Source: Candidatus Liptonbacteria bacterium (GTDB lineage: Bacteria > Patescibacteriota > Minisyncoccia > UBA6257 > 2-01-FULL-56-20). From it: a DNA stretch of 64,000 bases. Position 1 is the first letter of the stretch. The number at the start of each line of letters is the position of its first letter. Shown one piece after another: positions 1-64,000 of the stretch. The notes under the pieces were generated by a model that did no database searches, was not told where the DNA came from, and saw nothing but the letters and a program-made list of their open reading frames with translations. The stretch covers positions 163 through 64,162 of the forward strand of contig JAHFLL010000001.1 of the NCBI GenBank assembly GCA_023244895.1. The letters are read 5' to 3'. The position numbers and the translations under genes were made by a program.

Positions 1-127
1 AATTACAAGAGTAGACTCTTTTCGTTAATTATAACTTATTTAAGAGGCAATAGCTGTGGAGATCTCCCCGCTAAGCTACCTGTTTGGGCCACGACCCCTT
101 AACTCCCTAAGTCCTAATCACTAAATT

Positions 128-904
128 CTAAATCTCTAACCTGGCTACAGCGCAAATCTGTTCAATATCTAAGTTTTGAGGGCGCGCCTCCGGACTAAGG
201 TTTATTTTGGCTAATTTTTCAATCAGCTCGGTTTTGCTCAATCCGCTCTCGCGGTCAAATAAGTTATTGAGTATATTTTTGCGTGGCTGGCGGAATATTT
301 TTCGGACAGCTTCATAATAGGCTTCTGCGCGCAAAGGCGTCTCATCTCTGCGAGCTGTAATTGAAACTACGACTGAATCGACCTTGGGCGCGGGTCGGAA
401 GTCCTTACTCCCCAGGTGCATTATTATTTTTGGTTCTCCCCAAAACTGGACCGAAGCGGCCAGGCGATTCATGTGGGGCGGTTTCGCCGCCAGTCTCTCG
501 CCCACTTCTTTCTGAATCATGACTACTATCCGCTGCGGTTTATTTTTCAGCTCGGAGATGGTTCTAAAAAAATAACCACTAATATAGTAGGGCAGATTTC
601 CCACGATTTTATAATCTTTGATTTTTTCGGTAATAACCGGAAGCTCTTCAAGGGCGTCCCCTAAAATTATTTTGCTTTCTTTTAGCTCCGGTCTGGAATT
701 AAGCGACCTCGCTAATTCGGCGTCTTTTTCTATCATAATCAAATTGCCTTTAAGTCGGGATAATTGTTCGGCTAACGGCAAGGAGAGTTCCCCATGTCCT
801 GGACCTATCTCAATCACACAATCCTTCCCTTCCAGTTCTAGGGCGCGGATTATTTTTGGGGTCGCGTCTTTGCGGATTAGAAAATGTTGTCCCAGTTTAG
901 CCAT
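128..904 (-). CDS. rsmA: 16S rRNA (adenine1518/1519-N6)-dimethyltransferase RsmA/KsgA
   Basis: The 258-aa ORF starts MAKLGQHFL..., which is the KsgA N-terminal signature. It also has an SAM-binding EIGPGHGELS motif. Confidence 0.85.
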   Translation of the reverse strand: MAKLGQHFLIRKDATPKIIRALELEGKDCVIEIGPGHGELSLPLAEQLSRLKGNLIMIEKDAELARSLNSRPELKESKIILGDALEELPVITEKIKDYKIVGNLPYYISGYFFRTISELKNKPQRIVVMIQKEVGERLAAKPPHMNRLAASVQFWGEPKIIMHLGSKDFRPAPKVDSVVVSITARRDETPLRAEAYYEAVRKIFRQPRKNILNNLFDRESGLSKTELIEKLAKINLSPEARPQNLDIEQICAVARLEI

Positions 905-1045
905 GCGTTTAGTTTAAAATTCCAAGTTCCAAATAACAAATTTCAAGCAAATCTAAATGACAGAAAAACCTCTCCCGCGACCAATGTGCCTTATCCGCCA
1001 GTTTGTTTTTTGGTGCTTGGTCTTTGGTGCTTCTTGGTAGCTTCA

Positions 1046-2953
1046 CTACCAAGAGATGTATCTTTCTTCATTGTCTTCAAACTCTCCTTCCTGGTCTCTC
1101 TCCCCGCTCGCCGCCAGATTTTTATAAGCCATAAGCTCGGCGGGTATTTCTCCTAAGAAGCGGGAGGGCGCGTCATAGAAACTCAGGGATAGTTTGTGTT
1201 TGGCACGGGTCATAGCCACATACATCAGCCGGCGCTCTTCTTCTGTTTCTTCCGGCCCAATCGCCCGCGCGTGAGGCAGGAGTCCCTCGTTACAGCCTAC
1301 AATAAATACGGCATCAAACTCCAGCCCCTTGGCCATGTGTATGGTCATTAAATATACTGGGCGAGAGCTATCGGTCTTGTTTTGGGGTTTATCGGTAGAT
1401 TGGAGCAAGGTGACCTGCTCCAAGAATTCAGAAAGATTTTTAAATTCAGTAGCAAAACGTATCAGTTCCAGTATGTTCTCCTGTCTTTCTAGCGGGTTGG
1501 TAAGGTCTTGGACCATAAAGTTAATATAGTCAAAATGCTCTATGCAAAACTTGATGGTGTCCGCCGGGGAAAGTCCAGACTTGCTCCGCATGGCTTCGTC
1601 AAAAGCCGCCGTCCGGCGCTTGCCGAAATTCTTTTCCAAACGTTCCCGGCTGATACTATCCTGGGGATTAGCCAGAAAGCGTGCCGCGGCCAGTAGGTCT
1701 TTTATTTCCTTTCTCTCATAGAATTTTATTCCTCCAAAAACCAAGTAAGGAATATTGGCTCGGAGCAGTGCTTGTTCTATGGCGCGTGACTGAGCGTTGG
1801 TGCGGTAAAGAATCGCCACGCTCTCTTCTTGGCCGGATTCACCTTCCGTATTTTTACTTGCCCGTCCGGAGTCTGACGCGGGAGGGACTTTTAAATTTTG
1901 AATTTCATGGGTCACCCAGCCCGCCTCTTGTTCTTCGTCTAATGCTTCAATCAGTTTTATTTTTTCTCCATCCGGCAGAACCGCCCGCAGATTTTTTTGT
2001 TTTTGCTGGCGATTGTTTTTAATGAGCGACCCTGCGGCGTGCAAAATATTTCCCGCGGAGCGATAGTTCTGTTCCAAAATTACCGACTCCGCCATCGGCC
2101 AATCACGTTCAAAGTTCAAGAATATTTTAAAGTTGGATCCACGCCAACTATAAATTGTCTGTTGGTCGTCCCCCACCACGCTTAGGCGCGCGCCTTTACC
2201 CACTAAGTGCCGCAACATTTCGTACTGACTATTATTAATGTCCTGGTACTCATCCACTAATACGTGTGTGAATTGATTATGGTAATAATCTCTAGTCTCT
2301 GGATTAGTTATAAATAGACGGTTGGTTTGATAAATCAGGTCATCAAAATCAAAACCGTTATTGCGGGTTAGCTCTCGTTCGTATTCTTCAAAGACCAAAG
2401 GGACCGCCTTTTCCACGGCGCGGCTACTGGACTCTAATTCCGTCGGGTCAAGCTGGCCGTTTTTTATTTTAGAAATTTTTTCCGCGAACCAGGCCGGACC
2501 TTCTTTGTGAGGCAGATCCAAGCGCTTCAAAGTTTTCTTAAGTGCGTGAAAAGAATCGTTTTCGTCAAAAATCGCGAAGTCTGCCGTGCGCCCCACGCGG
2601 GCATGGTATCTGCGCAGTATGCGCGCTCCTAAAGAATGGAAGGTGCTGATGCGGGGACGCTCTTCCGGAGCTAGTTGACCCTCAAAATAGCCATGGACGC
2701 GCTCCAACATTTCGCGCGCGGCCTTGTTGGTAAAGGTTATGGCGCAGATATTCTCTCCGGGCACGCCCTGAGATATCAAATATACTATCCGGCTGGTCAA
2801 GGTTCGGGTTTTGCCCGTGCCCGCGCCTGCTACTATAAGGAGGGGCTTATCAATGGGGGCGTTTGCCGCCCGCGCCTGTTCCGGGTTGAGTCCGATGTTC
2901 TGAATTATATTTTGAGCTTGGCTTTGGTTGTGGTGCTTGAAGTTTTCGGTCAT
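1046..2953 (-). CDS. UvrD/PcrA/Rep-family ATP-dependent DNA helicase
   Basis: The 635-aa ORF has a Walker A motif GAGTGKTRTL and the N-terminal LNPEQ...A motif. A DEYQD Walker B/helicase motif and a C-terminal UvrD-like region are present. Confidence 0.85.
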   Translation of the reverse strand: MTENFKHHNQSQAQNIIQNIGLNPEQARAANAPIDKPLLIVAGAGTGKTRTLTSRIVYLISQGVPGENICAITFTNKAAREMLERVHGYFEGQLAPEERPRISTFHSLGARILRRYHARVGRTADFAIFDENDSFHALKKTLKRLDLPHKEGPAWFAEKISKIKNGQLDPTELESSSRAVEKAVPLVFEEYERELTRNNGFDFDDLIYQTNRLFITNPETRDYYHNQFTHVLVDEYQDINNSQYEMLRHLVGKGARLSVVGDDQQTIYSWRGSNFKIFLNFERDWPMAESVILEQNYRSAGNILHAAGSLIKNNRQQKQKNLRAVLPDGEKIKLIEALDEEQEAGWVTHEIQNLKVPPASDSGRASKNTEGESGQEESVAILYRTNAQSRAIEQALLRANIPYLVFGGIKFYERKEIKDLLAAARFLANPQDSISRERLEKNFGKRRTAAFDEAMRSKSGLSPADTIKFCIEHFDYINFMVQDLTNPLERQENILELIRFATEFKNLSEFLEQVTLLQSTDKPQNKTDSSRPVYLMTIHMAKGLEFDAVFIVGCNEGLLPHARAIGPEETEEERRLMYVAMTRAKHKLSLSFYDAPSRFLGEIPAELMAYKNLAASGERDQEGEFEDNEERYISW

Positions 2954-3010
2954 TTGTTATAGCTTTATACCATTAGTACGCTTTCGGCTCAAATTAAAAG
3001 GAACTTCCAA

Positions 3011-4003
3011 TTGCCCCTAGGAACGGCGATTTTTTTCGTTTTAGCCTTATTTCTATTAAATCTAGCAATTCCGGCCCTTCCCGCCCACTCCGGCGAGCGT
3101 GGAGTTATGGGTGGCCCGGCTGATTTTGGTGGGATACCCCCTGTTTTGTCCTCAAATGGAGAGAAAAACGGGTTTTTAGAGGGTCGTCCCGGAGTGGAGC
3201 CTGCCCCCGTCCCAGGCATAGATAAGGCCTTTATTGCCACGGAAAGCATGAAAAACCAGGGCGGTCTCTATGGTACCCCGGATCTAGTGAGCTACTCTTC
3301 GGGGGTGGGCGGAGTTATCTCGTATTCCGTAAAAAGCGGAGACACTCCGGCTACTATTGCCGCCTCTTACGGCTTAACCACTCAAACCCTTATCGCCACC
3401 AACCCTGCCCTAAAGAAGAAGTCTCTCAAGTCCGGTCAGCTTGTCCAAATATTGCCCGTTTCCGGGGTCTTGCATAAGGTTGCCGATGGCGAGACGTTAG
3501 TCTCTATCGCCCAACTATATAATGTATCTAAAGATAATGTGCGCGAATTTAACTCCGGGATTGAATTGGATAATCTATTGGCCGGCACCAGTTTGGTAAT
3601 CCCCGGCGCGTCTGTAACCAAATCTTCTCCCGAGGGCGAGGCGAATAATACCAGGGGATATTTTCGTTTACCGGCGGAAGGAGTGAACTGGGGCATTCTT
3701 CATAATAAAAACGCGGTAGACATCGCGAACGTTTGTGGCACACCAATTTTTGCCTCGGCGGAAGGATTAGTAGTTGCTGCCGATTCCGTTGGTTGGAATA
3801 ATGGTTACGGCTCTTTTGTGACAATTGAACATCCTATTGGAACCAAAACCAAATATGCTCACTTGGAAAGGGTGGGCGTGGAAGTCGGTAATTATGTTAA
3901 ACAGGGCGACGTAATTGGAGATATGGGCCAGACCGGAGATGCGACCGGTTGTCATATCCATTTTGAAGTAGAGGGAGCCAAGAATCCGTTTGTGAAGCAA
4001 TAG
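3011..4003 (+). CDS. LysM-repeat peptidoglycan DD-metalloendopeptidase (M23 family)
   Basis: There are two LysM-like repeats (GDTPATIAASYGLTT..., GETLVSIAQLYNVS...). The C-terminal M23 motifs (GTKTKYAHL, GDATGCHIHFE) and an N-terminal hydrophobic anchor are present. The annotated start at 3011 is TTG; an internal ATG start is possible. Confidence 0.7.
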   Translation: MPLGTAIFFVLALFLLNLAIPALPAHSGERGVMGGPADFGGIPPVLSSNGEKNGFLEGRPGVEPAPVPGIDKAFIATESMKNQGGLYGTPDLVSYSSGVGGVISYSVKSGDTPATIAASYGLTTQTLIATNPALKKKSLKSGQLVQILPVSGVLHKVADGETLVSIAQLYNVSKDNVREFNSGIELDNLLAGTSLVIPGASVTKSSPEGEANNTRGYFRLPAEGVNWGILHNKNAVDIANVCGTPIFASAEGLVVAADSVGWNNGYGSFVTIEHPIGTKTKYAHLERVGVEVGNYVKQGDVIGDMGQTGDATGCHIHFEVEGAKNPFVKQ

Positions 4004-4063
4004 CGACCCGAGCTATCCGAATCGCATGCGAATGCTCCGAATGGCGTATAACCAATTCGTTTT

Positions 4064-5281
4064 TTAGGGTAGGTTGAAGCTCTTTAGAATCGCGTCGCTT
4101 GCAACCGAAAAAGATTCAGTCCTGTTTTGCTGAGAGTTGTTACTGGAATACGAAGCTACTAGACCCACGATGTATCCCCTCCAGAAAAGAGGCGAACCGG
4201 AACGTCCGCGATATATTTCCATATTGGTCGCGATAACGAGTGGTGTGCTCGCATAGTAAACGTCTCCCACATAAACCTCCTTAACGTTTCCTAAGCTACC
4301 CGAGAGGTACATAGTGGAGAAAGAATCGTTGCGCGCCGCGCCAATATCTCCCGGGAAGCCAAAGGTAATAACCTGCTGGCCGGGTGGCATAACTCCGTTG
4401 ATGGGAATAATTTTCGCGTATGGGAACGAGGCGGGCACGCTACTGTATCCGAAGGTAGGACCATCCGCCGAGACACCGTTTATTTTGAGCAGAGCGAAGT
4501 CCGCGTATTGTTTTTCCAGGTCCGACAATCCCACGCTGAGAGAAATTTTTTCCACGCTCGCGGTGTAGGGCAAGACCGTAACCATCACCAAGGGATTAAC
4601 CGCGCGTATCTCATCCGGCGTAGGCAGGGTGGTGTTGGGCGGTACCACGCCTACCAGGCACTGTTTCAGGGAATAGGTAAAATTTCCGGACACATTACTT
4701 CCGTCTATGATCGTGCTTTGTATTCCACCCTCTTTTTTAACAACGTGCCGATTGGTTAATATTTTGCCATCCGCGGAAACAATCACGCCCGAGCCCTTGG
4801 ATTCCACCTCTCCTTGCGCGATAAGTTTGTCCGAAACCTGGTCCTTAATTGTGAGATCGAATTTGCATAATAACCCAACCACAGTTTGATGATTAATGGC
4901 AATTTCGGGAGGTAGTTTGGGAGTAGCATTCTCGGGAGTGCTGGTAGGGCTCACCAATTTATTTTCCGGTAAAACGGGAACCTCTATTTTCTCCGGGACA
5001 ACTATTTTGGGCGGGGCTTGTTTGGCGGTAGTTGTAGCGGGAATATTATTTACGGGGGCGCTAGGTGTGCTAGTGGTAGTGCTGGTGAAAATAGGTTTTT
5101 CCACCTCGCTTCCCCTCTCCTCTTCCGTGGTTGTACTCGCGTTGTTTTGTGCGACCACTTCAGTTTGTTGCGCGGGCGCACTCTCAATTGGGATCTTTTT
5201 CTGAATTATTAAAACATAGCCCAACGCGACCACAATTGCGCCAGCTAGTAGAAAAGAAATTATTTTTTCCCAGATAAGCAT
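4064..5281 (-). CDS. membrane-anchored trypsin-like (S1/HtrA-like) serine protease
   Basis: The protein has an N-terminal TM helix, a Thr/Ser/Pro-rich linker, GSGVIVSADGKILTNRHVV (His region) and GRSGSPLF (Ser nucleophile region). Confidence 0.7.
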   Translation of the reverse strand: MLIWEKIISFLLAGAIVVALGYVLIIQKKIPIESAPAQQTEVVAQNNASTTTEEERGSEVEKPIFTSTTTSTPSAPVNNIPATTTAKQAPPKIVVPEKIEVPVLPENKLVSPTSTPENATPKLPPEIAINHQTVVGLLCKFDLTIKDQVSDKLIAQGEVESKGSGVIVSADGKILTNRHVVKKEGGIQSTIIDGSNVSGNFTYSLKQCLVGVVPPNTTLPTPDEIRAVNPLVMVTVLPYTASVEKISLSVGLSDLEKQYADFALLKINGVSADGPTFGYSSVPASFPYAKIIPINGVMPPGQQVITFGFPGDIGAARNDSFSTMYLSGSLGNVKEVYVGDVYYASTPLVIATNMEIYRGRSGSPLFWRGYIVGLVASYSSNNSQQNRTESFSVASDAILKSFNLP

Positions 5282-5357
5282 AACCTCTCCATTATAGCGG
5301 AAATAATAAGGTCGGGAGTATCATTGCTAAAACGCTCACTAGTGTTAATCTTTTTGT

Positions 5358-7127
5358 ATGAATAGCCAGAGTAAGCAGTGTCAGAATTGTAAATCCGATT
5401 TTACTATTGAATCCGAGGACTTTGCATTTTACGAGCGCATAAAGGTCCCCCCTCCGACCTTCTGTCCGGATTGTCGCCGGCAACGGCGCATGGCATGGCG
5501 TAACGAGAGGTCAATTTATCGCGCAAGTTGTTGTTTGTGCGGAAAAGCGATACTGACAATGTATCCCGAAGAATCGGGCGTGCAGTCTACCTGCCGGGAA
5601 TGTTGGTGGTCCGACTCCTGGGACCCCTTAAGTTATGGCGCGGACTATAATCCGGATAAAACTTTTTTCGCGCAGTTTTCTGAACTTGCCAAAAGGGCGC
5701 CGAGCCTGGCGCTATCCAATGTTGATTGCGTGGACAGCGACTACAGTAATTTCACCGCCTATAATAAAAATTGCTACCTGGTGTTCGGTAGCGGTTTTAA
5801 TGAGAACGTTCGGTATAGTAGGGCCTTGCGGTGCAGGGACTCCCAGGACTTGTTCGTGGGTAACAGCTGTGAGCTGTGTTACGAGTGTACGAATTGCTCC
5901 GATTCATACCGCCTGCTTTTTAGCTACAATTCCGAGAATTGTTCCGATTCCTATTTCTTATATAACTGCAGAAATTGTTCAAATTGTCTGGGCTGCATTA
6001 ATTTAGTCGATAAGTCCTATTGTATTTTCAATCAGCAATATAGCAAAGAAGAATATTCAAAAAAGATTGCGGAGTTGGAGCTCGGCAAATATTCGAGCCT
6101 GTTGAATCTGGAGGATAAGATTAAAAAAGAAGTGGTTTTAAAAGGGATACATAAATTCGCGAATATAGTGGCTTCTTCCCAGACAACCGGGGACAACATA
6201 AGGAATTCCCAAAATTGTCATTTCTGCTTCGATACTCTGGAAGATGTGCAAAATTGCAAATACTTGTATTACTGTACCGAACTTAAAGATTCTTATGATG
6301 GGATAGGTCAGTATAGGATGGAATTAGGGTACGAGAACGTGGACTGCAATGTAAGTAGCTCCGTCTTGGGTGGAATAACCATATACGACTCCAATAACAT
6401 TAGGTATTCCAAGAACTGCCACAACTGCAGTAATCTATTCGGTTGCGTTAACTTACGTAAAAAACAGTATTGTATTTTAAACAAGCAATATTCCAAAGAA
6501 GAATATGAACGGTTGATTTCTGAAATAATCGGGCAGATGAACTCCAATCCGTATTTGGATTCGAAAGGAAGAAAGCACGCTTATGGAGATTTCTATCCTA
6601 TTGAGCTGTCGCCATTTCCCTATAACCAAACCATAGCCCAGGAATACGCATTTCTGGATAAGGGTCTCGCATTAACCAATGGATACAAGTGGGAAGAACA
6701 TAACGATAAAAACTACGAGACAGATCTAACCTCCCTGGACTTACCGGATACCATAGCGGACGTTTCCGATAAGATTCTAAACCAGGTAATACAATGCGAG
6801 CATCTAGGGACCTGTGGTGAGCAATGCACTACCGCTTTTAAGATAATACCAGGGGAACTTCAGTTTTATAGAAAAATGAACTTACCCCTTCCTCGACTTT
6901 GTCACAATTGCCGCCACTACAAGAGGTTGAGGCAGCGTAATCCTCTTAAGCTCTGGTCTCGCAAGTGCCAGTGCGCAGGCCAAAAATCGGAGAATGGAAT
7001 TTATCAAAACACCATTGCTCACCCCCATGGCACGGATCGCTGCTCCAACGAATTCCAAACTTCTTATTCTCCCGACCGTCCGGAGATTGTGTATTGTGAA
7101 AATTGTTATCAAGCAGAAATCGTTTAG
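5358..7127 (+). CDS. cysteine-rich tandem-repeat protein (about 55 Cys; CxxC/NCxNC modules), function unknown
   Basis: The 589-aa ORF is divergent from the protease gene. It has an internal duplication in which both halves end ...NCxNCSNLxGCxNLxxKxYCIxNxQYSKEEY. The N- and C-terminal zinc-ribbon-like CxxC...CxxC segments mirror each other. There is no signal peptide. Confidence 0.65.
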   Translation: MNSQSKQCQNCKSDFTIESEDFAFYERIKVPPPTFCPDCRRQRRMAWRNERSIYRASCCLCGKAILTMYPEESGVQSTCRECWWSDSWDPLSYGADYNPDKTFFAQFSELAKRAPSLALSNVDCVDSDYSNFTAYNKNCYLVFGSGFNENVRYSRALRCRDSQDLFVGNSCELCYECTNCSDSYRLLFSYNSENCSDSYFLYNCRNCSNCLGCINLVDKSYCIFNQQYSKEEYSKKIAELELGKYSSLLNLEDKIKKEVVLKGIHKFANIVASSQTTGDNIRNSQNCHFCFDTLEDVQNCKYLYYCTELKDSYDGIGQYRMELGYENVDCNVSSSVLGGITIYDSNNIRYSKNCHNCSNLFGCVNLRKKQYCILNKQYSKEEYERLISEIIGQMNSNPYLDSKGRKHAYGDFYPIELSPFPYNQTIAQEYAFLDKGLALTNGYKWEEHNDKNYETDLTSLDLPDTIADVSDKILNQVIQCEHLGTCGEQCTTAFKIIPGELQFYRKMNLPLPRLCHNCRHYKRLRQRNPLKLWSRKCQCAGQKSENGIYQNTIAHPHGTDRCSNEFQTSYSPDRPEIVYCENCYQAEIV

Positions 7128-7191
7128 TAAAAATATTCCGAGCCGTTAGTCCCTATTATTTTGCTTTCCACATTTTCTACCTTCCACCCGA

Positions 7192-8721
7192 TTATTCTTC
7201 TCGTAAACGATAACTAAACGCTTCTGCCAAGTGTCCCGCGGAGACTTTTTCTTTTTCTTCCAGGTCCGCGATGGTTTGCGCAGTTTTGAGTAAGCGATAA
7301 TATCCGCGCGGAGATAATTTCGCCTTAGCTAGATTATCCATAAACTTCTGCGCTTCTAATTCTAATTCGATTAATTCTTCGGCCTGGCGGGAACTCATTT
7401 CGGAGTTGGTGGAAATTTTTAATCCCTTTTTGTTAAACCTCTCGCGTTGTTTAGAGCGCGCCTTCTCCACTTTGTCTTTTATCCCCGGACTGGTTTTTTG
7501 CTCCTCCGGCTTTTTGCGTAGCTCATCGTATTCCACCCGCAGAACTTTAAGCTGTAAATCAATTCTATCCATAAGGGGCCCCGAAATCTTTTTCTGATAA
7601 CGCACTACTTCATACGCGGAACACTTGCACTCTTTTTCCGGGTCGTTGTAGTAGCCACAGGGACAGGGATTCATAGCGGTTATAAGTGAAAATTTGGCGG
7701 GCAGAATTAGTGTGCCCTTGGCGCGCGCGATATGTACTAGCCCGCTCTCCAATGGCTGTCTTAGAGATTCTAAAATATTTTTTGGAAACTCCGGCAGTTC
7801 GTCTAGAAACAGAACTCCCCTATGAGCCAAGCTTATCTCGCCCGGACGCGGCACATTGCCTCCACCCACGACAGATATTAAAGACGCGGTCTGGTGCGGC
7901 GCGCGGAATGGTCGTTCATTAATTAGTCCGCCGGGATTAAGTCCCGCGGCACTATATATTTTCGTAACCTCAATCGCCTCTTCTCGGTCCGGTGCGGGCA
8001 GTATGCCGATTAAGGCTTGTGCCAGCAGGCTTTTACCGACTCCGGGCGGCCCCACCATAATCAGATTGTGCCCGCCCGCCGCCGCGATGATGAGCGCGCG
8101 CTTAGCGTGCTCCTGCCCTTTAATCTCCGAAAAGTCCGGCGCGCCCCTGCTCTCTCCCATGGCCTGCGAGAACACGGCAGGCTCCATTCTAATTCTCCCT
8201 TCTAATTCGCTCATTATCTCGGCCAAATCTTTCACTCCAAAGATTTCTACCCCCTCCACTACTGCCGCCTCGTTCGCGTTTTCTACCGGCAGATAAATTT
8301 TTTTGAAACCGGAGTTCTTCGCCATCTGCGCAATGCTTAAAACTCCGTTTACGGGTCGCAATCTGCCGTCCAAAGATAACTCGCCTAAAAATATTTTGTC
8401 TTTAGTTTCAAATTCCGAGATTTGTTTGGTGACCAAGAGATATGCCACAGCAATCGCGAGGTCATATTGCGAGCCGGTCTTTTTCACGTCCGCGGGCGCG
8501 AGATTGACCGTTATCTTTCTATTCTCGCGAGTCGGTGGTTTTACGCCCGCGTTCTTGAGCGCGGAGTTCACTCTTTCCTTCGCTTCATTCAAAGCCTTAT
8601 CCGCGAGTCCAACTATATTAAAAGAATGAAGGCCGACGTTTAAGTCGACCTCCACCTCAATCGGTCTCGCATGAATTCCTTCCAGTTCCGCGGAATAAAC
8701 TCTAGCGATCGTCTTGGACAT
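7192..8721 (-). CDS. comM: YifB/ComM family Mg-chelatase-like AAA+ ATPase
   Basis: The 509-aa ORF starts MSKTIARVYSAELEGIHARPIEVEVDL.... The central AAA+ Walker A is GPPGVGKS, and a C-terminal ChlI-like region is present. Confidence 0.85.
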   Translation of the reverse strand: MSKTIARVYSAELEGIHARPIEVEVDLNVGLHSFNIVGLADKALNEAKERVNSALKNAGVKPPTRENRKITVNLAPADVKKTGSQYDLAIAVAYLLVTKQISEFETKDKIFLGELSLDGRLRPVNGVLSIAQMAKNSGFKKIYLPVENANEAAVVEGVEIFGVKDLAEIMSELEGRIRMEPAVFSQAMGESRGAPDFSEIKGQEHAKRALIIAAAGGHNLIMVGPPGVGKSLLAQALIGILPAPDREEAIEVTKIYSAAGLNPGGLINERPFRAPHQTASLISVVGGGNVPRPGEISLAHRGVLFLDELPEFPKNILESLRQPLESGLVHIARAKGTLILPAKFSLITAMNPCPCGYYNDPEKECKCSAYEVVRYQKKISGPLMDRIDLQLKVLRVEYDELRKKPEEQKTSPGIKDKVEKARSKQRERFNKKGLKISTNSEMSSRQAEELIELELEAQKFMDNLAKAKLSPRGYYRLLKTAQTIADLEEKEKVSAGHLAEAFSYRLREE

Positions 8722-8734
8722 TTTATTCTCGCGA

Positions 8735-9067
8735 TTACTCTTTCTGCTTGCAGTTCTCGCACAATCTTGTTTCCGGTACCAGGTCTAATTCCCTTTCGGA
8801 TATCTGCCCTTGGCAGAATTCGCATTTGCCGTAATCCCCTACCAATATTTTAGCCAAAGCGGAATCTATGTCCGCGATGCGATCACGATAGGTGTGCGCA
8901 ACCGCGAGCTCATTAGAAAGATTCTCCGTCTCGTCCTGTTCTTCGGAATTGTCTTCCGTGTCATTGCCATAGTCGTCTCCTTTCTCATCTCCCTTCACCA
9001 TATCCAACAATTTAGCTCGCTCCGCTTCTAATTCTTCTTTATATGAATTTATCTTTTGCGCGTCCAT
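8735..9067 (-). CDS. DksA/TraR-family C4 zinc-finger protein
   Basis: The 110-aa protein has an N-terminal coiled coil. Its C-terminal CEFCQGQISERELDLVPETRLCENC matches the DksA/TraR Cx2C-x17-Cx2C finger. Confidence 0.7.
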   Translation of the reverse strand: MDAQKINSYKEELEAERAKLLDMVKGDEKGDDYGNDTEDNSEEQDETENLSNELAVAHTYRDRIADIDSALAKILVGDYGKCEFCQGQISERELDLVPETRLCENCKQKE

Positions 9068-9368
9068 AAATATTTATTATTGTATTTTTATTTATTAAAC
9101 CTCTATCGGAAAGCCTTGAAGTATTACCGAAGGATTTACTTAAGATTAAATGGTCTAGCAGGGTGGGTCAAGACGCGTAGCTGGAAATATGGAAATAAGC
9201 CGCCAAACAAAGGAGACCTCATAATTAATAGTATTCCGCTGTTGATAATTTTCCGTGCGATCAGCGAGACCATTTAATCTCTAATGGAAAAAGGCGGGAG
9301 TATGGGCTCAAAACCAACCAACTACTCCCCACAGAGGTCAAAATTCATAAAATAGGCTGCTTGGCGAC

Positions 9369-9441
9369 TTATCCCCATTCGGCAATTCGGCAAACGGGAC
9401 AACTGTGGATAACTTGTTGGATAACCCGGCAGTTATCCCCA
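9369..9441. promoter_or_regulatory. cluster of four DnaA-box-like 9-mers (TTATCCCCA x2, TGTGGATAA perfect, TTGGATAAC)
   Basis: I read these directly at 9369-9377, 9404-9412, 9417-9425 and 9433-9441. They sit inside an 860-bp ORF-free divergent intergenic region that also holds several ATTCGGCAAT/ATTGCCGAAT palindromes and an AT-rich stretch. Confidence 0.35.
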
Positions 9442-9545
9442 TGATTCGGCAATGCTATTCGGCAATTGCCGAATTAGACCATATAGAACTTGGCGATTGC
9501 CGAATTAGGCTAAAAACCCGGCAATTTATATATTTTGCCGGATTC

Positions 9546-9890
9546 TGACAAACATTTTTGTTTGTCAGAGCCTAAAAGCGCCATTTTTGACAAACAAAAG
9601 TGTTTGTCAGCGTAAAAAGTGTTTAGCGACAAACATTTTAGACAAAATGGGTCCGTAGCGGATGTTTAGCGACAAACATCCGCTATGTAGTGGTTGGTGA
9701 GATGTATCGGGAATATGATCGGTCTTTATCTGCAAAATAGCCTCTTGATATGTCTTCTGACTTAATTATCGCTGTCATAGGTGTTTGTCGCCAAACATAT
9801 TCAACAAATAAATTTAATGGTCGTATTTATTGTTTAGCGACAAACATTTTTAACGCGACAAGTGCGTTTTTTGTGTTTAGCGCTAAACAT
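9546..9890. repeat. array of at least 7 imperfect/perfect palindromes of type TGTTTAGCGACAAACA (TGTTT-N6-AAACA), operator-like
   Basis: Copies sit at about 9546, 9589, 9622, 9662 (extended palindrome GCGGATGTTTAGCGACAAACATCCGC), 9782, 9832 and 9873 (perfect TGTTTAGCGCTAAACA). Spacing is irregular at 32-120 bp. Confidence 0.6.
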
Positions 9891-9925
9891 CTGACACGCG
9901 ATTTAGTTTGTTTTAATATATAGTA

Positions 9926-10297
9926 ATGAGTAACTCGGAGGTAGGTAGGTTAGGCGAGGACCTGGCCTGCCGGTATCTAGAAAGGAATAGATATAGCGTA
10001 ATTGCCCGGAACTATCTTATTAAAAGAGTGGGGGAGCTGGATATTGTGGTTAAAGACAAATCCGGCATATTGGTCTTTGTGGAAGTCAAAACAATGTCCC
10101 CGGGGGAGCTAAAGCCCGAGGACCAATATTCTTTTGCGAAGAGAACTAAAATGACTCGCGCTTGCGAGGTTTTTCTGGCCAAGTATTCGGAATTAGTGAG
10201 CGATAGGGCGGGTTGGCGTATGGATTTAGTTGCAGTTGAGCTACCAGATCCAGAGGTCTCGGAGAAACCGAGAATCCGTCACTACCAGAACGTATAA
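9926..10297 (+). CDS. yraN: YraN/UPF0102 family endonuclease-like protein
   Basis: The 123-aa protein has GRLGEDLACRYLERNRYSVIARNY...DIVVKDKSGILVFVEVKT, the typical YraN core. Confidence 0.75.
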   Translation: MSNSEVGRLGEDLACRYLERNRYSVIARNYLIKRVGELDIVVKDKSGILVFVEVKTMSPGELKPEDQYSFAKRTKMTRACEVFLAKYSELVSDRAGWRMDLVAVELPDPEVSEKPRIRHYQNV

Positions 10298-10412
10298 TTG
10301 ACATAATTCGGCAAGTGTGTTTTAAATAAAATCAGAAAACGAGCGGCCCATTCCCGCTTGATAACAATCCAAGTTGGTGAATGGGGCCGACCTATTGGTT
10401 AGGAGTTTCGCC

Positions 10413-10790
10413 ATGAAGATTCTCGTCGTTGATGATGAGGCTGCTATTCGCGGTATCGTGACGCGCTGGCTCGAAGCCGCTGGTCATGAATCCTGGGCAG
10501 CGGTTAGCGCCGAGCAGGCCGTTGAAGAGCTGGAGTGCATAACTCCGGCTGTTGTCGTGAGCGACATCGAGATGTCCGCTCGCAACGGGTTCTGGTTGGC
10601 GGAAGAGATTGGCCGTCGATGGCCCAACACAGCAGTCATTCTGATGACCGGCTGTTTGGACGCGGGTATGGCCAGGCGGAGCATGAGTACGGGCGCGATT
10701 GACTATCTGCGCAAGCCATTCACGCGCGACCAGCTCGTGGCCTCCGTCAGTCGCGCGTTGCTCTGGCACCATTCACGAGTCGCTTCGTAA
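10413..10790 (+). CDS. stand-alone response-regulator receiver (CheY-like) domain protein, on high-GC island
   Basis: MKILVVDDEAAIRG..., the phospho-acceptor Asp region VVVSDIEMSARNG and ILMTG...K are present. A GGAG RBS lies upstream. No output domain or kinase is nearby. Local GC is about 62%. Confidence 0.7.
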   Translation: MKILVVDDEAAIRGIVTRWLEAAGHESWAAVSAEQAVEELECITPAVVVSDIEMSARNGFWLAEEIGRRWPNTAVILMTGCLDAGMARRSMSTGAIDYLRKPFTRDQLVASVSRALLWHHSRVAS

Positions 10791-10820
10791 TCGTAAACGG
10801 CAATCCAGGGAGGATATGTT

Positions 10821-11423
10821 ATGCGTTCGATTCTCGTGCTCGTCTTCGTGCTCATACTCGTGTCTGTGCCCGCAGTTGGCCAGACGTTGGCAACGGCCGA
10901 GACGGCTGGCTCCGGTAAGACCGCCGTCGTCGGCATGTACGACCGCGATTACGCGGGCGCATGGTTGGACGGCAGATTCGCGTTCGTGCGCGGCCTGTCC
11001 GACAGCTTCGACCTGTACCTGCTGACCGGACACACCAGGGTCGGCGGGGAGGGTCAGTGGTTTATCGCTGGGGGCGGCAACCTCCACCTTCTAGGGTGGC
11101 AGGGGACGCACCTGGCCGTGAACCCCATGATCGCTACCCCGGTCACGAATCGGAACAAGGCGTCCGTGGCGTGGTTCAACCCAGCGCTCATCGTCAGCCA
11201 GCGTCTCGTCGGAACCAAGCTCATCGCCTACGCGGCGGCGAATGTGGTGGTCCCGCTGGGCAAGACAGAGCGGGGCGTGTTTACCCCCGCGGAGACGTAT
11301 GTAAACTGGCCAGTTGGTCTCGCGGCCACCTTCGGCCAGTGGTCGGTTCTCGCAGAGTTCGACATCGGCGGGGAAAAGACCAGGGCGGTCGCCATTGCCG
11401 TGGCCTACCTACTGCCCAAGTAG
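10821..11423 (+). CDS. secreted hypothetical protein (signal peptide, beta-rich), high-GC island
   Basis: The signal peptide is MRSILVLVFVLILVSVPAVGQ, with a GGGAGG RBS. The protein ends with an aromatic-terminal-like ...AVAYLLPK. Confidence 0.5.
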   Translation: MRSILVLVFVLILVSVPAVGQTLATAETAGSGKTAVVGMYDRDYAGAWLDGRFAFVRGLSDSFDLYLLTGHTRVGGEGQWFIAGGGNLHLLGWQGTHLAVNPMIATPVTNRNKASVAWFNPALIVSQRLVGTKLIAYAAANVVVPLGKTERGVFTPAETYVNWPVGLAATFGQWSVLAEFDIGGEKTRAVAIAVAYLLPK

Positions 11424-11483
11424 GTGGAGCTACGGCCAGAGGAGGGTCCCGTTGCGCGCGGCGTAATGGGGCCTTTCTGTTTC

Positions 11484-11513
11484 TTGACGAATTTTTGTCT
11501 CCACTATAGTATG
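11484..11513 (+). promoter_or_regulatory. candidate sigma70-type promoter for nusA (TTGACG ... TATAGT)
   Basis: TTGACG at 11484 and TATAGT/TAGTAT about 15-18 bp downstream. Two leader hairpins follow: GTCCGCccctgaaGCGGAC and CCCGTCTttcgggAGACGGG. Confidence 0.35.
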
Positions 11514-11618
11514 AAACTGTTGTGAGTCCGCCCCTGAAGCGGACATTATTTTTAAAAGGTTCGGACAATCCCGTCTTTCGGGAGACGGGTAAATAAAAAC
11601 TAAATAACAATTAAATAA

Positions 11619-12851
11619 ATGTTAAACGTAAAAGAGTTAGATAAGGCGGTTAAGCAGGTCGCGGAAGAAAAAGGTCTGGCGCCGGAGAGGGTAATGGAGG
11701 CGATTGAGTCTTCCATCGCGGCGGCCTACAAAAAAGAGTATGGCACGCGCGGGGAGTTAATTCGCGCCAAACTGGATATGAAATCCGGTGATTTAAACTT
11801 TTGGCGCATCAAAACCGTAGTGGACGAGACCACGGTTCGTTTTCCGGATCCAAATGCGGAAGAAGAAATAGAAGAGGGGAGCAGCGAAAATTCCAAGGCT
11901 CAAGTGGAGGAAGTAATTGAAGAAGACGATGAAACCAAATTGCCCCGCTTCAACCCGGAACGGCACATCTTACTCGCGGAAGCGAAGGAGATAAAAAAAG
12001 ACGTGGCGCTTGGAGAAGAAATGAGTTTTCCACTGGAGACCCACGAAGAGTTCGGACGCATCGCGGCACAGGCCGCCAAGCAGGCCATCTTCCAGCGCTT
12101 GCGTGAATCGGAGCGCGAATCAATTTTGACGGAGTGGAAAGAAAAGGACGGTCAGATAGTGAGTGGCACCGTGCAGAGATTTGAGCGGGGGAATGTTTAT
12201 ATTGACCTCGGACGCGCGGTGGGCGTGATGTTCGCGAACGAATCCATCCCGGGCGAGCACTATCGCAACGGTGAACGTTTGCGCTTTTTGGTTACGGCGG
12301 TGCAGGAAGATACGCGTTTGCCGGGCATAATTCTTTCTCGCTCCCATCCTAAGTTTGTGGCAAAGCTTTTTGAAATGGAGGTGCCGGAAGTTGCGGATGG
12401 CGCGGTGGAAATAAAAATGATTACGCGTGAGCCAGGCAGTCGCACCAAGGTTGCCGTTGTCTCGCACGTGGATGGAGTAGACCCGGTGGGTGCCTTAGTT
12501 GGTCAGCGCGGTACGCGGGTAATGGCCGTTAACAACGAATTAGGCCAGGAAAAGATAGATATTATTGAGTATTCTGAGGATATTGAAAAATTCATCGGCA
12601 ACTCTCTCTCGCCTGCCAAAACAAAATCAGTGGAGATTTTGGACAAGCGGGAAGCGCGGGTATATGTCGCGGAAGATCAGCTGTCTTTGGCCATTGGCCG
12701 AGGGGGACAGAATGTGCGTTTGGCGGCCAAGCTGACCGGCTGGAAAATAGACGTGCGCTCTCAGTCCCGTCCGGAAGATGTGCAAGAGGGAGGAGTCGGC
12801 GCGGTAGATTCTGAGGAAGAGGTCGAATCGGAAGATAAGGAGAATTCTTAA
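11619..12851 (+). CDS. nusA: transcription termination/antitermination factor NusA
   Basis: The 410-aa ORF has the NusA N-terminal domain, an S1 domain and two KH domains ([21 protein letters not shown]). There is an acidic insertion after residue 80 and an acidic C-terminal tail. Confidence 0.9.
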
Positions 12852-12883
12852 TTTCCACTAGAGTCAAAATAAAAAACAAAAAT

Positions 12884-14887
12884 ATGAATCCAAATATTTT
12901 GTATCTCGGAGCGGCGGTAATCTCAATACTATTTAGTGGTGGGCTGATCGGAATCTTGCGCAAGAGCCCGAGAGGAGATGAAAAGATGTTGGCCATTCAG
13001 TCGGCTATTCGGGAAGGATCCAAGAGCTATCTCCGCCGGCAGAATAAAACGGTGGCGGCAGTGGCGCTTGTAATCGCGATCGTGCTTTATTTCGCGATGG
13101 ACTGGAAAACATCCCTCGGTTTTGTGCTGGGAGCATTCGCTTCCGCGCTGGCGGGTTATCTTGGAATGATGACCGCGGTAGATACCAATGCCCGCACTAC
13201 CGAAGCGGCCAAGTCCGGAATTGCGAAGGCCTTTCGGGTGGCGTTCTTGGGTGGTTCGGTTACTGGTTTCCTAGTAGTCGGTTTGGGGCTTCTGGTCACA
13301 GGAGGCTTCTATTATATATTCCGGGACGCACAGGCCTTAACAGGCTTGGCTTTCGGTAGCTCTCTCATTTCTGTTTTCGCGCGCTTGGGTGGTGGAATAT
13401 TTACCAAGGCTGCGGATGTGGGCACGGATATGGTCGGTAAAATTGAAGCCGGAATTCCGGAAGACGATCCGCGCAACCCGGGTGTTATCGCGGATAACGT
13501 TGGCGACAACGTGGGGGATTGCGCTGGTATGGCAGCGGATTTGTTTGAAACTTACGCGGTGACTTTGACCGCGGCGGTTCTCTTGGGTTGGGCGGGTATG
13601 ACGGAGGGTCAGGTGGTGTTCCCGTTTGTTCTGGGTGGCCTGGCGGTTATAGCTTCAATCCTAGGCACGCTTTTTGTGAGACTCGGGAAAGATGGCGGGA
13701 TTATGAAGGCGCTCTACAAGGGCCTGGCAGTTACAATTGTTGCTTCCGCAATCTTATTCTATTTTGCGGCTAAGTTTTTCTTCGGAGACTCTCTGGATGG
13801 TATTGGCTATATGGATGTCTTCGTGGCGAGCCTGGTTGGCTTAGCGGTTACGATACTGATGGTATTGGTAACCGATTACTACACCGCCAAGAAGTACCGT
13901 CCCGTAAAGAGCATCGCGGAAGCTTCCAAAACCGGACATGGCACCAATATTATTATTGGTCTCGCGGTCGGAATGGAATCCACCTTCTTGCCGATACTTA
14001 TAATAGTAGGCGGAATTTTGACGGCTTATAGCTTGGTGGGTGTTTATGGTATCGCTATCGCGGCAGTTAGCATGCTTTCGGTCGCGGGCGTGATTGTGGC
14101 GATAGATTCTTTCGGTCCCATCACCGACAACGCGGGTGGCATCGCGGAAATGACCGGCGCGCCGGAAAATGTGCGCGAAGCGACAGACGCCCTAGACGCG
14201 GTCGGCAACACCACCAAAGCGATTACTAAGGGTTACGCGATTGCATCCGCCGGCTTAGCCGCTCTGGTTCTCTTTGGCGGATACACGGAAGAGCTGGCTA
14301 AGAAATTCGGCGCAGACGCGGTGGATGGATTCTTCCGCTTGAGCGATCCCATGACCCTGGCGGGACTTCTAATCGGCGCGGCCATTCCTTATCTTTTCGG
14401 TTCCATGGCCATGCGTGCGGTCGGTAAAACGGCGGGCGTGCTGGTGGTAGAGATTCGCAGGCAGTTCCATGAGATTAAGGGAATTATGACTCACGAACAG
14501 AAGCCGGAGTACGGCAAGGCGGTAGATATTGTAACCAAGGCGGCTTTGCGCGAAATGGTCGCGCCCGCTCTGGTTGGAATAATAATCGTGCCTATTGTAG
14601 GTTTTGGCTTAGGTGCGAACGCGTTGGGCGGACTACTAATCGGAACTATTGTTTCCGGCTTATTCGTAGCTATCTCTATGACCTCCGGCGGAGCCGCTTG
14701 GGACAATGCCAAGAAGTATATTGAAGCCGGCAATTTCGGAGGTAAGGGCTCGGAGGCCCACAAGGCGGCCGTAACGGGAGACACTGTCGGCGATCCTTAT
14801 AAAGACACCGCTGGTCCGGCTATCAATCCCTTAATCAAGGTCATCAACATCGTAGCCCTGCTGTTAGTAAAATTCCTGCGGGGTTAA
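12884..14887 (+). CDS. hppA: membrane-bound proton-translocating pyrophosphatase (H+-PPase)
   Basis: The 667-aa polytopic membrane protein carries [25 protein letters not shown] and other H+-PPase signature motifs. Confidence 0.9.
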
Positions 14888-14896
14888 AATAGATAC

Positions 14897-15478
14897 ATGA
14901 ATCTAATTCCAACAGTTATTGAAAAGTCGCAGTACGGTGAGCGCGCCTACGATATATACTCCCGCCTATTAAAAGAAAGAATCATCTTTCTAGGTGGTCC
15001 GGTAAATGACGTGGTGGCGAACGCCGTGATCGCGCAATTGCTTTTCCTGCAACACGAAGACCCCAAGAAGGATATTCAGTTATACATCAATTCTCCGGGC
15101 GGCTCGGTGGCGGCGGGACTCGCGATTTACGACACCATGCAATATGTGAGGCCGGACGTGTCCACGATCTGTGTGGGCATGGCCGCCTCTATGGGCGCGG
15201 TTCTACTCGCAGCAGGCAAGAAGGGTAAGCGCTTCGCTCTGCCCAACTCTCAAATTCTCTTGCACCAGGTAATGGGTGGAGTGGAGGGTCAGGCGAGCGA
15301 GGTGGAAATCACCGCGCGTCAGATACTAAAGATAAAAGAGAAGATGAATCAGATCTTGGCCAAGCACACCGGTCAGTCCATCTCTAAAGTAGAGAAGGAC
15401 ACTGACCGTGACTTCTATATGACTCCAGAGGAGGCTAAGAAGTATGGTCTGATAGATCAGATGATAAAATCTAAATAG
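14897..15478 (+). CDS. clpP: ATP-dependent Clp protease proteolytic subunit
   Basis: The 193-aa protein has [19 protein letters not shown] and [13 protein letters not shown] (catalytic Ser) motifs. Confidence 0.9.
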
Positions 15479-15513
15479 TAAGCAGATAGTAGTAAGTAGT
15501 AGGTAGTGTTGGT

Positions 15514-15552
15514 AAAAACAAATAGCCCCGCGCATGCGGGGTTATTTGTTTT
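15514..15552 (+). terminator. rho-independent terminator after clpP
   Basis: The hairpin is aaaacaaataGCCCCGCgcatGCGGGGttatttgtttt, followed by a T-tract. Confidence 0.6.
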
Positions 15553-15651
15553 CTGTTCCCTCAAAAAGTTATTGACATTGTTTCCATAAAAATATAAAAA
15601 CTATACAGGGACTGGGACGGACCTGGTCTTTTTTCGTTGGAGGGGCTCAGG

Positions 15652-16068
15652 ATGGCGAACGTAAAGGGAAAGATGGACGAGGGTAGGCATGGAGAGTTGC
15701 GGGCCATGTTGGAAGAACTTTTGACCAAATTCCGGACCGATACCCGGGATAAGGTCAGAAGGGCTCGTCCGCAGGATGGCGACCGTCGTATTGGCGCAAC
15801 CGACGATGATCCGCCGGAAGACCTGGAGCGCGGGGTGATTCTCGCGACGGCACAGGTCGCATCGGAAATGGCTAGTGCCGTGGGGCAAGCCTTGGCGCGA
15901 CTGGAGGAGGGCGCCTACGGCTTCTGCTGCGATTGTGACGATGACATCTCTCCCGCCCGGCTCCGGGCACTGCCGTTCGCTGTGCGCTGTACGGACTGCG
16001 AGAGGATTCGTGAGCAAGGAAAAGAATGGGAACGGCGCGAGACTCCGACCTCGTTGTTCCTCCAATAG
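15652..16068 (+). CDS. DksA/TraR-family C4 zinc-finger protein (second paralog, on high-GC island)
   Basis: GAYGFCCDCDDDISPARLRALPFAVRCTDCE matches the TraR/DksA finger, and a GGAGGGG RBS sits upstream of the ATG at 15652. The island is about 65% GC, so I discount the overlapping opposite-strand ORF. Confidence 0.55.
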   Translation: MANVKGKMDEGRHGELRAMLEELLTKFRTDTRDKVRRARPQDGDRRIGATDDDPPEDLERGVILATAQVASEMASAVGQALARLEEGAYGFCCDCDDDISPARLRALPFAVRCTDCERIREQGKEWERRETPTSLFLQ

Positions 16069-16146
16069 ATGCGGCGAGCGTGGCGTGGGCCCGGGTGCGT
16101 AATGCGCCCGGGCTCCTAAATTTATCGGCACCTATTTATTTATCGA

Positions 16147-16944
16147 TTAAACCTGGGATATAGTTTTATTCTTTATATCCATATCTAATCTTTTGGCTTC
16201 CGCCCAGGCCAGCTCGTAAATCTCTTTCATTGCCTCCGCTATTTCCTGACTTTCTATTATAATGCCCAACTTTTCCCGCCAGGAGGCAATCATAACCTTA
16301 TTGTCGTAGATATTTATCTCCGGAGAAAAATGGAACTTGTCCGCCGGCACCAAGGCCGTCTCGCGCGACTCATCCTTATCTTGACTGGCCCTTTCCATTC
16401 CCGCGGGATTGGCGGGAATTATGGCGCGAATTGAAATCCCCTTACCGGCCCGCCGTTTATAATATTGTGGGAAGTAGTGTGGTAGAGCTCCATGCATGTC
16501 CTCTATGCTCGCGAAAGCCCTTATCGACTCGCGTGATGTTAGAGTGTCTTCATAAACTTCTTCCATCCCCTCTGTGCCCTCATGGAAGATAACTCTCGGC
16601 CTGGCCCCTTTCTGATAGATGGACTTAAGCTCGGGTACTAATTTTTGGGCGATAGACATGTGTTCTTGACCGCGAGCAACCTCATCTTGAAGAAGCTTGA
16701 GTATCTTTTCGGGGTCCTCGGCGGTGTATTGCTGTTTAGGTTTCTTGCCCGAGACAGAAATCATTTCTCGTGCGACCAAGTTGTCTAAAATACTGTATCC
16801 AGTGGTGCGATTAATTCCCGCCTTGCGGGTGATTTCAGTTACCGTGCCCTGACCCATCTCTAGAATCGCCAGATAGACCATGGCCATTCTAGCCTGGAGA
16901 CCAAGCGAGATGAGTTGTTTTTGAAGGGGGGATTCTTGGGCCAT
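16147..16944 (-). CDS. TrmB-family transcriptional regulator (N-terminal winged HTH plus sugar-binding-like C-terminal domain)
   Basis: The 265-aa protein has an N-terminal LAILEMGQGTVTEITRKAGINRTTGYSILDNLV helix-turn-helix typical of TrmB. Confidence 0.6.
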   Translation of the reverse strand: MAQESPLQKQLISLGLQARMAMVYLAILEMGQGTVTEITRKAGINRTTGYSILDNLVAREMISVSGKKPKQQYTAEDPEKILKLLQDEVARGQEHMSIAQKLVPELKSIYQKGARPRVIFHEGTEGMEEVYEDTLTSRESIRAFASIEDMHGALPHYFPQYYKRRAGKGISIRAIIPANPAGMERASQDKDESRETALVPADKFHFSPEINIYDNKVMIASWREKLGIIIESQEIAEAMKEIYELAWAEAKRLDMDIKNKTISQV

Positions 16945-17042
16945 ATTGTCTATATCTTATACCTATCCCAGCATTGTGTCAATTACTATCAACAAAACAT
17001 CATATAATCCTTGTATTTATTGACTAAAACAGACGTAAGTGC

Positions 17043-17071
17043 TTGACAAGGATATTGGAGCGTGCTATAAT
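17043..17071 (+). promoter_or_regulatory. consensus sigma70 promoter TTGACA-17-TATAAT
   Basis: TTGACA is at 17043-17048 and TATAAT at 17066-17071, with an exact 17-bp spacer. It drives a leader of about 480 nt upstream of the liv operon. Confidence 0.55.
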
Positions 17072-17557
17072 AGGCGCAAGATTGAAGATAGTCTTCGATC
17101 TAGCACCTTGAGAGGCGATGATGCTAGTAAGACTACTCAGATTCACTACCCTAGAGTGCGGTTGCGTCGTAGGACTATACAAGGAGCTTGGCTCTCCTAA
17201 GAAAGTGGCATTTATCGAGGAGAAGGGTTGGGGATGTAGGGCGCATAGGCGCAACCGCCGAATCTCCGAAGATCGGCTTGCAAGAGACGAGGATGCCCAT
17301 CTCTCGTGTCGGCCAAAGTGAAGACGACCTTGCGTCCATTCCTGAGAGAGCAAGGCATGAAGTTGGCCCCGACAACCCAAGTTCGTCGGGGCTCCTACCT
17401 CGGATCATTAACCCCAGAAATTAGTGATTCGAGCCGGGAGGGAAATCCTCAAAAGGTCATAGACAGATAAAAACCAAAATAGTAATATCACACATATAAA
17501 GGTTCGCGTTCCCCGAGGTAGTAAAGGTCATTTGGTTAGATAATATAAACAAGCATT

Positions 17558-18691
17558 ATGAATAAAACAACAAAAATAATATTGGGCGTAGTGGCAGTCG
17601 TGTTGTTGGTTTGGATTGTGGTGGCGAGCAATGGCTCTCAAAATAACTCCGAAATTAAAGTTGGCGTGATTTTGCCTCTTTCCGGAGACGCGGCGAGCTA
17701 TGGCGAGCCCTGGCGTAACGTATTTGATATGACGGCAGAGGAAATAAATAATGCGGGAGGCATAGACGGCAAAAAATTAGTACTGATAGTTGAGGACGGT
17801 AAATGCTCTGGTAAAGATGGCGCTTCCGCAATGGAAAAGTTGGTTAACATAGATAAGGTGCAGGTGGTTTTAGGTGGCTCTTGTAGTAGTGAATCTTTGG
17901 GCGCGGAACCCATCGCGACCAGGGCTAAGGTTCTGCTTTTCTCCGCGGTTTCCAGCAGTCCTGACCTGACCGGCAAGAGCAAGTTTTTCGTGAGGGATTA
18001 TCCCAGCGACTCCGCGCAGAGTAAGGTTTTGGCGGAATTAGCCATACAAAAAGGTTGGAAAAACGTAGCTTTTATTCAGGAGCAAACAGATTTCGCGGTG
18101 GCGCTTCATAAATCATTTACGGACAACTTTCAGGCAGAGGGAAGAACTGTTTCTAAAGAGGAATTTCCTAAGGATACAGCAGACTTCAGGACGATTATAG
18201 CTAAAGTGCGCGCCGGCAATCCGGACGCGGTGTTTGTGGATGTGCAGACCGCTATGGCTGGAGAGAGGATATTCAAGCAGATGCAAGAGATAAGCTGGAA
18301 GCCGAACTTGTTATTGTCGGACCCAGCTATGGGCGACGGGCAGATGCTAGAGAAGAATAAGGTCTTTTTAGAAGGTGCTTTCGGTGCGGAGTTCGTAATA
18401 GATCCTCAGAATACCAAGCTACAACACCTACTTGAAGCGTATAAGGCTAAGTTTGGTAAGGATGTAGAGTATCAGAGTTATGCCCAGGCCATCTACGACC
18501 AAGTATATCTACTAAAGGATGGGATAGAGGCGGTTGGATATAATGGAGAGAAGCTTGCGGGTTGGTTGCGTACAGTGAATAATTGGCAGGGCGCCTCCGG
18601 CTCCATTACCATCGGAGCCGATGGCGATCGAGTGAGCGCTCATTCCTTGGAGATTGTCCGGAGTGGCAAGGCCGAAAGAGTGATAGAATAG
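17558..18691 (+). CDS. livK: branched-chain amino acid ABC transporter substrate-binding protein (LivJ/LivK family)
   Basis: The 377-aa protein has an N-terminal anchor and KVGVILPLSGDAASYG...GGSCSSE, typical of the type I periplasmic-binding protein family. Confidence 0.8.
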   Translation: MNKTTKIILGVVAVVLLVWIVVASNGSQNNSEIKVGVILPLSGDAASYGEPWRNVFDMTAEEINNAGGIDGKKLVLIVEDGKCSGKDGASAMEKLVNIDKVQVVLGGSCSSESLGAEPIATRAKVLLFSAVSSSPDLTGKSKFFVRDYPSDSAQSKVLAELAIQKGWKNVAFIQEQTDFAVALHKSFTDNFQAEGRTVSKEEFPKDTADFRTIIAKVRAGNPDAVFVDVQTAMAGERIFKQMQEISWKPNLLLSDPAMGDGQMLEKNKVFLEGAFGAEFVIDPQNTKLQHLLEAYKAKFGKDVEYQSYAQAIYDQVYLLKDGIEAVGYNGEKLAGWLRTVNNWQGASGSITIGADGDRVSAHSLEIVRSGKAERVIE

Positions 18692-18752
18692 TAGTAGAGA
18701 AACGAAACAAAAAGGGCTGGGCCATTACTCGGACGTCGGCTCCAGCCCTCTT

Positions 18753-19637
18753 TTGTTTAGTTTGATTAATATGGACTATCTGGCGCAGTTTACTCTAAAT
18801 AGCATCATCAATGGCGCGCTCTACATCCTAATTACCTTAGGATTCAATTTGATTTACGGGGTGACAAAGTTTGTGAATATTAATCATGGAGCGATAGCAG
18901 TGGTGGGTGGCTACACCACCTACTATCTATTTCGGGTGTTGGGCTGGCAGGTTTCGGTCAGTATAGTTTTAGGAGTTTTAGTGGCGGGACTACTGGGATT
19001 GCTCTTAGACCGAATCGTTTTTCGTTATCTAAGAGAAAATAAATCATCTAACGTGACCCAGTTTATCGCTTCTCTAGGTTTATTTACCATAACCCAATCA
19101 GTGTTAGCGATAGTGTTCGGATCTCAGTTGTGTTCCTTGATGGGAGACGGTCCAGCGCGTCCCTATAATATCTTCGGGGGATTTTTAACTAGCGTGCATC
19201 TAGCCACGATTATCTCCGCTCTCTTAGCTGTCTTTTTTATGTTTTTACTCCTGCGTTATACCCGCTTCGGCAAGATAGTTCGAGCCCTAAGCGACGACGA
19301 AGAAGTCGCGAAAATTATGGGTATTAATACCGGTCAGGTAATTGGTTGGGTTGTCTTTATCGGCTCTGCGCTGGCAGGTCTAGCCGGCGTGCTGGTGGGC
19401 TTTGATCTAGGTATATATCCCGCCATGGGTCTAATTATATTAATGAGCGGAATAATCGCCTCCATTATTGGTGGTATAGGAAATTTCTACGGCGGAGTTT
19501 TGGGTTCTATCATCTTGGTCGTGATAGAAAACTTAGGGATGGTGGTTTTCCCTAGCGAATGGCGCATGGCAGTGGCTTTCGCTGTTTTGGTTCCATTTTT
19601 AATCTGGCGACCACAGGGTATTTTGGGTAAAAAATAA
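18753..19637 (+). CDS. livH: branched-chain amino acid ABC transporter permease LivH
   Basis: The 294-aa polytopic protein shows LivH-type permease conservation (INHGAIAVVGGYT...). Confidence 0.85.
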   Translation: MFSLINMDYLAQFTLNSIINGALYILITLGFNLIYGVTKFVNINHGAIAVVGGYTTYYLFRVLGWQVSVSIVLGVLVAGLLGLLLDRIVFRYLRENKSSNVTQFIASLGLFTITQSVLAIVFGSQLCSLMGDGPARPYNIFGGFLTSVHLATIISALLAVFFMFLLLRYTRFGKIVRALSDDEEVAKIMGINTGQVIGWVVFIGSALAGLAGVLVGFDLGIYPAMGLIILMSGIIASIIGGIGNFYGGVLGSIILVVIENLGMVVFPSEWRMAVAFAVLVPFLIWRPQGILGKK

Positions 19638-19638
19638 T

Positions 19639-20505
19639 ATGGAATACCTGCTCCACATTCTCATATATTTTGCCATTTACGCGCTTTTAGGGATCAGTCT
19701 TAATCTAATAGCGGGTTATACGGGACTTTTATCCATTACTCACGCCTCTTTCTTTGGAATTGGTGCCTACGCAGTGGCAATCTTGACCACTCAATTCGGG
19801 CTAGGCTTCTTTGGTGCCGCCTTAATAGGCATGGTTCTCGCGGGAATAGGCGGGCTAATTATAGGCTGGGTTTTATCTCGTCTAAGCGGAGACTACTATA
19901 TGTTGGGGACGGTTGGCTTTAGCTATATTATCTTCGCGATAATGATGAATTGGTCATCCCTAACCCGTGGGCCCCTAGGAATTCCCGCGATTCCAAGGCC
20001 CAGTCTGTTCGGCCTGGGGCTTGGCGACAATCTAAAACTGTTTCTACTCCTATTGTTTGTACTCCTAGTGATATATCTTTTAAGCAGAAAATTGGTTGCC
20101 TCTTCTTTTGGTCGGGTTTTGCGGGCCATTCGGGAGGATGAGAATGCGTTACGGGTGTTTGGTTATGAAACCACAAATTATAAACTAGCTATTTTCGCGA
20201 TAGCGGCCGGAATGGCGGCTATGGCCGGAGCCTTTCTTGCCACTTATATTACATTTGTTGACCCGCTTAGTTTCACCATAATGGAGTCCGTGTTCATTAT
20301 GTCTATAGTCATTTTTGGGGGATTCGCCAGCTTAGAGGGTTCTCTCTTGGGCGCGTTTCTCTTGGTCCTTTTGCCGGAATTACTGCGCTTTATGGGTCTA
20401 CCCTCCGAGATTGCTGGCCACGTACGGCAGGGCGTGTACGGACTACTTCTGGTTTTGTTTATGATGTACTGGCCGAAGGGATTAATGGGAAAATATAAAG
20501 TATAG
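19639..20505 (+). CDS. livM: branched-chain amino acid ABC transporter permease LivM
   Basis: The 288-aa permease is translationally coupled to livH. Confidence 0.85.
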   Translation: MEYLLHILIYFAIYALLGISLNLIAGYTGLLSITHASFFGIGAYAVAILTTQFGLGFFGAALIGMVLAGIGGLIIGWVLSRLSGDYYMLGTVGFSYIIFAIMMNWSSLTRGPLGIPAIPRPSLFGLGLGDNLKLFLLLLFVLLVIYLLSRKLVASSFGRVLRAIREDENALRVFGYETTNYKLAIFAIAAGMAAMAGAFLATYITFVDPLSFTIMESVFIMSIVIFGGFASLEGSLLGAFLLVLLPELLRFMGLPSEIAGHVRQGVYGLLLVLFMMYWPKGLMGKYKV

Positions 20506-20506
20506 A

Positions 20507-21238
20507 ATGGATATTCTGGAAATAAGAAAAATCAAAAAAAGATTCGGAGGAGTTTTGGCGCTAGACAGCCTATCTTTAACTATCCGCAAAGGTGAGATTA
20601 CGGCAGTCATTGGACCGAACGGTTCTGGTAAGTCCACCCTGATCAATCTTCTGACTGGAGTTGTGCCTTGGGATCAGGGCGTGGTGGCAATAGATGGAGT
20701 ATTAATCAGTGAGCTGTCTATGGAAGAGGTGGCGGAATATGGTATCACTCGGACGTTTCAGGAAGTGCGGTTGTTTGAGCAGATAACAGTTTTGGATAAC
20801 ATCTTAGTCATTCTGACTAGTCGGAGCTTATGGGGATCAATTTTAGAACGTCACAGCAAGCTTCATTTAAAACAGGCCGAAGACGTTTTAAAGACGGTCG
20901 GTCTCTGGGATAAGCGTGGGGATTTAGTTGTAAATCTGTCTTATGGTCAACGTAAGTTATTAGAAATTTCCCGCGCCCTAGCCATGAAGGCAGAGATATA
21001 TTTATTTGACGAACCCTTCGCGGGCCTATTTCCGGAGATGACCAAGTTGGTTGCCTCGGTTTTGGAGGGTCTGCGCGTCCAGGGCAAGACAGTAGTTTTA
21101 ATAGAGCACAATATGGACTTGATTCGGCAGTTATCCGACTGGGTATGTGTCTTAGATGGTGGCACGCTTCTCGCGGAAGGTCGCCCAGAGGTAGTGCTTT
21201 CCCAAAGAGAGGTAATTGAGGCCTATCTGGGCGACTAA
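20507..21238 (+). CDS. livG: branched-chain amino acid ABC transporter ATP-binding protein LivG
   Basis: Walker A is GPNGSGKST, the ABC signature is LSYGQRKLLEI, and Walker B is IYLFDEP. Confidence 0.85.
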   Translation: MDILEIRKIKKRFGGVLALDSLSLTIRKGEITAVIGPNGSGKSTLINLLTGVVPWDQGVVAIDGVLISELSMEEVAEYGITRTFQEVRLFEQITVLDNILVILTSRSLWGSILERHSKLHLKQAEDVLKTVGLWDKRGDLVVNLSYGQRKLLEISRALAMKAEIYLFDEPFAGLFPEMTKLVASVLEGLRVQGKTVVLIEHNMDLIRQLSDWVCVLDGGTLLAEGRPEVVLSQREVIEAYLGD

Positions 21239-21239
21239 T

Positions 21240-21962
21240 ATGCAATCCGCGCTTATAAAAATAGAAGATGTAAGTGTTCGTTATGGTGGGGTTCGGGCAC
21301 TGGACGGAGTTTCTCTGTCTTTGGGCGAGAGAGAGATAGTGGCCCTAATGGGTCCAAACGGCGCAGGTAAATCCACTATTCTCAAATCCATTTTCGGATT
21401 AGCCGAGATTAATTCCGGAAAGATTATTTGGCAAGACCATTTGATTCGGCCCCTGCCTCACGAGATGGTCCGGCGGGGGATAGTTCTTGTCCCTCAGGGT
21501 CGGCGCGTCTTCCCAAGCCTATCTGTCCGAGAGAACTTAGAGGTGGGCGGATTTATGATTCCCGACAAACAAGAACTTGCACGTCGTATAGAGAACGTGC
21601 TTGTAACGTTCCCGTCTCTAAGGCATCGTCTTGGTGCATCCGCGCGAGGTTTGTCTGGTGGCCAACAGCAGATGTTGGCTTTAGCGCGTGGTCTAGTTGC
21701 CAATCCTAAAATATTACTCCTAGACGAACCTTCTTTAGGATTGGCTCCCAAGATAGTTAAAGAAGTGTTTGATAAGATAAAAGAAATTAATCAGAAAACT
21801 GGCACGGCAATATTAGTTGTGGAGCATAATATAAAATCGTTATTAAAAATAGTGGACCGAGTATACGTTTTAGACAAAGGCAGGGTGGTGGCGGATGGAG
21901 ATGCGAGTATATTAATGGGTAGTGAAATTCTTAAAAAAGTCTTTCTGGGAGAGTTGGAATAG
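21240..21962 (+). CDS. livF: branched-chain amino acid ABC transporter ATP-binding protein LivF
   Basis: Walker A is GPNGAGKST, the signature is LSGGQQQMLALAR, and Walker B is LLLDEP. I chose the ATG at 21240, immediately after the livG stop. Confidence 0.85.
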   Translation: MQSALIKIEDVSVRYGGVRALDGVSLSLGEREIVALMGPNGAGKSTILKSIFGLAEINSGKIIWQDHLIRPLPHEMVRRGIVLVPQGRRVFPSLSVRENLEVGGFMIPDKQELARRIENVLVTFPSLRHRLGASARGLSGGQQQMLALARGLVANPKILLLDEPSLGLAPKIVKEVFDKIKEINQKTGTAILVVEHNIKSLLKIVDRVYVLDKGRVVADGDASILMGSEILKKVFLGELE

Positions 21963-22020
21963 CTAATAAGCGTTTTATAAAAACGAAAACAGCCGCGGGC
22001 GCGTGGCCGGCGGACTGTTT

Positions 22021-22617
22021 CTACTTCTCCTGCGACTTTTTCTCTATTCTCACCATGACGACCAGGAGCATGGTGGTCATGATTGTCGATCGGCCCGCAT
22101 AGGTCATCGCCATCGGATTTCGATCCGCCGTGGCGATTGCTAGGCCAGCCAAACCTGAAAGCCAGATCATAACCCACGGCAAGAATGGCTCTGTGTTCTT
22201 GCCCATACGCCTCATCTTGAACAGGGTTGGCAGATAGGCGATGGTCATGATGGCCTGGGTGGCGAGATTCGTCGCGAGCGCGTCTCGTCTCGCTAGCCAG
22301 AAAACTAGAACAAGTCCAAGCGCGAAGAAGCATGAAGCGTCCATCTTCTCCATCTTGTACTTATCTGGATCTGGCGTGATCACGATTGCGCCGAGTATTG
22401 CGACCACTAGGAACGCATCGGCGAAGTTGACAATGTTGCTTACGATGCCGTTCTGCCCCAGGCTTGAGTATGACCACAAGCTCAGTACGATGGCTATTTC
22501 GAACATCGTCCAGGTCGCGATAGCAGGATGGGTATCCCGCCGTCGTATCCTCTGGATCCGGATTATTGTCGCCACCACTGCTAGGAGGGTGGAAACGAGC
22601 GCTAGGGCCTCTCGCAT
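22021..22617 (-). CDS. hypothetical polytopic membrane protein (about 6 TM)
   Basis: The 198-aa protein has hydrophobic segments throughout and is convergent with livF. Local GC is moderately elevated. Confidence 0.45.
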   Translation of the reverse strand: MREALALVSTLLAVVATIIRIQRIRRRDTHPAIATWTMFEIAIVLSLWSYSSLGQNGIVSNIVNFADAFLVVAILGAIVITPDPDKYKMEKMDASCFFALGLVLVFWLARRDALATNLATQAIMTIAYLPTLFKMRRMGKNTEPFLPWVMIWLSGLAGLAIATADRNPMAMTYAGRSTIMTTMLLVVMVRIEKKSQEK

Positions 22618-22754
22618 TTTTCCCTCCTCGGGTTTTGTCGCAGACGATATGTCCGCGAGGCTGGGCTAAATTAAAACCATTTTACGGTTTGTGTCAAGCA
22701 TAGAAATCAGAAGAGCCCGGTCGCCGCGCGACCAGGCTCTCTCTGCTATTGCAC

Positions 22755-23054
22755 CTAGCGAATCATGCCCGCCTTGCGGAGTCCTGCCACATCCCGACAG
22801 ATGTGCGAGTTCTTGCCGTCGTCCACGAGCACGTGACCTTTGAGCCGACGACAGATTCTTCCGCCATTGACGATGACCCTGGCGGTTTCTTGCACGCTGA
22901 GCGGAGGCTCGTCGTCGGAATCTCGGTACGCCGCACCAGACTCTCTGATCAGTCTGATGCTGACCACGCCTCTGCCATTGCCGAGGCAGCGTTTCGCGGC
23001 CGCGAGCACTCTGCGTCTGGCCGACTGTTCCGCGGCCTGTCTGGTTCGGATCAT
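22755..23054 (-). CDS. hypothetical small basic protein on high-GC patch (weak S4-like VxVNG motif)
   Basis: The 99-aa ORF lies in a 62%-GC patch where several frames are open, so this is a very tentative call. Confidence 0.2.
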   Translation of the reverse strand: MIRTRQAAEQSARRRVLAAAKRCLGNGRGVVSIRLIRESGAAYRDSDDEPPLSVQETARVIVNGGRICRRLKGHVLVDDGKNSHICRDVAGLRKAGMIR

Positions 23055-23142
23055 GCAGCTCTCCTCTCATTGTTTTTTATCAGAGATTGCTCCGTCCCGT
23101 CAAATTGGATTTTTCCCCGGGGTTCTTATAAGATTTGGTTAT

Positions 23143-24339
23143 ATGATTAAACTGAACAAGGAGCAAAAGATCCAAGAAGTTTTAACTCGCAACGTAGAGC
23201 AGGCGATAGACAAAAACCATTTGGAGCAAGTTCTGCGAAGTGGCAAAAAACTACGGGTGAAGTTGGGCATAGATCCAACCGGTTCCAAGATTCATATTGG
23301 TCGCGCCGTGCTTTTATGGAAATTGCGTCAGTTCCAAGATTTGGGGCACAAGATTGTTTTGATAATCGGGGATTTTACCGCCCTGGTGGGAGATCCCTCC
23401 GACAAAACCGGCAAGCGCCCCATGCTGTCTCGGAAGCAAGTTAAAGAAAATCTCAAGAATTATCTATCGCAAATAGGTAAAATAATTGACCTTAAGAAAA
23501 CAGAGATACGCTACAACAGCGAGTGGTTGGGCAAGCTGGATTTTAACGAGATCGCGGAACTGGCGGAAAATTTTAGCGTGCAACAAATGATTGAGCGCAG
23601 GAATTTTAAAGAACGTTGGGATAAACACGAAGAAATAAGTTTGCGGGAGTTTATGTATCCTCTTATGCAGGGCTATGATTCGGTAGCAGTCAAAGCAGAT
23701 GTGGAGTTGGGTGGTACAGACCAGTTATTTAATCTTATGGCCGGTAGAAAAATCCAGCCTCATTACGGACAGAAACCACAGGATATTATGACTATGGGTA
23801 TGCTCTCCGGCCTGGATGGCAGAAAAATGAGCACTTCTTGGGGCAACGTTATAAACATAATTGACTCGCCGGAAGAGCAATACGGCAAGCTTATGTCCAT
23901 GCACGACAATATGATGATGGACTACTTCCGTTTCGCGACTCTTTTGCCGGAAGTAGAGATAAAAAAGCATCACGAGGCGTTGCATAAAGGCAAAAATCCT
24001 AAAGAAATAAAACAGGCTCTTGCGTGCGAGATAGTTTCGCTTTACCACGGGGAGAAAGCGGCCAAACTAGCGGGCGAAAAATGGGAAAAATTATTTTCCC
24101 AAAAGGAAGCTGGTGGGAGCGATCTGCCGGAATTAAAGTTGAAGTCCAAAACAATATCCATAATAGAGTTGGTAACCATCTCTGGCGTGGCAAAAAGCAA
24201 CAGCGAGGCGCGCCGTCTGGTGGAGCAGGGTGGAGTTAAGATAAATGATGTTACGAAAAATAATCCCAAAGAAGTATTGGAGCTTAAGAAGGGAGATGTG
24301 GTTAGGGTGGGAAAGAAAAATTATTTGAGGGTGGTTTAA
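23143..24339 (+). CDS. tyrS: tyrosine--tRNA ligase
   Basis: The HIGH-like motif is HIGRAV, KMSKS is KMSTSWGN, and a C-terminal S4 domain is present. I placed the start at the ATG at 23143; the longer upstream ORF extension is GC-driven. Confidence 0.9.
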   Translation: MIKLNKEQKIQEVLTRNVEQAIDKNHLEQVLRSGKKLRVKLGIDPTGSKIHIGRAVLLWKLRQFQDLGHKIVLIIGDFTALVGDPSDKTGKRPMLSRKQVKENLKNYLSQIGKIIDLKKTEIRYNSEWLGKLDFNEIAELAENFSVQQMIERRNFKERWDKHEEISLREFMYPLMQGYDSVAVKADVELGGTDQLFNLMAGRKIQPHYGQKPQDIMTMGMLSGLDGRKMSTSWGNVINIIDSPEEQYGKLMSMHDNMMMDYFRFATLLPEVEIKKHHEALHKGKNPKEIKQALACEIVSLYHGEKAAKLAGEKWEKLFSQKEAGGSDLPELKLKSKTISIIELVTISGVAKSNSEARRLVEQGGVKINDVTKNNPKEVLELKKGDVVRVGKKNYLRVV

Positions 24340-24785
24340 TGGACTATTCCCAGAGATTCAAAATAGTGACAGCCTCGTATCTAATGCTAATTAGGGACGA
24401 CAAGATTCTTCTTTCTCGTCGCTTTAACACCGGATATGAAGATGGTAATTATAGCCTTCCGGCAGGGCATGTGGACGAAGGAGAGACGCTGGCAGGGACA
24501 TTAGTGAGAGAGGCAAAAGAAGAGATAGATATAACACTGGACCGTTCTGGATTGGAGTTGAAACATGTTATGCATCGCGGCGCGACAAATTTGGAAGGGG
24601 AATATATAAGCTTTTTCTTTGTGGCTAAAAAATGGCAAGGCGAACCAAAAATAATGGAGCCTCATAAATGTGATGATTTGAAATGGTTCCTATTAAACGA
24701 CTTGCCCGTCAATCTCATTCCCTATGTGCGTGTTGCTATAGAATCTGCTCTTGCCAACAATTCCTACTCTGAATTCGGTTGGTAG
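24339..24785 (+). CDS. NUDIX hydrolase
   Basis: The Nudix box is GHVDEGETLAGTLVREAKEEIDI. Confidence 0.8.
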   Translation: MDYSQRFKIVTASYLMLIRDDKILLSRRFNTGYEDGNYSLPAGHVDEGETLAGTLVREAKEEIDITLDRSGLELKHVMHRGATNLEGEYISFFFVAKKWQGEPKIMEPHKCDDLKWFLLNDLPVNLIPYVRVAIESALANNSYSEFGW

Positions 24786-24787
24786 AT

Positions 24788-24840
24788 TGTAGCGACAAAC
24801 ATCTGATAAACAGATTTGTTTGGCGACAAACAAAAAACAT
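24788..24840. repeat. second locus of the GCGACAAACA / TGTTTGGCGACAAACA operator-like palindrome
   Basis: tgtagcgacaaacatctgataaacagatttgtttggcgacaaaca lies immediately upstream of the MFS transporter gene. Confidence 0.5.
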
Positions 24841-24857
24841 GATTATATAAGTAGGTT

Positions 24858-26054
24858 ATGTCTTTTAGCCTGCTTCAGAAAATTCGGGCCAAGCCAGTCC
24901 GAACATATTACGCGTTCAGCTTCTTTAGGGAGTTTATGCTATTCTCCGGTGTTTTAGTGCCGTTTTTTACTGATTGGGGTCACATAAGCCAGGGGCAGAT
25001 ACAGCTTTTGCAGTCCTGGTTTATGCTCTGGATATTCATTTTGGAGGTGCCTACTGGCGCGATAGCAGATTATCTGGGGCGGAAAAACTCCATACTTATG
25101 GGAATCATAGTGGATATAATCGGCGTACTAGTCTATGTTTCCGCGCCCCAGTTTGGAATTTTCTTGCTGGGCGAATTTCTGATGGCGGTCGCAGTCGCGC
25201 TTATCTCCGGTGCCGACCAGGCCTTAATATACGACACCGCCAAGGAGGCCGGGCTGGAAGCTGAAAGTAAAAAAATATTTGGCCGGGCCCACTCTTTTAA
25301 GCTGGCGGGCATGCTTATCGCCGCGCCTATTGGCAGTATCGCCGCTCAGTATCTGGGTATGTCGGCGCCAATGTACCTGTCCTCCATACCCTTATTCTTC
25401 GCGGCTCTTTGCATTTGGCTTATGCCGGAGCCGAAGAAGACAGAACAGGAATCCGAGAGTAGGAGATATCTGGAAGTTGTGAAGAAGGGGGCGCTTTATT
25501 TTCATCGCCATCCTACCTTGAAATTTATAGCCATAGACGCAATGGCAATTGCTTCTATCGGTTATTTCATCATTTGGCTCTACCAGCCTACCGCCCTATC
25601 GGTTGGAATTCCGCTTTTATATCTTGGAGTAATCCATTCCGTTTTTGTCTTGGCTGAAATCTTTATCTCCAGTAACTTCTCCCGCTTGGAGAAAATATTC
25701 GGGTCTAGTTTTAACTATCTGCGCTTCTCCGCGATTATAACGGGGGCGATGTTTCTTATGGTCGCGATTTGGCCGAGTAAAATATCCGTAATTGCACTCG
25801 TCATAGTAGCGGGCTCCCTAAGCTTAACTCGCCTAGAGTTCATTTCCTCACATATGAATAAGCTGATACCATCCACGGAACGCGCCACAGTTCTTTCCGC
25901 CATATCTATGTTGCGCAGGATCGCGCTCGTAGTACTAAACCCGATCATAGGGTTTATGGCAGACAACTCTCTCGCTTTAACGCTTGGCGTCCTGGGTGGC
26001 CTGGCAATCCTTGCCACCTTTTTCTCCCCGCTCAAACGGGAGATGTTGGATTAG
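24858..26054 (+). CDS. MFS transporter
   Basis: The 398-aa protein has 12 predicted TM helices and an MFS-type D-R/K-x-G-R loop (ADYLGRKN). Confidence 0.8.
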   Translation: MSFSLLQKIRAKPVRTYYAFSFFREFMLFSGVLVPFFTDWGHISQGQIQLLQSWFMLWIFILEVPTGAIADYLGRKNSILMGIIVDIIGVLVYVSAPQFGIFLLGEFLMAVAVALISGADQALIYDTAKEAGLEAESKKIFGRAHSFKLAGMLIAAPIGSIAAQYLGMSAPMYLSSIPLFFAALCIWLMPEPKKTEQESESRRYLEVVKKGALYFHRHPTLKFIAIDAMAIASIGYFIIWLYQPTALSVGIPLLYLGVIHSVFVLAEIFISSNFSRLEKIFGSSFNYLRFSAIITGAMFLMVAIWPSKISVIALVIVAGSLSLTRLEFISSHMNKLIPSTERATVLSAISMLRRIALVVLNPIIGFMADNSLALTLGVLGGLAILATFFSPLKREMLD

Positions 26055-26089
26055 CGCGACAGGAGATAGCCCGGTCCGGGCTCTTAGTT

Positions 26090-26683
26090 TTAGAGTAATG
26101 GCTGGCCCACAGATTGCCAAACCTTGAGCGCCTGAATCGGCTTTATGAGCATAATAACGTTTAAAGTAAGATTGTCGCGGACCCAAATCAAGCACCCGAC
26201 TTCCATCGCTATTATTGCCAGCACACTCATCCAAATCTTGGCTCGGTAAGCGAACAAGAATCCAAGCGCCATCATTACTACGTCGCAACAGGAGTTAAGG
26301 ACGCTGTCGCCCACATATCCTTGAGCGATGGTTGCTTCGCGGTAGCGATTAATAATAAGGGGTGAGTTCTCCAGTATTTCCCATCCAACCTCGAGCAGTA
26401 CCGCGATTAAAAACCTGTAGTTACGGGGCACCCTACGAGCCACCCACCACAGAAAAGCGTAAAACAATATGCCATGTATGATATGAGAAAAAGAGTAAGC
26501 GTCTGCTACGCGCTGGGAGTTTTCGCTACCCCAGATATTTCCGTCCCACCAGCCGAACTTACCATCCGGGCCAAGCGGGGATCGCCCCATCCATAATTCT
26601 ATCCCAGCCGTAAGCGCGATTATAGCCAAGAACACCAAGACATCCCATTTATGTTTCGCCCAGAAATAATTTATCTTTTGCAT
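26090..26683 (-). CDS. hypothetical polytopic membrane protein
   Basis: The 197-aa hydrophobic protein has no motif I can recognise. Confidence 0.5.
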   Translation of the reverse strand: MQKINYFWAKHKWDVLVFLAIIALTAGIELWMGRSPLGPDGKFGWWDGNIWGSENSQRVADAYSFSHIIHGILFYAFLWWVARRVPRNYRFLIAVLLEVGWEILENSPLIINRYREATIAQGYVGDSVLNSCCDVVMMALGFLFAYRAKIWMSVLAIIAMEVGCLIWVRDNLTLNVIMLIKPIQALKVWQSVGQPLL

Positions 26684-26714
26684 AACATTAATAATAGCAC
26701 GGCGGTAATATAAA

Positions 26715-26779
26715 AATGCTTCTATGGCAGACGGGGATTAGGGGTCATTTTCGCTCTGCGGCCCGCGGTTCGACTCCCC
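26715..26779 (-). other. truncated copy (C) of tRNA-flanking conserved element
   Basis: On the minus strand it reads GGGGAGTCGAACC, the reverse complement of the tRNA-Gly T-loop and stem. The conserved GCGGGCCGCA follows, then a diverged copy of the tRNA-Gly 3' end (gacccctaatccccgtctgcca). Confidence 0.45.
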
Positions 26780-26788
26780 ATAACCACA

Positions 26789-26830
26789 AAAACAAATCAA
26801 CCCACCGGGAAGGTAGATTGATTTGTTTTT
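26789..26830 (-). terminator. bidirectional hairpin terminator abutting tRNA-Gly 3' end
   Basis: aaaacaaatcaa...ttgatttgtttt forms a 12-bp stem. Confidence 0.55.
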
Positions 26831-26904
26831 TGGAGCGGGTAAGGGGAGTCGAACCCCTCTCATCAGCTTGGAAAGCTGAGGTAATACCGATATACGATAC
26901 CCGC
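26831..26904 (-). tRNA. tRNA-Gly (anticodon UCC), CCA encoded
   Basis: I folded the cloverleaf by hand. The acceptor stem is GCGGGTA/TACCCGC and the anticodon stem TCAGC/GCTGA. The anticodon loop TTTCCAA gives anticodon TCC, and the T-arm is AGGGG-TTCGACT-CCCCT. Confidence 0.85.
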
Positions 26905-27111
26905 CTGTCCTGAGTTTATCGAAGGGCCTTCGCTGAACCTGCCTGCCGGCAGGCAGGGCTTCGGCGCTTATCCTCCCCAAGAGGAGATAAACCCACTACA
27001 ATTCCATAGGCGAATTGAGCACTCCCATTCTACATTCTAGCCTCTAAATTCTCAAGTTTATTATGCTTGCGCAAAAGGCGGAAATGAGATAAAACTATCA
27101 GAACAATAAGC

Positions 27112-27708
27112 ATGAGTTTTCCTAGGTGGGCTAAAATCTGTGTCGCTGTGGTTATTATCCTGGTAGTTGGATTTGCCATAGCTAAATTCCGCCTTTTTTC
27201 CGCGGACGTAGCACCGGCTTTTGAGCAAGCTAGGATGCAGGGAGCTATTATCTCAGACACAATCGTGCGCCTTTCCAATGATATTTCAACGGAACTATCT
27301 AGGGTAAGCGAGTTGGATCGCGCCGGAAATCCCAGGGACGCCCTGAGCCTTACAATAGAGGTGCAGGCCAAGGCCAAGGAGGTAAGAAACAGAGCTAATG
27401 AGCTTTCCGAGGAGCTCAAAAAAATGATTAGCGCCATGGATAGCATAAAGTCCCCGGAGGCCAAGCAGGCCGCGATGGAGGCAGTGACTAATCAGATGGC
27501 CATAATCTCTCGCCTGATTAGTTATAGCGAGTATTTGCAGGAACTTTCCCAGGTTCTATCCAATCATTTCACGGGGGGATACGATAAGCGTAGCGTCAGT
27601 GTTATAATTTCCCAAGTCAACGCAGAAGTAACTGCCGTAAACAGCTTCAATAAGCAGGCGGTGCAAGCGATGGAGAGGTTTGAGGCGGCGTTGAAAGCGG
27701 ACCAGTAG
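27112..27708 (+). CDS. hypothetical membrane-anchored coiled-coil protein
   Basis: The 198-aa protein has an N-terminal TM helix and a long helical region. Confidence 0.5.
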   Translation: MSFPRWAKICVAVVIILVVGFAIAKFRLFSADVAPAFEQARMQGAIISDTIVRLSNDISTELSRVSELDRAGNPRDALSLTIEVQAKAKEVRNRANELSEELKKMISAMDSIKSPEAKQAAMEAVTNQMAIISRLISYSEYLQELSQVLSNHFTGGYDKRSVSVIISQVNAEVTAVNSFNKQAVQAMERFEAALKADQ

Positions 27709-27759
27709 CGCGCGTAGGGCCGACGCTTAAGTCGGTTTCTGCGCCTTCGACATTAGAAT

Positions 27760-27833
27760 GCGCATGTAGCTCAATTGGTTAGAGCCCCAAGCTTATACCT
27801 TGGTGGTTCCAGGTTCGAGTCCTGGCATGCGCA
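27760..27833 (+). tRNA. tRNA-Ile (anticodon UAU)
   Basis: The acceptor stem is GCGCATG/CATGCGC, the D-stem GCTC/GAGC and the anticodon stem CCAAG/CTTGG. The anticodon loop CTTATAC gives anticodon TAT, and the T-arm is CCAGG-TTCGAGT-CCTGG. No CCA is encoded. Confidence 0.85.
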
Positions 27834-27835
27834 CA

Positions 27836-27879
27836 AAAAACAGAATGTGATATTCTTTACGAGTATCACGTTCTGTTTT
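27836..27879 (+). terminator. bidirectional rho-independent terminator
   Basis: aaaacagaatgtgata ttctttacgag tatcacgttctgtttt has an A-tract on one side and a T-tract on the other. Confidence 0.7.
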
Positions 27880-27884
27880 ATATG

Positions 27885-27975
27885 GTAGGACTCGAACCGC
27901 GGGCCGCAGGCTCCGAAGAGGAGCCGAAGGTTTCGAGCATAGTAATGCGAGAGGCGAGTCCTGGCATGCGCACCA
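27885..27975 (+). other. conserved tRNA-flanking structured element, copy A (tRNA-Ile associated)
   Basis: It begins GGTAGGACTCGAACC, the reverse complement of the tRNA-Ile T-arm. It ends GAGTCCTGGCATGCGCACCA, a 20-nt direct copy of the tRNA-Ile 3' end. The core is shared with copy B and contains two covarying hairpins. Confidence 0.6.
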
Positions 27976-27983
27976 AGTATTTT

Positions 27984-28457
27984 ATGGATAAATCCATAAT
28001 CCTTAAGAAATTTATAGAAGAACTGCGGGCCAGAAAGGACGAACTGGAACGTTCATATTTGGAGCACAAAGAAGAGGCGAAGAACGCTCCTTCCGCCATG
28101 CAGTCCGCGTCGGATATGTCGCGCCATCAGGCCAACACCATGGCGGAAAATGTGCGTGCGGAAATAGATGTTTTGGAAAAGGCGATAGACTTTCTTTTGA
28201 AACCGGAATCCCATCCCAAAGAAGGGGGCGCCCTAGGTTACGGAGACCTATTTATAGTTGAATACAATAGCGGGAAGAAGGGATATCTAATTGTGCCGAA
28301 GGGCGCGGGCGGAAGAGAGGTAAAAGGCCTTGGCATAGACCTATTTTCAATTTCGCCAAATTCCCCGATAGGAGAGAAACTGATCCGCGCGAAAATAGGG
28401 GAGAACGTTAAGCTCCACCCCAACGAACCAGAAACGAAGGTGGTGAATATTCTTTAG
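27984..28457 (+). CDS. GreA/GreB-family-like transcript cleavage factor (C-terminal FKBP-like domain)
   Basis: The C-terminal ...LIVPKGAGGREVKGLGIDLFSISPNSPIGEKLIRAKIGENVKL resembles the GreA C-terminal domain, and the N-terminal region is helical. I chose the ATG at 27984. Confidence 0.55.
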   Translation: MDKSIILKKFIEELRARKDELERSYLEHKEEAKNAPSAMQSASDMSRHQANTMAENVRAEIDVLEKAIDFLLKPESHPKEGGALGYGDLFIVEYNSGKKGYLIVPKGAGGREVKGLGIDLFSISPNSPIGEKLIRAKIGENVKLHPNEPETKVVNIL

Positions 28458-30286
28458 GCCACTAAGGGCTTAATCTCGAAAGGCTTCAGAAGCGCGTAAA
28501 ACTCTTCCTGCTCTAAAACTTCTTTTTCTATCAAGACGTCCGCGATCTTCTTAAGTGCTTTTTTGTTTTGCTTCAAAATCTTATCCGCTACGTTGTAGGC
28601 GCGCTCCACTATCTTTGCCACTTCATCATCAATTTGAGCGGCAATTTTTTCGGAATAATTCCGCTCGTGTCCGAGTTCCCGACCCAAAAAGACCATCTCC
28701 TCGTTACTGCCGAAAGTCGTCGGTCCAAGATCGCTCATGCCGTACTTAGTAACCAGTTTGCGCGCGATCTCGGATGCCTGCTTTAGGTCGCTCGAAGCAC
28801 CCGTGGTAACGTCTCCAAAGGTAAGTTTCTCCGCAATGAATCCTCCTAGGGACATTGCAATCTCGTTTATGAATTGAGTCTTGGTGCGTAGACGTCGTTC
28901 TTCATTAGGTAGCTTCATAGTATATCCACCCGCGAAGCCGCGGCTGATTATGGAGATCTTGTGAATCGGGTCAAAATCTTTAAGTCCGGCCGCTACGAGC
29001 GCGTGCCCACCTTCGTGATAGGCGGTTACCTCTTTTTCTTTGGGAGAAATAGCGAGTGTTCTGCGCTCCGGGCCGAGTAGAACCTTTTCCACCGATTCCA
29101 GGATGTCGCTCTGCCCCACGGACCTCTTATTATTCCGGGCGGCAAAAATCGCGCCCTCATTCATAAGGTTGGACAAGTCCGCTCCCGAAAAGCCGGGGGT
29201 GCGGGTAGCTATCTTCCTAAAATCAATATTCTTATCGAGTATTTTCCCTCGGGCATGAACCTTTAGAATAGCCTCCCGCTCGTTTATGTCCGGCAGGTCC
29301 AAGACAACTCTACGATCAAATCGTCCGGGCCTCAAAAGGGCTGGGTCTAGCACGTCCGGGCGGTTAGTGGCCGCGAGCACTATCACGCGCGTGCCCTGCT
29401 CAAAGCCGTCCAGCTCTACCAGGATCTGGTTTAGGGTTTGCTCTCGTTCGTCGTTGCCTCCGCCCATGCCCGCGCCCCTTTGTCGTCCGACTGCGTCTAT
29501 TTCGTCTATAAAAAGAATGGAGGGCGCCGCTTTGCGCGCGGTGGCAAACGCGTCCCTAATGCGGGAAGCGCCCACGCCCACGAACATCTCCACGAATTCG
29601 GAAGCGGAAACGCTAAAGAAGGGCACATTGCTTTCTCCCGCAACCGCCCGCGCCAAGAGTGTCTTGCCCGTGCCGGGTAAGCCGGCCAGCAATACGCCCT
29701 TGGGAATGCGCGCGCCAATATCAAAGAATTTTTTGGGACTGCGCAAAAATTCCACTATTTCTTTAAGCTCTTCTTTGGCTTCTTTGAGTCCAGCCACGTC
29801 TTCAAAAGTAACTTTCTGTTTTCCGCCCAGAGACAAGCGGATATTAGAACGGCCGAAACTAAAGGCCTGATTAGCGCCGGACTTAGCCTGACGAAACATA
29901 AACCAGAACATGAGTCCAATAAGCAAGATGGGGAGTAGGGTGGAAATTAAAACGCCCCCCCACATATCCCAGCCCGAAGCGGCTTTTACCGAATAGTCGG
30001 CCTTGCGCATATTCTCTTCGCTCACGCCCAGATTACGCAGAGTTACGGTCGCGTCCACGCCGGATTCTTTCTCCGACTCTGCTTTTCTGCCGTCCTGGAG
30101 AACTATATTGAATTTATCTCCCTCTATGGAAATCTTTTTTACTTCTCCCGCAGTCATTTTCTCCGCTACCTGACTTAGGGTTAACTTCTCCGGCTTGGCG
30201 GTTGGCTGCACAAAGAATGAGAATACAAGCGAGATAGCAATAAGGGTTAGAATCGCCCAAGTGAAATTTTTGGTAAAGTTGGTCAT
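28454..30286 (-). CDS. ftsH: ATP-dependent zinc metalloprotease FtsH
   Basis: The AAA+ Walker A is GPPGTGKT, the SRH region is present, and the protease domain has the HEXXH motif HEGGHAL. Confidence 0.9.
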
Positions 30287-30461
30287 GAGATTGGTTGATG
30301 GTTGATAACTGAAAACTTATAAACCAGAGGGCGCTTATATGAACAGCGCCGTACTCCGCCATTATAAATTACTAATTATCCGTTGTTTGTTCGTACTCCA
30401 ATTCTAAAGCCCCACCCTCCGGGTGTCAAAAAATTATATATTCCCGCCAATGAAATAAAAC

Positions 30462-30773
30462 CTACTTGGACAAGTTATCCAAAAAATCTGCACTTTCCTT
30501 CTGAAATCCCTCTACTTCTTCTCGGATAATCTCTTCTAGGTTCGGCACCTTGTTGCGCATAAAGCTTAAAAGCGCGTCTTCGTCATCCGGCTTTTCGGTA
30601 AGTATTTTATTCAACTCTTCTTGATCTGCTTCGGGCATATCTTCCAGCGCGCGCATATTTACCCGCTCATAGATTTCCTGCCCTATTTGAAGCAGAACCG
30701 CCTCCCGCTGGTCTTGGGGTAACTTCGCGAGCTGTAGTTTCTCCAATATGATTTCTTCTAGAAATGACTTCAT
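30462..30773 (-). CDS. small acidic helical hypothetical protein
   Basis: The 103-aa ORF is tightly linked (8 bp) upstream of the giant protein gene on the same strand. Confidence 0.5.
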   Translation of the reverse strand: MKSFLEEIILEKLQLAKLPQDQREAVLLQIGQEIYERVNMRALEDMPEADQEELNKILTEKPDDEDALLSFMRNKVPNLEEIIREEVEGFQKESADFLDNLSK

Positions 30774-30781
30774 GTTTTTAT

Positions 30782-33700
30782 TTATGGTTTTTCGTAGGCC
30801 TTGATGAATTCGCTAACGCTCATCCTTCCTATTTTGTCTCCACCCGCGAATCTTTGGTTCATATCCATGTGGTTAGCGAGCACCCCATATCCCTTGTTTA
30901 AGGATATATTTATTTTTTCTCCACTGGGTAGCTTGAACTTGGCAGTATGCCCAACCAGATTTTCTGGATTTCCATGTTGCTCCGGTAAATTCTTCAGAAA
31001 TTCATCCACCCGGACTTTTCTTAGAGACAAGTATTCCGGGCTGCGCAGTTCGCTTGGTGAAAATCTGAATAGTCCCCGCTGATTTTCTAGTAGGGAGCAC
31101 TCTTTAGAGTACGCAACTGCGTCCTGCATAAAGCTCTTGTTTTGCATCAAGTCTTCTATTGTATCAGTGCGTAACCCCGGGGAGAGATTAGGGGCGCCGT
31201 GCTCCAGGGAGAACGGACCGGGATGTTCGTGTATGAATTGGGTAACAAAATATCTAACATCTGCCCGCTCGGCGTTAGATAATAGATGCTCGCCTATTCC
31301 ACCCATATATCTGTCTAGCCCTTTCGATATAGCAGCCTCCATCTGATTGTATCCGGTCGGCATCTGGTATGGTTCCACATATTCATTTGCAAGGGGGGAT
31401 GTCTCGCCTATGCCTACAGGCGTGCCTTCCAGGGTAGGGGGCAATTCTGCCGGCACGCTCTGACCTAGCTCGTGAATCTCTGCCGGGTTGATTCCTGCCG
31501 GGCCGGATGCCTCCTCGGGAAGGTTGCTTTTCGGAGACCATTCATACGTGTGCCCGCTCTCTATTTTTATCTTGCCGTCCGCGTCAAATACCGCCTTTGA
31601 GCCAGGCTCCAAGCGAATGCGCACCTCTGAACCATCTGGTTTCACATAGCCCTGTTCTTTAAGCAGTTCCAGGGTGCGCGCGTCTACGGCGTGATTTATC
31701 TTGGCTTCATCGTCCAGGTCGTCTACCGTAAGTCCGAATTTAGCTTTCAACTCTTCGGGAGTTAAAGAATGGATTTGTTGTCTTAGATGTTCTTGTTCCA
31801 GCTTCCAAAAACTATCTCCTTTTTGTATGTCTATGGACTCGGGAGCCCTAACCGTTCCAACTTTAGGCTCCGTTACAGTGACTCGGGGGTTGTTCTCGGC
31901 TGGCATTGTGCCGGGCATGTTCCCGTTAGAAGCTCTGCCAGGCGTGTCTACTCCAGTCGGCTGACTAGCCGTAGATGCCCCTCTCTGATTTTCAACTAGA
32001 GTAGAACCACCTTTCGTCCCGGGCTCAGGAGTGATCTTGCCTCCAACGGTAGAGACATCAACCCCACCACCCCAAAGACCACCCAAGTGGTCAAAGGCAT
32101 AAGAAGTTCCGCGACCGGTAAGATACCCGACGCCCAGCATAACCATGAGTCTTGGAGCCAGGGTCGCGGCGGTTGTGACTCCTTTTCCAACCTCCATCCA
32201 CTTGGATATTTTCTGATATATTTCGTCCTCCCGAGATGCTTCTCCCTGGAACGCCCGGGCTCTTTCCATAAGCTCTTTTTCTCTTGGATCAACAAACATT
32301 TTGTTGCCCGCCCAGGTCATAGCTTTATCAATAGCTTTGCCTCCAAGTTTGCCGTATCCCTCATTAGCCGCGGTTGCAGCGCTACCAGCCAGGAACGCGC
32401 CGGCTACTCTTCCGGTCGCATATAAAGCGAGAGCCCCCAAGCCCAGACCGGTTGTAAAGTAGAATCCGGTCATCAATCCCGTTGTTACAAGTATTCTGGC
32501 CTTACGGTGTTCGCGCAGGTAGCGCAGGGTTGATTTGCCATGATTTTCCCAGGCCTTCCCCATCCATCCTTGCCCCTCTAGCGCACGGAACTTTTGGCTT
32601 TCTCCAATTACCATAACTTGATAAAGATCCGCGCTTACGGAGCGAAGTTCTTGTTCCAGCGCTGCCTTATCTTCTGCGCTCCAACTATCAAAGTCCGGCC
32701 CATGGGTATCTCTGTACCGCTTAGATATTTCTCCGGTCTTATCCGTGTAGGTGGCCTTGCCCAGTGAATCTTTATCGCGATTGTATTCCGCAGACAGCAC
32801 TCTTTCTCGATAAATCGCTAGAGCTGTCTCTTTGGACAGACCAAGCAGCTCTGTAGCTTTTTGGATAAATCTTTCTTGTTTTTCGGCGTCCTCCAAGTCT
32901 CCAGCTCCCGGTTTGAGTTCTGGGATATCAAAAAGCGTCTCCGCCCCCTTGTTGGATTTAATCGCTTTGCGCCACTCTTTTTTGTGTTTGCCCTTTCGTG
33001 CCTCTGCTAGACTTGCTCTCGCGACATCCAATCTGCTCGCGAGCGCTTCCGCCTGTTCGGCTGATAGAACTTTTAAGACCGGCTTTTCCCTTTCGGCTTC
33101 CTTTTGTTCTGGCGCGACAACCGGGGATTCGTTGCTTTTGCCGCCGAACAATCTAGTCCAAAAGCCACGCTTGGCGTCGGTCGCGGGATTATTCTCTGCG
33201 GGCGCGGTTGCGCTCTGATCAAGGAACGGTATCTCAAGCGGCTTACGACGGGAAATCGTAACTTCGGGGGATATATAACTCGTGTTCGCATTCGTGCTTT
33301 CCGCGGTTGGTTCTGTTGTTCCGCTGTCTGGCGGGGTTGCCGTTGCCGTCTGCTCGCCCCTGTCTATTGTTCTCTGAAGTATCGCCCGACTGTTCGTAAT
33401 ATCCCCCGTGAATCCTATTAACGCCTCTTCGTGTAATAATTTTGAAGCGTCATCTGGGAACTCGCCCACGAGCGGAGTCGCCTTCAGCTTCTTTAGTCGT
33501 AGGGCCACGGCTTCTAACTCTGTTTTTAAGGCCGGGACATCATCTATCTTTCGATCGCGTTCGCCGACACTGCCGCGCGCAAACAAGTCTCTTATCTGTT
33601 CTCCTATCTGGTCCAATTCTCGTCCAGCTTGTTCCGGCGTTATGGATTTCGGCTCATTCTCTGGTGTCCTGGCCCGCTCGCCTGGGGTTGATAATATTTC

Positions 33701-34462
33701 TTTAACTTCTGACTCAATATCTAAAATCCTCTTTTCGGCATCTTTAAGTATGTCTAAATAATCCGCCTTCTGTTCCTTGGTGGGGGATTTTATCAATTTG
33801 TGTATTCTCAGCATCTCCCGCATCAATTCCTCAATCCTCGGATCAGAGTATCTACCGGAAGTGCCTATCAACTTATTTAATTCCTGTAGACCGCTAAGAA
33901 TCTTGGTCTTTATAGCACCTTCAGTTTCTTCGCTGGGGGCTGTCTCCGGAGTGGGCTCTGGCTTCGCGCCAGCACTAATCTCCGGTTCTACCACTCCCTC
34001 TCCTACTGTAGGTGTTAGTGTTTTTGCCTCAGCGCTTCCTGGGACTGCGTCCGCGGTAGGAGTCTGCGTTTCTGCCGCGCTTGGCACCTCCGGGCTTGAT
34101 GGCGTTGCTTCGGGTATAAAAATAGCAGCATCTGGGACGAGCTGCTTTAATTCCGCCTCTATTTCTGCGAGTCTTGTTTGCTGACCCCTCAGTCTAGCTT
34201 CATACCCCGGCAATTTTTTATTTTTTCCAGAGGCAAGAAAGTTGGTTATGTCTACCAGCCTCCTGTCCAGCTCTCTAGCCTTCGGCGTGTCCGAGCTCCT
34301 GGATACGGATCTTAAGTATCTAGTTTTTAATTTTATTTCCTTTTCCGAAAGGGTTCTTTCGGGAGAGACTTCCATTCCCGGCTCTAAGCTTTCCATGGCC
34401 TGACCATCCGTTTCGACTGCCTGACCTGTGGGTTGATCGAAGTTAGGATTAAGTTTTGGCAT
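30782..34462 (-). CDS. giant (1226 aa) hypothetical membrane protein with long N-terminal coiled-coil/low-complexity region
   Basis: The ORF is intact and long. Two Gly-rich hydrophobic segments (ILVTTGLMTGFYFTTGLGLGALALYATG..., VTTAATLAPRLMVMLGVGYLTG) split an N-terminal part of about 700 aa with coiled-coil/Pro-Thr-Glu-rich character from a globular C-terminal part of about 400 aa. I recognise no enzymatic motifs. Confidence 0.7.
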   Translation of the reverse strand: MPKLNPNFDQPTGQAVETDGQAMESLEPGMEVSPERTLSEKEIKLKTRYLRSVSRSSDTPKARELDRRLVDITNFLASGKNKKLPGYEARLRGQQTRLAEIEAELKQLVPDAAIFIPEATPSSPEVPSAAETQTPTADAVPGSAEAKTLTPTVGEGVVEPEISAGAKPEPTPETAPSEETEGAIKTKILSGLQELNKLIGTSGRYSDPRIEELMREMLRIHKLIKSPTKEQKADYLDILKDAEKRILDIESEVKEILSTPGERARTPENEPKSITPEQAGRELDQIGEQIRDLFARGSVGERDRKIDDVPALKTELEAVALRLKKLKATPLVGEFPDDASKLLHEEALIGFTGDITNSRAILQRTIDRGEQTATATPPDSGTTEPTAESTNANTSYISPEVTISRRKPLEIPFLDQSATAPAENNPATDAKRGFWTRLFGGKSNESPVVAPEQKEAEREKPVLKVLSAEQAEALASRLDVARASLAEARKGKHKKEWRKAIKSNKGAETLFDIPELKPGAGDLEDAEKQERFIQKATELLGLSKETALAIYRERVLSAEYNRDKDSLGKATYTDKTGEISKRYRDTHGPDFDSWSAEDKAALEQELRSVSADLYQVMVIGESQKFRALEGQGWMGKAWENHGKSTLRYLREHRKARILVTTGLMTGFYFTTGLGLGALALYATGRVAGAFLAGSAATAANEGYGKLGGKAIDKAMTWAGNKMFVDPREKELMERARAFQGEASREDEIYQKISKWMEVGKGVTTAATLAPRLMVMLGVGYLTGRGTSYAFDHLGGLWGGGVDVSTVGGKITPEPGTKGGSTLVENQRGASTASQPTGVDTPGRASNGNMPGTMPAENNPRVTVTEPKVGTVRAPESIDIQKGDSFWKLEQEHLRQQIHSLTPEELKAKFGLTVDDLDDEAKINHAVDARTLELLKEQGYVKPDGSEVRIRLEPGSKAVFDADGKIKIESGHTYEWSPKSNLPEEASGPAGINPAEIHELGQSVPAELPPTLEGTPVGIGETSPLANEYVEPYQMPTGYNQMEAAISKGLDRYMGGIGEHLLSNAERADVRYFVTQFIHEHPGPFSLEHGAPNLSPGLRTDTIEDLMQNKSFMQDAVAYSKECSLLENQRGLFRFSPSELRSPEYLSLRKVRVDEFLKNLPEQHGNPENLVGHTAKFKLPSGEKINISLNKGYGVLANHMDMNQRFAGGDKIGRMSVSEFIKAYEKP

Positions 34463-34547
34463 ATTTTATTTATTATCTATGTTTATCGGTTAATTATAAC
34501 CTTTTGGTAAGAAAATATAAGATTGAAGCTACTTTATAAAAATTTGG

Positions 34548-34590
34548 TGCCCAGCTGCAGAGGACGTGTTGTCGTTCTGCAGCTGGACGG
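34548..34590 (-). terminator. hairpin terminator downstream of minus-strand GC-island gene
   Basis: The hairpin is CCAGCTGCAGAGGACGtgttgTCGTTCTGCAGCTGG, followed on the minus strand by a T-run. Confidence 0.45.
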
Positions 34591-34634
34591 GTTCTTCCGA
34601 GCTAACTACCGGCTCGGTTCGGTTTCGTCCGCGG

Positions 34635-35777
34635 TTAGTTCCCGCGGCGAGGGAGGTCTTCCGCCGGGGCCGCCGGGGCCGCGGGCGGTTCGGCCGGAGG
34701 CTGTGCCTGGGCAGCCGCCTCTTCCGCTTCGGCTTGCCGCCGAAGCTCTTCAACTGGGTCGCCCTCCGGCCCGGCGATCGTCGCGGGCGCCGCGGGCGTC
34801 GCGGGCGCCGAGTCGGGTCCGCCGAGGAGGCTCCGGACGTCCGGCGTCTGGGGCGTCGGGGCCACGGGCTGACGCGCCTTCCGGTAGAGCCAGGCGCATC
34901 CGACGAGCGCGACGAGGAGGAGGGCCAAGAAGATGTACCGCCACATGCTGGCGGAATCACGAGCGGCCTGGACATTCCCGACCTCCACGATGGAAGATTC
35001 GAGAACGACATCAGCATCCTTCGCCTTGCCGTCCTTGTCCTTCTCTGTCACGCCCAGCTTGAGAGCCAGGCGGTGGATGCCGGCGGTGAGCTTGTCGAGC
35101 AAGCTCCCGAGTTCCAGCGCCTTCTTCTCGGCCCTCTCCTTGTCGTTCTTGAGGGTCTCGCTCTTGGCTGCCACGGCGTCGATTGCATCCACGAGCGACG
35201 TGTCCTTGTCGACCTTGGCCCCCACCACCTCCGCAGCCTTCTTGGCGGCGACGGTGGCGTCCGCGATGATCTTGTCGCGCTTGGCGATGCCGCTGCGCAG
35301 TCCTGCGCGGTCGCGCTCGGCCCGATGCTGATAGGCCGAGAGAGCAGCCATCACCTCGTCGGCGTTGGCGGGCGCCTGGGCGCCACAGGTCGTCGGAACG
35401 TCGATGTTGATCGGCGTACGGACAATGGCGTCCGCGTCCAGTTTCGCGACGCGGAGCGCCGACGAGAGCCACGACGGGTGGCATTTGGCGGCTGTCAGCG
35501 CCTGATAGACGCGGAGTTCGGCGTTGCCGACCTTCACGACGATGCGTGTGCTTCCCGTCGCCGTCGCCGGGATGATCACGGGGGTCGGCGCCGTCGCCGA
35601 CGAGGTCGTGGTCATCTGCGAGGCTGCCTTGGGGGCATCCTGGTCGCAGGCCACCGTGAGCATGATCGGCTGGCCGCACTTGGCCTTGATCGTCGAAGCG
35701 TCCTGCGCGACCACGGGGGTGGCGCAGAGAGCGAGAACGCAGAGAGCGAGAACGCAGAGAGCGAGCTTCTTCGCCAT
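34635..35777 (-). CDS. secreted/membrane-anchored coiled-coil protein on high-GC island (Pro/Ala-rich C-terminal tail)
   Basis: The signal peptide is MAKKLALCVLALCVLALCATPVVAQ. A long helical Lys/Ala/Asp-rich region, a C-terminal TM helix (WRYIFLALLLVALVGCAWLY) and a PAAPA-rich tail follow. Local GC is about 66-70%, so several overlapping ORFs on both strands are spurious. Confidence 0.5.
   Translation of the reverse strand: MAKKLALCVLALCVLALCATPVVAQDASTIKAKCGQPIMLTVACDQDAPKAASQMTTTSSATAPTPVIIPATATGSTRIVVKVGNAELRVYQALTAAKCHPSWLSSALRVAKLDADAIVRTPINIDVPTTCGAQAPANADEVMAALSAYQHRAERDRAGLRSGIAKRDKIIADATVAAKKAAEVVGAKVDKDTSLVDAIDAVAAKSETLKNDKERAEKKALELGSLLDKLTAGIHRLALKLGVTEKDKDGKAKDADVVLESSIVEVGNVQAARDSASMWRYIFLALLLVALVGCAWLYRKARQPVAPTPQTPDVRSLLGGPDSAPATPAAPATIAGPEGDPVEELRRQAEAEEAAAQAQPPAEPPAAPAAPAEDLPRRGN
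35724..35765. repeat. 15-bp tandem repeat x2.8 (gcagagagcgagaac) encoding ALCVL repeats in the signal peptide
   Basis: I read the repeat directly from the sequence. Confidence 0.8.
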
Positions 35778-36015
35778 GGTGTCTAGGGGTCCTTGGCCCC
35801 ATGCCTAGTAGTTGAAGGAGAGCTAGGCCTCTCCGTAGATTGTGGGGTGCTGGATGGGGGCGGAAATGCCACCTTCCATACCTAATATTGTACCTTATTT
35901 TGCATAAAATGTCAATATGTATTATAGTATGGTTGATTAGCCTTATAAACTAAGGTAAAATCACCCTACTAAACGGTTCTAGCCATGTTTTACGGAGCCG
36001 GATAGTAAATGTAAC

Positions 36016-36087
36016 GGTGCCTATAGTTTAGTGGTAAAACTCCAGTTTGTGGCACTGGCGTCGAGGGTTCAATTCCCTCTAGGCACC
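36016..36087 (+). tRNA. tRNA-His (anticodon GUG) with G-1
   Basis: A G-1 precedes the acceptor stem GTGCCTA/TAGGCAC. The anticodon stem is CCAGT/ACTGG, the loop TTGTGGC gives anticodon GTG, and the T-arm is GAGGG-TTCAATT-CCCTC. Confidence 0.85.
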
Positions 36088-36173
36088 CAAAATTGAACGA
36101 AAATCGGTAATCAGAATCGTTTCCAGCCGTCTAGTATAATGTAGTACATTCGTGCTACACTCAATCCACCTGT

Positions 36174-36569
36174 ATGAGGCTTATTTCCATATCATTTTTG
36201 CTCTGTTTTTTTGCTCTGGCGGTTTTGGGTTTCGTGGGCGCGTCCCAAGCCATGAACTATAATGTTACCTGCGTAGGTGACGCGGCCCACGGTGCGGCTT
36301 GCCCGGGAGACGTAGCCCCGGGAGCCCTCGCGGAGACCATCCACCATCTTTCTGGGTTAAAATTATTCTCTCTCGCAATTTCTAGCTCTGTGTTTTTATT
36401 GTTATCCGCCATTTATCTACTACTTACAGTTTTCCCAATGCCGATCTCGCAGGGGACGAGCGGGTTCGTATCATCTCTGAATTATTGGAATATAAATCTT
36501 CGCCCCGGGGCGGTCCGTAGACGCAGTTGGCTGACACTTCTAGAGAAGCGCGACCCCTACAATATATAG
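36174..36569 (+). CDS. small hypothetical membrane/secreted protein
   Basis: The 131-aa ORF has an N-terminal signal/TM helix and a second TM helix. A TATAAT at about 36137 lies upstream. Confidence 0.45.
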   Translation: MRLISISFLLCFFALAVLGFVGASQAMNYNVTCVGDAAHGAACPGDVAPGALAETIHHLSGLKLFSLAISSSVFLLLSAIYLLLTVFPMPISQGTSGFVSSLNYWNINLRPGAVRRRSWLTLLEKRDPYNI

Positions 36570-36593
36570 TAGCCGATACCACGTCGGCGATTT

Positions 36594-37418
36594 TTGGTAT
36601 TTAGGTCGGTTTTGCTATCTAAACAAAAAATGAAACATAAAAAACATCTAATCGCGCTCGTTCTTCTGGCGGTCGCGATAGTCTCTACGGTATTGGTATT
36701 CCAAAGTTACGAGCCAGCCAAGGAGTTGATGGGCAAGGTGGCGGTAGGCGATTCCGGTTTCGTGCCAATTCTCGTAATCGCGGCATTGGTAGACAGTATT
36801 AACCCCTGCGCCTTCTCCATCCTACTCCTTACGGTCGCATTCTTGTTCGGTATTGGTCGTAGTAAAAAGAACATACTATATGTAGGCGGATCGTTCATAT
36901 TGGGAATATTCCTGGTCTATATTCTGATAGGACTGGGGATATTAAGCACGCTCAGCATGCTGGGTATGCCTCACTTTATGGGCAAGGTGGGCGGAACAAT
37001 TCTGATTATCACCGGATTCTTAAGTTTGATCGGACACTACTATCCCGACTTTCCAATCCGCCTCAAGATTCCAGAATTAGCCAAGGGGACCATCGCCAAG
37101 TACATAGAAAAAGCTTCTGTGCCAACGGCGATAGTCTTGGGAATTTTGGTCGGGATGTACGAGTTTCCCTGCACGGGCGGACCGTATCTTACCATCCTGG
37201 GACTGTTGCACGACTACTCCAACTACTGGAAAGGTTTCGGCTATCTGGTGCTCTACAACATCATCTTCGTTCTACCCCTCGTAATAATGCTTTTCATCGC
37301 GAGCGAGGAAGCATTGCTTAAGAAGGTAGACTCTTGGCGCAAGACTCAAGTTGGTCCGACGCGCGTTTACGGCGGGCTCATAATGATAGTTCTAGGATTG
37401 ATAATCTTTGCGCTATAA
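36594..37418 (+). CDS. ccdA: cytochrome c-type biogenesis / thiol-disulfide transporter CcdA (DsbD-core family)
   Basis: The polytopic protein has the two conserved Cys in NPCAF and FPCTGGPY motifs. Confidence 0.8.
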   Translation: MVFRSVLLSKQKMKHKKHLIALVLLAVAIVSTVLVFQSYEPAKELMGKVAVGDSGFVPILVIAALVDSINPCAFSILLLTVAFLFGIGRSKKNILYVGGSFILGIFLVYILIGLGILSTLSMLGMPHFMGKVGGTILIITGFLSLIGHYYPDFPIRLKIPELAKGTIAKYIEKASVPTAIVLGILVGMYEFPCTGGPYLTILGLLHDYSNYWKGFGYLVLYNIIFVLPLVIMLFIASEEALLKKVDSWRKTQVGPTRVYGGLIMIVLGLIIFAL

Positions 37419-37490
37419 TAATAGCGCAACACGAATCTACGAATTCATCCGAATGACACGAATAAGAATAATAAACAATAAATTAACCAC

Positions 37491-37991
37491 ATGTCTCAAC
37501 CAAACATAGACTTAGACAAATTAATACAAAAAGTAGCGGAGCTCAAAAAGTCCGGTACGGTAGATCTCTCCACGGAGGAAGACCTCTCTATCGCGATAAT
37601 GAATCTGATCAGCCTGGAGGAACACTTTTTCTTCTCGGCGGAAAAAACTGGCAAGACGGATTACTTTGACATGCTGAGCGAAGTGCGGGAGATGCGTAAA
37701 TCCCTCTTGGCTAAAATGATGGACAAGAATGAGGGCGAGAGCTGGTGCATTAGTAAACATCTCTTGGCCGCCTCAATGCGCATGATGGAAGTAGGCACTA
37801 AATTGCAGACGGACGGCAAGAAAGAGGAGTCTCGGGACATGTTCCAAAAAGCATACGAGGCCTACTCCATGTTTTGGGCCTTGCGTCTCAAAGTAATTGA
37901 CGCGAGCGGATTCAAAAAAGTCGCGGAAGAAGAAAAGCCTTGGACCTACAAGGACATAGTCAGCAAGTTGGTAAATTGCTGCGACGAGTAA
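37491..37991 (+). CDS. hypothetical cytoplasmic protein
   Basis: The 166-aa ORF looks like clean coding sequence but has no recognisable motif. Confidence 0.5.
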   Translation: MSQPNIDLDKLIQKVAELKKSGTVDLSTEEDLSIAIMNLISLEEHFFFSAEKTGKTDYFDMLSEVREMRKSLLAKMMDKNEGESWCISKHLLAASMRMMEVGTKLQTDGKKEESRDMFQKAYEAYSMFWALRLKVIDASGFKKVAEEEKPWTYKDIVSKLVNCCDE

Positions 37992-38011
37992 TAAAAGACC
38001 AATAATCAACA

Positions 38012-38386
38012 ATGAACAATAAAATAATCTTTTGGGTAATTCTGGTTCTGGCTTGCGTGGCCATAGTCTGGCTTGGCGTAAAAAGCTTTGGACCGGGTCC
38101 GACCGGCAAGTACGACACCTTTGCTAAATGCATAGCTAGTAAAAAGGTAACAATGTATGGCGCTTATTGGTGCACGCATTGTCAAAACGAAAAACGCAAC
38201 TTTGGCTCTTCTTTCAAGTACGTACCTTACGTGGAGTGTACTCAAGAGACCGCGTTATGCCAGGCTAAGGGCGTAGCTGGGTATCCAACTTGGATAACGG
38301 AAGACGGTAAAAAATACGAAGGCGAACAAGGTCTAAACCGCATAGCGGAGTTTAGCGGTTGCGAGCTGGTTCAAGATGCTAATTAA
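38012..38386 (+). CDS. membrane-anchored thioredoxin-like protein (CxxC)
   Basis: There is an N-terminal TM helix and a WCTHCQ active-site motif. It is adjacent to ccdA. Confidence 0.7.
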   Translation: MNNKIIFWVILVLACVAIVWLGVKSFGPGPTGKYDTFAKCIASKKVTMYGAYWCTHCQNEKRNFGSSFKYVPYVECTQETALCQAKGVAGYPTWITEDGKKYEGEQGLNRIAEFSGCELVQDAN

Positions 38387-39647
38387 AAACGGACAAGAAT
38401 TAGGTTCAACCGAACTGCGCCGCCAGGCTTTGCAGATTTTAGAGGCAGGCTTGGCGGCGGCGGCACCCGATGCGGTCATTCGCAAAAACGTAGAGATATC
38501 CTCCGTGGGGCTTAAAATAGCCGGAGAAGATATTGCTTTCGGAGAATTTGATAGGATTTTTGTTCTCACGTTCGGAAAGTGTGCCTTCTCTTCCGCTCTG
38601 GTCTTAGAAGACATTCTGGGCGATCGTATCTCGGGCGGAGCGGTTTTGGACGTCTATGCCGGCAACCTTAAACATCTGAAGTGTTATGTAGGCGATCATC
38701 CCTATCCCAGCGAGCGCAACATCCTTGCGACTCGCGCGATACTAGAATCCTTGAACGGTTTAACCGCAAGAGATTTGGTTCTTTTCGTTGTCTCGGGTGG
38801 TGGTTCTACTCTCCTGTGCCAGCCCAGCGGCATTACCCTGGAAGATGAGATGGGCATGGTGGAAAATCTTTTTAAAAAAGGGGCGACCATAGCCGAGCTG
38901 AATACGGTACGCAAGCATATCTCCTCCGCGCGCGGGGGATTTATGGCGATGAGGGCCTATCCTGCGCGAGTTTTCTCCCTGATTTTTTCAGATGTGCCCG
39001 GGAATGATCTCGGACTAATTTCTTCTGGTCCTACCGTTAAAGATAAAACTACCACAGATGAGGTACGGGGAATACTTTATAAATATGGAATCGGTTTGCC
39101 CGAAGCGGGGATTCTGGAAACCCCTAAGGAGGAAAAGTTTTTTGAAAGGGTGGAAAACATTCTGGTTGCATCCAATCAAATCTCATTAACCGCGATGTCT
39201 TCTAAGGCCAAAGAATTGGGTCTTTCGCCCAAACTAATCAGTTCGTCTCTGGAAGGCGAGGCAAGAGTTGTTGGCTCAAAAATAATCCAAGAAATACGTC
39301 TCGCCACTCCGGGAACCGTGAATCTATACGCGGGGGAGACCACGGTGACCATAAAGGGAGATGGCCAGGGCGGACGTAATCAGGAATTAGTATTGGGCGC
39401 GGTGGATGGAGTAGAGAAAGGAGAGTTGCTTGCGTCTATCGCTTCCGACGGCAGAGATAACGGCGACCATGCCGGCGCGTTGTGTGATATAATAACCAGA
39501 GAAAAATCCGTCGTACTAAATTTAAATACGGGCGATTATCTGGCGCGCAACGATTCTTATAATTTCTTCCGCGCAACCAAGGACTATTTGGAAACCGGGC
39601 GGACCGGAGCAAATCTTTCTGATTTGATGATCGCCATCAAATCCTAA
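38376..39647 (+). CDS. glycerate 2-kinase (MOFRL/GckA family)
   Basis: The 423-aa ORF has the ILEAGLAAAAPDAVIRKN N-terminal region and a MOFRL-like C-terminal domain. Its neighbours ppsA, 2-hydroxyacid dehydrogenase and enolase fit the same pathway. Confidence 0.6.
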   Translation: MLIKNGQELGSTELRRQALQILEAGLAAAAPDAVIRKNVEISSVGLKIAGEDIAFGEFDRIFVLTFGKCAFSSALVLEDILGDRISGGAVLDVYAGNLKHLKCYVGDHPYPSERNILATRAILESLNGLTARDLVLFVVSGGGSTLLCQPSGITLEDEMGMVENLFKKGATIAELNTVRKHISSARGGFMAMRAYPARVFSLIFSDVPGNDLGLISSGPTVKDKTTTDEVRGILYKYGIGLPEAGILETPKEEKFFERVENILVASNQISLTAMSSKAKELGLSPKLISSSLEGEARVVGSKIIQEIRLATPGTVNLYAGETTVTIKGDGQGGRNQELVLGAVDGVEKGELLASIASDGRDNGDHAGALCDIITREKSVVLNLNTGDYLARNDSYNFFRATKDYLETGRTGANLSDLMIAIKS

Positions 39648-42091
39648 TGGGCAAAAACAACAAGTTCATATTGTGGTTTAAGGAGGTCGGCATAGAAGAC
39701 ATCCCGCTGGTGGGTGGCAAAAATGCCGCCTTGGGTGAGATGGTGAGTAATTTGGTGCCACTGGGCATTAGCGTGCCGGATGGCTTTGCGCTTACATCTT
39801 ACGCCTATAGATATTTTTTAGAAAAAGCAGGGCTCGCGAATGATATTAAAAAGATTTTAACGGGACTTAACACGCACAACATCGCTGATTTACAGCGGCG
39901 CGGCAAGTTGGTACGCCAAACTATTTTAAAAGCAAAATTGCCCGCCGACTTGAACGAGGCAGTAGCGGAGGCTTACGCCAAAATGTGCGATAAGTATTAC
40001 GGCAACGTGGACGTGGCAGTACGCTCTTCCGCCACCGCGGAGGATTTACCCGGTTCTTCCTTCGCCGGTCAGCAGGAAACATATTTGAACGTTTCGGGCA
40101 TTGAGGAAGTTTTAATAGCGGTCAAGAAATGTATCGCATCTCTTTTTACGGACCGCGCGATTTCTTACCGTACCGATAAGGGCTTTTCTCATTTTGACGT
40201 GGCGCTTTCAGTGGGGGTGCAAAAAATGGTCCGCTCCGATCTGGCTGTTTCGGGTGTGGCCTTTACGCTTGATACCGAGACCGGTTTTGACGGAGTAGTG
40301 GAAATAAACGCTTCTTATGGCTTGGGCGAAATGATCGTGCAGGGCAAGGTCACTCCGGATGAGTTTATTGTTTTTAAGCCTACCTTAGATAAGAAACATA
40401 ACTCCATCATAGCGCGTACCCTAGGAGACAAAGAGGCCAAAATTATTTATTCCGCGAAGGGTATAAAGGAAGTTGCGGTACCCCAAAAAGACAGGGCTAG
40501 ATATTGTCTGAGCGACGCGGAGGTTATGAAGCTGGCTTCCTGGTGCGTAAGGATTGAGCAATATTTTTCCAAGAAGCACGGGCATAAACAGCCCATGGAT
40601 ATAGAGTGGGCAAAAGACGGCAAAACAGAAGAGTTGTTTATCGTGCAGGCCCGGCCGGAAACAATCCACTCTTCCAAGGACCACAATCTAGTGGAAGAGT
40701 ATCGTCTCCAGAAGACCGGCAAAGTGTTGGTAACCGGAATACCGGTGGGAGGCAAAATCGGTCAAGGAGAAGTTTCTATTTTAAACAGTTCCAAGCAAAT
40801 CAAGGATTTTCCGAAAGGAGGAGTGTTGGTAACCGACATTACCGACCCGGATTGGGAGCCGATTATGAAAATAGCTTCCGCAATCGTGACCAATAAAGGC
40901 GGTCGCACCAGTCACGCCGCGATTGTTTCCCGCGAGCTGGGCATTCCCTGTATCGTGGGTACAGATAACGGAACCAGCATTTTGAAATCCAGACAGGTGG
41001 TCACAGTGGACTGCTCCGGCGAAGAGGGCAAGGTTTATGAGGGCAAGCTGCCTTTTGAGCGCATAGAGCATCATATCGGCAAACTGCCCAAAACGCGCAC
41101 CAAGATAATGGTAAACGTCGGTTCGCCGGACGAAGCCTTCAAGAGCCACTATCTACCCACTAAGGGCGTCGGTTTGGGACGGCTGGAATTTATCATCGCT
41201 TCCCACATTGGCATTCACCCTAACGCCCTGCTTGATTTTCGTAAGATAAAGTCCGAGTCGGGCGCGAAAAAAGAGCTAAAACAATTAGTGCTGGAGATAG
41301 AGAAGAGGACCGCTGGCTACGCGGTTAAGGAAGATTATTATGTGGACAAACTGGCGGAGGGTATTGCGAAAATCGGAGCGGCGTTTTACCCCAGCGACGT
41401 GATTATCCGCTTTTCGGACTTTAAGACCAATGAGTATCGCACCCTTCTGGGCGGAGATTTGTATGAACCGCACGAGGAAAATCCAATGCTTGGCTGGCGC
41501 GGAGCCTCTCGCTACTACAATCGCAATTTTGATAAAGCCTTTGGCTTGGAATGCAGAGCTTTGGTAAAGGTAAGGGACGAGATGGGGCTTAAAAATGTTT
41601 TGCCCATGATTCCATTCTGTCGCACACCGGAAGAGGGCAAGAAGGTGGTAGCGATTATGGCCAAACATGGCTTAGACCGGAAGAGCGACAAGACCTTGAA
41701 GATTTACGTAATGTGCGAAATTCCTTCCAATGTATTGCGCGCCGAAAACTTCTTGGAGATTTTTGATGGCATGTCTATCGGGTCCAACGATCTGTCCCAA
41801 TTAGTCTTAGGCTTGGATCGCGACTCCGGTATCGTGGCGGGCATCTCTAATGAAAATGACTATGCCGTGAAAGAAATGATAGCGGAGGTTATCCGGGTTT
41901 GCCGCAAGAAGAGAAAGTACATCGGTATCTGCGGGCAGGCGCCTTCAGACTATCCCGACTTTGCCCAGTTCTTGGTGGCGGAAGGAATCGAGAGTATGTC
42001 CTTAAATCCAGACTCCATTGTGAAAACAATTCCTAAAATAGCGGAGGCGGAAAAGAAGCATCGCCATCTTCTGAGGTTTCTGTGGAGGTAG
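39647..42091 (+). CDS. ppsA: phosphoenolpyruvate synthase (pyruvate, water dikinase)
   Basis: The N-terminal region is IPLVGGKNAALGEM, the phosphohistidine domain has GGRTSHAAIVSRELGIPCIVG, and a C-terminal PEP-utilizing TIM-barrel domain is present. Confidence 0.9.
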   Translation: MGKNNKFILWFKEVGIEDIPLVGGKNAALGEMVSNLVPLGISVPDGFALTSYAYRYFLEKAGLANDIKKILTGLNTHNIADLQRRGKLVRQTILKAKLPADLNEAVAEAYAKMCDKYYGNVDVAVRSSATAEDLPGSSFAGQQETYLNVSGIEEVLIAVKKCIASLFTDRAISYRTDKGFSHFDVALSVGVQKMVRSDLAVSGVAFTLDTETGFDGVVEINASYGLGEMIVQGKVTPDEFIVFKPTLDKKHNSIIARTLGDKEAKIIYSAKGIKEVAVPQKDRARYCLSDAEVMKLASWCVRIEQYFSKKHGHKQPMDIEWAKDGKTEELFIVQARPETIHSSKDHNLVEEYRLQKTGKVLVTGIPVGGKIGQGEVSILNSSKQIKDFPKGGVLVTDITDPDWEPIMKIASAIVTNKGGRTSHAAIVSRELGIPCIVGTDNGTSILKSRQVVTVDCSGEEGKVYEGKLPFERIEHHIGKLPKTRTKIMVNVGSPDEAFKSHYLPTKGVGLGRLEFIIASHIGIHPNALLDFRKIKSESGAKKELKQLVLEIEKRTAGYAVKEDYYVDKLAEGIAKIGAAFYPSDVIIRFSDFKTNEYRTLLGGDLYEPHEENPMLGWRGASRYYNRNFDKAFGLECRALVKVRDEMGLKNVLPMIPFCRTPEEGKKVVAIMAKHGLDRKSDKTLKIYVMCEIPSNVLRAENFLEIFDGMSIGSNDLSQLVLGLDRDSGIVAGISNENDYAVKEMIAEVIRVCRKKRKYIGICGQAPSDYPDFAQFLVAEGIESMSLNPDSIVKTIPKIAEAEKKHRHLLRFLWR

Positions 42092-42138
42092 TTTTTATAA
42101 CTTTTTTATCTTTGCATCTCGCGTGTTAGAATTAACCC

Positions 42139-43143
42139 ATGATTATAGGTTTTTTTGAGACCGAGCCATGGGAAGAGGAAGCCCTAAGAAAATCATTCCC
42201 ACAGGATGAATTAGTCTTTGTTCCCCATATAATCGGTCCGGATAATTTGCCCGAGCGTAAAGACCTGGAGGCTATTTGCGTATTCGTGCAGTCGCACGTA
42301 ACAGAGGAGGTTCTAAAAGAATTGCCTCAGTTAAAGATGATAACCACTCGCAGTACGGGCTTTGACCACATAGATGTTGTCTCCGCGAAGGCGCGCGGCA
42401 TAAGAGTTATGTATGTGCCGGGCTATGGAGACAACACCGTAGCGGAGATGGCCTTTGGATTACTGCTTAATCTGACTCGCAAAATATATCTTTCCATTGA
42501 CCGTATTAAAGAAACTGGTTCGTTCGCTTTGGATGGTCTGCGGGGTACGGACCTGAAGGGCAAAACCATAGGTATCATCGGAACTGGACGGATCGGGAGA
42601 GAGGCGATTAAAATCGCGAGAGGTTTTGGCATGGAGGTTTTGGCATATGATGTTATGCCCAATCCCGCCCTGCCACCGGAATTGGGCTTTAGATATGTCC
42701 CCCTAGAAGAACTTCTTGCCCAGTCAGATGTTATTTCTCTGCATTGCCCATATACGCCCGAGACCAAGCACATCATCAACTCTAAGAATATTGGGCGTAT
42801 CAAAAAGGGCGCGTACCTGATAAATACCGCGCGCGGAGGATTGGTAGAAACAGAAGCACTAACCGAGGCTTTGCGAGTAGGCGCCTTGGTCGGAGCGGGT
42901 TTGGATGTGATAGAAGAGGAGGGCGAGATGCACGACGAGCTCAAGGTTCTGTCTCAGGGTCATCCCCAGGAAGAAGAGCTAAAAGTTATGCTTCAGAATC
43001 ATGCTTTAATGAAAATGCCGAACGTTCTGATTACACCGCACAACGCCTTCAACTCCGATGGCGCACTTCGCAGAATACTGGAAACAACTATTCTTAATAT
43101 AGACTCGTTCAAAAAGGGCGTAGTAACCAATTTAGTTCCGTAA
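42139..43143 (+). CDS. D-isomer-specific 2-hydroxyacid dehydrogenase (NAD-binding)
   Basis: The Rossmann motif is GIIGTGRIGREAIKIARGFGMEV, and catalytic R/E/H region spacing is present. Confidence 0.85.
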   Translation: MIIGFFETEPWEEEALRKSFPQDELVFVPHIIGPDNLPERKDLEAICVFVQSHVTEEVLKELPQLKMITTRSTGFDHIDVVSAKARGIRVMYVPGYGDNTVAEMAFGLLLNLTRKIYLSIDRIKETGSFALDGLRGTDLKGKTIGIIGTGRIGREAIKIARGFGMEVLAYDVMPNPALPPELGFRYVPLEELLAQSDVISLHCPYTPETKHIINSKNIGRIKKGAYLINTARGGLVETEALTEALRVGALVGAGLDVIEEEGEMHDELKVLSQGHPQEEELKVMLQNHALMKMPNVLITPHNAFNSDGALRRILETTILNIDSFKKGVVTNLVP

Positions 43144-43145
43144 CA

Positions 43146-44333
43146 ATGAAAGTAGAAGCGCTTAAATATAGAACAGTTTTTAATTCCGGCGGGCACGCGG
43201 CGTTGGAGGTCGGGATTATGTCGGACAAAAGATGGTATTTTTCCCAAATTCCGTCCGGACAGAGCGCGGGCGAGAGGGAGGCGAAAGTATTTTCCGTGCC
43301 GGAGGTGCAATCCGTCTGGAAAAAGATAAACTTGCAAGCGGAGGGTCGTAAGTTCAAAAATTTGGCGGAGTTTGATGATTTTATTTTGCGATTGGATGGC
43401 ACCGAACGCAAAACAGTTTTAGGTGGGAATGTTCTCTTGGGCCTGTCTCTCGCCTTCGCGCGCGCCCTAGCGGACGGGAAGCGGATGGAGTTGTGGGAGA
43501 TTTTGCGCGAGGAGTTTTTCGGCAAGGTTAGGGGCGTGGAATATCCGGTCATATATGCCAACTTGATTGAGGGCGGAGTGCATGCCCAGAATAACTTAGA
43601 CATTCAGGAGTATCTAGTTTTGGCCCAAACCGGTCCAAACCCAATCGCTACGGTCGGGGAATTAATAGCGTTTTATGAAACGTTAGGAGAATATCTGGCC
43701 AATAAAGCTAAATTGCGCCCATTACCCATCGGTTCCGAGAGCGGATATAACCTTATCTGGAGGAATAACGAAGAGCCGATTACCGCCTTGGCTAAAATAA
43801 TTAAAGCCACTAATTTGCCATTCCGTATCGGCCTGGATGTGGCCGCGAGTGAGTTTTACGAAGATGGAGCTTATCGTTTTGAAGGACGCAAGAAAACTAC
43901 GCTAAATTTGCGGAATATCTACGCCAAGTATTTTAAAAAATATCCTGGACTGATTTCCCTGGAGGATCCTTTTGGAGAAAACAATCGGGACGGGTTTAGA
44001 GAGATAATGAAAAATTCAGAGGGCAGGTTAGTGGTGGGGGACGACCTGACGACCACCAATCCGAAAGAAATAGAAAGGTGCGCCAGGGAAAAACTTATCT
44101 CGGGGGTGATTATAAAAGCCAATCAGATTGGCACCCTCTCCGAGACTTGTTTGGCGATAGAAACGGCGCATAGGAATGGCTTAAAATGCATCATTTCTCA
44201 TCGCGGGCAGGAAACGGAAGACGTGTTTTTAATGCATATTGCTCGCGCCGCGAACGCTTACGGCGTGAAAATCGGCGCGCCCGGCCGGGAAAGGATTTTA
44301 AAGTATAACGAGCTTTTAAGGTTGTACCCCTAG
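43146..44333 (+). CDS. eno: enolase (divergent)
   Basis: The C-terminal DDLTTTNPKEIERC...IKANQIGTLSETC...SHRGQETEDVFLMHIARAANAYGVKIGAPGRERILKYNELLRL matches enolase signature regions. The N-terminus has SGQSAGEREA, an enolase-like motif. Confidence 0.8.
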   Translation: MKVEALKYRTVFNSGGHAALEVGIMSDKRWYFSQIPSGQSAGEREAKVFSVPEVQSVWKKINLQAEGRKFKNLAEFDDFILRLDGTERKTVLGGNVLLGLSLAFARALADGKRMELWEILREEFFGKVRGVEYPVIYANLIEGGVHAQNNLDIQEYLVLAQTGPNPIATVGELIAFYETLGEYLANKAKLRPLPIGSESGYNLIWRNNEEPITALAKIIKATNLPFRIGLDVAASEFYEDGAYRFEGRKKTTLNLRNIYAKYFKKYPGLISLEDPFGENNRDGFREIMKNSEGRLVVGDDLTTTNPKEIERCAREKLISGVIIKANQIGTLSETCLAIETAHRNGLKCIISHRGQETEDVFLMHIARAANAYGVKIGAPGRERILKYNELLRLYP

Positions 44334-44339
44334 TATAAA

Positions 44340-44680
44340 AATTTTTGAGCCCCGGACGCGATGATGCTGCATCCGGGGCTTCCCGCCACCCTCAGGCAAC
44401 GGCCCTTCGAACCTGGCGAGGGTCGACCCGATACCGCCCGCACAAAGTGGTGTATCGGAGCAACCACCCCCCGAACGTTCGCTTCGCGAAGCGAAGCAAT
44501 CCTCCCTTGGTCCGGCCAAGGAGCTTGTAGCCGAACCGGAACAACTCTCGCGCCGCCCTTCCGAGACGACGCATCGCTTCTTGCGCTGGCCCTTTGCGCA
44601 TATTCCAGCCTCCTCATGTGCTGGAATTGGTCCGCTTGCCCCGCTGGGATGGGTAGGGCGAACGTGACTGATTTCCAATG
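44340..44680 (+). other. 340-bp GC-rich (about 62%) non-coding segment dense in hairpins/palindromes; candidate structured RNA or foreign DNA remnant
   Basis: There is no convincing ORF. Hairpins include GCCCCGGA...TCCGGGGC, a perfect 20-bp palindrome CTTCGCTTCGCGAAGCGAAG, CCTTGGtccggCCAAGG and CCGATAC...GTATCGG. Confidence 0.3.
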
Positions 44681-44767
44681 ATAATTGTTTTTTTATTCAG
44701 GTCAAGTGCTGTTTCTTATCATTATTTACTACTATCTACTTACTGCATACTTTTATATAATGTATTC

Positions 44768-45109
44768 ATGAAGCACCACCTGGGTATGAAGCATTTAAAT
44801 GATCGTATTCAAAAGGGAGAAGTAGCGGAGGTAGAGTTAGAGAGAAAACTGCACTTGATGTGGCTGGATCGTTTGGCGTTAGGAATGGGGATTCTTGGAC
44901 CACTAACAGCCCTTCCGCAATTATGGGTCATTCTTTCAGCTCGGTCCTCGGAAGGCGTGTCTTTGTGGACCTGGCTCCTATCTATCTTTACTTCGCTCGT
45001 TTGGACTGCATATGGGCTGGCCCACCGGGAAAAGGTAATCATAGTTCCGGGTCTTTTGTGGTTGGTTCTGGAGGTGGCTATAGTGCTCGCGATAGTGGCT
45101 TATCCCTAG
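44768..45109 (+). CDS. SemiSWEET (PQ-loop) sugar transporter
   Basis: A protein of about 113 aa with 3 TM helices and the PQ motif GILGPLTALPQLWVIL. I chose the ATG at 44768 over the longer AT-rich upstream extension. Confidence 0.6.
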   Translation: MKHHLGMKHLNDRIQKGEVAEVELERKLHLMWLDRLALGMGILGPLTALPQLWVILSARSSEGVSLWTWLLSIFTSLVWTAYGLAHREKVIIVPGLLWLVLEVAIVLAIVAYP

Positions 45110-45208
45110 TTTCTAAATAGATTAGAGATAATTTTGTGTAGTATAAAATGCTCTGGCCCGGACGCGAATGTCCGGGCCGAGTTGTTGCGCACTCCGTTCG
45201 CCGTGTAA

Positions 45209-45664
45209 TTACCGCCGCGGCGGCATTGGGGCCACGTCGTCCTTCTTGGCGTAGAAGAACCAGAACGTAGCCTTAGTGCTGTCGTCCAACGCCGTGCCTT
45301 GATCGGGAGGAGAGATCCTGATTTCCAGAATCTCATATCTCTCCGGGTTGGATTGTCCCATCCGGAAGATCTCCCACCAAGTCACCCCCGAACATGCTCT
45401 GGGGTAAGCATCGCCCTTCGCGAAAGAGCACTCCACGGCCGTGGTCATGATGCCCAGGGGGTTCTGAGTCCGCCTCTCGAGTTCGGGGAGTCGGTAGAGT
45501 ACTGCCGCCCCCATGGAGGCCACGCTTCCCGCTCTACCCCCCGAGGAAGATCCCAGCATTCCTCCGAGCAGTCCGCCGAAAAACGCGCCCTGGGCGTTGA
45601 CGGGCATGACCGACAGAACTAGCATCGCAAAGATCCCAATGATTGTGACGAGCACTTTCTTCAT
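45209..45664 (-). CDS. small secreted Gly-rich hypothetical protein on high-GC patch
   Basis: The signal peptide is MKKVLVTIIGIFAMLVLSVMPVNAQG, followed by GGLLGGMLGSSSGG. Confidence 0.4.
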   Translation of the reverse strand: MKKVLVTIIGIFAMLVLSVMPVNAQGAFFGGLLGGMLGSSSGGRAGSVASMGAAVLYRLPELERRTQNPLGIMTTAVECSFAKGDAYPRACSGVTWWEIFRMGQSNPERYEILEIRISPPDQGTALDDSTKATFWFFYAKKDDVAPMPPRR

Positions 45665-45835
45665 TTGGTGCGGCCCCCCTTCGAGCCGAGTCTGGGCGCA
45701 ATAATGAAACATATTAAGCTGTGAGTCAAGAGTTGGTCAGATAACCATGTTCATGCTAAATTTATGGATATGATTTAGCTGTTTTACTCATCAACCGGCA
45801 CGTTTAGAAATTAGGTCAATTAGAAACTTATCAAA

Positions 45836-46534
45836 ATGCTTTTATCTCAAGAACAAATATTAAAACATATAGAGCAGGGTACGATTGTAATAGACCCCTT
45901 TAACCCTAAGCAGCTTAAAACTACCAGCTACGACGTTACTCTGGGAGAGTGGTATTTTAGAGAAAAGACTCCGGCGGATGGTTCGGCCATATACAATATG
46001 TATGACGAAGCGCACACCGCCCAGGTTTGGGAGGGTCCCTTTGAGGCGGAAAAGGTCTCCGATCTTTTAGAGCGGTTGGACATAGACTTTAAAAACGTAC
46101 CCAAAGATGCCCGTGCGATATTGCTTGGTCCGCACGAGACAATTCTCGCGCACACCCAGGAGTTTATTGGTGGCAAGGATGTGGTGGTTGCCAAGATGCA
46201 CGCCCGCTCCTCTATGGGCAGGAATTTTCTGGAAGTCTGTAAAGACGCCGGCTGGGGAGATGTGGGCTACTTCAATCGCTGGACTATGCAGATAACCAAC
46301 AACTCCCAGCACTATACCATCCCGCTTATCGTTGGCAGAAGAATAGCGCAGATAATTTTCTATGAAGTTGCGCCGCTTACCGATAAAAAGGTGGACTACG
46401 TGGGCGAAGGCGGAAAATATCAGACCTCCCAAGAACTAGAGAAAATGAAGCAAGAATGGAGACCGGAAATGATGTTGCCTCAAATGCACTTGGACTGGGA
46501 AGTAAAGCTGATGCAGGGAGAGTTAAAGATGTAA
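45836..46534 (+). CDS. dcd: dCTP deaminase family protein
   Basis: The 232-aa protein has an N-terminal IEQGTIVIDPFNPKQLKTTSYDVTLG, matching the Dcd/dUTPase-fold signature. Confidence 0.75.
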   Translation: MLLSQEQILKHIEQGTIVIDPFNPKQLKTTSYDVTLGEWYFREKTPADGSAIYNMYDEAHTAQVWEGPFEAEKVSDLLERLDIDFKNVPKDARAILLGPHETILAHTQEFIGGKDVVVAKMHARSSMGRNFLEVCKDAGWGDVGYFNRWTMQITNNSQHYTIPLIVGRRIAQIIFYEVAPLTDKKVDYVGEGGKYQTSQELEKMKQEWRPEMMLPQMHLDWEVKLMQGELKM

Positions 46535-46645
46535 TTGACCTAATTGCTTTAATTTCTAAACAGCCACCAATGATTTAGCTTATCAATTATCTATCGTATA
46601 GTGTTCAGGTCAATTAGGAATTAGAATAATTATAAATTTAAAATA

Positions 46646-47893
46646 ATGAATAACCTACAAACTCAGGATCCGGACATTTTCGGTTTAATACAGAAGGAAA
46701 AAACCCGTCAGAAAGAGGGCTTAGAATTAATCGCTTCCGAAAATTATGTTTCAAGCGCGGTCTTGGAGGCGATGGGTAGCGTGCTCACTAATAAATACTC
46801 GGAGGGCTATCCCGGCAAGAGATATTATGGCGGGAATATAGTGATAGACGAGGTGGAATCCCTGGCCATAGAACGCGCTAAACTGCTTTTCGGCGCGGAG
46901 CATGTGAATGTCCAGCCTCTTTCCGGCAGTCCGGCTAATCTGGCAGTCTATATGGCGCTTCTTAACCCGGGTGATAAGGTTTTGGGCTTCTCTCTGGATC
47001 AGGGCGGACATCTTTCTCATGGTCACCCGCTCAATTTTTCCGGCAAGCTTTACACAATTATTCCTTATTTCGCCAAGCGGGAGACGGAGATAATAGATAT
47101 GGACGAGGTGGAAGAAATTGCCCTACGCGAAAAACCCAAAATGATTCTGGCGGGATTTTCGGCATACAGTCGCAGTATGGATTGGCAGAGGTTTAAACAA
47201 ATCGCGGACAAAATCGGAGCATTTACTTTTGCGGACATAGCACACATTGCGGGACTTATCGCGGGCAAGCAGTTGGAAAGTCCGGTGCCCTACTTTGACG
47301 TTGTTTCTACCACGACTCATAAAACTCTGCGCGGTCCGCGAGGTGCGATGATTATGTGTAAAGAGAAATTCGCTAAAGATATTGACCGGGCGGTTTTCCC
47401 GGGCGTTCAGGGTGGTCCGCACGACCATATCAATGCCGCGAAAGCCGTAGCCTTCGCAGAGGCTTTGAAGCCGGAGTTTACGGAATACAGCCGACAGATA
47501 ATCGCGAACGCGCGCGCTCTGGCAGACGCTCTTACGAAACGGGGCTACAGAGTCATTTCCGGCGGGACTGATAACCATATAGTTCTTCTGGACGTGTTTG
47601 GCAGTAAGCAGATTACCGGCAAGGAGGCGGAGCACGCCTTGGAGGTTGTAAATATCTCCGTCAATAAAAATATGATTCCTTATGACCCCAGGAAGCCGCT
47701 TGACCCATCCGGCGTAAGAATCGGTACGCCAGCCCTAACCACTCGGGGCATGAAGGAGGGAGAGATGGAGACGGTCGCGGATTTAATAGACCAAGCTCTG
47801 ATGAATAAGGACAACGAAGCCAAGCTTCTTGAAATCAAGTCTCGTGTGACCGAATTCGCATTGCAATTCCCCGTACCAGGGATAAATAATTAG
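46646..47893 (+). CDS. glyA: serine hydroxymethyltransferase
   Basis: LELIASENYVS and the PLP-binding TTTHKTLRGPRG motif are present. Confidence 0.95.
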   Translation: MNNLQTQDPDIFGLIQKEKTRQKEGLELIASENYVSSAVLEAMGSVLTNKYSEGYPGKRYYGGNIVIDEVESLAIERAKLLFGAEHVNVQPLSGSPANLAVYMALLNPGDKVLGFSLDQGGHLSHGHPLNFSGKLYTIIPYFAKRETEIIDMDEVEEIALREKPKMILAGFSAYSRSMDWQRFKQIADKIGAFTFADIAHIAGLIAGKQLESPVPYFDVVSTTTHKTLRGPRGAMIMCKEKFAKDIDRAVFPGVQGGPHDHINAAKAVAFAEALKPEFTEYSRQIIANARALADALTKRGYRVISGGTDNHIVLLDVFGSKQITGKEAEHALEVVNISVNKNMIPYDPRKPLDPSGVRIGTPALTTRGMKEGEMETVADLIDQALMNKDNEAKLLEIKSRVTEFALQFPVPGINN

Positions 47894-47938
47894 GACTATT
47901 TATTGACCCTGAACTCCGTTGGTTATACTCTATACCCA

Positions 47939-48796
47939 ATGATTGTTATTGACGGTAAAAAAATCGCGGAAGAAATACTGGACAGTTTGCGTGAGCTACC
48001 GAAGCCCAAGAAGTATTTGGCAGGCGTAATTATCGGCGAAGACGCCGCTTCAGAAAGCTTTCAGAGTCTTAAAAAGCGCGTGGCGGAGTCGCTAGGTTTG
48101 GATTATCGTATTTACCATTTGGATGAAAAAGTATCTCAAGATAAATTGCGAGAGGAGGTGGGCAAGTTGGCGAATCATAAAACCTGCGGAGGTATTTTAG
48201 TGCAATTGCCATTACCCTTAGGAATTAACCGCCATTATGTGATAAACGCTATTCCGCGCGATAAGGACGTGGATGTTTTAGGCGAGCGCGCGATTGGAGC
48301 TTTCTATAATAATCGCAACAAAGTAATTCCGCCTGCCGTAGCGGTGGTGGAGGAGATATTTAAACGTTTAGAAATAAATCTCAAGGGAAAACGGATTGCG
48401 GTGGTGGGTCCGGGGTTTTTGATTGGTCGGCCAATCGCATTATGGCTGACGCACAAAGCGTTAGAAGTGGATGTGTTGCGCCGGGGATCCAGCTATGAGA
48501 CCTTGAAGTTGGCCGATATCGTCATTTCCGGAGTTGGTCAAGCGGGGCTAATAAAGCCGGATATGCTTAAAGCTCGCGCGGGCGTGATTGACTTTGGATA
48601 TAGTCCGGCGCAGAAAGACACAGACCAGATACAAACAGACGTGGACATGAAGCTGGTCGGTGACTTTGACTCCTCCCCGCTAAGTTCTAAAGATTATGTC
48701 CCAAATCTTAGTTTCTACACTCCCACTCCTGGAGGCACTGGTCCGATTTTGGTGGCAAAACTGATGGAGAATTTCTACAGATTGAATCAGGCGTAA
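47939..48796 (+). CDS. folD: bifunctional methylenetetrahydrofolate dehydrogenase/cyclohydrolase
   Basis: IDGKKIAEEI..., the NAD(P) site GKRIAVVGPGFLIGRPIALWL and the C-terminal PGGTGP are present. I chose the ATG at 47939. Confidence 0.9.
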   Translation: MIVIDGKKIAEEILDSLRELPKPKKYLAGVIIGEDAASESFQSLKKRVAESLGLDYRIYHLDEKVSQDKLREEVGKLANHKTCGGILVQLPLPLGINRHYVINAIPRDKDVDVLGERAIGAFYNNRNKVIPPAVAVVEEIFKRLEINLKGKRIAVVGPGFLIGRPIALWLTHKALEVDVLRRGSSYETLKLADIVISGVGQAGLIKPDMLKARAGVIDFGYSPAQKDTDQIQTDVDMKLVGDFDSSPLSSKDYVPNLSFYTPTPGGTGPILVAKLMENFYRLNQA

Positions 48797-48838
48797 GATA
48801 TTTTGGGTTTTCAGCTAAACAGTATAAAATTGGGCCAT

Positions 48839-49753
48839 ATGAAACCACTTAGCGAACGCACCCCCGACTCTCAATATCACGATCTTCTCCAAAAGATAAT
48901 GGATGAGGGCGTAGAGGTGAATCCCATCCACGGCACCTTGGCGGGCAATAAGGGTGGAGAGAAGGCTAGGATGTTGGTGGGTCAGCAACTACGGTACAAG
49001 CTGGAGAACGGCTTCCCCGTTATAACTGAAAGAGATTTATCCGGACAGATGTTCACGGGCGCGCTCGCAGAGCACATTGCATTTCTAAACGGCGCGCGGA
49101 CTCAAGAACAACTGGAAAAATTCGGTTGTTCTTGGTGGAAGAAGTGGGTCACCAAAGAAAAGTGTGACATTTTTGGTTTACCGGAGGGCGACCTGGGCGA
49201 TGGTTCTTACGGTGCGGCCTGGGCCAGCTTTCCCACCAAAGAAGGGGAGCCGTTTAATCAGATAAAAAACCTAGTACAGCAGATAAAAGAGAGGCCATAC
49301 CTGAGGACTCATTTTATTTCGCCCTGGATTCCGCAATATACCTTGCAACACTCCGGTTTGCGCCGCAAAGTCGTGGTTGCGCCCTGCCACGGCTGGATAC
49401 ACATTCTGGCATTTCCAGAAACCAAGGAGCTTGTGGTACATCACTTCCAGAGAAGCGCGGATTTTCCGGTGGGAGTGCCGTTTAACATGATTCAGTATGC
49501 CGCCTTCGGAATGATGTTGGGCCAGATTTTAGGCTACTCGCTTAAGGAAGTAGTTTATACTTTTTCCGACATCCATATTTATGAGAGTCAGTATGAAAAG
49601 GTAAAAGAGCTCTTAGCGCGCGAGCCACGGAGACTGCCGACGGTTGCAATAAACAATCTTGGCGTTACCGACATCTTTGAATTCAGGCCGGAGCATTTCA
49701 ATTTGAGCGATTACGAACCGCACGAAAAAATGTTTATACCAACTCCGGTATAA
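48839..49753 (+). CDS. thyA: thymidylate synthase (ThyA-type)
   Basis: The active-site motif is APCHGW, with SADFPVGVPFNMIQYA and DIHIYESQ. I chose the ATG at 48839. Confidence 0.8.
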   Translation: MKPLSERTPDSQYHDLLQKIMDEGVEVNPIHGTLAGNKGGEKARMLVGQQLRYKLENGFPVITERDLSGQMFTGALAEHIAFLNGARTQEQLEKFGCSWWKKWVTKEKCDIFGLPEGDLGDGSYGAAWASFPTKEGEPFNQIKNLVQQIKERPYLRTHFISPWIPQYTLQHSGLRRKVVVAPCHGWIHILAFPETKELVVHHFQRSADFPVGVPFNMIQYAAFGMMLGQILGYSLKEVVYTFSDIHIYESQYEKVKELLAREPRRLPTVAINNLGVTDIFEFRPEHFNLSDYEPHEKMFIPTPV

Positions 49754-49757
49754 GAAT

Positions 49758-50204
49758 ATGAAGAATAAACTATTCGTTAACGTTACGAGCGCTAAAAATC
49801 GTCCGGACTATGCCGCCGAGCTGGAGTCTATAAAGGAAGCGGGCATCTGCCCTTTCTGCCCGGACAATGTAAAAAAATACTTAAGTAAGATCATCTATCG
49901 CGAGGGTAGGCATTGGCTAATCGCGGATGCGACCTATCCTTATAAAAACGCGAAATACCACTTTATCCTGGTTCATCATGCTCATATTGAAAACGCTTCC
50001 GATATAAGCGAAGAAGGTTGGAGTGAACTCAAGGAGTTCGTAGATTGGATTTGCGGTCTAAAGCAGATAAAGGGAGCCACGCTTATAATGAGATTTGGAG
50101 ATACCAACTGCACCGGGGCAAGCGTCACTCATCTGCACGCCAGTTTAGTCTCCGGAGATGGAGACCAAAAAGACCGGGAGCCGGTTTTAACAAGGGTAGG
50201 CTAG
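49758..50204 (+). CDS. HIT-superfamily protein
   Basis: The N-terminal CPFCP resembles the Hint CxFC motif, and an HxHxx-type histidine triad-like VTHLHASLV is present. Confidence 0.5.
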   Translation: MKNKLFVNVTSAKNRPDYAAELESIKEAGICPFCPDNVKKYLSKIIYREGRHWLIADATYPYKNAKYHFILVHHAHIENASDISEEGWSELKEFVDWICGLKQIKGATLIMRFGDTNCTGASVTHLHASLVSGDGDQKDREPVLTRVG

Positions 50205-50212
50205 GATAGTAG

Positions 50213-51043
50213 TTAATCCTTGACCAAGATTATTTCTACGCCAAACGCTTTGAGTATGTCTTCTGCGTCAAGCAAAGAGTAGCCTTTCCTATAATAGAGC
50301 TTATTTATGCCGGCCACGGCGAGAGATTTGGCGCAAACCGGGCAGGGGAAGGTGGTTACATACATAAAGGAGCCTTCTAAGGCTATGCCCTTTTTGGCTG
50401 CCTCCGCGATAAGATTCGCTTCGGCATGAATGGTTTTTACGAGCTCAATGTTTTGTCCCGCGTCAAAATTACTGCGCGGGTCACCCATGGCGTTAAGGGT
50501 ATACTCTGAGGGCAAAACAGTATTGTGTCGCGACAAAACAACTTTGCCATCTTTTAAAACCAGGGCTCCGATCTGGCGCCACCAATCCGGGCTCTTGTCT
50601 GCCTCCTCCTGCGCCACGTTCATAATTTCTTTATCAAAGTCACTTTGAGAGATAATGCGGTCGGGCGGAACTATAAGCTCGGCGGTGGAAATCTGTTTGT
50701 CCCAGCGCAGAAACGTTGAAACAAAGCTTGTTTTCGCGTCCGCTAAATACTTTTGGGCAAATGTTCTATTCACGTCTTCGTCCGGCAGAATAATCTCTAC
50801 TCCGCTATTTTTAAGAATCCCCAAAGTATTCTCGTCTAAAACATTAACTTTAGAGAAGATGCCTAGAGACTCTACTGCTTTTTTAACCTCCTCCGGTTCC
50901 AGGGCGCGTATATCCCGGTCCAGGCGGGGAGTTTCTAGCACGAACTTTTTATCCAGTATGTATAGCTCGCCCGGATATTTTTTGAAGAAATCCAAGTAGC
51001 CTTTATGCAGGGCGGGAACATAGGAGATAACCACGTTGGCCAT
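50213..51043 (-). CDS. dCMP (deoxycytidylate) deaminase with N-terminal extension
   Basis: Zinc-binding HAE...PCPVC motifs are present. Confidence 0.75.
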   Translation of the reverse strand: MANVVISYVPALHKGYLDFFKKYPGELYILDKKFVLETPRLDRDIRALEPEEVKKAVESLGIFSKVNVLDENTLGILKNSGVEIILPDEDVNRTFAQKYLADAKTSFVSTFLRWDKQISTAELIVPPDRIISQSDFDKEIMNVAQEEADKSPDWWRQIGALVLKDGKVVLSRHNTVLPSEYTLNAMGDPRSNFDAGQNIELVKTIHAEANLIAEAAKKGIALEGSFMYVTTFPCPVCAKSLAVAGINKLYYRKGYSLLDAEDILKAFGVEIILVKD

Positions 51044-51044
51044 G

Positions 51045-51668
51045 TTATCTGGAGCCTTCTAGAAATCCTTGAATCAATCTTTGCACCTCCTCTGCCAACT
51101 TCTGCGCGCCCTCAATGGTAAGGGTACGGATTCTGCCGGTAGTGGTAGAGGTGGCTTGAGGTGGCAAAACAACTATCTTGCCGCAGTATCTGGAATATTT
51201 TCCGGAAGACAAATCGCTGCTGAAGTCGGAGGTGCTCTCTGACGCCACCAATACATCCGGCTTTACCAATCTGATCAGATCTCCGATGTCGTGATGCGCC
51301 TCGCGCAGGGTCACAATATCCACGTGGCGCAAGTGCACCAGCATTTTGAGCCTCTCTTCCTGAGGCACAATCGGTCGGGTTGGCCCTTTGCGCTTTTTGG
51401 TCAGCTCGTCTGAATCCACGCCCACTATCAAGACGTCTCCCTGGGCTTTCGCGGCCTCTAGGTAGAGCGCATGCCCTTCGTGAATAAGGTCGTAAACTCC
51501 CTGAGTCAGGACAACCTTCAGCCCTTTCTTTTTGCACTCCTTGACCGCCTCTTCTAATTTTTTAAAGTCCGGAATAAAACGTTTTTCAAAATTGGTCCCT
51601 CGGCCCAAGACCGAATCCACGTTGGAATAATTTTTACGAGGCTTAAGCTCCGATTTTTTAGTGGGCAT
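51045..51668 (-). CDS. cytidylyltransferase-family nucleotidyltransferase (TagD/RfaE-II-like, HxGH)
   Basis: GVYDLIHEGHALYLEAAKAQGDVLIVGVDSD is present. Confidence 0.65.
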   Translation of the reverse strand: MPTKKSELKPRKNYSNVDSVLGRGTNFEKRFIPDFKKLEEAVKECKKKGLKVVLTQGVYDLIHEGHALYLEAAKAQGDVLIVGVDSDELTKKRKGPTRPIVPQEERLKMLVHLRHVDIVTLREAHHDIGDLIRLVKPDVLVASESTSDFSSDLSSGKYSRYCGKIVVLPPQATSTTTGRIRTLTIEGAQKLAEEVQRLIQGFLEGSR

Positions 51669-51707
51669 TTGTAAAATCAGTATAGGTTAGCGGTGGAGAT
51701 AAGGCAA

Positions 51708-52211
51708 TTAGGGGGCTGGCACAGTCCTTTCGTAGGTTACGAATGTGTGCCGGAAGGAGTTCTGCTCGTCCGCGGGGTGCTCCTCTGAGCTTACAACTTT
51801 CCACTCTACAGGGTTCCATTCTGGGAAATAAGTGTCTCCTTCTGGAGAGGCATCCACGAGCGTTAGGTACATTCTCTGCGCGAGGGGGAGGAAAGAGGCA
51901 TAGACCATGCCGCCTCCTATTATGAATATCTCTTCCTGCCCGCTGTCTCGCGCAAGCGACAGGGCGGAACTAATATCTTTTACAACGGAACATCCTTCCG
52001 GACGAAAATCAGCATCTTGCGAAAGAACAATGTTTTGCCGGCCGGGCAGGGGCTTGCCGATAGATTCAAAAGTGCGCTGGCCCATAATGACCGGCTTGCC
52101 CAGAGTTGTTTCCTTGAAATGCTTAAAGTCGTTCGGCAGATGCCAAAGTAACTGATTGGCTTTGCCGATGACCCTGTTTTTCCCTATGGCGGCGATAAGC
52201 GAAATTATCAT
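51708..52211 (-). CDS. folA: dihydrofolate reductase
   Basis: The DHFR signature is MIISLIAAIGKNRVIGKANQLLWHLPNDFKHFKETTLGKPVIMGQRTFESIG. Confidence 0.85.
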   Translation of the reverse strand: MIISLIAAIGKNRVIGKANQLLWHLPNDFKHFKETTLGKPVIMGQRTFESIGKPLPGRQNIVLSQDADFRPEGCSVVKDISSALSLARDSGQEEIFIIGGGMVYASFLPLAQRMYLTLVDASPEGDTYFPEWNPVEWKVVSSEEHPADEQNSFRHTFVTYERTVPAP

Positions 52212-52657
52212 ATTAATAATAATCCCAAGGCTAATACGGATAATATTAACTCAATTTTGGAATTATTGGGTATGAAGCCTCTGAACCCCCATTTGCTAAA
52301 GGGCACGAAGGGCTGGTGCGCGTTTTTCATAAGATAATCCAAAAATATATGAATCGCCTGAAAGAGTGGTAATATCCACCACCGAATATCGGGGTAGGTA
52401 AGATTAATCAATAGCCCAATCAGTGATCCGACGACCAGGCCGGGCAGTAGCTCTTGTATCCAGCTGTGGTGGTTTTGGTTGTTCATCCGTTGGCCAGTTT
52501 TTATAAATTCTAGAAATGTTTTTCGCCAACCAGGCTTGAATAGGTGATCTATATCTACCAGGACTCCGCCCGCTAAAGCAACTATCATTTCCGGAACTTG
52601 CAGACCCAGTCCTTTCCCGAGCCAAACAGTTACGGCGATATGGGTCGTTATCAGCAT
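52208..52657 (-). CDS. hypothetical membrane protein
   Basis: The 149-aa hydrophobic protein has its annotated ATG overlapping the CCA end of tRNA-Val, so the true start may be internal. Confidence 0.45.
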   Translation of the reverse strand: MLITTHIAVTVWLGKGLGLQVPEMIVALAGGVLVDIDHLFKPGWRKTFLEFIKTGQRMNNQNHHSWIQELLPGLVVGSLIGLLINLTYPDIRWWILPLFQAIHIFLDYLMKNAHQPFVPFSKWGFRGFIPNNSKIELILSVLALGLLLI

Positions 52658-52733
52658 GGTGCGCGCTAAGGGATTCGAACCCCTGACCTTCTCGGTGTAA
52701 ACGAGACGCTCTAACCAACTGAGCTAAGCGCGC
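52657..52733 (-). tRNA. tRNA-Val (anticodon UAC), CCA encoded
   Basis: The acceptor stem is GCGCGCT/AGCGCGC and the anticodon stem TCTCG/CGAGA. The loop TTTACAC gives anticodon TAC, and the T-loop is TTCGAAT. Confidence 0.85.
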
Positions 52734-52778
52734 AGATTCCATTATCCTAAACGAAAGCAGACGTTGAATCAACCTTGT

Positions 52779-52847
52779 CGGGCCGTCGGGAATCGAACCC
52801 GATCTGCGTGTACCCAAAACACGTGTACTACCGGTATACTACGGCCC
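52779..52847 (-). tRNA. tRNA-Pro (anticodon UGG)
   Basis: The acceptor stem is GGGCCGT/ACGGCCC and the anticodon stem CGTGT/ACACG. The loop TTTGGGT gives anticodon TGG, and the T-arm is CGGG-TTCGATT-CCCG. Confidence 0.8.
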
Positions 52848-53008
52848 GCCTCCACTCCGTTTAGGCGGGCAGGCCCGCTCCAATGGAATGTCTTTTGTCG
52901 AGGCTACGACGCTTGTCCGCCTAAGGAGGAGGCAAGCCCGCTCAAACACAGTGAATCGTAGCCTCTTTAAATTATCTTATTTTTCGTCTATTATCAAACC
53001 CGTCCATT

Positions 53009-53080
53009 GCCCTCGTAGCTTAATGGATAAAGCAGGGCTCTTCTAAGGCCTTGATGGGGGTTCGATTCCCTCCGGGGGCA
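53009..53080 (+). tRNA. tRNA-Arg (anticodon UCU)
   Basis: The acceptor stem GCCCTCG/CGGGGGC has one G-U pair. The anticodon loop CTTCTAA gives anticodon TCT, and the T-arm is GGGGG-TTCGATT-CCCTC. Confidence 0.8.
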
Positions 53081-53126
53081 CATAGGAAAGAAAGCATCTA
53101 AGCAGGACGTTTTGTTTCATTTTAAA

Positions 53127-53216
53127 GCCGGAATCGAACCGCGGGCCGCAACTCGCGAAGAGCGAGTGAAGGTCTCGAGTTTAGTAAAACGAGAGGCGAT
53201 TCCCTCCGGGGGCACA
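53127..53216 (+). other. conserved tRNA-flanking structured element, copy B (tRNA-Arg associated)
   Basis: It begins GGAATCGAACC, the reverse complement of the tRNA-Arg T-loop region, and ends CGATTCCCTCCGGGGGCACA, a 20-nt direct copy of the tRNA-Arg 3' end. The core matches copy A with compensatory hairpin changes. Confidence 0.6.
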
Positions 53217-53305
53217 ATAAAAATCGCCACGATACGGGAACTTTATTTCCCGGTATTTTAGGCGTGCTATAATTGGACGCAGAAGGTCTTTAAAATAATA
53301 TTTTA

Positions 53306-54154
53306 ATGTCTAGATCTATTCGTAAGTTTGTTTTACAGATTATCGTGCCGGTCACGTTATTGGTGCTACCTATTTTCCTGCCAGCCTACAATTCAACGTT
53401 TGATGTATCAATATTGCTCACAGCTGTTTCTTTGGTTTTTGCAATATTAGTGGGATTTTTTATCGCCGCAGCCACGACGAATTATCTGCGTTTGCAGTCG
53501 CTTATCGCGGACGAAGACAGTGCCCTTATGAGCATTTTCCGTCTAGGCAAGATGGTTCAACCATCTATTACGGCCAAGCTTAGGAGATTGATTGATGATT
53601 ATGCGACCTTCGCGCTTGATTTTGAATTAGGAGAGTATGTGGACAAGACAAAAATTCAGTTTGACGCACTCATATCTTTTCTGGATGGTCTTTCTCCTAA
53701 AGGTGCCAAAGGGATGGAACTTTTAGGGAACCTTCAAGACAAGAAAGATTTAATGATAAGAACGCGACAGGAAATAACGCTGGTAGCCAGAAAAGTCGTT
53801 ACCGGATTGCACTGGACAGTGCTCGTTTCCCTAGATGTTTTGTTGGTCTTTCTGCTCCTGTCTCTACGGGATGGGGGAATAGTACTTTCTCTTATAACGG
53901 GGATACTTTCCGCCTCGCTTTATCTGGTGCTGGTCCTCCTCCATGAAATTGACAGTAATGTGTTCTTGGAAGAGATGCTTGCGTATCAAGATACTCAAAT
54001 GGTTTTTGAAACGATCGGCACGATGAAATATCTTCCAGGGATAGCCCTTAAAAATAAAAGAGTCGCCAAGCCGAGGGGAGATTATAGGCTGGGCATATTA
54101 AAAGGTGGCTCAGATCTCGCGGAGAGAGAGATAAAAGTAATACGCGGGGTCTGA
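53306..54154 (+). CDS. hypothetical membrane protein
   Basis: The 282-aa protein has several TM segments. A TATAAT lies at about 53268. Confidence 0.5.
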   Translation: MSRSIRKFVLQIIVPVTLLVLPIFLPAYNSTFDVSILLTAVSLVFAILVGFFIAAATTNYLRLQSLIADEDSALMSIFRLGKMVQPSITAKLRRLIDDYATFALDFELGEYVDKTKIQFDALISFLDGLSPKGAKGMELLGNLQDKKDLMIRTRQEITLVARKVVTGLHWTVLVSLDVLLVFLLLSLRDGGIVLSLITGILSASLYLVLVLLHEIDSNVFLEEMLAYQDTQMVFETIGTMKYLPGIALKNKRVAKPRGDYRLGILKGGSDLAEREIKVIRGV

Positions 54155-54181
54155 GTATTTGGTCCCGTTGGGAACGACTCG

Positions 54182-54253
54182 TGCCGGATCCCAGAGTCGA
54201 ACTGGGCACGCCTGCCTCTTCAGGGCAGCGCTCTACCGATGAGCTAATCCGGC
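54182..54253 (-). tRNA. tRNA-Phe (anticodon GAA)
   Basis: The acceptor stem is GCCGGAT/ATCCGGC and the anticodon stem CTGCC/GGCAG. The loop CTGAAGA gives anticodon GAA, and the T-loop is TTCGACT. Confidence 0.85.
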
Positions 54254-54313
54254 GACTATCATCAACTGCCACAGATTACATTATCTCTGAAAAACATTCA
54301 ATATCTAGATACT

Positions 54314-54354
54314 AAAAACCCCGCGCCCGCCAGGGGCGGGTAAACGGGGTTTTT
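54314..54354. terminator. bidirectional hairpin terminator (downstream of rpsA)
   Basis: aaaaaCCCCGCGCCCGCCaggGGCGGGtaaaCGGGGttttt. Confidence 0.55.
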
Positions 54355-54389
54355 GATGTCCCTAAGTTCTAACGACCAAGTCCTAGCTC

Positions 54390-55487
54390 CTATTTCTTGA
54401 ATTTAAGGGTAATTCTCTTTTCTTCGGACTTAATGGCGTCAATGATGAAGTCGTAGCTCTTGCCAAGCTCCAACTGCTTTTTCATTTCATCCAACCCGCC
54501 GAATTCGGAAATGTGAATCATGCCTTGTAGGCCACCTTCCAGATCTATAGTCGCACCAAAGGGATTAAACTTGTAAACCTTGCCCTTAACCTCCGCTCCG
54601 GAACTGTACTGGCCGATATTCTTTTCCCAGGGGTCCTCTTTGAGCGCCTTAAGAGAGAGGAAAACTCGTCCTTCCCGGATATCTATTATCTTTATCTTGA
54701 TGGCCTCATTTAGTTTCACCACCTCTTTGGGGCTGTCTATGATGCGATGATCAATCTCTGAGATGTGCACCAACCCTTCTATTTGAGGATTGTCCGCGAA
54801 ACGCACAAAGATACCGAAGTCGGCCAGGCCGGAAACGATACCATCTACTACTTGTCCAATCTGATACTGCGCGAGTAATTCTTTGATGTTGGCGCTCATG
54901 GTTTCCCGCTCGGAAACTATCAGCTTGTTGTTACGCGCGTTGACATTGATTATCTTTACGCTGACCTCTTCTCCGACCAACTTCTTAAGTTCATCAATAA
55001 CTTTTTGGCGGTCGCTTATTTCGCCCAAAGACGCATAGCGATCACTGGACAACTGGGAGATTGGTAAAAAGGCACGTAGGTCTTCCAGCATTCCCAAGAG
55101 CCCGCCCGCGTTTGCGCCGGATATCTTCATCTTTACTATTTCCCCGGCCTCCTGTAGATCTTGTACTTTTTGCCACAGCTTTTGCTTACCAGCCTCGGCC
55201 AGAGATAGTTCCGTGTAGCCACGCTCTCCGTCCAGGTCTACGATCTTAGCCGATAGCTTGTCGCCCGGTTCTAAGTCCTTGATTGCCTCCTTGGCATTCA
55301 AGAATTCCGCGCCGAAGACCATGCCCGTGCCAAAACGTCCCAAGTCAAAATACGCGGCCTTAGGCTCACGCTTAATGAAAATTGCCTCTACTACGTCGCC
55401 CTCGCGCAAGCGGCTACCCGCGGCCTCATTCTTTAGGATGTGGGCCAAAATCGCGCTGCTTTTAAGATTCTGATTGTCTGTATTCAT
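54390..55487 (-). CDS. rpsA: 30S ribosomal protein S1 (short, four S1 domains)
   Basis: There are repeated S1 OB-fold motifs (GxV.G.V..I...G.FV.L). The 365-aa length is typical of reduced genomes. Confidence 0.85.
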   Translation of the reverse strand: MNTDNQNLKSSAILAHILKNEAAGSRLREGDVVEAIFIKREPKAAYFDLGRFGTGMVFGAEFLNAKEAIKDLEPGDKLSAKIVDLDGERGYTELSLAEAGKQKLWQKVQDLQEAGEIVKMKISGANAGGLLGMLEDLRAFLPISQLSSDRYASLGEISDRQKVIDELKKLVGEEVSVKIINVNARNNKLIVSERETMSANIKELLAQYQIGQVVDGIVSGLADFGIFVRFADNPQIEGLVHISEIDHRIIDSPKEVVKLNEAIKIKIIDIREGRVFLSLKALKEDPWEKNIGQYSSGAEVKGKVYKFNPFGATIDLEGGLQGMIHISEFGGLDEMKKQLELGKSYDFIIDAIKSEEKRITLKFKK

Positions 55488-55892
55488 TTCTGATCGCAGG
55501 TTTATATTGGTTTATTATGAGCAGTTCTCGTTGGAGACCGCAACATATTGAGTAGGTCATATGGGAAAACCTATAGCCCCATATCAGCTATGGAATATGT
55601 CGCAAGGATTATACCTGGGATTGCCTTTTTGGCAAGCCTTTTTCTGGCCTAACCGATAGCCCCGAGTTAAAATCTCTTCCTAGACCCGATCCGGACCCAT
55701 CGCTCGTTTTGTGTCTTTTTACGTTTTAACTCACTTGAAAAAGTCATTTTTTTCTGATAAACTGTAGCCAATATGTTCCGCGCAGGATAGGGAGAAACCC
55801 CTTTTCTTCCGGGTGGAGCATCTGAGCTAAGAATAGGAATCAATAAAAGTCGCAGGTAGAGTCTATCGAAAAAGCTTAATTTCCAACGGGAC

Positions 55893-56459
55893 ATGGTAGT
55901 AAATTACTTCGGTAATGGTTGTTTTCGTTTGCAGAGCGGGGATACTTCTCTGGTCGTGAACCCAACCAGTAATCGTTTCAAGGCGGATGCTGTCTTGCGG
56001 ACTCTTATGTTGTCCGGAGATCCAGTGGTGCCCGAGGAAATTTCTTTTCCGGGCGAGTACGAGGTCAAGGGCATAGAGATACAGGGCTGGCCGCTTAAAG
56101 AAGAGTCTACCGCCAAGATAGTAAAAAGTATTTTTATGGTGACTTGGGAGGATGCCAAGATGCTTTTTTTGGGACATATTTCAAAATCCCTGCCAGCCGA
56201 TATATTAGAGGAGGTTGGCGACCCGGATTTGGTTTTTATTCCGACCGGAGACGAACACTTCATTCCGGCGGAGGATGCGGTTAAGCTCATTAAGCGGCTT
56301 GAGCCCAAGATAGTGATACCCGCGTTTTATAAGAATGCGACAGCTTTAGAAAAGGCGATGGGCAAGGGTTCTGAGACTCAGGAAAAATTTGTCTTTCGGC
56401 GTAAGGACCTAGGGGAAGAGGCCAAGGCAAAATTAATAATCTTAGAAAGCAAGGGATAA
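55893..56459 (+). CDS. MBL-fold/UPF0173-like metal-dependent hydrolase (tentative)
   Basis: The 188-aa protein has an N-terminal ...GNGCFRLQSGDTSLVVNP... beta-lactamase-fold-like pattern. Confidence 0.4.
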   Translation: MVVNYFGNGCFRLQSGDTSLVVNPTSNRFKADAVLRTLMLSGDPVVPEEISFPGEYEVKGIEIQGWPLKEESTAKIVKSIFMVTWEDAKMLFLGHISKSLPADILEEVGDPDLVFIPTGDEHFIPAEDAVKLIKRLEPKIVIPAFYKNATALEKAMGKGSETQEKFVFRRKDLGEEAKAKLIILESKG

Positions 56460-56591
56460 AAGCGCGATGTCCCGTAAGAAATATGGAGAAAAATGTTTTC
56501 TCCATAAAAAACGGAGAACCCAAACAGCTAAGCACTACTAAATAAAATGTCGTCAGATACAACAACGGAAAACATTTAATTTTTTACGGGA

Positions 56592-56882
56592 ATGCCTAAT
56601 TTTTTAGAGAGAATTAGAATCTCTGACGATCAAACCAAAAAGCGCTGGCTAATAGGCGTAAGTGCCGCGATTATGTTCCTGGTAATATGGGTTTGGCTGG
56701 GATATTTTAATTCTCTTTTTGTGCGCCCAGAGACAACCCAGTCGGAACCCACGAACACGTTTTCCTTTTGGGACAGCGTTAAGGGAGGAAGTAGCGCCGC
56801 TTGGAGCAGTTTAACGGCTTCTATGAAAAATATCGGTGGAATGTTTGTCTCTCCTAAAGAATATATAATTCAGCCTCAATAA
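56592..56882 (+). CDS. small hypothetical membrane protein
   Basis: The 96-aa ORF has one TM helix and lies just upstream of gyrA. Confidence 0.4.
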   Translation: MPNFLERIRISDDQTKKRWLIGVSAAIMFLVIWVWLGYFNSLFVRPETTQSEPTNTFSFWDSVKGGSSAAWSSLTASMKNIGGMFVSPKEYIIQPQ

Positions 56883-56898
56883 TATTTAATTTATTCTT

Positions 56899-59337
56899 AT
56901 GGATATACAAAAGAGAGAGATAACGTCTGAACTGCAAGAAGCGTATCTGGATTACGCCATGTCGGTTATTGTCTCCCGCGCCCTGCCTGACATTCGGGAC
57001 GGTCTAAAGCCAGTTCACCGCCGCGTGCTCTGGGCCATGTGGGATTCCGGGTTGACCCATCAGGCTAAATTCCGCAAATCCGCTAACGTCGTAGGAGAAA
57101 CGATGGGTAGGTATCACCCCCACGGCGACTCCGCTATTTACGACACCTTGGTCCGTTTGGCCCAGGATTTTTCTATGCGTTATCCGCTCGTGCAGGGTCA
57201 GGGTAACTTTGGTTCGGTGGATGGCGATTCCGCCGCGGCTATGCGTTACACCGAAGCGCGCTTAGCGAAGATTTCCGAGGAGCTCTTGGGCGATATTGAG
57301 AAAGAGACGGTAGATTTTATTCCCAACTATGACGCCACCCGTACCGAACCGAGAGTTCTGCCCGCCAAACTCCCTAATCTTCTTTTGAATGGCAGTCAGG
57401 GAATCGCGGTGGGTATGGCGACCAGTATTCCGCCTCACAATCTTAAGGAGGTGGTGGATGCCGTTCTGTATCTGTCCGAAAATCCAGATGCTACCAACGA
57501 CGACCTGATGGATATTATCCAGGGTCCCGACTTTCCGACGGGGGGCATAATTTTTGATCGTAAATCCATCAAGGAAGCATATGCTTCCGGTCGGGGAGGA
57601 ATTATCTGTCGCGCCAAGATAGACGTGGAGGAGCGCAAGAACCGCCAGTTTGATTTGATAGTGACAGAGATTCCGTACCAGGTTAACAAGTCGGAGCTTA
57701 TCAAAAAAATCGCGGAGTTGGTTCAGGATAAAAAGGTAGAAGGCATCCGAGATGTTCGGGATGAGTCCGATCGGGAGGGCATGCGTATCGTGATTGAGCT
57801 AAAGAATGATATCGCGCCTCAGCGCATAATGAACCAGTTGTTTAAATACACCGATCTTCAAAAGGATTTTCATTTAAATATGATCGGTTTAGTGAACAAT
57901 GGACTGGAGCCGCGCCTTTTATCAGTCAAAGACATCTTAGAAGCCTATCTTGATTACCGTAAGATCGTTATTCGCCGTCGCACCGAGTTTGATCTCCGAA
58001 AAGCGGAGGAGCGTGCCCACATATTGGAAGGTTTAGCCAAGGCGCTCGCCACCATAGACAGGATTATTGCCACCATTAAGAAGTCCAAAAACAAAGACGA
58101 CGCGCACAAGAACCTGGTTGGCCAATTCAAATTGAGCGACGTCCAAGCCACCGCTATTTTAGAGATGCGCCTTCAGACCCTGGCCGCCTTGGAGCGCCAG
58201 AAGATAGAGGACGAGCTCAAGGAGAAAAGAGATTTAATCAAAGAATTACAGACGATCTTAAAGAGTCCTGCCAAGATGCTCGCAATCATCAAAAAAGAGA
58301 TAACCGACCTGTCTAAAACCTACGACAACGGCCGACGCACCCAAGTAGTCCAGAACGGGCTAACGGAAGTAAAAGACGAGGATCTCATTCCTCAGGAAGA
58401 AGCGGTTATAACTTTCTCGTCCGGAGGATACATCAAACGTTTACCGCCCGACACCTTTAAGAGTCAGAAGAGGGGAGGCAAGGGATTAATTGGCTCAGAA
58501 GTGGGCGAGGAAGACTTCTTGATTCACTTCTTATCTGCCGCCACCCATGACAACATTTTATTCTTCACCGACCGGGGTCGGGTTTTCCAGACTAAGGTTT
58601 ATGAAATTCCTCCCGCCAGCCGCACGTCCAAGGGTCGCGCCATTCACAATTTCTTGGAACTGCCTACGGATGAAAACATCGGCGCGATAATAGCCTACCC
58701 CGATAACAAAAAAGTGTTGGCTGATTCCGCTCTGGTTATGGTTACGCGGGATGGTGTTATCAAAAAGACCATGCTGGAAGACTTTCGCAATATCCGCCGT
58801 ACGGGCATAATTGCTATTTCGCTCAAAAAGGGAGACTTACTAAAAGGTGTGAAAATGTCGGATGGCAAAAGCCAGATAGTGCTTACTACCGAGAAGGGAC
58901 AGTCTATTCGCTTCAAGGAGTCCCAGGTGCGCAAAATGGGACGTTCCGCGGCCGGTATTCGCGCTATTCGCCTCAAGAAAGGGGATCAGGTGGCCAGTTT
59001 TGATTTAATTTTAGAAAGCGAAAAGGAAAAGGGTAAGGAGGGCAGGTTGCTGGTCGTGATGTCAAACGGTTTCGCCAAACAAACTAAACTTAAGGAATAC
59101 AAGGTTCAGAATCGGGGTGGTTCTGGTATTCGCACCGCCAACATCACCGCAAAGACGGGTAACCTGATAGACGCGCGCATTATAACCGAAGAAACGGAAC
59201 TCTTGGCGCTATCCGCTAAGGGTCAGGTGATACGCACCGAGCTTAATAGCGTGAGAACAACCGGACGTTCCGCGCAGGGGGTGCGTATTATGACTCTTCA
59301 CTCGGGCGACCGCTTGGCAGGGATAGTGGTAATTTAG
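56899..59337 (+). CDS. gyrA: DNA gyrase subunit A
   Basis: The active-site region is [38 protein letters not shown]-terminal beta-pinwheel repeats are present. Confidence 0.95.
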
Positions 59338-59429
59338 TCAGTAGGCGGTGGGTATCACATGGCAGATACGGGCCTCCTGTTGTTACCTACTGCTCACCAC
59401 TCATCACCTACTTATGATAGAATATATCC

Positions 59430-60707
59430 GTGCTTCCTTTATCTAAAAAACAGCTGATAATCTTAGGCGGCTTAATATTTTTGGGGCTGATTGTGGTCGG
59501 AGTGGTTTTTATGAATTTACGCACGAACACCGATCCGCAACCCGTGCTTATTAAAGTTTGGGGGTTGGACTCAAAAAACGTATTTGACCAGTTCGCCAGT
59601 TCGTATCGCGCAGCAAACCCAAACGTAACTATAGAATATAAGGAGCTCAACCCGGAGTATTATGGGGATCAGGTAGTAGATGCAATGGCGACCGGCGAGG
59701 GTCCGGACGTGTTTATGGTGCATAATCGTAACCTGTCTGGTTTTCAAGATAAGATAGTTCCATATGGAGGACTTATTCCTTCCGCAACTCAAGACAAAAA
59801 TGCTTTTAGTATCGTTGGGTTGAGAAGCTCCTTCCCGTCCATAGTGGAGCAGGACTTCGTGCGAGGAGGGAAGATATACGCACTACCGCTTTATATAGAC
59901 ACCTTGGCTATGTTTTATAATCAGGATCTTTTTGACCGCGCGTCCATAGTAACTGCTCCGCGCACCTGGGAAGACTTTAAGAAGGTAGTTCCTTACTTAC
60001 GCTCCATGAATCAAAACAACCAAATCGTTCAGTCTGCCGCGGCGATTGGCGGTTCGGATAAAACGGTCCGACACTCCGCAGGCCTAGTGGAGCTTTTATT
60101 GACTCAAAATACTGACGGCCAATCTTCCAGTCGAGACAAGGAGCAAGACGCCTTTGATTTTTATCTGCAATTCGGAAACTCCGGCAGTAGTTACTACACT
60201 TGGAACGAAACTTTAGGGAAGGATTACGAAGCGTTTCAAAACGACAAGGTGGCGATTATTTTTGGTTATCACGCCGACAAGAAAGAACTCCTCCAAAAAA
60301 ATCCCTACTTAAACCTACGGGCGGTCCAGGTTCCTCAAGTTGGCTCTAACGCTAAAAGCTTTGCGGATTATTGGGGTCTGGCCGTCTCTAAACAGAGCAA
60401 GATACCCACTGAAGCCTGGGATTTTATAGTTAAATTTACCACTTCCTACAGTACGGCTAAACAGTATATGACTGCGACCCAGCGCCCACCAGCCCTGAAA
60501 TCCCTGATAGAAGAGAACATAAACGATATTGAGCTGGGAGTTTTCGCCCGCCAAGCTTTAACGGCGCGGGTCTATCCGGTTACAGATGGCCAAGCAGCGG
60601 ACACATATATCAATCAGGCCATAAATAAAGTCGTATCCGGCCAGGTAGATTCCCGAGCTGCTTTTTCGGAAGCAAAATCAAAATTGGATTTGATAAAATT
60701 AAAGTAA
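59430..60707 (+). CDS. extracellular solute-binding protein (ABC transporter, family 1-like)
   Basis: The 425-aa protein has an N-terminal anchor and an SBP-like domain composition. Confidence 0.6.
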   Translation: MLPLSKKQLIILGGLIFLGLIVVGVVFMNLRTNTDPQPVLIKVWGLDSKNVFDQFASSYRAANPNVTIEYKELNPEYYGDQVVDAMATGEGPDVFMVHNRNLSGFQDKIVPYGGLIPSATQDKNAFSIVGLRSSFPSIVEQDFVRGGKIYALPLYIDTLAMFYNQDLFDRASIVTAPRTWEDFKKVVPYLRSMNQNNQIVQSAAAIGGSDKTVRHSAGLVELLLTQNTDGQSSSRDKEQDAFDFYLQFGNSGSSYYTWNETLGKDYEAFQNDKVAIIFGYHADKKELLQKNPYLNLRAVQVPQVGSNAKSFADYWGLAVSKQSKIPTEAWDFIVKFTTSYSTAKQYMTATQRPPALKSLIEENINDIELGVFARQALTARVYPVTDGQAADTYINQAINKVVSGQVDSRAAFSEAKSKLDLIKLK

Positions 60708-61424
60708 ATGAATATCTATAAAAAGTACTTATTGGGCCTGGCTCTTTCCTTGTTTGTGTTTTTAGCCCTGTCCTCTTTCGCGTCGGCTCAAACTTCAAAT
60801 GTCGAGTTCCCGTATTGGCCGGACAAAACCACGCCGCTTCTTTCCTGCTCGGGCGACTACACTAATCCCTCCTCAACCCAGTGTAGAAGCTTGTGTGATG
60901 TTATTTCTACTTTTCAGCGCATTCTCTATTTCATTATGACCCTGATTCTTTTTGTCGGGGCGCCAATTATGTTTATCTTGGGCGGAGGAATGATTTTTTT
61001 CGCGGGCACCAATCCGTCTCTGCTAGAGCAGGGCAAAAAGGTTATATGGGGCGCGGTTATCGGCGTAGTCTTAGCTTTATCCGCCTATATTATAGTCGGC
61101 ACATTTCTATGGCTAATCGGTAATCCTGAGGCAGGTAAAAAAGATGCGCAAGGCAATAGCGTTCAAAGGGTTAGTTGGCCCGATATTTCCTGTGATCCCG
61201 CGGCTATTTTTGGCGGTCAATTGGAGCTTTGGAAGGGAAATGCCACTGCTGGCCCGGTGCCCAACAGGAGTACTGATGGAGGAGGGGGCAAGGGTTCGCC
61301 AACTTGGAGCGGATGCAAGGGGTTCTTTACTGTGGGGTGTCATTTTGGGACCACACTGTGCGAGGGAAAAACATGTGAGTGTGTTACCGGCGCTACTGCC
61401 GCAGAGTGTAAAAGCAAACAGTAA
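60708..61424 (+). CDS. TrbC/VirB2-like (T4SS-pilin-type) protein with Cys-rich C-terminal domain
   Basis: It has a signal peptide, two TM helices and the conserved FFAGTNPSLLEQGKKVIWGAVIGVVLAL turn motif. Paralogs downstream share the xAGDPEK/AGNPG motif. Confidence 0.6.
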   Translation: MNIYKKYLLGLALSLFVFLALSSFASAQTSNVEFPYWPDKTTPLLSCSGDYTNPSSTQCRSLCDVISTFQRILYFIMTLILFVGAPIMFILGGGMIFFAGTNPSLLEQGKKVIWGAVIGVVLALSAYIIVGTFLWLIGNPEAGKKDAQGNSVQRVSWPDISCDPAAIFGGQLELWKGNATAGPVPNRSTDGGGGKGSPTWSGCKGFFTVGCHFGTTLCEGKTCECVTGATAAECKSKQ

Positions 61425-61478
61425 AATATCTTGTTTGGAAGAGCTGGTAAGCATTCTGGCATAATCAATTTTTGAACA

Positions 61479-62345
61479 ATGCAAAGAGCATTAACAATTT
61501 CACTAGCCTTGCTTCTGTTACCGCTTTTAGTTTTAGCTGCTAATACTCCCGCCCCCGTCGGCGGTCCCTCTTTCACGTCTACCCCTAAGTCTCTCCAGAC
61601 AGTCATTCAGAATATATTCAATCTAGCCCTTCTGGTCTCGGGCATCTTAGCGTTTGGAGCGGTTATCTATGGTGCTTTTATGTATACCTTCAGTGCGGGT
61701 AACCCAGGCATGCAATCTGATGCCCGAGACCAGATTCTACAAGCCTTCTTGGGTCTAGCCCTCCTTCTGGGAGGATATCTGGTCTTAAACCTCATTAACC
61801 CCAACCTGACCAATATGACTCTAAGCCCCCTGCCTGCGGTGGAGGCGCCGAAGAGTCCCTACAATCCCAGATATTTAGTAGGCAACTGTAGTCTATTGAC
61901 CTCTCCCTGGGGTGACCCCGACTCCCTGAGGCCGTATTTTGGAGTCAACGCAGAGATGGCTTCCCGCATAGTGAACCAGGAGAGCGGTAATCGTCCATTC
62001 GCGGAGAGTAGCATGGATAAGTGCAAAGATGGTAATAAGTTTTCCATGGGCTTATTCCAGATTAATATAATCGCTCATGGAGGAAATCTCGGGTGCGAAG
62101 CAGGCATCTTTGAGACTAACGGAGGGGGCACTCAGGGAAACTGTTTGCGTAGAAATCCAGTCAAGAAATATTGCGAAGAATGGGATTGCAAGGTTGTAGC
62201 CGGCAAAGAGGCTGCCTATAATAGCTGTAAGGCGATAGCAAAGGATCCCCAAAGAAACATAGAGTATGCCTCTAGAATATCCAACAAGGGGGCGAACTGG
62301 GGTCCTTGGCAATATACCTATGACTTATGCAAGGGCGCGCAATAG
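61479..62345 (+). CDS. pilin-like N-terminal domain fused to lytic transglycosylase (SLT/VirB1-like) domain
   Basis: The N-terminal part has a signal peptide and a TM hairpin with FSAGNPGMQSDARDQILQAFLGLALLL. The C-terminal part has the SLT motifs QES...SMGLFQIN and AAYNS. Confidence 0.6.
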   Translation: MQRALTISLALLLLPLLVLAANTPAPVGGPSFTSTPKSLQTVIQNIFNLALLVSGILAFGAVIYGAFMYTFSAGNPGMQSDARDQILQAFLGLALLLGGYLVLNLINPNLTNMTLSPLPAVEAPKSPYNPRYLVGNCSLLTSPWGDPDSLRPYFGVNAEMASRIVNQESGNRPFAESSMDKCKDGNKFSMGLFQINIIAHGGNLGCEAGIFETNGGGTQGNCLRRNPVKKYCEEWDCKVVAGKEAAYNSCKAIAKDPQRNIEYASRISNKGANWGPWQYTYDLCKGAQ

Positions 62346-62357
62346 AAATATAAAAAA

Positions 62358-62855
62358 GTGAAAAAAACAATTATCGGGACAATAATATTAATAATACTCG
62401 GCGCCATAGTCTGGGGTATCATTTCGTATCTGGGTGGTGCCGGCGGGGACGGGTCCGGGGCGGGCGGGGGCGGGAGTCTGCCGCCAATAGTTTTACCTCG
62501 GGTAGAAACTAGCACTTTACCAGTCAGCGACAAAATAGTTGTAGATACCCCTACAGGGGGAGTGGAAATGAATAATTTTTATAAGACCGCTAAAGAAGTA
62601 AATAGCGAGAGAGATGTTCTGGTTCAAAAGGATAACAGATTTGATGTGACCTATATATCTTCCGGAGGCAACTTTATAATAGGGATATTACAAGAGCCCA
62701 TTGAAGAAAATCGTTTAGTAGCGGAGCGTGCGTTTTTGTCCGGGCTTGGGATATCTGAAGCGCAGGCCTGCCGGCTGACGGTATGGGTGGGTGTTCCGAG
62801 AGAGGTAAGCGAAGCATATTCTGGTCGCAATCTTGGTCTAAGTTTCTGTAGATAG
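62358..62855 (+). CDS. hypothetical membrane-anchored protein with Gly-rich linker
   Basis: The 165-aa ORF has an N-terminal TM helix and a GGAGGDGSGAGGGGS linker. Confidence 0.45.
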   Translation: MKKTIIGTIILIILGAIVWGIISYLGGAGGDGSGAGGGGSLPPIVLPRVETSTLPVSDKIVVDTPTGGVEMNNFYKTAKEVNSERDVLVQKDNRFDVTYISSGGNFIIGILQEPIEENRLVAERAFLSGLGISEAQACRLTVWVGVPREVSEAYSGRNLGLSFCR

Positions 62856-62895
62856 CCTATCCGCGCCATGCTTTATCAACTATTAGCCATAAATT

Positions 62896-63339
62896 ATGAG
62901 TTGTCTGGGACGGGTTGATTTTGCTATAATATATCCAATGAAAAAAGTAGTGTTTATGGTGGCTTTTGCGGCTTGGGCCATGTTGCTATTGGGGGCGCTT
63001 ATATCTCCAGTGTTAGTTTCGGGAGCGGACAACGAAGGTCCTGGTGGTAACTCCACTACTACTGTTATCAAATTTCCGAACCCCTTGGGCAACTGCGCGC
63101 CGACGGGCAACCAGTTGCAGTGTGTTATCTATCTGATAATAGACAAGCTGATACTGCTTTCCATACCCATAGTAAGCGCGCTGGTTATATTCGCGGCCTA
63201 TCAGATTATGACTTCCGCTGGCGACCCCGAGAAATTCAAAACCGGAACGAAAACCTTGCTTTATACGGCAATAGGATTTGCCATAATCCTTGCTTCCAAA
63301 GGGGTTGCCCTACTCTTACAGGACATACTAAAGAGTTAG
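62896..63339 (+). CDS. TrbC/VirB2-like (T4SS-pilin-type) protein
   Basis: IFAAYQIMTSAGDPEKFKTGTKTLLYTAIGFAIILA is the family motif, and there is a signal peptide. Confidence 0.6.
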   Translation: MSCLGRVDFAIIYPMKKVVFMVAFAAWAMLLLGALISPVLVSGADNEGPGGNSTTTVIKFPNPLGNCAPTGNQLQCVIYLIIDKLILLSIPIVSALVIFAAYQIMTSAGDPEKFKTGTKTLLYTAIGFAIILASKGVALLLQDILKS

Positions 63340-63428
63340 TTGTGTTATATAATTAAAACTGATAATATCGCTGAGTAGAGATAGATTGAAAGAAAGGTCG
63401 AGCAAATATCTAAATATATCTAAATAGG

Positions 63429-63785
63429 ATGAGTAAAGCAGTAAAACTAACTTTAATCGCGCAGTTTCTACCGTTGTTGGCCTTCGCGCAACAGCAGACG
63501 CCTGGCGTAGACGTTTCTACTTTCGCCCGGTTAATTCAAGTGATTTGTACTTTAGTTGGTTACGCGTTCGCGCTATTAATTGTGTTGGCTGTTATATTTG
63601 TGATTTATGCTGCCTTCTTATATCTGACCGCCGCTGGCGACCCAGAGAAAGTTAAGAAAGCAAACTCCACAATTCTGTACGCCGCAATTGCCGTAGCCGT
63701 AGCGCTTCTGGCTAAGTCTATGCCGTTCTTGGTTGCCTCTATTCTTCAGGTCAATATCGGTACTGGAAACACCTGCGGAACATAG
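63429..63785 (+). CDS. TrbC/VirB2-like (T4SS-pilin-type) protein
   Basis: It has a signal peptide and AAFLYLTAAGDPEKVKKANSTILYAAIAVAVALLA. Confidence 0.65.
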   Translation: MSKAVKLTLIAQFLPLLAFAQQQTPGVDVSTFARLIQVICTLVGYAFALLIVLAVIFVIYAAFLYLTAAGDPEKVKKANSTILYAAIAVAVALLAKSMPFLVASILQVNIGTGNTCGT

Positions 63786-64000
63786 AGCTTTCTTATGTTT
63801 TGTTTTGCAAGAACCTCCTCTTTTGGGGGTTTTTGCTTTTGTGCTTTTAATAAAATATATCTGCGGACTACTCGGAACTTTTATAATAAATTTTTAGGCG
63901 CCGGGGATTGAATCCTCGGCGCCTATAGCTTCACCTCTCTTTCAGTGTCGGAAGATCCTCTGCCCTACTTCTCTTCCATCTCGGGTTGGGAATCGGAATT

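What the first reader, a model, noticed from the sequence alone, without database searches (positions are those of the whole stretch)
5358..7127. 589-aa cysteine-rich tandem-repeat protein with mirrored zinc-ribbon-like termini
The protein has about 55 cysteines and no signal peptide. Its N-terminal segment (CQNCKSDF...FYERIKVPPPTFCPDCRRQRRMAWRNERSIYRASCCLCG) and C-terminal segment (CEHLGTCGEQC...FYRKMNLPLPRLCHNCRHYKRLRQRNPLKLWSRKCQCAG) mirror each other. The middle consists of two duplicated halves, each made of about 6-7 degenerate 20-22-aa units of the type NCxxSxxSYxL. Both halves end in the nearly identical block NCxNCSNL(F/L)GC(I/V)NL..K.YCI.N.QYSKEEY. I cannot assign it to a known family from memory. 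It could be a polyvalent Zn-binding scaffold or a nucleic-acid-binding protein. It sits divergently next to a membrane serine protease and upstream of comM.
Basis: seen in the sequence. Interest (0 to 1): 0.55.

Follow-up and report, generated by a model that had tools for sequence, protein, structure and literature searches.

The report
Undescribed zinc-ribbon repeat protein of Parcubacteria
This gene encodes a member of a very large but never-described protein family confined to ultra-small Parcubacteria (CPR) bacteria, built from zinc-binding end modules around a duplicated repeat domain of unknown fold, kept in several ancient copies per tiny genome and often encoded beside 'orphan' VirD4-like motor ATPases whose role in these bacteria is an open question.

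Summary
The ORF (5358-7127, +, 589 aa) is real, and most of the described anatomy holds. The protein is A-B-B'-X-A'. The two terminal modules are homologous (11-83 ~ 490-584, hhalign E 5e-11), and so are the two central halves (105-240 ~ 253-390, E 1.5e-21).

The terminal modules are sub-threshold relatives of the treble-clef zinc domains zf_Tbcl and CxxC-x17-CxxC (zf_Tbcl_2/TIGR04272). Their Cys sets co-vary all-or-none, as metal sites should. The repeat cysteines sit on a strict every-third-residue register, swap with Ser/Leu/Val and barely co-vary, so they are core-ladder residues rather than ligands.

Nothing in Pfam, NCBIfam, PHROGs, PADLOC, PDB, phages, plasmids or IMG/VR reaches a curated threshold or significance. 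The family has 4,819 clusters at 50% identity, all named members being Parcubacteria. It forms tandem arrays of ancient paralogues. Its only recurrent operon partner is a mostly soluble VirD4/TrwB-like ATPase, some copies of which carry the same CxxC-x17-CxxC module.

Best hypothesis (about 0.4): a non-enzymatic multi-zinc adaptor or accessory of these orphan coupling-protein ATPases. The function is untested.

The parts
5358..7127 (+). Whole gene: 589-aa soluble Cys-rich protein with architecture A-B-B'-X-A'
   Evidence: ORF listing. An identical protein exists in public assemblies on an 840,672-bp contig. Full-length homologues of 50-59% identity are numerous. No TM helix or signal peptide.
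5358..5657 (+). N-terminal zinc module A (residues 1-100), followed by the conserved WWSDxWDP motif
   Evidence: Homologous to the C-module. AF2 pLDDT is 84-93.
5376..5489 (+). Zn site N1 (residues 7-44): C8, C11, C36, C39 with FYEK..VPxPTxCPxCR and an Arg-rich helix; zf_Tbcl-like treble clef
   Evidence: These Cys are 97% conserved in 144 copies. PF13451 E 0.0024, 18.2 bits, below GA 24. 12 of 33 members hit PF13451. BFVD zinc-ribbon matches with rmsd 0.6 A over 41-44 columns.
5529..5603 (+). Zn site N2 (residues 58-82): C58-x2-C61-x17-C79-x2-C82, an exact CxxC-x17-CxxC ribbon present in only about 30-50% of family members
   Evidence: C61/C79/C82 co-vary all-or-none (phi 0.97-0.99). An HMM of residues 45-100 hits the bona fide zf_Tbcl_2 ribbon of partner ATPases at E 1e-6 to 4e-6.
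5670..6077 (+). Repeat half B (residues 105-240): beta-rich domain with a Cys/Ser/Leu core position every third residue and a roughly 12-residue unit, ending in the cap NCRNCSNCLGCINLVDKSYCIFNQQYSKEEY and a helix
   Evidence: hhalign 105-240 ~ 253-390, E 1.5e-21. Periodicity at lags 3, 6, 9, 12 (z 6.7) and onward. 3n register and Cys/Ser/Leu exchange. AF2 domain model is beta-rich with strands starting every 12 residues.
6114..6527 (+). Repeat half B' (residues 253-390): second copy of the beta-rich domain, ending in NCHNCSNLFGCVNLRKKQYCILNKQYSKEEY and a helix
   Evidence: pLDDT 82-89 for this half in the domain model. C363 and C372 are >90% conserved; C357 is replaced by Ser in about half of the sequences.
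6546..6791 (+). Unique conserved domain X (residues 397-478): MPYxDxKGRxYxYGEFFPxELSPFxYNETIAQEYFPL...DLPDxIxDV; acidic (pI 4.5)
   Evidence: One of the most conserved regions. pLDDT 81-95. No fold or sequence match.
6792..7124 (+). C-terminal zinc module A' (residues 479-589): site C1 (C480/H482/C486/C490 + C515/C518) and site C2 (C537/C539/H555/H557/C562 + C580/C583); basic (pI 8.7)
   Evidence: Homologous to the N-module. Cys are 91-100% conserved. 490/515/518 co-vary at phi 0.95-0.98. Residues 561-586 hit PF23477 (E 0.0017) and TIGR04272 (E 0.0053), both below cut-off.
4064..5281 (-). Divergent neighbour: membrane-anchored Trypsin_2 serine protease (context only; not a conserved partner)
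   Evidence: Pfam PF13365 E 3.2e-12. Not recurrent in 80 related loci.
7192..8721 (-). Convergent neighbour: ComM/YifB-type Mg-chelatase-like AAA+ protein (context only; not a conserved partner)
   Evidence: Pfam Mg_chelatase 2e-89, ChlI, Mg_chelatase_C. Not recurrent in related loci.

Best explanation
The gene encodes a soluble cytoplasmic member of a large, ancient protein family known so far only from the Parcubacteria (Paceibacteria) branch of the CPR.

The protein is an internally duplicated, apparently non-enzymatic scaffold. At each end sits a double zinc module: a zf_Tbcl-like treble clef plus a CxxC-x17-CxxC-type ribbon, giving about 4-5 structural Zn per chain (inferred). Between them lie two copies of a beta-rich solenoid-like domain. 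The core of that domain is lined by a Cys/Ser/Leu residue at every third position, and its surface is the most variable part of the protein. A unique, highly conserved acidic domain X completes the centre.

The most likely mode of action is as an accessory or adaptor of the 'orphan', mostly soluble VirD4/TrwB-like (T4CP, HerA-FtsK superfamily) ATPases. These are the family's only recurrent operon partners.
- Shown: the gene linkage, and a zinc module shared between the two protein families.
- Inferred: the conserved zinc modules and domain X dock onto the ATPase, its long C-terminal tail or a common ligand, while the variable beta-rich domains of the different ancient paralogues give each copy its own target specificity (protein or nucleic acid).

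In this window the gene is a single copy with no ATPase nearby.
For: Anatomy:
- Duplications A~A' and B~B'.
- Zinc modules: sub-threshold but consistent hits to PF13451, PF23477 and TIGR04272, BFVD zinc-ribbon fold matches, all-or-none co-variation of the ligand sets, and zinc binding shown for CxxC-x17-CxxC proteins (PMC12704099).
- Non-enzymatic look: the invariant residues are Cys, Tyr/Phe/Trp, Pro, Gly and Asn, with no conserved catalytic-type constellation. This is an inference.

Family:
- More than 7,400 90%-identity clusters hit.
- 4,819 50%-identity clusters at E<=1e-3 and 2,164 at E<=1e-30.
- Named sources are all in the Parcubacteria group.

Paralogues:
- 50 of 80 loci hold 2-6 copies within +-6 kb.
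- All 54 adjacent F-F pairs are co-directional, median gap 28 nt.
- Only 2 of 110 copies have their closest relative in the same locus, so these are ancient subfamilies.
- A distinct 552-aa subfamily F2 exists.

ATPase link:
- 47 T4CP-like genes occur in 31 of 80 loci (19 of 40 fully flanked). 26 are immediately adjacent, always on the same strand, with gaps mostly 2-107 nt.
- They make up 7.6% of non-F ORFs in these neighbourhoods, and their presence rises with F copy number: 2/10, 7/15, 5/11, 5/5.
- Pfam on the ATPase: TrwB_AAD_bind 3e-15, TraG-D_C, T4SS-DNA_transf, DUF87.
- 13 of 47 ATPases carry a bona fide zf_Tbcl_2/TIGR04272 ribbon that is matched by HMMs built from F's own second ribbons.

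Literature:
- Patescibacteria hold 5,713 VirD4-like T4CPs in 2,918 genomes, and only 148 lie near virB4. The authors raise exaptation (PMC12102498).
- T4CPs normally act with auxiliary proteins bound to their C-terminal tail (PMC12857230).
Against: - No interaction, expression or phenotype data exist.
- About half of the fully flanked loci, and this window itself (64 kb), have no T4CP-like gene nearby.
- The within-locus permutation test for strict adjacency is only moderately significant: 26 observed vs 17.9 +- 2.7, and the maximum of 2,000 permutations was 28.
- ATPase-adjacent copies are not a distinct subfamily.
- There is no sequence or fold similarity to any known T4CP accessory protein.
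- The central-domain fold is not reliably modelled: pLDDT 55-67 in the full model and 76 in the domain model, with no significant Foldseek hit.
- Zinc stoichiometry is inferred, not measured.
- Sub-threshold HMM hits do not establish domain membership.
Confidence: 0.4

Rival explanations
1. The proteins are cargo rather than accessory. They would be a repertoire of signal-peptide-less effector or surface proteins that the VirD4-like coupling ATPase recognises (through the conserved terminal modules or the basic C-module) and hands to the Patescibacteria type IV secretion system, for delivery to or onto the host cell. The variable beta-rich domains would be the host-interacting part.
For: - Operonic linkage to T4CP-like ATPases.
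- No signal peptide.
- Several diversified paralogues, with the greatest variability in the beta-rich domains.
- Conserved termini and a basic C-terminal module (pI 8.7).
- T4SS is widespread and important in Patescibacteria (PMC12102498, PMC12857230).
Against: - Four or five tightly folded zinc sites per chain are awkward cargo for a T4SS, which moves unfolded substrates (general knowledge).
- The paralogues are ancient and 45-57% identical across orders, which is much slower evolution than typical effectors.
- The repeat Cys swap with Ser/Leu and do not co-vary in pairs, so there is no sign of extracellular disulfides.
- Most partner ATPases lack the N-terminal membrane anchor of canonical T4CPs (9 of 47 have one).
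- Only 148 of 5,713 Patescibacteria T4CPs lie near virB4.
- No T4SS genes were seen in the 80 neighbourhoods.
Confidence: 0.2
2. The protein is a stand-alone nucleic-acid-binding or regulatory zinc-finger protein, for example an RNA/DNA chaperone, a nucleoid or transcription factor, or a ribosome- or tRNA-associated factor specific to Parcubacteria. Its frequent position next to the ATPase would then reflect shared regulation or chance synteny, not a joint mechanism.
For: - Treble-clef or ribbon modules followed by conserved Arg-rich helices (CRRQRRMAWRNER and CRHYKRLRQRNP).
- One source labels a homologue 'Zn ribbon nucleic-acid-binding protein' (an automatic name).
- Neighbourhoods are housekeeping genes: aaRS, NusA, SmpB, RNase J, DnaJ.
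- This window and about half of the loci lack the ATPase.
Against: - The overall pI is 6.0, and three of the five regions are acidic.
- At 590 aa with two large beta-rich domains it is unlike known small zinc-ribbon nucleic-acid binders.
- Several ancient paralogues per roughly 0.8-Mb genome is unusual for a core translation or transcription factor.
- The ATPase enrichment (7.6% of neighbouring ORFs) and the shared zinc module need another explanation.
Confidence: 0.2
3. The ATPase plus Cys-rich protein pair is a conflict or defence module, with a HerA/FtsK-type ATPase and a sensor or effector directed against phages or mobile DNA.
For: - The ATPase gives weak hits to HerA and mad8 models in PADLOC (E 1.7e-10 to 1e-3).
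- Tandem diversified paralogues are seen in some immune loci.
Against: - The Cys-rich protein has no PADLOC hit.
- The family is vertically conserved with ancient paralogues, embedded among housekeeping genes, and absent from phages, plasmids and IMG/VR contigs.
- Defence systems are usually patchy and horizontally mobile.
- The ATPase hits are generic P-loop and HerA-superfamily similarity.
Confidence: 0.07
4. The protein is a metal- or redox-handling protein: a metallothionein-like store, an Fe-S scaffold using the CxxCxxCxxC block, or a thiol-based redox buffer.
For: - 7% Cys.
- A conserved C204-x2-C207-x2-C210-x2-C213 block.
Against: - Positions of that block are replaced one at a time by Leu, Ser or Ile (CCCC 64%, CCCs 21%, lCCC, ClCC; in half 2 CslC is the commonest form). 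phi <= 0.38, unlike the all-or-none terminal sites.
- All repeat Cys lie on a buried every-third-residue register shared with Val/Leu/Ile/Thr/Ala.
Confidence: 0.05

Closest known systems
zf_Tbcl (Pfam PF13451, 'probable treble clef domain')
   Same: - Two CxxC knuckles about 24 residues apart, with an F-Y-x-K...P-x-P-x-x-C-x-x-C-R signature and a basic helix after the second knuckle.
- Weak HMM hits in the query (E 0.0024, residues 7-44) and in 12 of 33 relatives.
- Local fold matches to phage 'putative zinc-ribbon domain' proteins.
   Different: - Scores are below the gathering threshold (18.2 vs 24 bits).
- Here the domain is paired with a second ribbon, and the pair is duplicated at both ends of a 590-aa multidomain protein.
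- The function of zf_Tbcl itself is unknown.
CxxC-x17-CxxC domain (NCBIfam TIGR04272 / Pfam PF23477 zf_Tbcl_2), e.g. the zinc-binding small proteins of Methanosarcina mazei
   Same: - Residues 58-82 have exactly CxxC-x17-CxxC.
- Residues 561-586 (C562-x17-C580-x2-C583, '...YAPDRPEIVYCExCY') hit both models weakly.
- F-derived HMMs recognise bona fide copies of the domain in the partner ATPases.
- Zinc binding is shown experimentally for this class (PMC12704099).
   Different: - Hits are below the curated cut-offs (18.5 vs 27 bits; 16.5 vs 36 bits).
- The C-terminal copy has only one Cys in its first knuckle, with extra CxC/HxH ligand candidates nearby.
- The N-terminal copy is missing in half or more of the family (about 50-70%, by data set).
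- The known members are small single-domain proteins.
Auxiliary subunits of type IV coupling-protein complexes (DotM/DotN/DotY/DotZ, IcmS-IcmW, TraM; 'D4Aux' proteins)
   Same: - Encoded next to, and proposed here to act with, a VirD4-type ATPase.
- Known auxiliaries bind the T4CP's long C-terminal tail (PMC12857230), and the long-form partner ATPases here have such a tail.
- DotN is, to my recollection, a zinc-binding protein (memory, not tested).
   Different: - No sequence or fold similarity.
- The partner ATPase is mostly soluble and not encoded near virB4.
- No interaction has been shown.
- The family is present as several ancient paralogues.
Beta-solenoid repeat proteins (right-handed parallel beta-helices; narrow 12-residue-per-coil beta-helix of the Tenebrio antifreeze type; pentapeptide-repeat proteins)
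   Same: - Beta-rich model with strands recurring every 12 residues.
- A ladder of small or hydrophobic core residues at fixed register.
- The weak Foldseek hits are almost all right-handed parallel beta-helices.
- The every-third-residue small core of the 12-residue antifreeze helix is a resemblance from memory only.
   Different: - No significant fold match (best E 0.38, TM about 0.1).
- The protein is cytoplasmic, with no disulfide-type co-variation.
- A period-3 core has no match in the libraries searched.
DnaJ cysteine-rich domain (CxxCxGxG repeats)
   Same: Cys-rich and zinc-binding. DnaJ genes lie near family members in 15 of 80 loci.
   Different: No Pfam hit to the DnaJ CR domain and no CxxCxGxG motif in the sequence. 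Different spacing and fold context. The DnaJ proximity is ordinary housekeeping synteny (6 adjacent cases).

Membership tests
Pfam PF13451 zf_Tbcl | HMM score at or above the gathering threshold (24 bits) | tested here: not met
   Query residues 1-100 score 18.2 bits, E 0.0024. 12 of 33 relatives have E<1, best 9.4e-4.
Pfam PF13451 zf_Tbcl | Two CxxC knuckles forming one 4-Cys site, conserved as a unit | tested here: met
   C8, C11, C36 and C39 are each 97% conserved in 144 copies. The equivalent C-module set 490/515/518 co-varies at phi 0.95-0.98.
Pfam PF13451 zf_Tbcl | Treble-clef / zinc-ribbon fold | tested here: inconclusive
   Local BFVD matches to 'putative zinc-ribbon domain' proteins: E 3.6e-4 with probability 1.0, and rmsd 0.6 A over 41-44 columns. 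No PDB match. Model coordinates could not be inspected.
NCBIfam TIGR04272 / Pfam PF23477 (CxxC-x17-CxxC, zf_Tbcl_2) | HMM score at or above the curated cut-off (36 and 27 bits) | tested here: not met
   Residues 527-589 score 16.5 bits (E 0.0053) and 18.5 bits (E 0.0017). The whole protein gives E 0.061.
NCBIfam TIGR04272 / Pfam PF23477 (CxxC-x17-CxxC, zf_Tbcl_2) | CxxC, 17 residues, CxxC | tested here: met
   C58-x2-C61-x17-C79-x2-C82 is read directly from the sequence. The C-terminal copy is partial (C562-x17-C580-x2-C583).
NCBIfam TIGR04272 / Pfam PF23477 (CxxC-x17-CxxC, zf_Tbcl_2) | Zinc binding | not testable with these tools
   Shown by ICP-MS for two M. mazei members (PMC12704099). Here it is inferred from ligand conservation and co-variation.
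VirD4/TrwB-type coupling protein (applies to the partner ATPase in related loci, not to the window gene) | P-loop NTPase with TrwB_AAD_bind / TraG-D_C / T4SS-DNA_transf domains above Pfam thresholds | tested here: met
   L024_4: TrwB_AAD_bind 56.4 bits (GA 20.5), TraG-D_C 27.5 (GA 22), T4SS-DNA_transf 23.3 (GA 20.1). L040_3 is similar.
VirD4/TrwB-type coupling protein (partner ATPase) | N-terminal transmembrane anchor | tested here: not met
   Only 9 of 47 copies have an N-terminal hydrophobic segment.
VirD4/TrwB-type coupling protein (partner ATPase) | Encoded with, or acting with, a VirB4-based T4SS or a relaxase | tested here: inconclusive
   No VirB4, relaxase or pilus genes were recognised among recurrent neighbours within +-6 kb (the smaller clusters were identified by eye only). 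The whole genomes were not examined. The literature reports that most Patescibacteria T4CPs are far from virB4.
DnaJ cysteine-rich zinc-finger domain | Four CxxCxGxG repeats / Pfam DnaJ_CXXCXGXG hit | tested here: not met
   No such Pfam hit at E<=10 for the query or at E<=1 for 33 relatives. The motif is absent from the sequence.
Known anti-phage defence proteins (PADLOC-DB) | HMM match to any defence-system component | tested here: not met
   0 families at E<=1 for the window protein.
Right-handed parallel beta-helix / beta-solenoid folds | Significant structural superposition on a solved beta-helix | tested here: not met
   The best Foldseek E is 0.38 with TM about 0.1-0.14 for the domain model. 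The hit list is dominated by beta-helices, but none is significant.

The most novel reading that the evidence does not exclude
The Cys-rich family and the 'orphan' soluble VirD4-like ATPases together form a previously unrecognised, Parcubacteria-wide ATP-driven machine that is independent of type IV secretion (an exapted coupling protein). In it, several ancient paralogues of a new multi-zinc adaptor each direct the motor to a different substrate. The adaptor's central domain would be a new kind of beta-solenoid whose core is a cysteine/serine ladder at every third residue.
Probability: 0.25. Interest if true: 0.78.

Novelty: new variant of a known kind. Interest (0 to 1): 0.6.

Why it matters
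Parcubacteria are among the most abundant uncultivated bacteria, and their genomes are tiny (about 0.8 Mb). Yet many of them keep two to six ancient copies of this 590-residue protein, which no database describes. That is more than 1% of coding capacity in some genomes, which implies an important lineage-specific function.

The family offers a concrete lead on an open question stated in the recent literature: what do the thousands of VirD4-like coupling ATPases of Patescibacteria do, given that they are not encoded with a type IV secretion system? The candidate partner named here can be expressed, metal-analysed and tested for binding.

The central domain may also be a new repeat fold, with a period-3 Cys/Ser core, for which no solved structure gives a match. 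Finally, the case is a caution: a high cysteine count does not mean a polyvalent metal binder.

Tried and rejected
- **Inteins or insertions.** Several related loci had match spans of 2.0-2.6 kb. tblastn showed these are adjacent full-length paralogues, not insertions.
- **comM synteny.** comM is convergent in the window and absent from the recurrent neighbours of 80 loci.
- **DnaJ-type Cys-rich repeats.** No hit.
- **Viral, plasmid or defence origin.** No tblastn hit in 50,697 phage or 72,556 plasmid records, none on IMG/VR contigs, and none in PADLOC or PHROGs.
- **Solved relatives.** Neither the single-sequence nor the profile search of PDB sequences gave a significant hit. The single-sequence search gave only chance-level hits (best E 0.066) and the profile search none. 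Foldseek against the PDB gave nothing significant for either the full model or the domain model.
- **Disulfide pairs or an Fe-S/Zn cluster in the repeats.** Rejected by the co-variation analysis.
- **HxH (H555-x-H557) as an HUH nuclease or relaxase motif.** The segment is deleted in 31% of copies and sits between Cys ligands, so it is more likely an extra zinc ligand pair.
- **A dedicated ATPase-partner subfamily.** Not found.
- **Short 20-22-aa repeats.** Not supported.
- **Promoter and terminator scan.** Nothing above shuffled expectation.
- **Literature.** Searches for PF13451/zf-trcl, Cys-rich CPR families and Paceibacteria expression data found nothing on this family.
- **Source organism name.** Not recoverable from the cluster records.
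Full report
**1. Observation**

The ORF 5358..7127 (+) exists exactly as reported (ATG start, 589 aa). It has 41 cysteines (7.0%), not about 55. No 19-residue window is hydrophobic enough for a signal peptide or TM helix (maximum 0.75).

The two end segments are homologous. BLASTP aligns 9-63 to 488-542 at 27% identity, z = 14 against shuffled sequence. A profile self-comparison of a 33-member family alignment extends this to 11-83 ~ 490-584 (E 5e-11, probability 97%). They are direct duplicates, not mirror images.

The centre is a duplication. Residues 136-240 align to 284-390 at 36% identity, E 5e-21, z = 17.6, and profile self-alignment gives 105-240 ~ 253-390 at E 1.5e-21. The architecture is therefore A-B-B'-X-A', where X (397-478) is a unique, highly conserved segment.

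The proposed 20-22-residue units are not supported. No short repeat is significant in the profile self-comparison (best E 0.0028). A column-profile autocorrelation over 144 family copies gives positive peaks at lags 3, 6, 9, 12, 15, 18, 21, 24, 27 and 33, strongest at 12 (z = 6.7). Lags 20 and 22 are negative or null.

The neighbours are a divergent membrane Trypsin_2 protease and a ComM/Mg-chelatase-like AAA+ gene. The latter is on the opposite strand and convergent, not downstream.

**2. What the parts are**

No curated family reaches its threshold in Pfam, NCBIfam, PHROGs or PADLOC. PDB sequences give no significant hit, whether searched with the single sequence (only chance-level hits, best E 0.066) or with the profile (none).

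Weak hits are nevertheless consistent.
- Residues 7-44 hit PF13451 zf_Tbcl (E 0.0024), and 12 of 33 relatives also hit it.
- Residues 561-586 hit PF23477 zf_Tbcl_2 and TIGR04272 'CxxC-x17-CxxC' (E 0.0017 and 0.0053).
- Residues 58-82 are literally CxxC-x17-CxxC.
- The only fold matches of the full AF2 model (pTM 0.80, pLDDT 78.8) are about 40-residue matches to phage 'putative zinc-ribbon domain' proteins. The PDB gives nothing.

Proteins of the CxxC-x17-CxxC class have been shown to bind zinc by ICP-MS (PMC12704099).

**3. Which cysteines are ligands**

In 144 full-length copies the terminal ligand sets are 91-100% conserved (C8/11/36/39; C480/490/515/518; C537/562/580/583).

In a 521-sequence alignment the sites that are lost in some subfamilies are lost as units. 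C61/C79/C82 co-vary at phi 0.97-0.99, and C490/C515/C518 at phi 0.95-0.98.

The repeat cysteines behave differently.
- The columns where Cys is variable fall on a strict 3n register (162, 165 ... 222; 339 ... 363).
- They exchange with Ser, and also with Val, Leu, Ile, Thr and Ala.
- They hardly co-vary (maximum phi 0.61).
- Even the conserved C204-x2-C207-x2-C210-x2-C213 block is substituted one position at a time (CCCC 64%, CCCs 21%, lCCC, ClCC). Its counterpart in half 2 is most often C-s-l-C.

These are buried ladder positions of a period-3 structure. They are not disulfide partners or a metal cluster. So roughly 20 Cys/His serve 4-5 zinc sites at the ends, and about 20 Cys line the repeat core.

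A second AF2 run on residues 100-401 used a deeper, more diverse alignment (103 sequences including the divergent F2 subfamily). It turns both halves beta-rich, with strands starting every 12 residues (pLDDT 76, pTM 0.71). Foldseek against the PDB returns only insignificant hits (best E 0.38, TM about 0.1). Nearly all are right-handed parallel beta-helices. The domain is solenoid-like, but its fold is unassigned.

**4. The family**

The word-indexed search found more than 7,400 clusters at 90% identity. All of the best 120 are full length, 50-59% identical and 'hypothetical'. The exhaustive profile search of 1.84 billion representatives found 4,819 clusters at E<=1e-3 and 2,164 at E<=1e-30, with a single architecture among the best 150.

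All informative source names lie in the Parcubacteria group: Nomura-, Lipton-, Staskawicz-, Giovannoni-, Sung-, Niyogi-, Jorgensen- and Brennerbacteria, and Paceibacterota/Minisyncoccia. Some generic MAG titles ('uncultured Candidatus Saccharibacteria', 'Gammaproteobacteria', 'Burkholderiales') should not be trusted.

The family is absent from phage and plasmid records and from IMG/VR contigs. No paper in the searchable library mentions it.

**5. Paralogue arrays**

Match spans longer than the gene first suggested inteins, but they are neighbouring copies. Of the 80 loci, 50 carry 2-6 copies within +-6 kb. All 54 adjacent pairs are co-directional, with a median spacer of 28 nt.

The copies are old. 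Only 2 of 110 copies in multi-copy loci have their nearest relative in the same locus (median identity 45% within a locus against 57% to another genome). A 552-aa subfamily F2, 33% identical to the window protein, is itself conserved at 56-77% across many lineages.

The window (64 kb) holds a single copy.

**6. Context**

Clustering all ORFs of the 80 loci gives one strongly recurrent neighbour: a P-loop ATPase of about 500 aa, with 47 copies in 31 loci (19 of 40 fully flanked loci). Pfam assigns it TrwB_AAD_bind, TraG-D_C, T4SS-DNA_transf and DUF87/HerA domains above threshold.
- 26 copies are immediately adjacent to a family member, always on the same strand, mostly 2-107 nt away and on either side.
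- The ATPase accounts for 7.6% of the non-family ORFs in these neighbourhoods.
- Its presence rises with family copy number (2/10, 7/15, 5/11, 5/5).
- A strict within-locus permutation gives 26 observed against 17.9 +- 2.7.
- Most copies lack an N-terminal membrane anchor.
- Thirteen long-form copies carry a bona fide CxxC-x17-CxxC/zf_Tbcl_2 ribbon (43-65 bits, above both cut-offs), followed by a long low-complexity tail. HMMs built from the Cys-rich protein's own second ribbons detect those ribbons (E 1e-6 and 2e-4 in a 47-sequence database).

The two families therefore share a zinc module as well as operons.

Other neighbours (DnaJ, MreB, aaRS, SecF, MurD and others) are ordinary housekeeping synteny. 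The window itself is housekeeping, with no T4SS or T4CP gene. ATPase-adjacent copies are spread over the family tree.

**7. Interpretation**

Quinonero-Coronel et al. (PMC12102498) counted 5,713 VirD4-like T4CPs in 2,918 Patescibacteria genomes. Only 148 lie near virB4, and the authors raised the possibility of exaptation. Canonical T4CPs work with auxiliary proteins that bind their C-terminal tails (PMC12857230).

The best-supported reading is that this family is an accessory or adaptor of those orphan ATPases. The conserved zinc modules and domain X would be the constant docking part, and the variable beta-rich halves the paralogue-specific recognition part. The gene linkage and the shared module are shown. 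Docking, specificity and any substrate are inferred. I put this at about 0.4.

The alternatives are:
- cargo or effector of the coupling protein (0.2), weakened by the many zinc folds, slow evolution and lack of disulfide signatures;
- an independent nucleic-acid-binding or regulatory protein (0.2), supported by Arg-rich helices and housekeeping contexts but weakened by the acidic bulk of the protein;
- a defence module (0.07);
- a metal or redox protein (0.05), contradicted by the substitution pattern.

**8. Novelty and verdict**

The end modules are divergent members of known but functionally uncharacterised zinc-domain classes. The central duplicated domain, domain X, the overall architecture, the ancient multi-copy arrays and the link to orphan T4CP-like ATPases are, as far as these libraries and the literature show, undescribed. 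I file it as a new variant built partly from known modules, not as a member of any family, because the HMM thresholds were tested and not met.

Interest is 0.6. This is a large, conserved, lineage-defining family in a poorly understood group of bacteria, with a testable tie to an acknowledged puzzle. No functional evidence exists yet, and the fold model is incomplete.

Noticed in passing
L050:2492-13998; L039:2323-13538; L003:3-6550; L024:6001-12856 (related loci): The family forms head-to-tail tandem arrays of up to six full-length, 30-50% identical paralogues in other Parcubacteria genomes. The copies are ancient: their nearest relatives lie in other genomes.
   Followed up: yes
L024:3901-5904; L058:8172-10586; L050:336-2408: These are long-form VirD4/TrwB-like ATPases without a membrane anchor. 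They carry a bona fide CxxC-x17-CxxC (zf_Tbcl_2/TIGR04272) ribbon followed by a 150-330-residue low-complexity P/S/K/E tail. The ATPases are themselves multi-copy and interleaved with the Cys-rich genes.
   Followed up: partly
L024:7753-9414 and 120 relatives (P0121-P0240): Subfamily F2 (about 552 aa) has lost the first zinc site of the C-terminal module as a unit (C490->T, C515->H, C518->W), yet is itself conserved at 56-77% identity. Separately, the family splits into two types at the second N-terminal ribbon: C4, or 'KCxAPGHxE...YDxxYWW'.
   Followed up: partly
window:10374-11606: There is a sharp G+C rise to 0.62 over about 1 kb (10.5-11.5 kb), against 0.39-0.47 in the flanking sequence. 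It covers a response-regulator ORF and a 200-aa ORF without a Pfam domain. This may be a foreign insertion or an assembly join.
   Followed up: no
window:27760-27834: A tRNA-Ile with anticodon UAU is present. This is uncommon in bacteria, which usually read AUA with a lysidine-modified CAU tRNA.
   Followed up: no
window:30782-34462 (-): A 1,226-aa ORF has no Pfam domain at E<=1e-5.
   Followed up: no
window:8735-9067 (-): A 110-aa acidic protein with a C-terminal CxxC...CxxC (DksA/TraR-like appearance, no Pfam hit at 1e-3) lies immediately upstream of comM on the same strand. A second protein with a true zf-dskA_traR domain lies about 7 kb further on (L081:15835-16251).
   Followed up: no
window:34566-35786 (+) and 34635-35777 (-): Two long ORFs (406 and 380 aa) overlap almost completely on opposite strands. 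Which strand codes was not determined.
   Followed up: no

Follow-up and report, generated by a model that had tools for sequence, protein, structure and literature searches.

The longest intergenic region in the 64,000-nucleotide stretch of Candidatus Liptonbacteria DNA analysed here (the window) holds a dense and evolutionarily conserved set of putative protein-binding DNA motifs. These motifs are distributed non-randomly and keep a conserved order among relatives, and they are accompanied by an enrichment of DnaA boxes, a divergence of gene orientation at the gap and a changed residue in the ParB proteins of the clade. Judged from the sequence, the best explanation is that the gap serves as a conserved chromosomal platform for the binding of several proteins, and not as an ordinary promoter region. 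We infer from these observations which protein binds which motif, and that replication starts at the gap. Our specific proposal, for which we see the chances as evenly balanced, is that the gap unites an origin-proximal partition site (an array of palindromes termed P) with an adjoining candidate oriC (sites termed B, DnaA boxes and an AT tract). On the motif evidence, the P array is probably a ParB centromere, and it is possible, though a little short of an even prospect, that oriC itself is located inside the gap.

The region had originally been described as an ORF-free stretch of about 860 bp between a dksA-like gene on the minus strand and yraN on the plus strand, and it measures 858 bp. 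Two assemblies made independently for this organism have an identical sequence here. The second largest gap in the window is only 439 bp long, and the median is 49 bp. The gap and its neighbours are as follows.

9068–9925, no strand: 858-bp divergent intergenic region, longer than any other gap in the window
7192–8721, minus strand: comM/yifB-type Mg-chelatase-like AAA+ gene (Pfam PF01078/PF13541/PF13335), the left flank and synteny anchor
8735–9067, minus strand: DksA/TraR-like C4 zinc-finger gene (110 aa, CxxC...CxxC in the translation), reading away from the gap
9926–10297, plus strand: yraN (UPF0102, PD-(D/E)xK-type predicted endonuclease; Pfam PF02021), beside which the array stays in relatives

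The product of 8735–9067 has no Pfam match at E ≤ 0.001; its homologues carry PF01258. The original prediction had drawn its interval only as far as 9545, and every element that it named there (DnaA-box-like 9-mers, copies of ATTCGGCAAT and an AT-rich tract, the last at 9523–9536) was recovered where it had been placed, but the other half of the locus, with the P palindromes and the everted repeats termed E, had been missed. Under half of the structure of the gap was thus covered, and the dominant parS-like array went unnoticed. The features of this second half, and one related cluster elsewhere in the window, are listed here.

9547–9566, no strand: everted repeat E1, GACAAACA-TTTT-TGTTTGTC
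9589–9608, no strand: everted repeat E2, GACAAACA-AAAG-TGTTTGTC
9620–9635: parS-like palindrome P1, TGTTTAGCGACAAACA
9663–9678: P2, TGTTTAGCGACAAACA, 43 bp past P1
9782–9797: P3, TGTTTGTCGCCAAACA
9831–9846: P4, TGTTTAGCGACAAACA
9874–9889: P5, TGTTTAGCGCTAAACA, a perfect palindrome 37 nt ahead of the yraN start codon
24794–24832, no strand: secondary mini-cluster 15 kb off, with two direct half-sites (GACAAACA, GATAAACA) and one P (TGTTTGGCGACAAACA) on the upstream side of an MFS transporter gene

The E element has the architecture GACAAACA-N4-TGTTTGTC, in which the P half-site is everted, and occurs in two copies in the gap. P is a 16-bp palindrome of the form TGTTT-RK-CG-MY-AAACA, and its five copies in the gap follow one another at intervals of 43–119 bp, three of the four being 43–49 bp. 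The corresponding pattern TGTTTRKCGMYAAACA gives eight matches with up to two mismatches against 0.18 expected, and the six exact ones are the five in the gap and one at 24817. Three of the five P copies combine two different half-sites and are therefore not self-complementary at positions 6–7.

This last feature bears on whether the repeats could instead belong to an RNA element (a ncRNA or leader), a degenerate CRISPR-like array or a MITE-type mobile repeat, which we consider scarcely credible. Such readings are suggested by the regularity of the repeats, which recur about every 43 bp and have unrelated spacers between them, and by the fact that E can be folded into an 8-bp hairpin. However, the stems are invariant and show no covariation, as well as being imperfectly paired in most P copies, and the repeats are 16–18 bp long, non-identical and, in many species, confined to one syntenic place. 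No Rfam 15 family reaches its gathering score in the gap, the only matches in the window being tRNAs, and a permissive scan of 8900–10100 returned sub-threshold hairpin-type matches only, among which weak miRNA-like ones arise because of the E hairpin. A leader or structured RNA in the left part of the gap was also considered and rejected, given that the fold of 9100–9340 (z = −1.88) is no better than that of shuffled sequence and this stretch is unconserved in the closest relative (L003). A CRISPR array was likewise dismissed, as its direct repeats should be nearly identical, 23 bp or longer and separated by unique spacers, usually with cas genes nearby, and the unit found here is short, palindromic and variable; no cas domains were detected by Pfam among about 50 ORFs of the window. 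MITE-type repeats were set aside because the motifs are fixed in synteny and are not scattered through the window. Scans of viral contigs for P and E gave single, chance-like matches only, and no plasmid or phage context for these motifs was found.

The half of the gap nearer the dksA-like gene is organized around a different motif.

9377–9543, both strands: B-motif cluster, nine copies with the 11-bp consensus AATNCGGCAAT
9377, 9385, 9424 (degenerate), 9444, 9457 and 9516, plus strand: B copies
9465, 9496 and 9534, minus strand: B copies
9523–9536, no strand: AT tract AATTTATATATTTT, 14 nt, with convergent B sites on both sides
10306–10314, plus strand: isolated B copy ATTCGGCAA, just past the yraN stop codon

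Within this cluster, ATTCGGCAAT occurs in five exact copies and one with a single mismatch, all in 9377–9505, and no further exact copy exists elsewhere in the 64-kb window. The claim of at least five copies, including a perfect 18-bp palindrome (9457–9474), was therefore correct, but the sequence is more than the local curiosity for which it had been taken: in conservation it ranks among the top two motifs of the locus. The related string ATNCGGCAA is found 11 times in the window against 3.15 expected, with seven of these inside the gap, and the 9-mers ATCCGGCAA and AATCCGGCA show strong gap specificity. Across 31 homologous gaps there are 144 sites with the CGGCAA core, in which the flanking AAT and the trailing T are conserved.

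Conservation was assessed by fetching 80 related loci with comM as the anchor and scoring the 31 gaps that proved homologous. At least two B sites are present in 29 of these 31, E in 24, at least one P in 24 and at least three P in 16. The order B cluster, E, P array, yraN is kept in 21 of 22 scorable gaps, and the relatives that have it amount to about 30 Paceibacteria loci whose ComM proteins are 60–90% identical. Over that range of ComM identity the motif sequences are conserved, and the DNA between them is not. No array was found in the non-syntenic comM loci (51 loci, 556 kb in total). A metagenome scan with the pattern TGTTTNNCGNNAAACA required twice returned 120 loci, but 118 of these are ordinary parS arrays because the pattern also fits canonical parS; the only P-type arrays among them (L097 and L139) both have the same synteny. 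Homologous gaps were also located on three complete chromosomes.

OZ246418.1, about 290,420–291,031: homologous gap
OY970382.1, about 820,829–821,240: homologous gap
OY970175.1, about 789,215–790,067: homologous gap

Rearranged relatives are informative about what the motifs accompany. The locus retains its motifs even as its left-hand neighbour varies (a dksA-like gene, a LAGLIDADG gene, an RNase T-like gene or FtsK). The array is still on the 5′ side of yraN in a relative in which that gene is inverted (L017). In another relative (L223) the same motif families flank yraN, with the entire B cluster and a perfect DnaA box downstream of the gene, at the position just after yraN that corresponds to the isolated B copy of the window. 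The presence of motifs on both sides of yraN means that they are not simply promoter elements of this gene.

These arrangements weigh against the proposal that the gap is a transcriptional hub, at which two lineage-specific dimeric or oligomeric regulators, one acting on P and E and the other on B, would control the divergent dksA-like–comM and yraN–nusA operons together with DnaA as a transcription factor. We judge this to be improbable, even though the gap does lie between divergent genes and the last P stands directly upstream of a predicted −35/−10 pair. A sigma-70-like, promoter-like site (TTGTCA(−35)-17-TAAATT) also overlaps E1 and one of the B sites, and the second small cluster ahead of the MFS transporter gene is what a regulon predicts. 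However, promoter-like matches number five against 3.2 ± 1.9 expected, which is not above chance. At least 16 sites are packed into about 520 bp, with the core motifs some 400 nt from the start codon on either side, which is unlike operators in a stretch of DNA whose typical gap is so short. The downstream location of the B cluster in L223 and the exchange of left neighbours are also awkward for local regulation, and conservation of this depth would be more typical of universal DNA-binding proteins than of local regulators.

The P array resembles sites of partition proteins. P shares with chromosomal parS (tGTTtCAcGTGaAACa) its 16-bp palindromic form, its central CG and its outer arms (TGTTT...AAACA). 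Twelve of the 16 positions of the P consensus TGTTTAGCGCTAAACA agree with parS TGTTTCACGTGAAACA, and the differences fall at half-site positions 5–6. Canonical parS has CA at these two positions, and P has AG, GT, CG or GG depending on the copy. Because of these changes, P is at best a variant of parS and not a canonical member. No site within three mismatches of parS exists in the window, and none within one mismatch in the window or in the 80 Paceibacteria loci, but intermediates do occur among relatives: two loci (L018 and L021) carry TGTTTCGCGCGAAACA, which is two mismatches from parS, and L223 has six copies of the canonical half-site GTGAAACA against 0.42 expected, all beside yraN. The median spacing of 43 bp in P arrays, with a further site 15 kb away, resembles tandem parS arrays. 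The everted E element goes with the P array and is absent from the canonical parS arrays that were checked.

The 118 canonical tandem parS arrays from the metagenome scan served as a control set, albeit one in which the search pattern skews the distribution of spacings, and the stretches fetched around them include parB in 60 cases and dnaA in seven. Tandem parS is thus an architecture that is common in nature. ParA and ParB both occur in Paceibacteria, where ParB is widespread, and in two relatives parA/parB lie 1.2 kb (L070) and 3.1 kb (L227) from the same dksA-like–comM block. No parB was found in the 64-kb window or in any array-bearing locus, and the five Paceibacteria parB loci inspected, none from a genome shown to bear the array, had neither parS-like nor P-type sites beside the gene. 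The link between P and ParB is thus one of sequence similarity and residue change, and not of adjacency.

The residue change concerns a position of known importance. Jalal et al. 2020 (PMC7383237) described G201 of Caulobacter ParB as invariant among ParB proteins and as a co-determinant of the reading of half-site position 6. P departs from parS at precisely this position, and at the neighbouring position 5. All 112 scorable ParBs of the clade, taken from genomes other than those proven to bear the array, have Ser at the position of G201 and keep R173, and 26 of the 28 ParBs encoded beside canonical parS arrays have Gly. The specificity residues of the clade's ParB (R173 and Ser201) fit a variant parS site and would be compatible with its recognition.

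The constant company of yraN, and the occurrence in 14 related loci of a LAGLIDADG ORF of 132–177 aa inside the array and flanked by P copies or half-sites, raise the alternative that P is a recognition site of YraN or of a single-motif LAGLIDADG protein, and that the array serves as a target for homing or as a landing pad. Homodimeric LAGLIDADG enzymes have targets of about 22–24 bp, and the P consensus with its flanks forms a palindrome of about this length (AAAATGTTTAGCGCTAAACATTTT). Despite these points the proposal is very unlikely. In genomes that have the LAGLIDADG gene there is an intact P on both sides of it, so P cannot be its cleavage target, and the P sequence is kept without the gene in the window and in 11 or more further loci that bear the array. 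YraN homologues are widespread in bacteria, and we know of no such arrays beside them elsewhere. Finally, the mixed half-sites and the degeneracy at positions 5–6 fit reading of half-sites by an HTH-type protein.

The half of the gap nearer the dksA-like gene also holds the DnaA boxes.

9369–9441, both strands: DnaA-box cluster
9369–9377, plus strand: DnaA box TTATCCCCA, at most one mismatch
9404–9412, minus strand: perfect DnaA box TTATCCACA (TGTGGATAA on the plus strand), the sole perfect box in the 64-kb window
9416–9424, minus strand: box-like TTATCCAAC, two mismatches, originally given as TTGGATAAC at 9417–9425
9433–9441, plus strand: DnaA box TTATCCCCA, at most one mismatch
9240–9248, minus strand: outlying DnaA-box-like 9-mer TTATCAACA, one mismatch

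Four boxes in 75 bp had been proposed, of which three hold at one mismatch or fewer and the fourth is the two-mismatch site. The clustering of boxes in the gap is non-random, since 200 first-order Markov simulations produced at most two boxes of that quality where the window has three in 73–75 bp. A cluster of the same kind is present in the closest relative (L003). Perfect boxes in relatives number six in 26 kb of gap sequence and three in 373 kb of flanks (29-fold, p = 5e-6), and boxes with up to one mismatch are 4.9-fold enriched across the 31 homologous gaps. Their placement is also repeated: a perfect box directly follows E in four loci (L003, L014, L016 and L069), and in a fifth (L032) it follows the first P.

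The AT tract may be a second origin-like feature. It is either a candidate unwinding element or a −10-like element, and the B copies at 9516 (plus) and 9534 (minus) converge on it. AT tracts of 14–21 nt lie beside the B cluster in seven relatives (L003, L012, L028, L038, L043, L044 and L068), and in three of these (L003, L043 and L044), as in the window, convergent B sites flank the tract directly.

Gene orientation and base composition may provide a third line of evidence. To the right of the gap 71% of coding bases are on the plus strand and to the left 68% are on the minus strand, and in 26 relatives 73–79% are oriented away from the gap. Raw GC skew in the window tracks gene strand. When corrected for orientation, GC3 skew changes sign at the gap, albeit weakly and with seven genes on the left: on that side minus-strand genes have a mean of +0.004 and plus-strand genes −0.101, and on the right plus-strand genes have a mean of +0.063 and minus-strand genes +0.014. 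The contig provides 9 kb of sequence left of the gap. The test on the comM side of relatives is weak (p = 0.085), and that on the yraN side was discarded because several of the ORFs reading toward the gap are antisense shadows of nusA.

The original suggestion of a replication origin or a DnaA-regulated control region is supported in part by the box enrichment, the diverging orientation and the GC3 skew, but other results count against it. In the window, AT3 skew shows no reversal at the gap. Repeats of the DnaA-trio type are known beside the DnaA box of many origins, though not of all, and no run of three or more trios is present on either strand of the gap. The least stable 25-mers of the gap are at its edges (9071–9095 and 9903–9927) and not beside the boxes. 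Canonical DnaA boxes with up to one mismatch are lacking from 19 of the 31 homologous gaps, and if the gap is a clade-wide oriC, its initiator must recognize another sequence. The earlier remark that the region is not beside dnaA or dnaN in the window was borne out by Pfam scans of about 50 ORFs and by tblastn with a DnaA query, and dnaA was found in no Paceibacteria locus fetched, so that a canonical origin beside dnaA may exist elsewhere. In favour of the suggestion, CPR origins have been placed by GC skew, not being evident from gene content (PMC4736985, PMC7111523).

An alternative is that the gap is a centromere only, with P and E as the partition site, B bound by an accessory partition or nucleoid protein, and replication starting elsewhere, for example beside dnaA. 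The DnaA boxes would then be a secondary DnaA locus of the datA, DARS or box-cluster type, or a DnaA-controlled promoter. All of the parS-type evidence applies equally to this reading, and the scarcity of boxes, the missing trios, the want of a long AT-rich element by the boxes and the unflipped AT3 skew are in its favour. We nevertheless consider it rather unlikely, because gene orientation and GC3 skew diverge exactly at the gap, B sites that converge on an AT tract have no known partition role, and perfect DnaA boxes occupy a fixed architectural position in several lineages.

Returning to a partition site with an adjoining origin, a mechanism can be sketched for the two halves of the gap. 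In the yraN-proximal half (9547–9889), the P palindromes and E half-sites would be nucleation sites for the divergent ParB of the clade, whose dimers would load onto the individual palindromes, spread from there and bring in ParA and SMC to establish a chromosomal centromere. The dksA-like-proximal half (9369–9543) would be the origin proper, or an adjacent site that titrates or regulates DnaA; in the former case DnaA and a B-site protein might assemble there and open the AT tract. A bolder version, which we offer as a long shot, is that the AATNCGGCAAT sites, and not canonical DnaA boxes, are the primary origin-recognition elements of the clade, converging on the short AT tract in the manner of archaeal ORB elements and fused to a variant-parS centromere that is read by the Ser201 ParB. 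Their binder may then be a DnaA of altered specificity, or a different initiator or co-initiator. If true, this would constitute an undescribed origin code, and origins could be found by sequence in hundreds of fragmentary genomes.

Bacteria of the CPR/Patescibacteria are mostly uncultured and their genomes are usually fragmented. Their origins and partition sites are uncharacterized in the literature we found: on oriC or parS in Patescibacteria or Parcubacteria there was nothing beyond passing mentions of CPR origins in PMC4736985 and PMC7111523, and literature matches to the motif strings were primers only. A signature of the origin and partition site would help to orient and check assemblies, and would anchor growth-rate estimates made from read coverage. 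It would also supply DNA probes and proteins (ParB Ser201, DnaA and a putative AATNCGGCAAT-binding protein) for in vitro work. ParB specificity switching has been engineered by Jalal et al. 2020 (PMC7383237), and the apparent co-variation of the Gly201-to-Ser change with an altered parS core would show such a switch in nature. Even if it were a regulatory hub only, the region would be unusually dense and deeply conserved.

Several known systems share part of this architecture. Archaeal origins, in which inverted ORB elements flank an AT-rich unwinding element, are an analogy of layout only: asymmetric sites of 10–11 bp converge on the AT tract here as well, but the host is bacterial, no Orc1/Cdc6-type initiator was seen and the AT tract is much shorter. 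Like bacterial oriC, the gap has a DnaA-box cluster that includes a perfect box, many short asymmetric repeats on both strands and an AT tract, and gene orientation diverges from it with a weak sign change in GC3 skew. However, its boxes are few and are absent in most relatives, it lacks a DnaA-trio, its AT tract is very short and the repeat that dominates it and is conserved, AATNCGGCAAT, differs from a DnaA box. The CPR origins described so far, in Peribacteria (PMC4736985) and in a general remark (PMC7111523), have short repeats and DnaA-box-like sequences, a description that the gap matches, although it is not beside dnaA.

As a group of few boxes that is intergenic, away from dnaA and beside sites for other proteins, the gap also resembles non-origin DnaA-box clusters, such as datA and DARS1/2 of E. 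coli and the DnaA-box clusters of B. subtilis. To our knowledge, those loci are not tied to parS arrays or to a switch in gene orientation. Partition sites of plasmids offer two further parallels. In the sopC site of F, every one of the tandem 43-bp units contains a 16-bp inverted repeat, and the same 43-bp period separates several P copies. The KorB operator of RK2 is TTTAGC(C/G)GCTAAA, and the P core TTTAGCGCTAAA equals this operator minus its central base. In contrast to both, the P copies are not exact tandem units, and the gap that holds them is chromosomal and syntenic among core genes.

The gap between the dksA-like gene and yraN is the longest in the window at 858 bp (9068-9925), where the runner-up measures 439 bp and the median gap 49 bp. 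Its borders, and the everted repeats (E) and 16-bp parS-like palindromes (P) within it, are as follows.

Features in and beside the gap (window coordinates)
7192-8721, minus strand: comM, after the DksA/TraR-like gene
8735-9067, minus strand: DksA/TraR-like zinc-finger gene, left border of the gap
9547 and 9589: two copies of E, GACAAACA-N4-TGTTTGTC
9620, 9663, 9782, 9831 and 9874: five copies of P, TGTTT-RK-CG-MY-AAACA, after E
9926-10297, plus strand: yraN, right border of the gap

The closest ComM relatives of the window come from Candidatus Liptonbacteria and other Paceibacteria/Patescibacteria metagenome-assembled genomes, and the window forms the first 64 kb of a metagenomic contig (ena:ERZ27279942:k141_5531426, 284,193 bp), with window position 1 at approximately contig position 183. 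Downstream of yraN, the window carries a receiver-domain gene, a 200-aa ORF, nusA and the gene for a H+-pyrophosphatase, in that order; most relatives have yraN followed directly by nusA. The insert at 10374-11423, comprising the stand-alone response-regulator receiver gene and the 200-aa ORF (59-64% G+C in a genome of about 47-48%), looks horizontally acquired and is not a chimera, because it was found in two independent assemblies. Elsewhere in the window, short islands of 59-69% G+C hold overlapping ORFs on both strands, for which Pfam gave no matches.

High-G+C islands (window coordinates)
15601-16131
34520-35800
44361-44681
45209-45712

The window also encodes a tRNA-Ile with anticodon TAT (UAU) at 27760-27834, which represents an uncommon form of AUA decoding for bacteria, and two proteins without a Pfam match, one of 589 aa with many CxxC pairs (5358-7127) and one of 1226 aa (30782-34462).

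The original prediction had proposed a replication origin or a DnaA-regulated control region at 9068-9545, and every sequence element that it named was confirmed at its stated coordinates. The DnaA box at 9404-9412 is perfect, with no other perfect box in 64 kb, and the clustering is non-random, with three boxes (at most one mismatch) in 73 bp versus a maximum of two in any 75-bp span among 200 Markov-chain simulations of the window. The repeat ATTCGGCAAT occurs as five exact copies and one near-exact copy within 130 bp, with no other exact copy in the window. The predicted interval ends before E and P; E lies immediately to its right, with P beyond E. The P half-site GMYAAACA was observed 35 times in the window versus 7.5 expected; 14 of these lie in the 343-bp E/P stretch, and four more form a mini-cluster at 24794-24832. 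This mini-cluster, 15 kb from the main array, precedes an MFS transporter gene in a gap of 72 bp and includes the palindrome TGTTTGGCGACAAACA as well as GACAAACA and GATAAACA. In its left part, the 858-bp gap shares only the block GATTTACTTAAGATTAA with the closest relative (locus L003). This part also contains a 17-nt inverted repeat (9143-9159 and 9264-9280, 94% complementary, 104 nt apart), and 9100-9340 is not predicted to fold into a significantly stable RNA (z = -1.88).

Among 80 fetched loci encoding ComM relatives, about 25 keep nusA-yraN facing dksA-like-comM across a long AT-rich gap. Together with contig-end cases and two metagenome matches, these provide 31 homologous gaps that, oriented as in the window, share a common architecture in which a cluster of an 11-bp motif (B, consensus AATNCGGCAAT, 144 sites in all) is followed by one or two E elements and then by three to eight P palindromes reaching yraN. 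The B cluster often consists of forward copies, an AT tract of 14-21 nt and reverse copies. Of the 31 gaps, 29 carry two or more B sites and 24 carry E; P is present in 24, with three or more copies in 16. In 21 of the 22 gaps that could be scored, B is nearer than P to the dksA-like gene. Across the clade the motif sequences are kept and the intervening DNA is not; no array was found among 51 non-syntenic loci (556 kb in total). Where yraN is inverted (L017), the array remains 5' of yraN, opposite a different neighbour. In the more distant lineage Parcubacteria Gr01-1014_3 (L223), half-sites lie upstream of yraN, and its downstream side carries seven B sites together with one P and a perfect DnaA box. 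Jorgensenbacteria-like and Wolfebacteria loci hold motif remnants only. From this conservation and from the behaviour of L017, L223 and the remnant loci, we conclude that the motifs constitute a chromosomal element at the level of the locus, linked to the yraN-nusA neighbourhood, and are not the operator set of one particular promoter. In a rival explanation, the gap would serve the divergent operons as a transcriptional hub; promoter-like hexamers can be placed along E and B, though no more of them than expected by chance.

RNA, CRISPR and mobile-repeat readings are excluded, given that the arms are invariant and without covariation, some palindromes combine two different half-sites, and the syntenic position of the array is fixed. 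An extra motif, approximately CCGATAAnGCGATrAAACCTA and often in two copies, recurs in several lineages (L224, 7560-8000; L233, 7700-7860; also L068, L139, L019, L043 and L044), where it lies ahead of yraN or in the interval from the B cluster to E; it is not evident in the window. Contigs of independent assemblies end inside the array or within a few hundred bases of it (L003, L027, L028, L139, L225 and L226), and L027 has a run of N at the array. The region thus appears hard to assemble or strain-variable.

Another rival ties the array to adjacent nuclease-type genes. A LAGLIDADG homing-endonuclease-type ORF with a single motif (132-177 aa) lies inside the array in 14 related loci, always adjoining yraN and flanked by P palindromes or half-sites.

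LAGLIDADG ORFs in related loci
L003, 3-299
L004, 305-799
L005, 4938-5384
L016, 4783-5262
L019, 4334-4765
L021, 74-517
L030, 4659-5168
L039, 1368-1814
L044, 4824-5357
L069, 4771-5232
L223, 7453-7896
L231, 7448-7918

These ORFs are 42-60% identical between loci and retain the acidic catalytic residue, and P copies tend to be fewer where the ORF is present. The window shows no trace of it. P is unlikely to be the cleavage target of the LAGLIDADG protein, because intact copies remain on both sides of the gene. The insertion does show that the non-coding DNA here is sufficiently conserved to accommodate an element of this kind.

For an origin, the evidence divides. DnaA boxes are enriched in gaps across the clade (perfect boxes 29-fold, p = 5e-6; at most one mismatch, 4.9-fold). 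A perfect box directly follows E in L003, L014, L016 and L069, follows the first P in L032, and in L223 lies within the B cluster. Against an origin, 19 of the 31 homologous gaps have no box within one mismatch. A further rival would make the locus purely a centromere, with DnaA binding at a secondary site. In the window, genes diverge from the gap, with 71% of coding bases on the plus strand to its right and 68% on the minus strand to its left, where just 9 kb of contig remain; in 26 relatives, the share directed away from the gap is 73-79% to either side. To the left as to the right of the gap, the window's genes that face away from it have the higher coding-strand GC3 skew; raw GC skew simply tracks gene strand. 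Among relatives, the skew test gave a weak result (p = 0.085), with one side contaminated. The AT tract is 14 nt long, and DNA stability is lowest at the gap edges. The origin reading is partly supported; against it stand the gaps without a box, the short AT tract, the weak skew test and the short left flank, and also that the gap contains no DnaA-trio and AT3 skew does not flip there. Neither dnaA nor dnaN was found in the window by Pfam scans of about 50 ORFs or by tblastn with a DnaA query, which likewise counts against an origin. According to PMC4736985, gene content does not reveal CPR origins placed by GC skew, and these hold short repeats along with DnaA-box-like sequences; origins in metagenome-assembled genomes 'typically contain a small repeat array' (PMC7111523), and parS sites are normally origin-proximal (PMC7383237). 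Weighing the evidence for and against an origin, we regard the P array as probably a ParB centromere, and place oriC within the gap only tentatively, at somewhat below an even chance. That this locus is the chromosome's origin/partition region, which combines both claims, seems to us evenly balanced.

The centromere reading draws on the proteins as well as the sites. P shares 12 of its 16 positions with the parS consensus, including the outer arms and central CG, and deviates at half-site positions 5-6 (numbered as in Jalal et al. 2020). Variants in L018 and L021 are two mismatches from parS, and the L223 half-site is the canonical GTGAAACA. Paceibacteria encode both ParA and ParB, and in two loci parA-parB lies 1.2 kb (L070) and 3.1 kb (L227) from the dksA-like-comM block that borders the array in the window, which suggests that the chromosomal neighbourhood of dksA-like-comM(-ksgA) is linked to partition across the class. 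These two lineages have no array at this place.

Partition genes in two Paceibacteria loci
L070, 1103-3051: parA-parB, with a Ser-type ParB at 1103-2182
L227, 9206-11131: parA-parB, with a Ser-type ParB at 10001-11131

In ungapped alignment to B. subtilis Spo0J, Paceibacteria ParBs (Ser type, P0121-P0240) retain the GKSR motif (R173) and have INESQAR in place of the canonical SMGHGR, so that the equivalent of Caulobacter G201 is Ser. This holds in 112 of 112 scorable homologues, and Gly occupies the position in 26 of 28 ParBs encoded beside canonical parS arrays. R173 and G201 were reported as absolutely conserved among ParB orthologues (Jalal et al., PMC7383237), and position 201 is one of four specificity residues, acting at half-site position 6 (PMC7383237). 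ParB and P thus deviate from the canonical pair at matching places. The match is suggestive rather than proof, because the scored ParBs come from no genome shown to carry the array, no P adjoins the inspected parB genes (nor does any parS-like site lie within 10 kb of the five inspected), and E is absent from canonical arrays.

Neither the window nor any of the 80 Paceibacteria loci contains a canonical parS (at most one mismatch). Tandem canonical parS arrays are frequent in nature, with 118 loci recovered from a metagenome scan that was unintentionally dominated by canonical parS; parB lies within the fetched stretch in 60 of these and dnaA in seven. For P arrays, whose collection was free of spacing bias, the median spacing is 43 bp. 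No counterpart of B or E is described in the literature searched. Unlike the P arrays here, canonical parS arrays are without E. The locus as a whole best fits the description of a variant-parS array fused to a cluster of DnaA boxes and B motifs.

Follow-up and report, generated by a model that had tools for sequence, protein, structure and literature searches.

Why does a single intergenic gap in a Candidatus Liptonbacteria bacterium hold a crowd of short palindromes, and what kind of protein would bind them? The window analysed here is the whole stretch of 64,000 nucleotides, and the gap of about 858 bp lies between the dksA-like and comM genes on the left and yraN on the right (Table 1). 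A sequence-only reading of this DNA had described a dense array of at least seven operator-like palindromes. The description holds. Five palindromes of the form TGTTTnnCGnnAAACA and two 22-bp everted palindromes, TGACAAACA-N4-TGTTTGTCA, are present at 9546-9889, and both kinds are built from a common half-site, which occurs 14 times in the 344 bp of the main array. The window has six exact TGTTT-N6-AAACA sites; 100 dinucleotide-preserving shuffles give an expectation of 0.05, and none of them reached six. The centre-to-centre spacings of the main array are 42, 28, 43, 119, 49 and 43 bp. The array had been distinguished from CRISPR, and we agree; the spacing ranges from 28 to 119 bp, and the repeats are 16 bp long and vary in sequence. 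Two positions are corrected. The perfect palindrome starts one base after 9873, where it had been placed, and the long palindrome given as 9656-9681 does exist but extends further, the quoted 26-mer being 9658-9683.

A second locus had been noticed at 24788-24840, and it is real. It is a composite mini-array that fills the 72-bp intergenic gap between the NUDIX gene and the MFS transporter gene, the latter at 24858. Its larger part, GATAAACA-GATT-TGTTTGGCGACAAACA, is an everted element fused to a palindrome, and the exact TGTTT-N6-AAACA site is located at 24817-24832. The main array and this satellite are the only two motif-bearing loci in the 64 kb. In short form, the site pattern can be written TGTTTRKCGMYAAACA.

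Table 1. Coordinates of the array, its flanking genes and associated features (positions in the window unless a locus is named)
Feature	Position	Strand	Sequence or remark
comM/yifB	7192-8721	-	behind the dksA-like gene
DksA/TraR-type zinc-finger gene, 110 aa	8735-9067	-	conserved left neighbour; the L089 orthologue carries Pfam zf-dskA_traR
DnaA-box cluster	9369-9441		TTATCCCCA at 9369-9377 and 9433-9441; TGTGGATAA (= TTATCCACA, minus strand) at 9404-9412; weaker GTTATCCAA at 9417-9425
AATyCGGCAAw repeats, 8 copies	9377-9545	both	some palindromic, e.g. ATTCGGCAATTGCCGAAT; AT-rich stretch at 9523-9535
Everted palindrome 1	9546-9567		TGACAAACATTTTTGTTTGTCA = TGACAAACA-TTTT-TGTTTGTCA
Everted palindrome 2	9588-9609		TGACAAACAAAAGTGTTTGTCA = TGACAAACA-AAAG-TGTTTGTCA
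Palindrome	9620-9635		TGTTTAGCGACAAACA
Palindrome	9663-9678		TGTTTAGCGACAAACA; inside the 30-bp palindrome TAGCGGATGTTTAGCGACAAACATCCGCTA, 9656-9685
Palindrome	9782-9797		TGTTTGTCGCCAAACA
Palindrome	9831-9846		TGTTTAGCGACAAACA
Perfect palindrome	9874-9889		TGTTTAGCGCTAAACA; adjoins the promoter-like site for yraN, 9891-9919
yraN (UPF0102)	9926-10297	+	conserved right neighbour
Satellite mini-array	24794-24832		half-site GACAAACA at 24794-24801, then GATAAACA-GATT-TGTTTGGCGACAAACA at 24805-24832
LAGLIDADG genes	L015:4783-5262, L029:4659-5168		similar sequence in L002, L004, L018 and L043

Downstream of yraN stands a gene for a response regulator with a receiver domain only, followed by nusA, a gene for an H+-pyrophosphatase, and clpP. 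The window has four DnaA boxes at one mismatch or less, three of them within 73 bp, and the box cluster that had been noticed beside the array is real (Table 1). Some other features of the window were also recorded. Upstream of the dksA-like gene, the two arms of a 17-nt inverted repeat (9143-9159 and 9264-9280) are 94% complementary and 104 nt apart, and the box TTTACTTAAGATTA is present in the segment 9120-9285 as well as in two relatives (L002 and L011). The inverted repeat and the box could belong to a small RNA or a leader; the Rfam search gave no match to this segment. Farther away, a tRNA-Ile gene (anticodon UAU) is located at 27760-27834. The segment 34000-36000 is an island of 59% GC within the 47% GC window, with long overlapping ORFs at 34566-35786 (plus strand) and 34635-35777 (minus strand); a Pfam scan, of the plus strand alone, gave no match for the ORF 34566-35786. 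At 60708-63785, five small genes stand in a row behind a solute-binding protein gene, and four of the five match T4SS-pilin-like domains (PF18895), one of these together with a lysozyme-like domain.

The sequence-only reading had called a regulatory role unlikely if the motif were not enriched in intergenic regions genome-wide and not conserved in related genomes. For this comparison, 80 ComM-centred loci from different species were used, and motif densities in 26 orthologous gaps between yraN and the dksA-like gene (ComM 59-90% identical) were compared with about 330 kb of flanking DNA. The synteny nusA-yraN, gap, dksA-like-comM is kept in one large clade among the 80 loci, and the clade that carries the array is that of Liptonbacteria-like Patescibacteria within Paceibacteria. 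The source of the window is itself Liptonbacteria-like, as judged from its ComM relatives. The palindrome occurs at 3.64 per kb in the gaps and at 0.031 per kb in the flanking DNA, an enrichment of more than 100-fold. The motif is conserved, and the claim survives this comparison. The everted element, T-GAYAAACA-WWWW-TGTTTRTC-A, is found in 19 of the 26 orthologous regions, with a density of 1.15 per kb in the gaps against 0.012 per kb outside. For CGGCAA the corresponding values are 5.6 and 1.6 per kb. Essentially all 27 orthologous regions contain AATyCGGCAAw repeats; their number ranges from 2 to 9, both orientations occur, the copies are mostly separated by 8-13 bp, and they always lie between the dksA-like gene and the everted element. 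Perfect DnaA boxes, TTATCCACA, number 6 in the 27 regions against 0.23 expected from shuffles (about 26-fold), and boxes at one mismatch or less number 23 against 6.8.

The order of the modules is fixed. It runs from the dksA-like gene through the AATyCGGCAAw repeats, one or two everted elements and the palindromes to yraN, and DnaA boxes are interspersed, both among the AATyCGGCAAw repeats and beside and between the sites. Each gap has one to eight palindromes, about 35-65 bp apart, and their copy number and spacing differ among genomes. The window and its closest relative have identical motifs but diverged spacers. In L002, everted palindrome 2 is the same base for base, and the spacer between the two everted elements is diverged. 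Four relatives (L006, L011, L021 and L028) have one more perfect palindrome within the coding sequence of yraN, some 260 bp into the gene. As judged from these comparisons, the region is a conserved cis-acting element of the chromosome.

The sites have the consensus TGTTT-R-K-C-G-M-Y-AAACA. Although the search pattern leaves the central CG unconstrained, 97% of the sites have it. When the sites are anchored on one half-site and the CG, the partner half AAACA is recovered at 85-90% per position. The 8-bp half-site is used in three ways, namely convergent with no gap, divergent with a 4-bp gap, and direct with a 4-bp gap. At the variable positions, 28 sites are self-complementary against 34 expected, so that no excess is seen; REP-like or other structured hairpin repeats, which would be selected for base-pairing, were rejected on this result. 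An RNA gene was also rejected, as Rfam gives only sub-threshold miRNA-like hairpins, which are spurious, at the everted pair. A DNA-uptake sequence does not fit a motif confined to one locus. Since the array is conserved in synteny, the spacers are not conserved and hairpin complementarity is not selected, the palindromes are taken to be protein-binding dyads and not RNA, CRISPR or mobile repeats. The comparison shows predicted dyad-symmetric protein-binding sites under selection.

Selfish or structural repeats deserve a separate comment, because homing-endonuclease genes were found at this place. Free-standing single-motif LAGLIDADG genes, coding for proteins of 159-169 aa (YIRGLIDGEGCF), are inserted within the array region of six relatives. 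The insertions fall between the everted element and yraN, and those loci keep few palindromes. Single-motif LAGLIDADG enzymes act as homodimers, and their cleavage sites are pseudo-palindromes of about 22 bp. The palindromes, which are clustered, might then be recognition sites of such enzymes, or else REP/MITE-like hairpins. We regard this explanation as very improbable. The sites are kept at one syntenic position over deep divergence and are essentially absent from the flanking DNA, most array-bearing genomes, including the window, have no endonuclease gene there, and a scan of viral contigs gave no match to the variant array. A homing enzyme more likely exploits an existing functional site than creates an array, and the conserved dyads may be the homing target of the LAGLIDADG enzymes.

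A transcription factor is one candidate for the protein that binds the sites. The sequence-only reading had proposed sites of a dimeric HTH regulator, of which the dyad array for a binding protein is borne out and the operator regulon is not, as the sites are restricted to one locus and its satellite. In this reading, a dimeric factor with a CRP-, KorA- or LacI-like HTH would act as a repressor or activator on yraN, on the divergently oriented dksA-like and comM genes and on the MFS transporter gene. The last palindrome of the array does adjoin the promoter-like site of yraN, and the satellite does occupy the gap upstream of the transporter gene. Operators of the CRP/FNR type have the form TGTGA-N6-TCACA, that is, a 5-N6-5 layout with A/T flanks, and operators of the LacI family typically have CG at their centre. 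The array sites share the 5-N6-5 geometry and the A/T-rich flanks with the CRP/FNR operators. They differ from these in the invariant central CG, in up to eight tandem sites, some of them in coding sequence, and in the lack of a regulon-like spread. The operators of plasmid RK2 were also compared. The KorA operator OA, TGTTTAGCTAAACA, has the half-site TGTTTAG in common with the array motif, and the KorB operator OB, TTTAGCGGCTAAA, has the half-site TTTAGC in common with it; KorB is a ParB-family CTP clamp. The dyads of OA (14 bp) and OB (13 bp, odd) are shorter than the 16 bp of the array, and the array sites belong to neither. Moreover, OA and OB are dispersed single operators on plasmids, whereas the array is chromosomal and tandem.

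Several features of the array are unusual for a repressor, namely up to eight sites with everted elements over 350-600 bp and a fast turnover of copy number. Perfect sites within the yraN coding sequence also do not suit an operator, and none of the 27 loci has a regulator gene linked to the array. The TrmB-like gene at 16147-16944, which had been suggested as the binder, has no site nearby, and nothing ties it to the motif. Because the motif is restricted to one locus with a small satellite and sites lie inside yraN, an element of a centromere or an origin fits better than an operator regulon. On balance, we consider the operator explanation distinctly unlikely.

According to the geometric comparison, the closest match of the array motif is parS, the binding site of ParB, which had not been considered before. 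The array motif and canonical parS, TGTTTCACGTGAAACA, are alike in the length of 16 bp, the even dyad, the outer arms TGTTT/AAACA and the central CG. The difference is at positions 6-7 and their mirror positions, where the array has R-K (AG, GT, CG, GG or AT) instead of CA. Relative to tGTTnCACGTGAAACa, 12 of the 16 positions match, and CA/TG at positions 6-7 and 10-11 is seen in none of the 83-88 sites. The variant TGTTTCGCGCGAAACA of two loci (L017 and L020) matches at 14 of 16 positions and is one symmetric position off canonical parS. Canonical parS with two mismatches or less, members of the motif family aside, is absent from the window and the 80 related loci. By these sequence criteria, the array motif is a variant and not canonical parS.

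Metagenome contigs were scanned for two TGTTTnnCGnnAAACA sites 15-45 bp apart (31-61 bp start-to-start), and 120 loci were returned. Tandem arrays of canonical parS account for 118 of them, with spacings mostly of 35-49 bp, within the 31-61 bp that the scan permits. The other two loci, L103 and L145, both have the yraN/dksA-like/comM synteny. The motif variant thus seems specific to this lineage. The high share of canonical arrays indicates that dense tandem parS arrays are common, and the geometry of the present array fits this class. Canonical parS is similar also in that it forms tandem arrays in intergenic regions near DnaA boxes, with spacings mostly of 35-65 bp and with extra copies nearby and inside genes. 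It is known that parS sites can lie within genes, for example inside spo0J in B. subtilis. Of the 120 scan loci, 60 also encode ParB, in most cases together with ParA, within the stretch that was retrieved, and the array is then typically directly upstream of parA. The present array differs in that it is not adjacent to parAB. The everted element has no counterpart in the 118 canonical arrays, from which the CGGCAA repeats are likewise missing. One canonical array (L118:1044-2027, Ga0180436_10000184) is unusually dense, with 15 parS sites within 1 kb at 42-116 bp spacing on a contig of 35% GC, and parA/parB are not in its 14-kb locus.

The centromere of the F plasmid gives a second comparison. 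The sopC site consists of 12 tandem units of 43 bp, each with a 16-bp inverted repeat. The present array resembles it in the dense tandem dyads of 16 bp and in several spacings of 42-43 bp. Unlike sopC, it is chromosomal, syntenic and irregularly spaced, without an adjacent partition operon.

The location of the array relative to the replication origin was examined. The cumulative GC skew of the window has its minimum at 9.5 kb; the skew is dominated by the coding strand, and only a small replication component remains, which is about +0.026 for the right side and close to 0 for the left side. The genes point away from the gap, as 5 of 7 on the left are on the minus strand and 39 of 53 on the right are on the plus strand. 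An origin at this gap is plausible from these signals. The cluster of DnaA boxes, the AT-rich stretches, the bidirectional repeats, the skew minimum and the divergent genes resemble bacterial oriC and the origin of Peribacteria, another CPR lineage in which uncharacterized short repeats were described near the origin (PMC4736985). Unlike a typical oriC, the region has neither dnaA nor dnaN next to it, half of the orthologous gaps have no recognizable DnaA box, and repeats other than DnaA boxes predominate. The sequence-only reading had also suggested iteron-like repeats if an origin were present. Iterons of Rep-dependent replicons are direct repeats of some 17-22 bp, regularly spaced beside a rep gene. 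DnaA boxes do adjoin the array, but its repeats are irregularly spaced dyads and not direct repeats, with no rep gene in the neighbourhood, and they do not match such iterons; in a looser sense they may still be iteron-like. The half-site was also considered as a degenerate DnaA box and rejected, as only 6 of 9 positions match, the CACA core is missing and canonical boxes co-occur.

The whole region of three modules might then be the chromosomal origin, with the palindromes and everted elements binding a lineage-specific origin protein other than ParB, such as an accessory initiator or a regulator that works alongside DnaA. Analogous sites are the iterons and operators bound by plasmid Rep proteins, the sites of CtrA and the HP1021 boxes. 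The DnaA boxes beside and between the sites, the CGGCAA repeats at roughly helical-repeat spacing, and the skew minimum and switch of gene orientation that both fall at the gap would be expected of such an origin. Convergent, divergent and direct arrangements of one half-site are more typical of origin-binding proteins than of ParB, and the Peribacteria repeats give a parallel in another CPR lineage. Against this explanation, none of the 80 loci has dnaA or dnaN close to the region, a DnaA box within one mismatch is absent from about half of the 27 orthologous regions, and the replication-linked component of the skew is weak. No candidate protein is known, and we know of no origin-factor site that is as close as parS to a 16-bp dyad with a central CG. 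We judge a non-ParB origin factor to be unlikely, though by no means far-fetched.

A ParB that binds the array would probably be of altered specificity. According to a structure-function study of ParB and Noc, G1 of the half-site is read by R173, and residue 201 is opposite base pair 6; the study reports G201 as invariant among ParB orthologues and a change of residue 201 as one of the specificity switches (PMC7383237). Base pair 6 in that numbering corresponds to position 7 of the 16-mer here, where the motif has G or T instead of A. The 120 proteins closest to the ParB of L069 were collected, and these include ones named Paceibacterota, Wolfebacteria and Patescibacteria. All 120 of these closest Patescibacteria ParBs have S201, and 119 have Q202, within the local motif N-E-S-Q. 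R173 is kept in all 120, and the G at its base position is kept in the array motif. Among 45 ParBs encoded beside canonical parS arrays, G201 is found in 43, and H202 likewise in 43. The S201 signature spans the nearest 60 or so of 150 representative clusters (50% identity). S201 alone or Q202 alone also occurs in ParBs beside canonical parS; thus, the S201/Q202 signature is suggestive and not diagnostic. The co-variation of motif position 7 with ParB residue 201 is suggestive in the same sense, the ParBs compared being from genomes other than those proven to bear the array. A large clade of Patescibacteria ParBs (P0001-P0120 and P0121-P0178) carries S201 as xESQ or xESH.

ParB is widespread in related Paceibacteria, and the positions of its genes relative to the array were compared. 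The 64-kb window and the DNA up to 6 kb from each array encode no ParB, ParA, DnaA or DnaN. The ParB matches and the ComM matches in three homologue lists have no contig of equal length in common, and one near-match comes from different MAGs. According to tblastn searches with Spo0J and Soj, parAB is found only in L069 and L040, both of the sister clade that has no array. The ParB genes that can be placed belong to this Wolfebacteria-like sister clade or to unplaced lineages. In the Wolfebacteria-like clade (L069, L040, L051, L053 and L072), parA-parB-relA-topA-dprA stands upstream of the dksA-like and comM genes, 3-10 kb from them, and replaces the array and yraN-nusA. A parS of recognizable kind was not found at these five loci. 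Both the variant motif and canonical parS are absent within 10 kb of parB in L069, L083-L089 and L210-L220, and when the ParB-bearing clade was searched de novo for palindromes of a different family, nothing convincing emerged. A single palindrome in L040 (270-285), AATTTAGCGTTAAATT, has the core TTTAGCG of the motif with ATTT/AAAT arms and adjoins the start of parA at the contig end. At several loci (L083, L086, L210 and L213), parB stands behind a tRNA gene and the rpoBC-S6-SSB-S18 block, with no parA beside it.

In our preferred reading, the array would be a lineage-specific parS-type centromere at or beside oriC, bound by a ParB of altered specificity. We hold this reading tentatively, at somewhat under an even chance. 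ParB dimers would load at the variant sites as CTP-dependent clamps, and the array would build a complex for partition and SMC loading at the replication origin or close beside it. The sites inside yraN and the satellite, which is 15 kb distant, would be the usual scattered copies of parS near the origin. The replacement of CA by RK at positions 6-7 of the half-site would match the changes from G201 to S201 and from H202 to Q202 in Patescibacteria ParBs. The everted element and the CGGCAA repeats lie outside this model; they are probably bound by the same protein in another mode or by further origin proteins.

A fuller proposal joins the two functions. The region would be a combined origin and centromere of a large Patescibacteria clade, with an architecture not described before. 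Its TGTTTRKC half-sites would be read in three arrangements, either by a ParB whose specificity has switched (S201/Q202) or by a wholly new protein, and a second factor would read the phased AATyCGGCAAw repeats. We regard this proposal as doubtful, with a minor share of the probability. DNA probes for ParB binding could be taken from the array, namely TGTTTAGCGCTAAACA and also TGTTTGTCGACAAACA, and compared with canonical parS, TGTTTCACGTGAAACA. If S201/Q202 ParBs bind the array, this would be natural co-evolution of ParB and parS at the residue and base pair that laboratory evolution found to determine specificity (PMC7383237). If they do not bind, the array points to another origin-binding protein.

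Full-text literature searches turned up no paper that treats parS or ParB in Patescibacteria, nor any in which these sequences appear. To our knowledge, almost nothing is known about the replication and segregation of chromosomes in Patescibacteria (CPR). The array is an easily recognized landmark for mapping origins and centromeres in hundreds of uncultured genomes. If the combined proposal is true, it would be a second natural case, beside Noc, of specificity switching in the ParB family, and replication and segregation in these ultra-small episymbionts would be organized by cis elements and specificities for which model bacteria offer no example.
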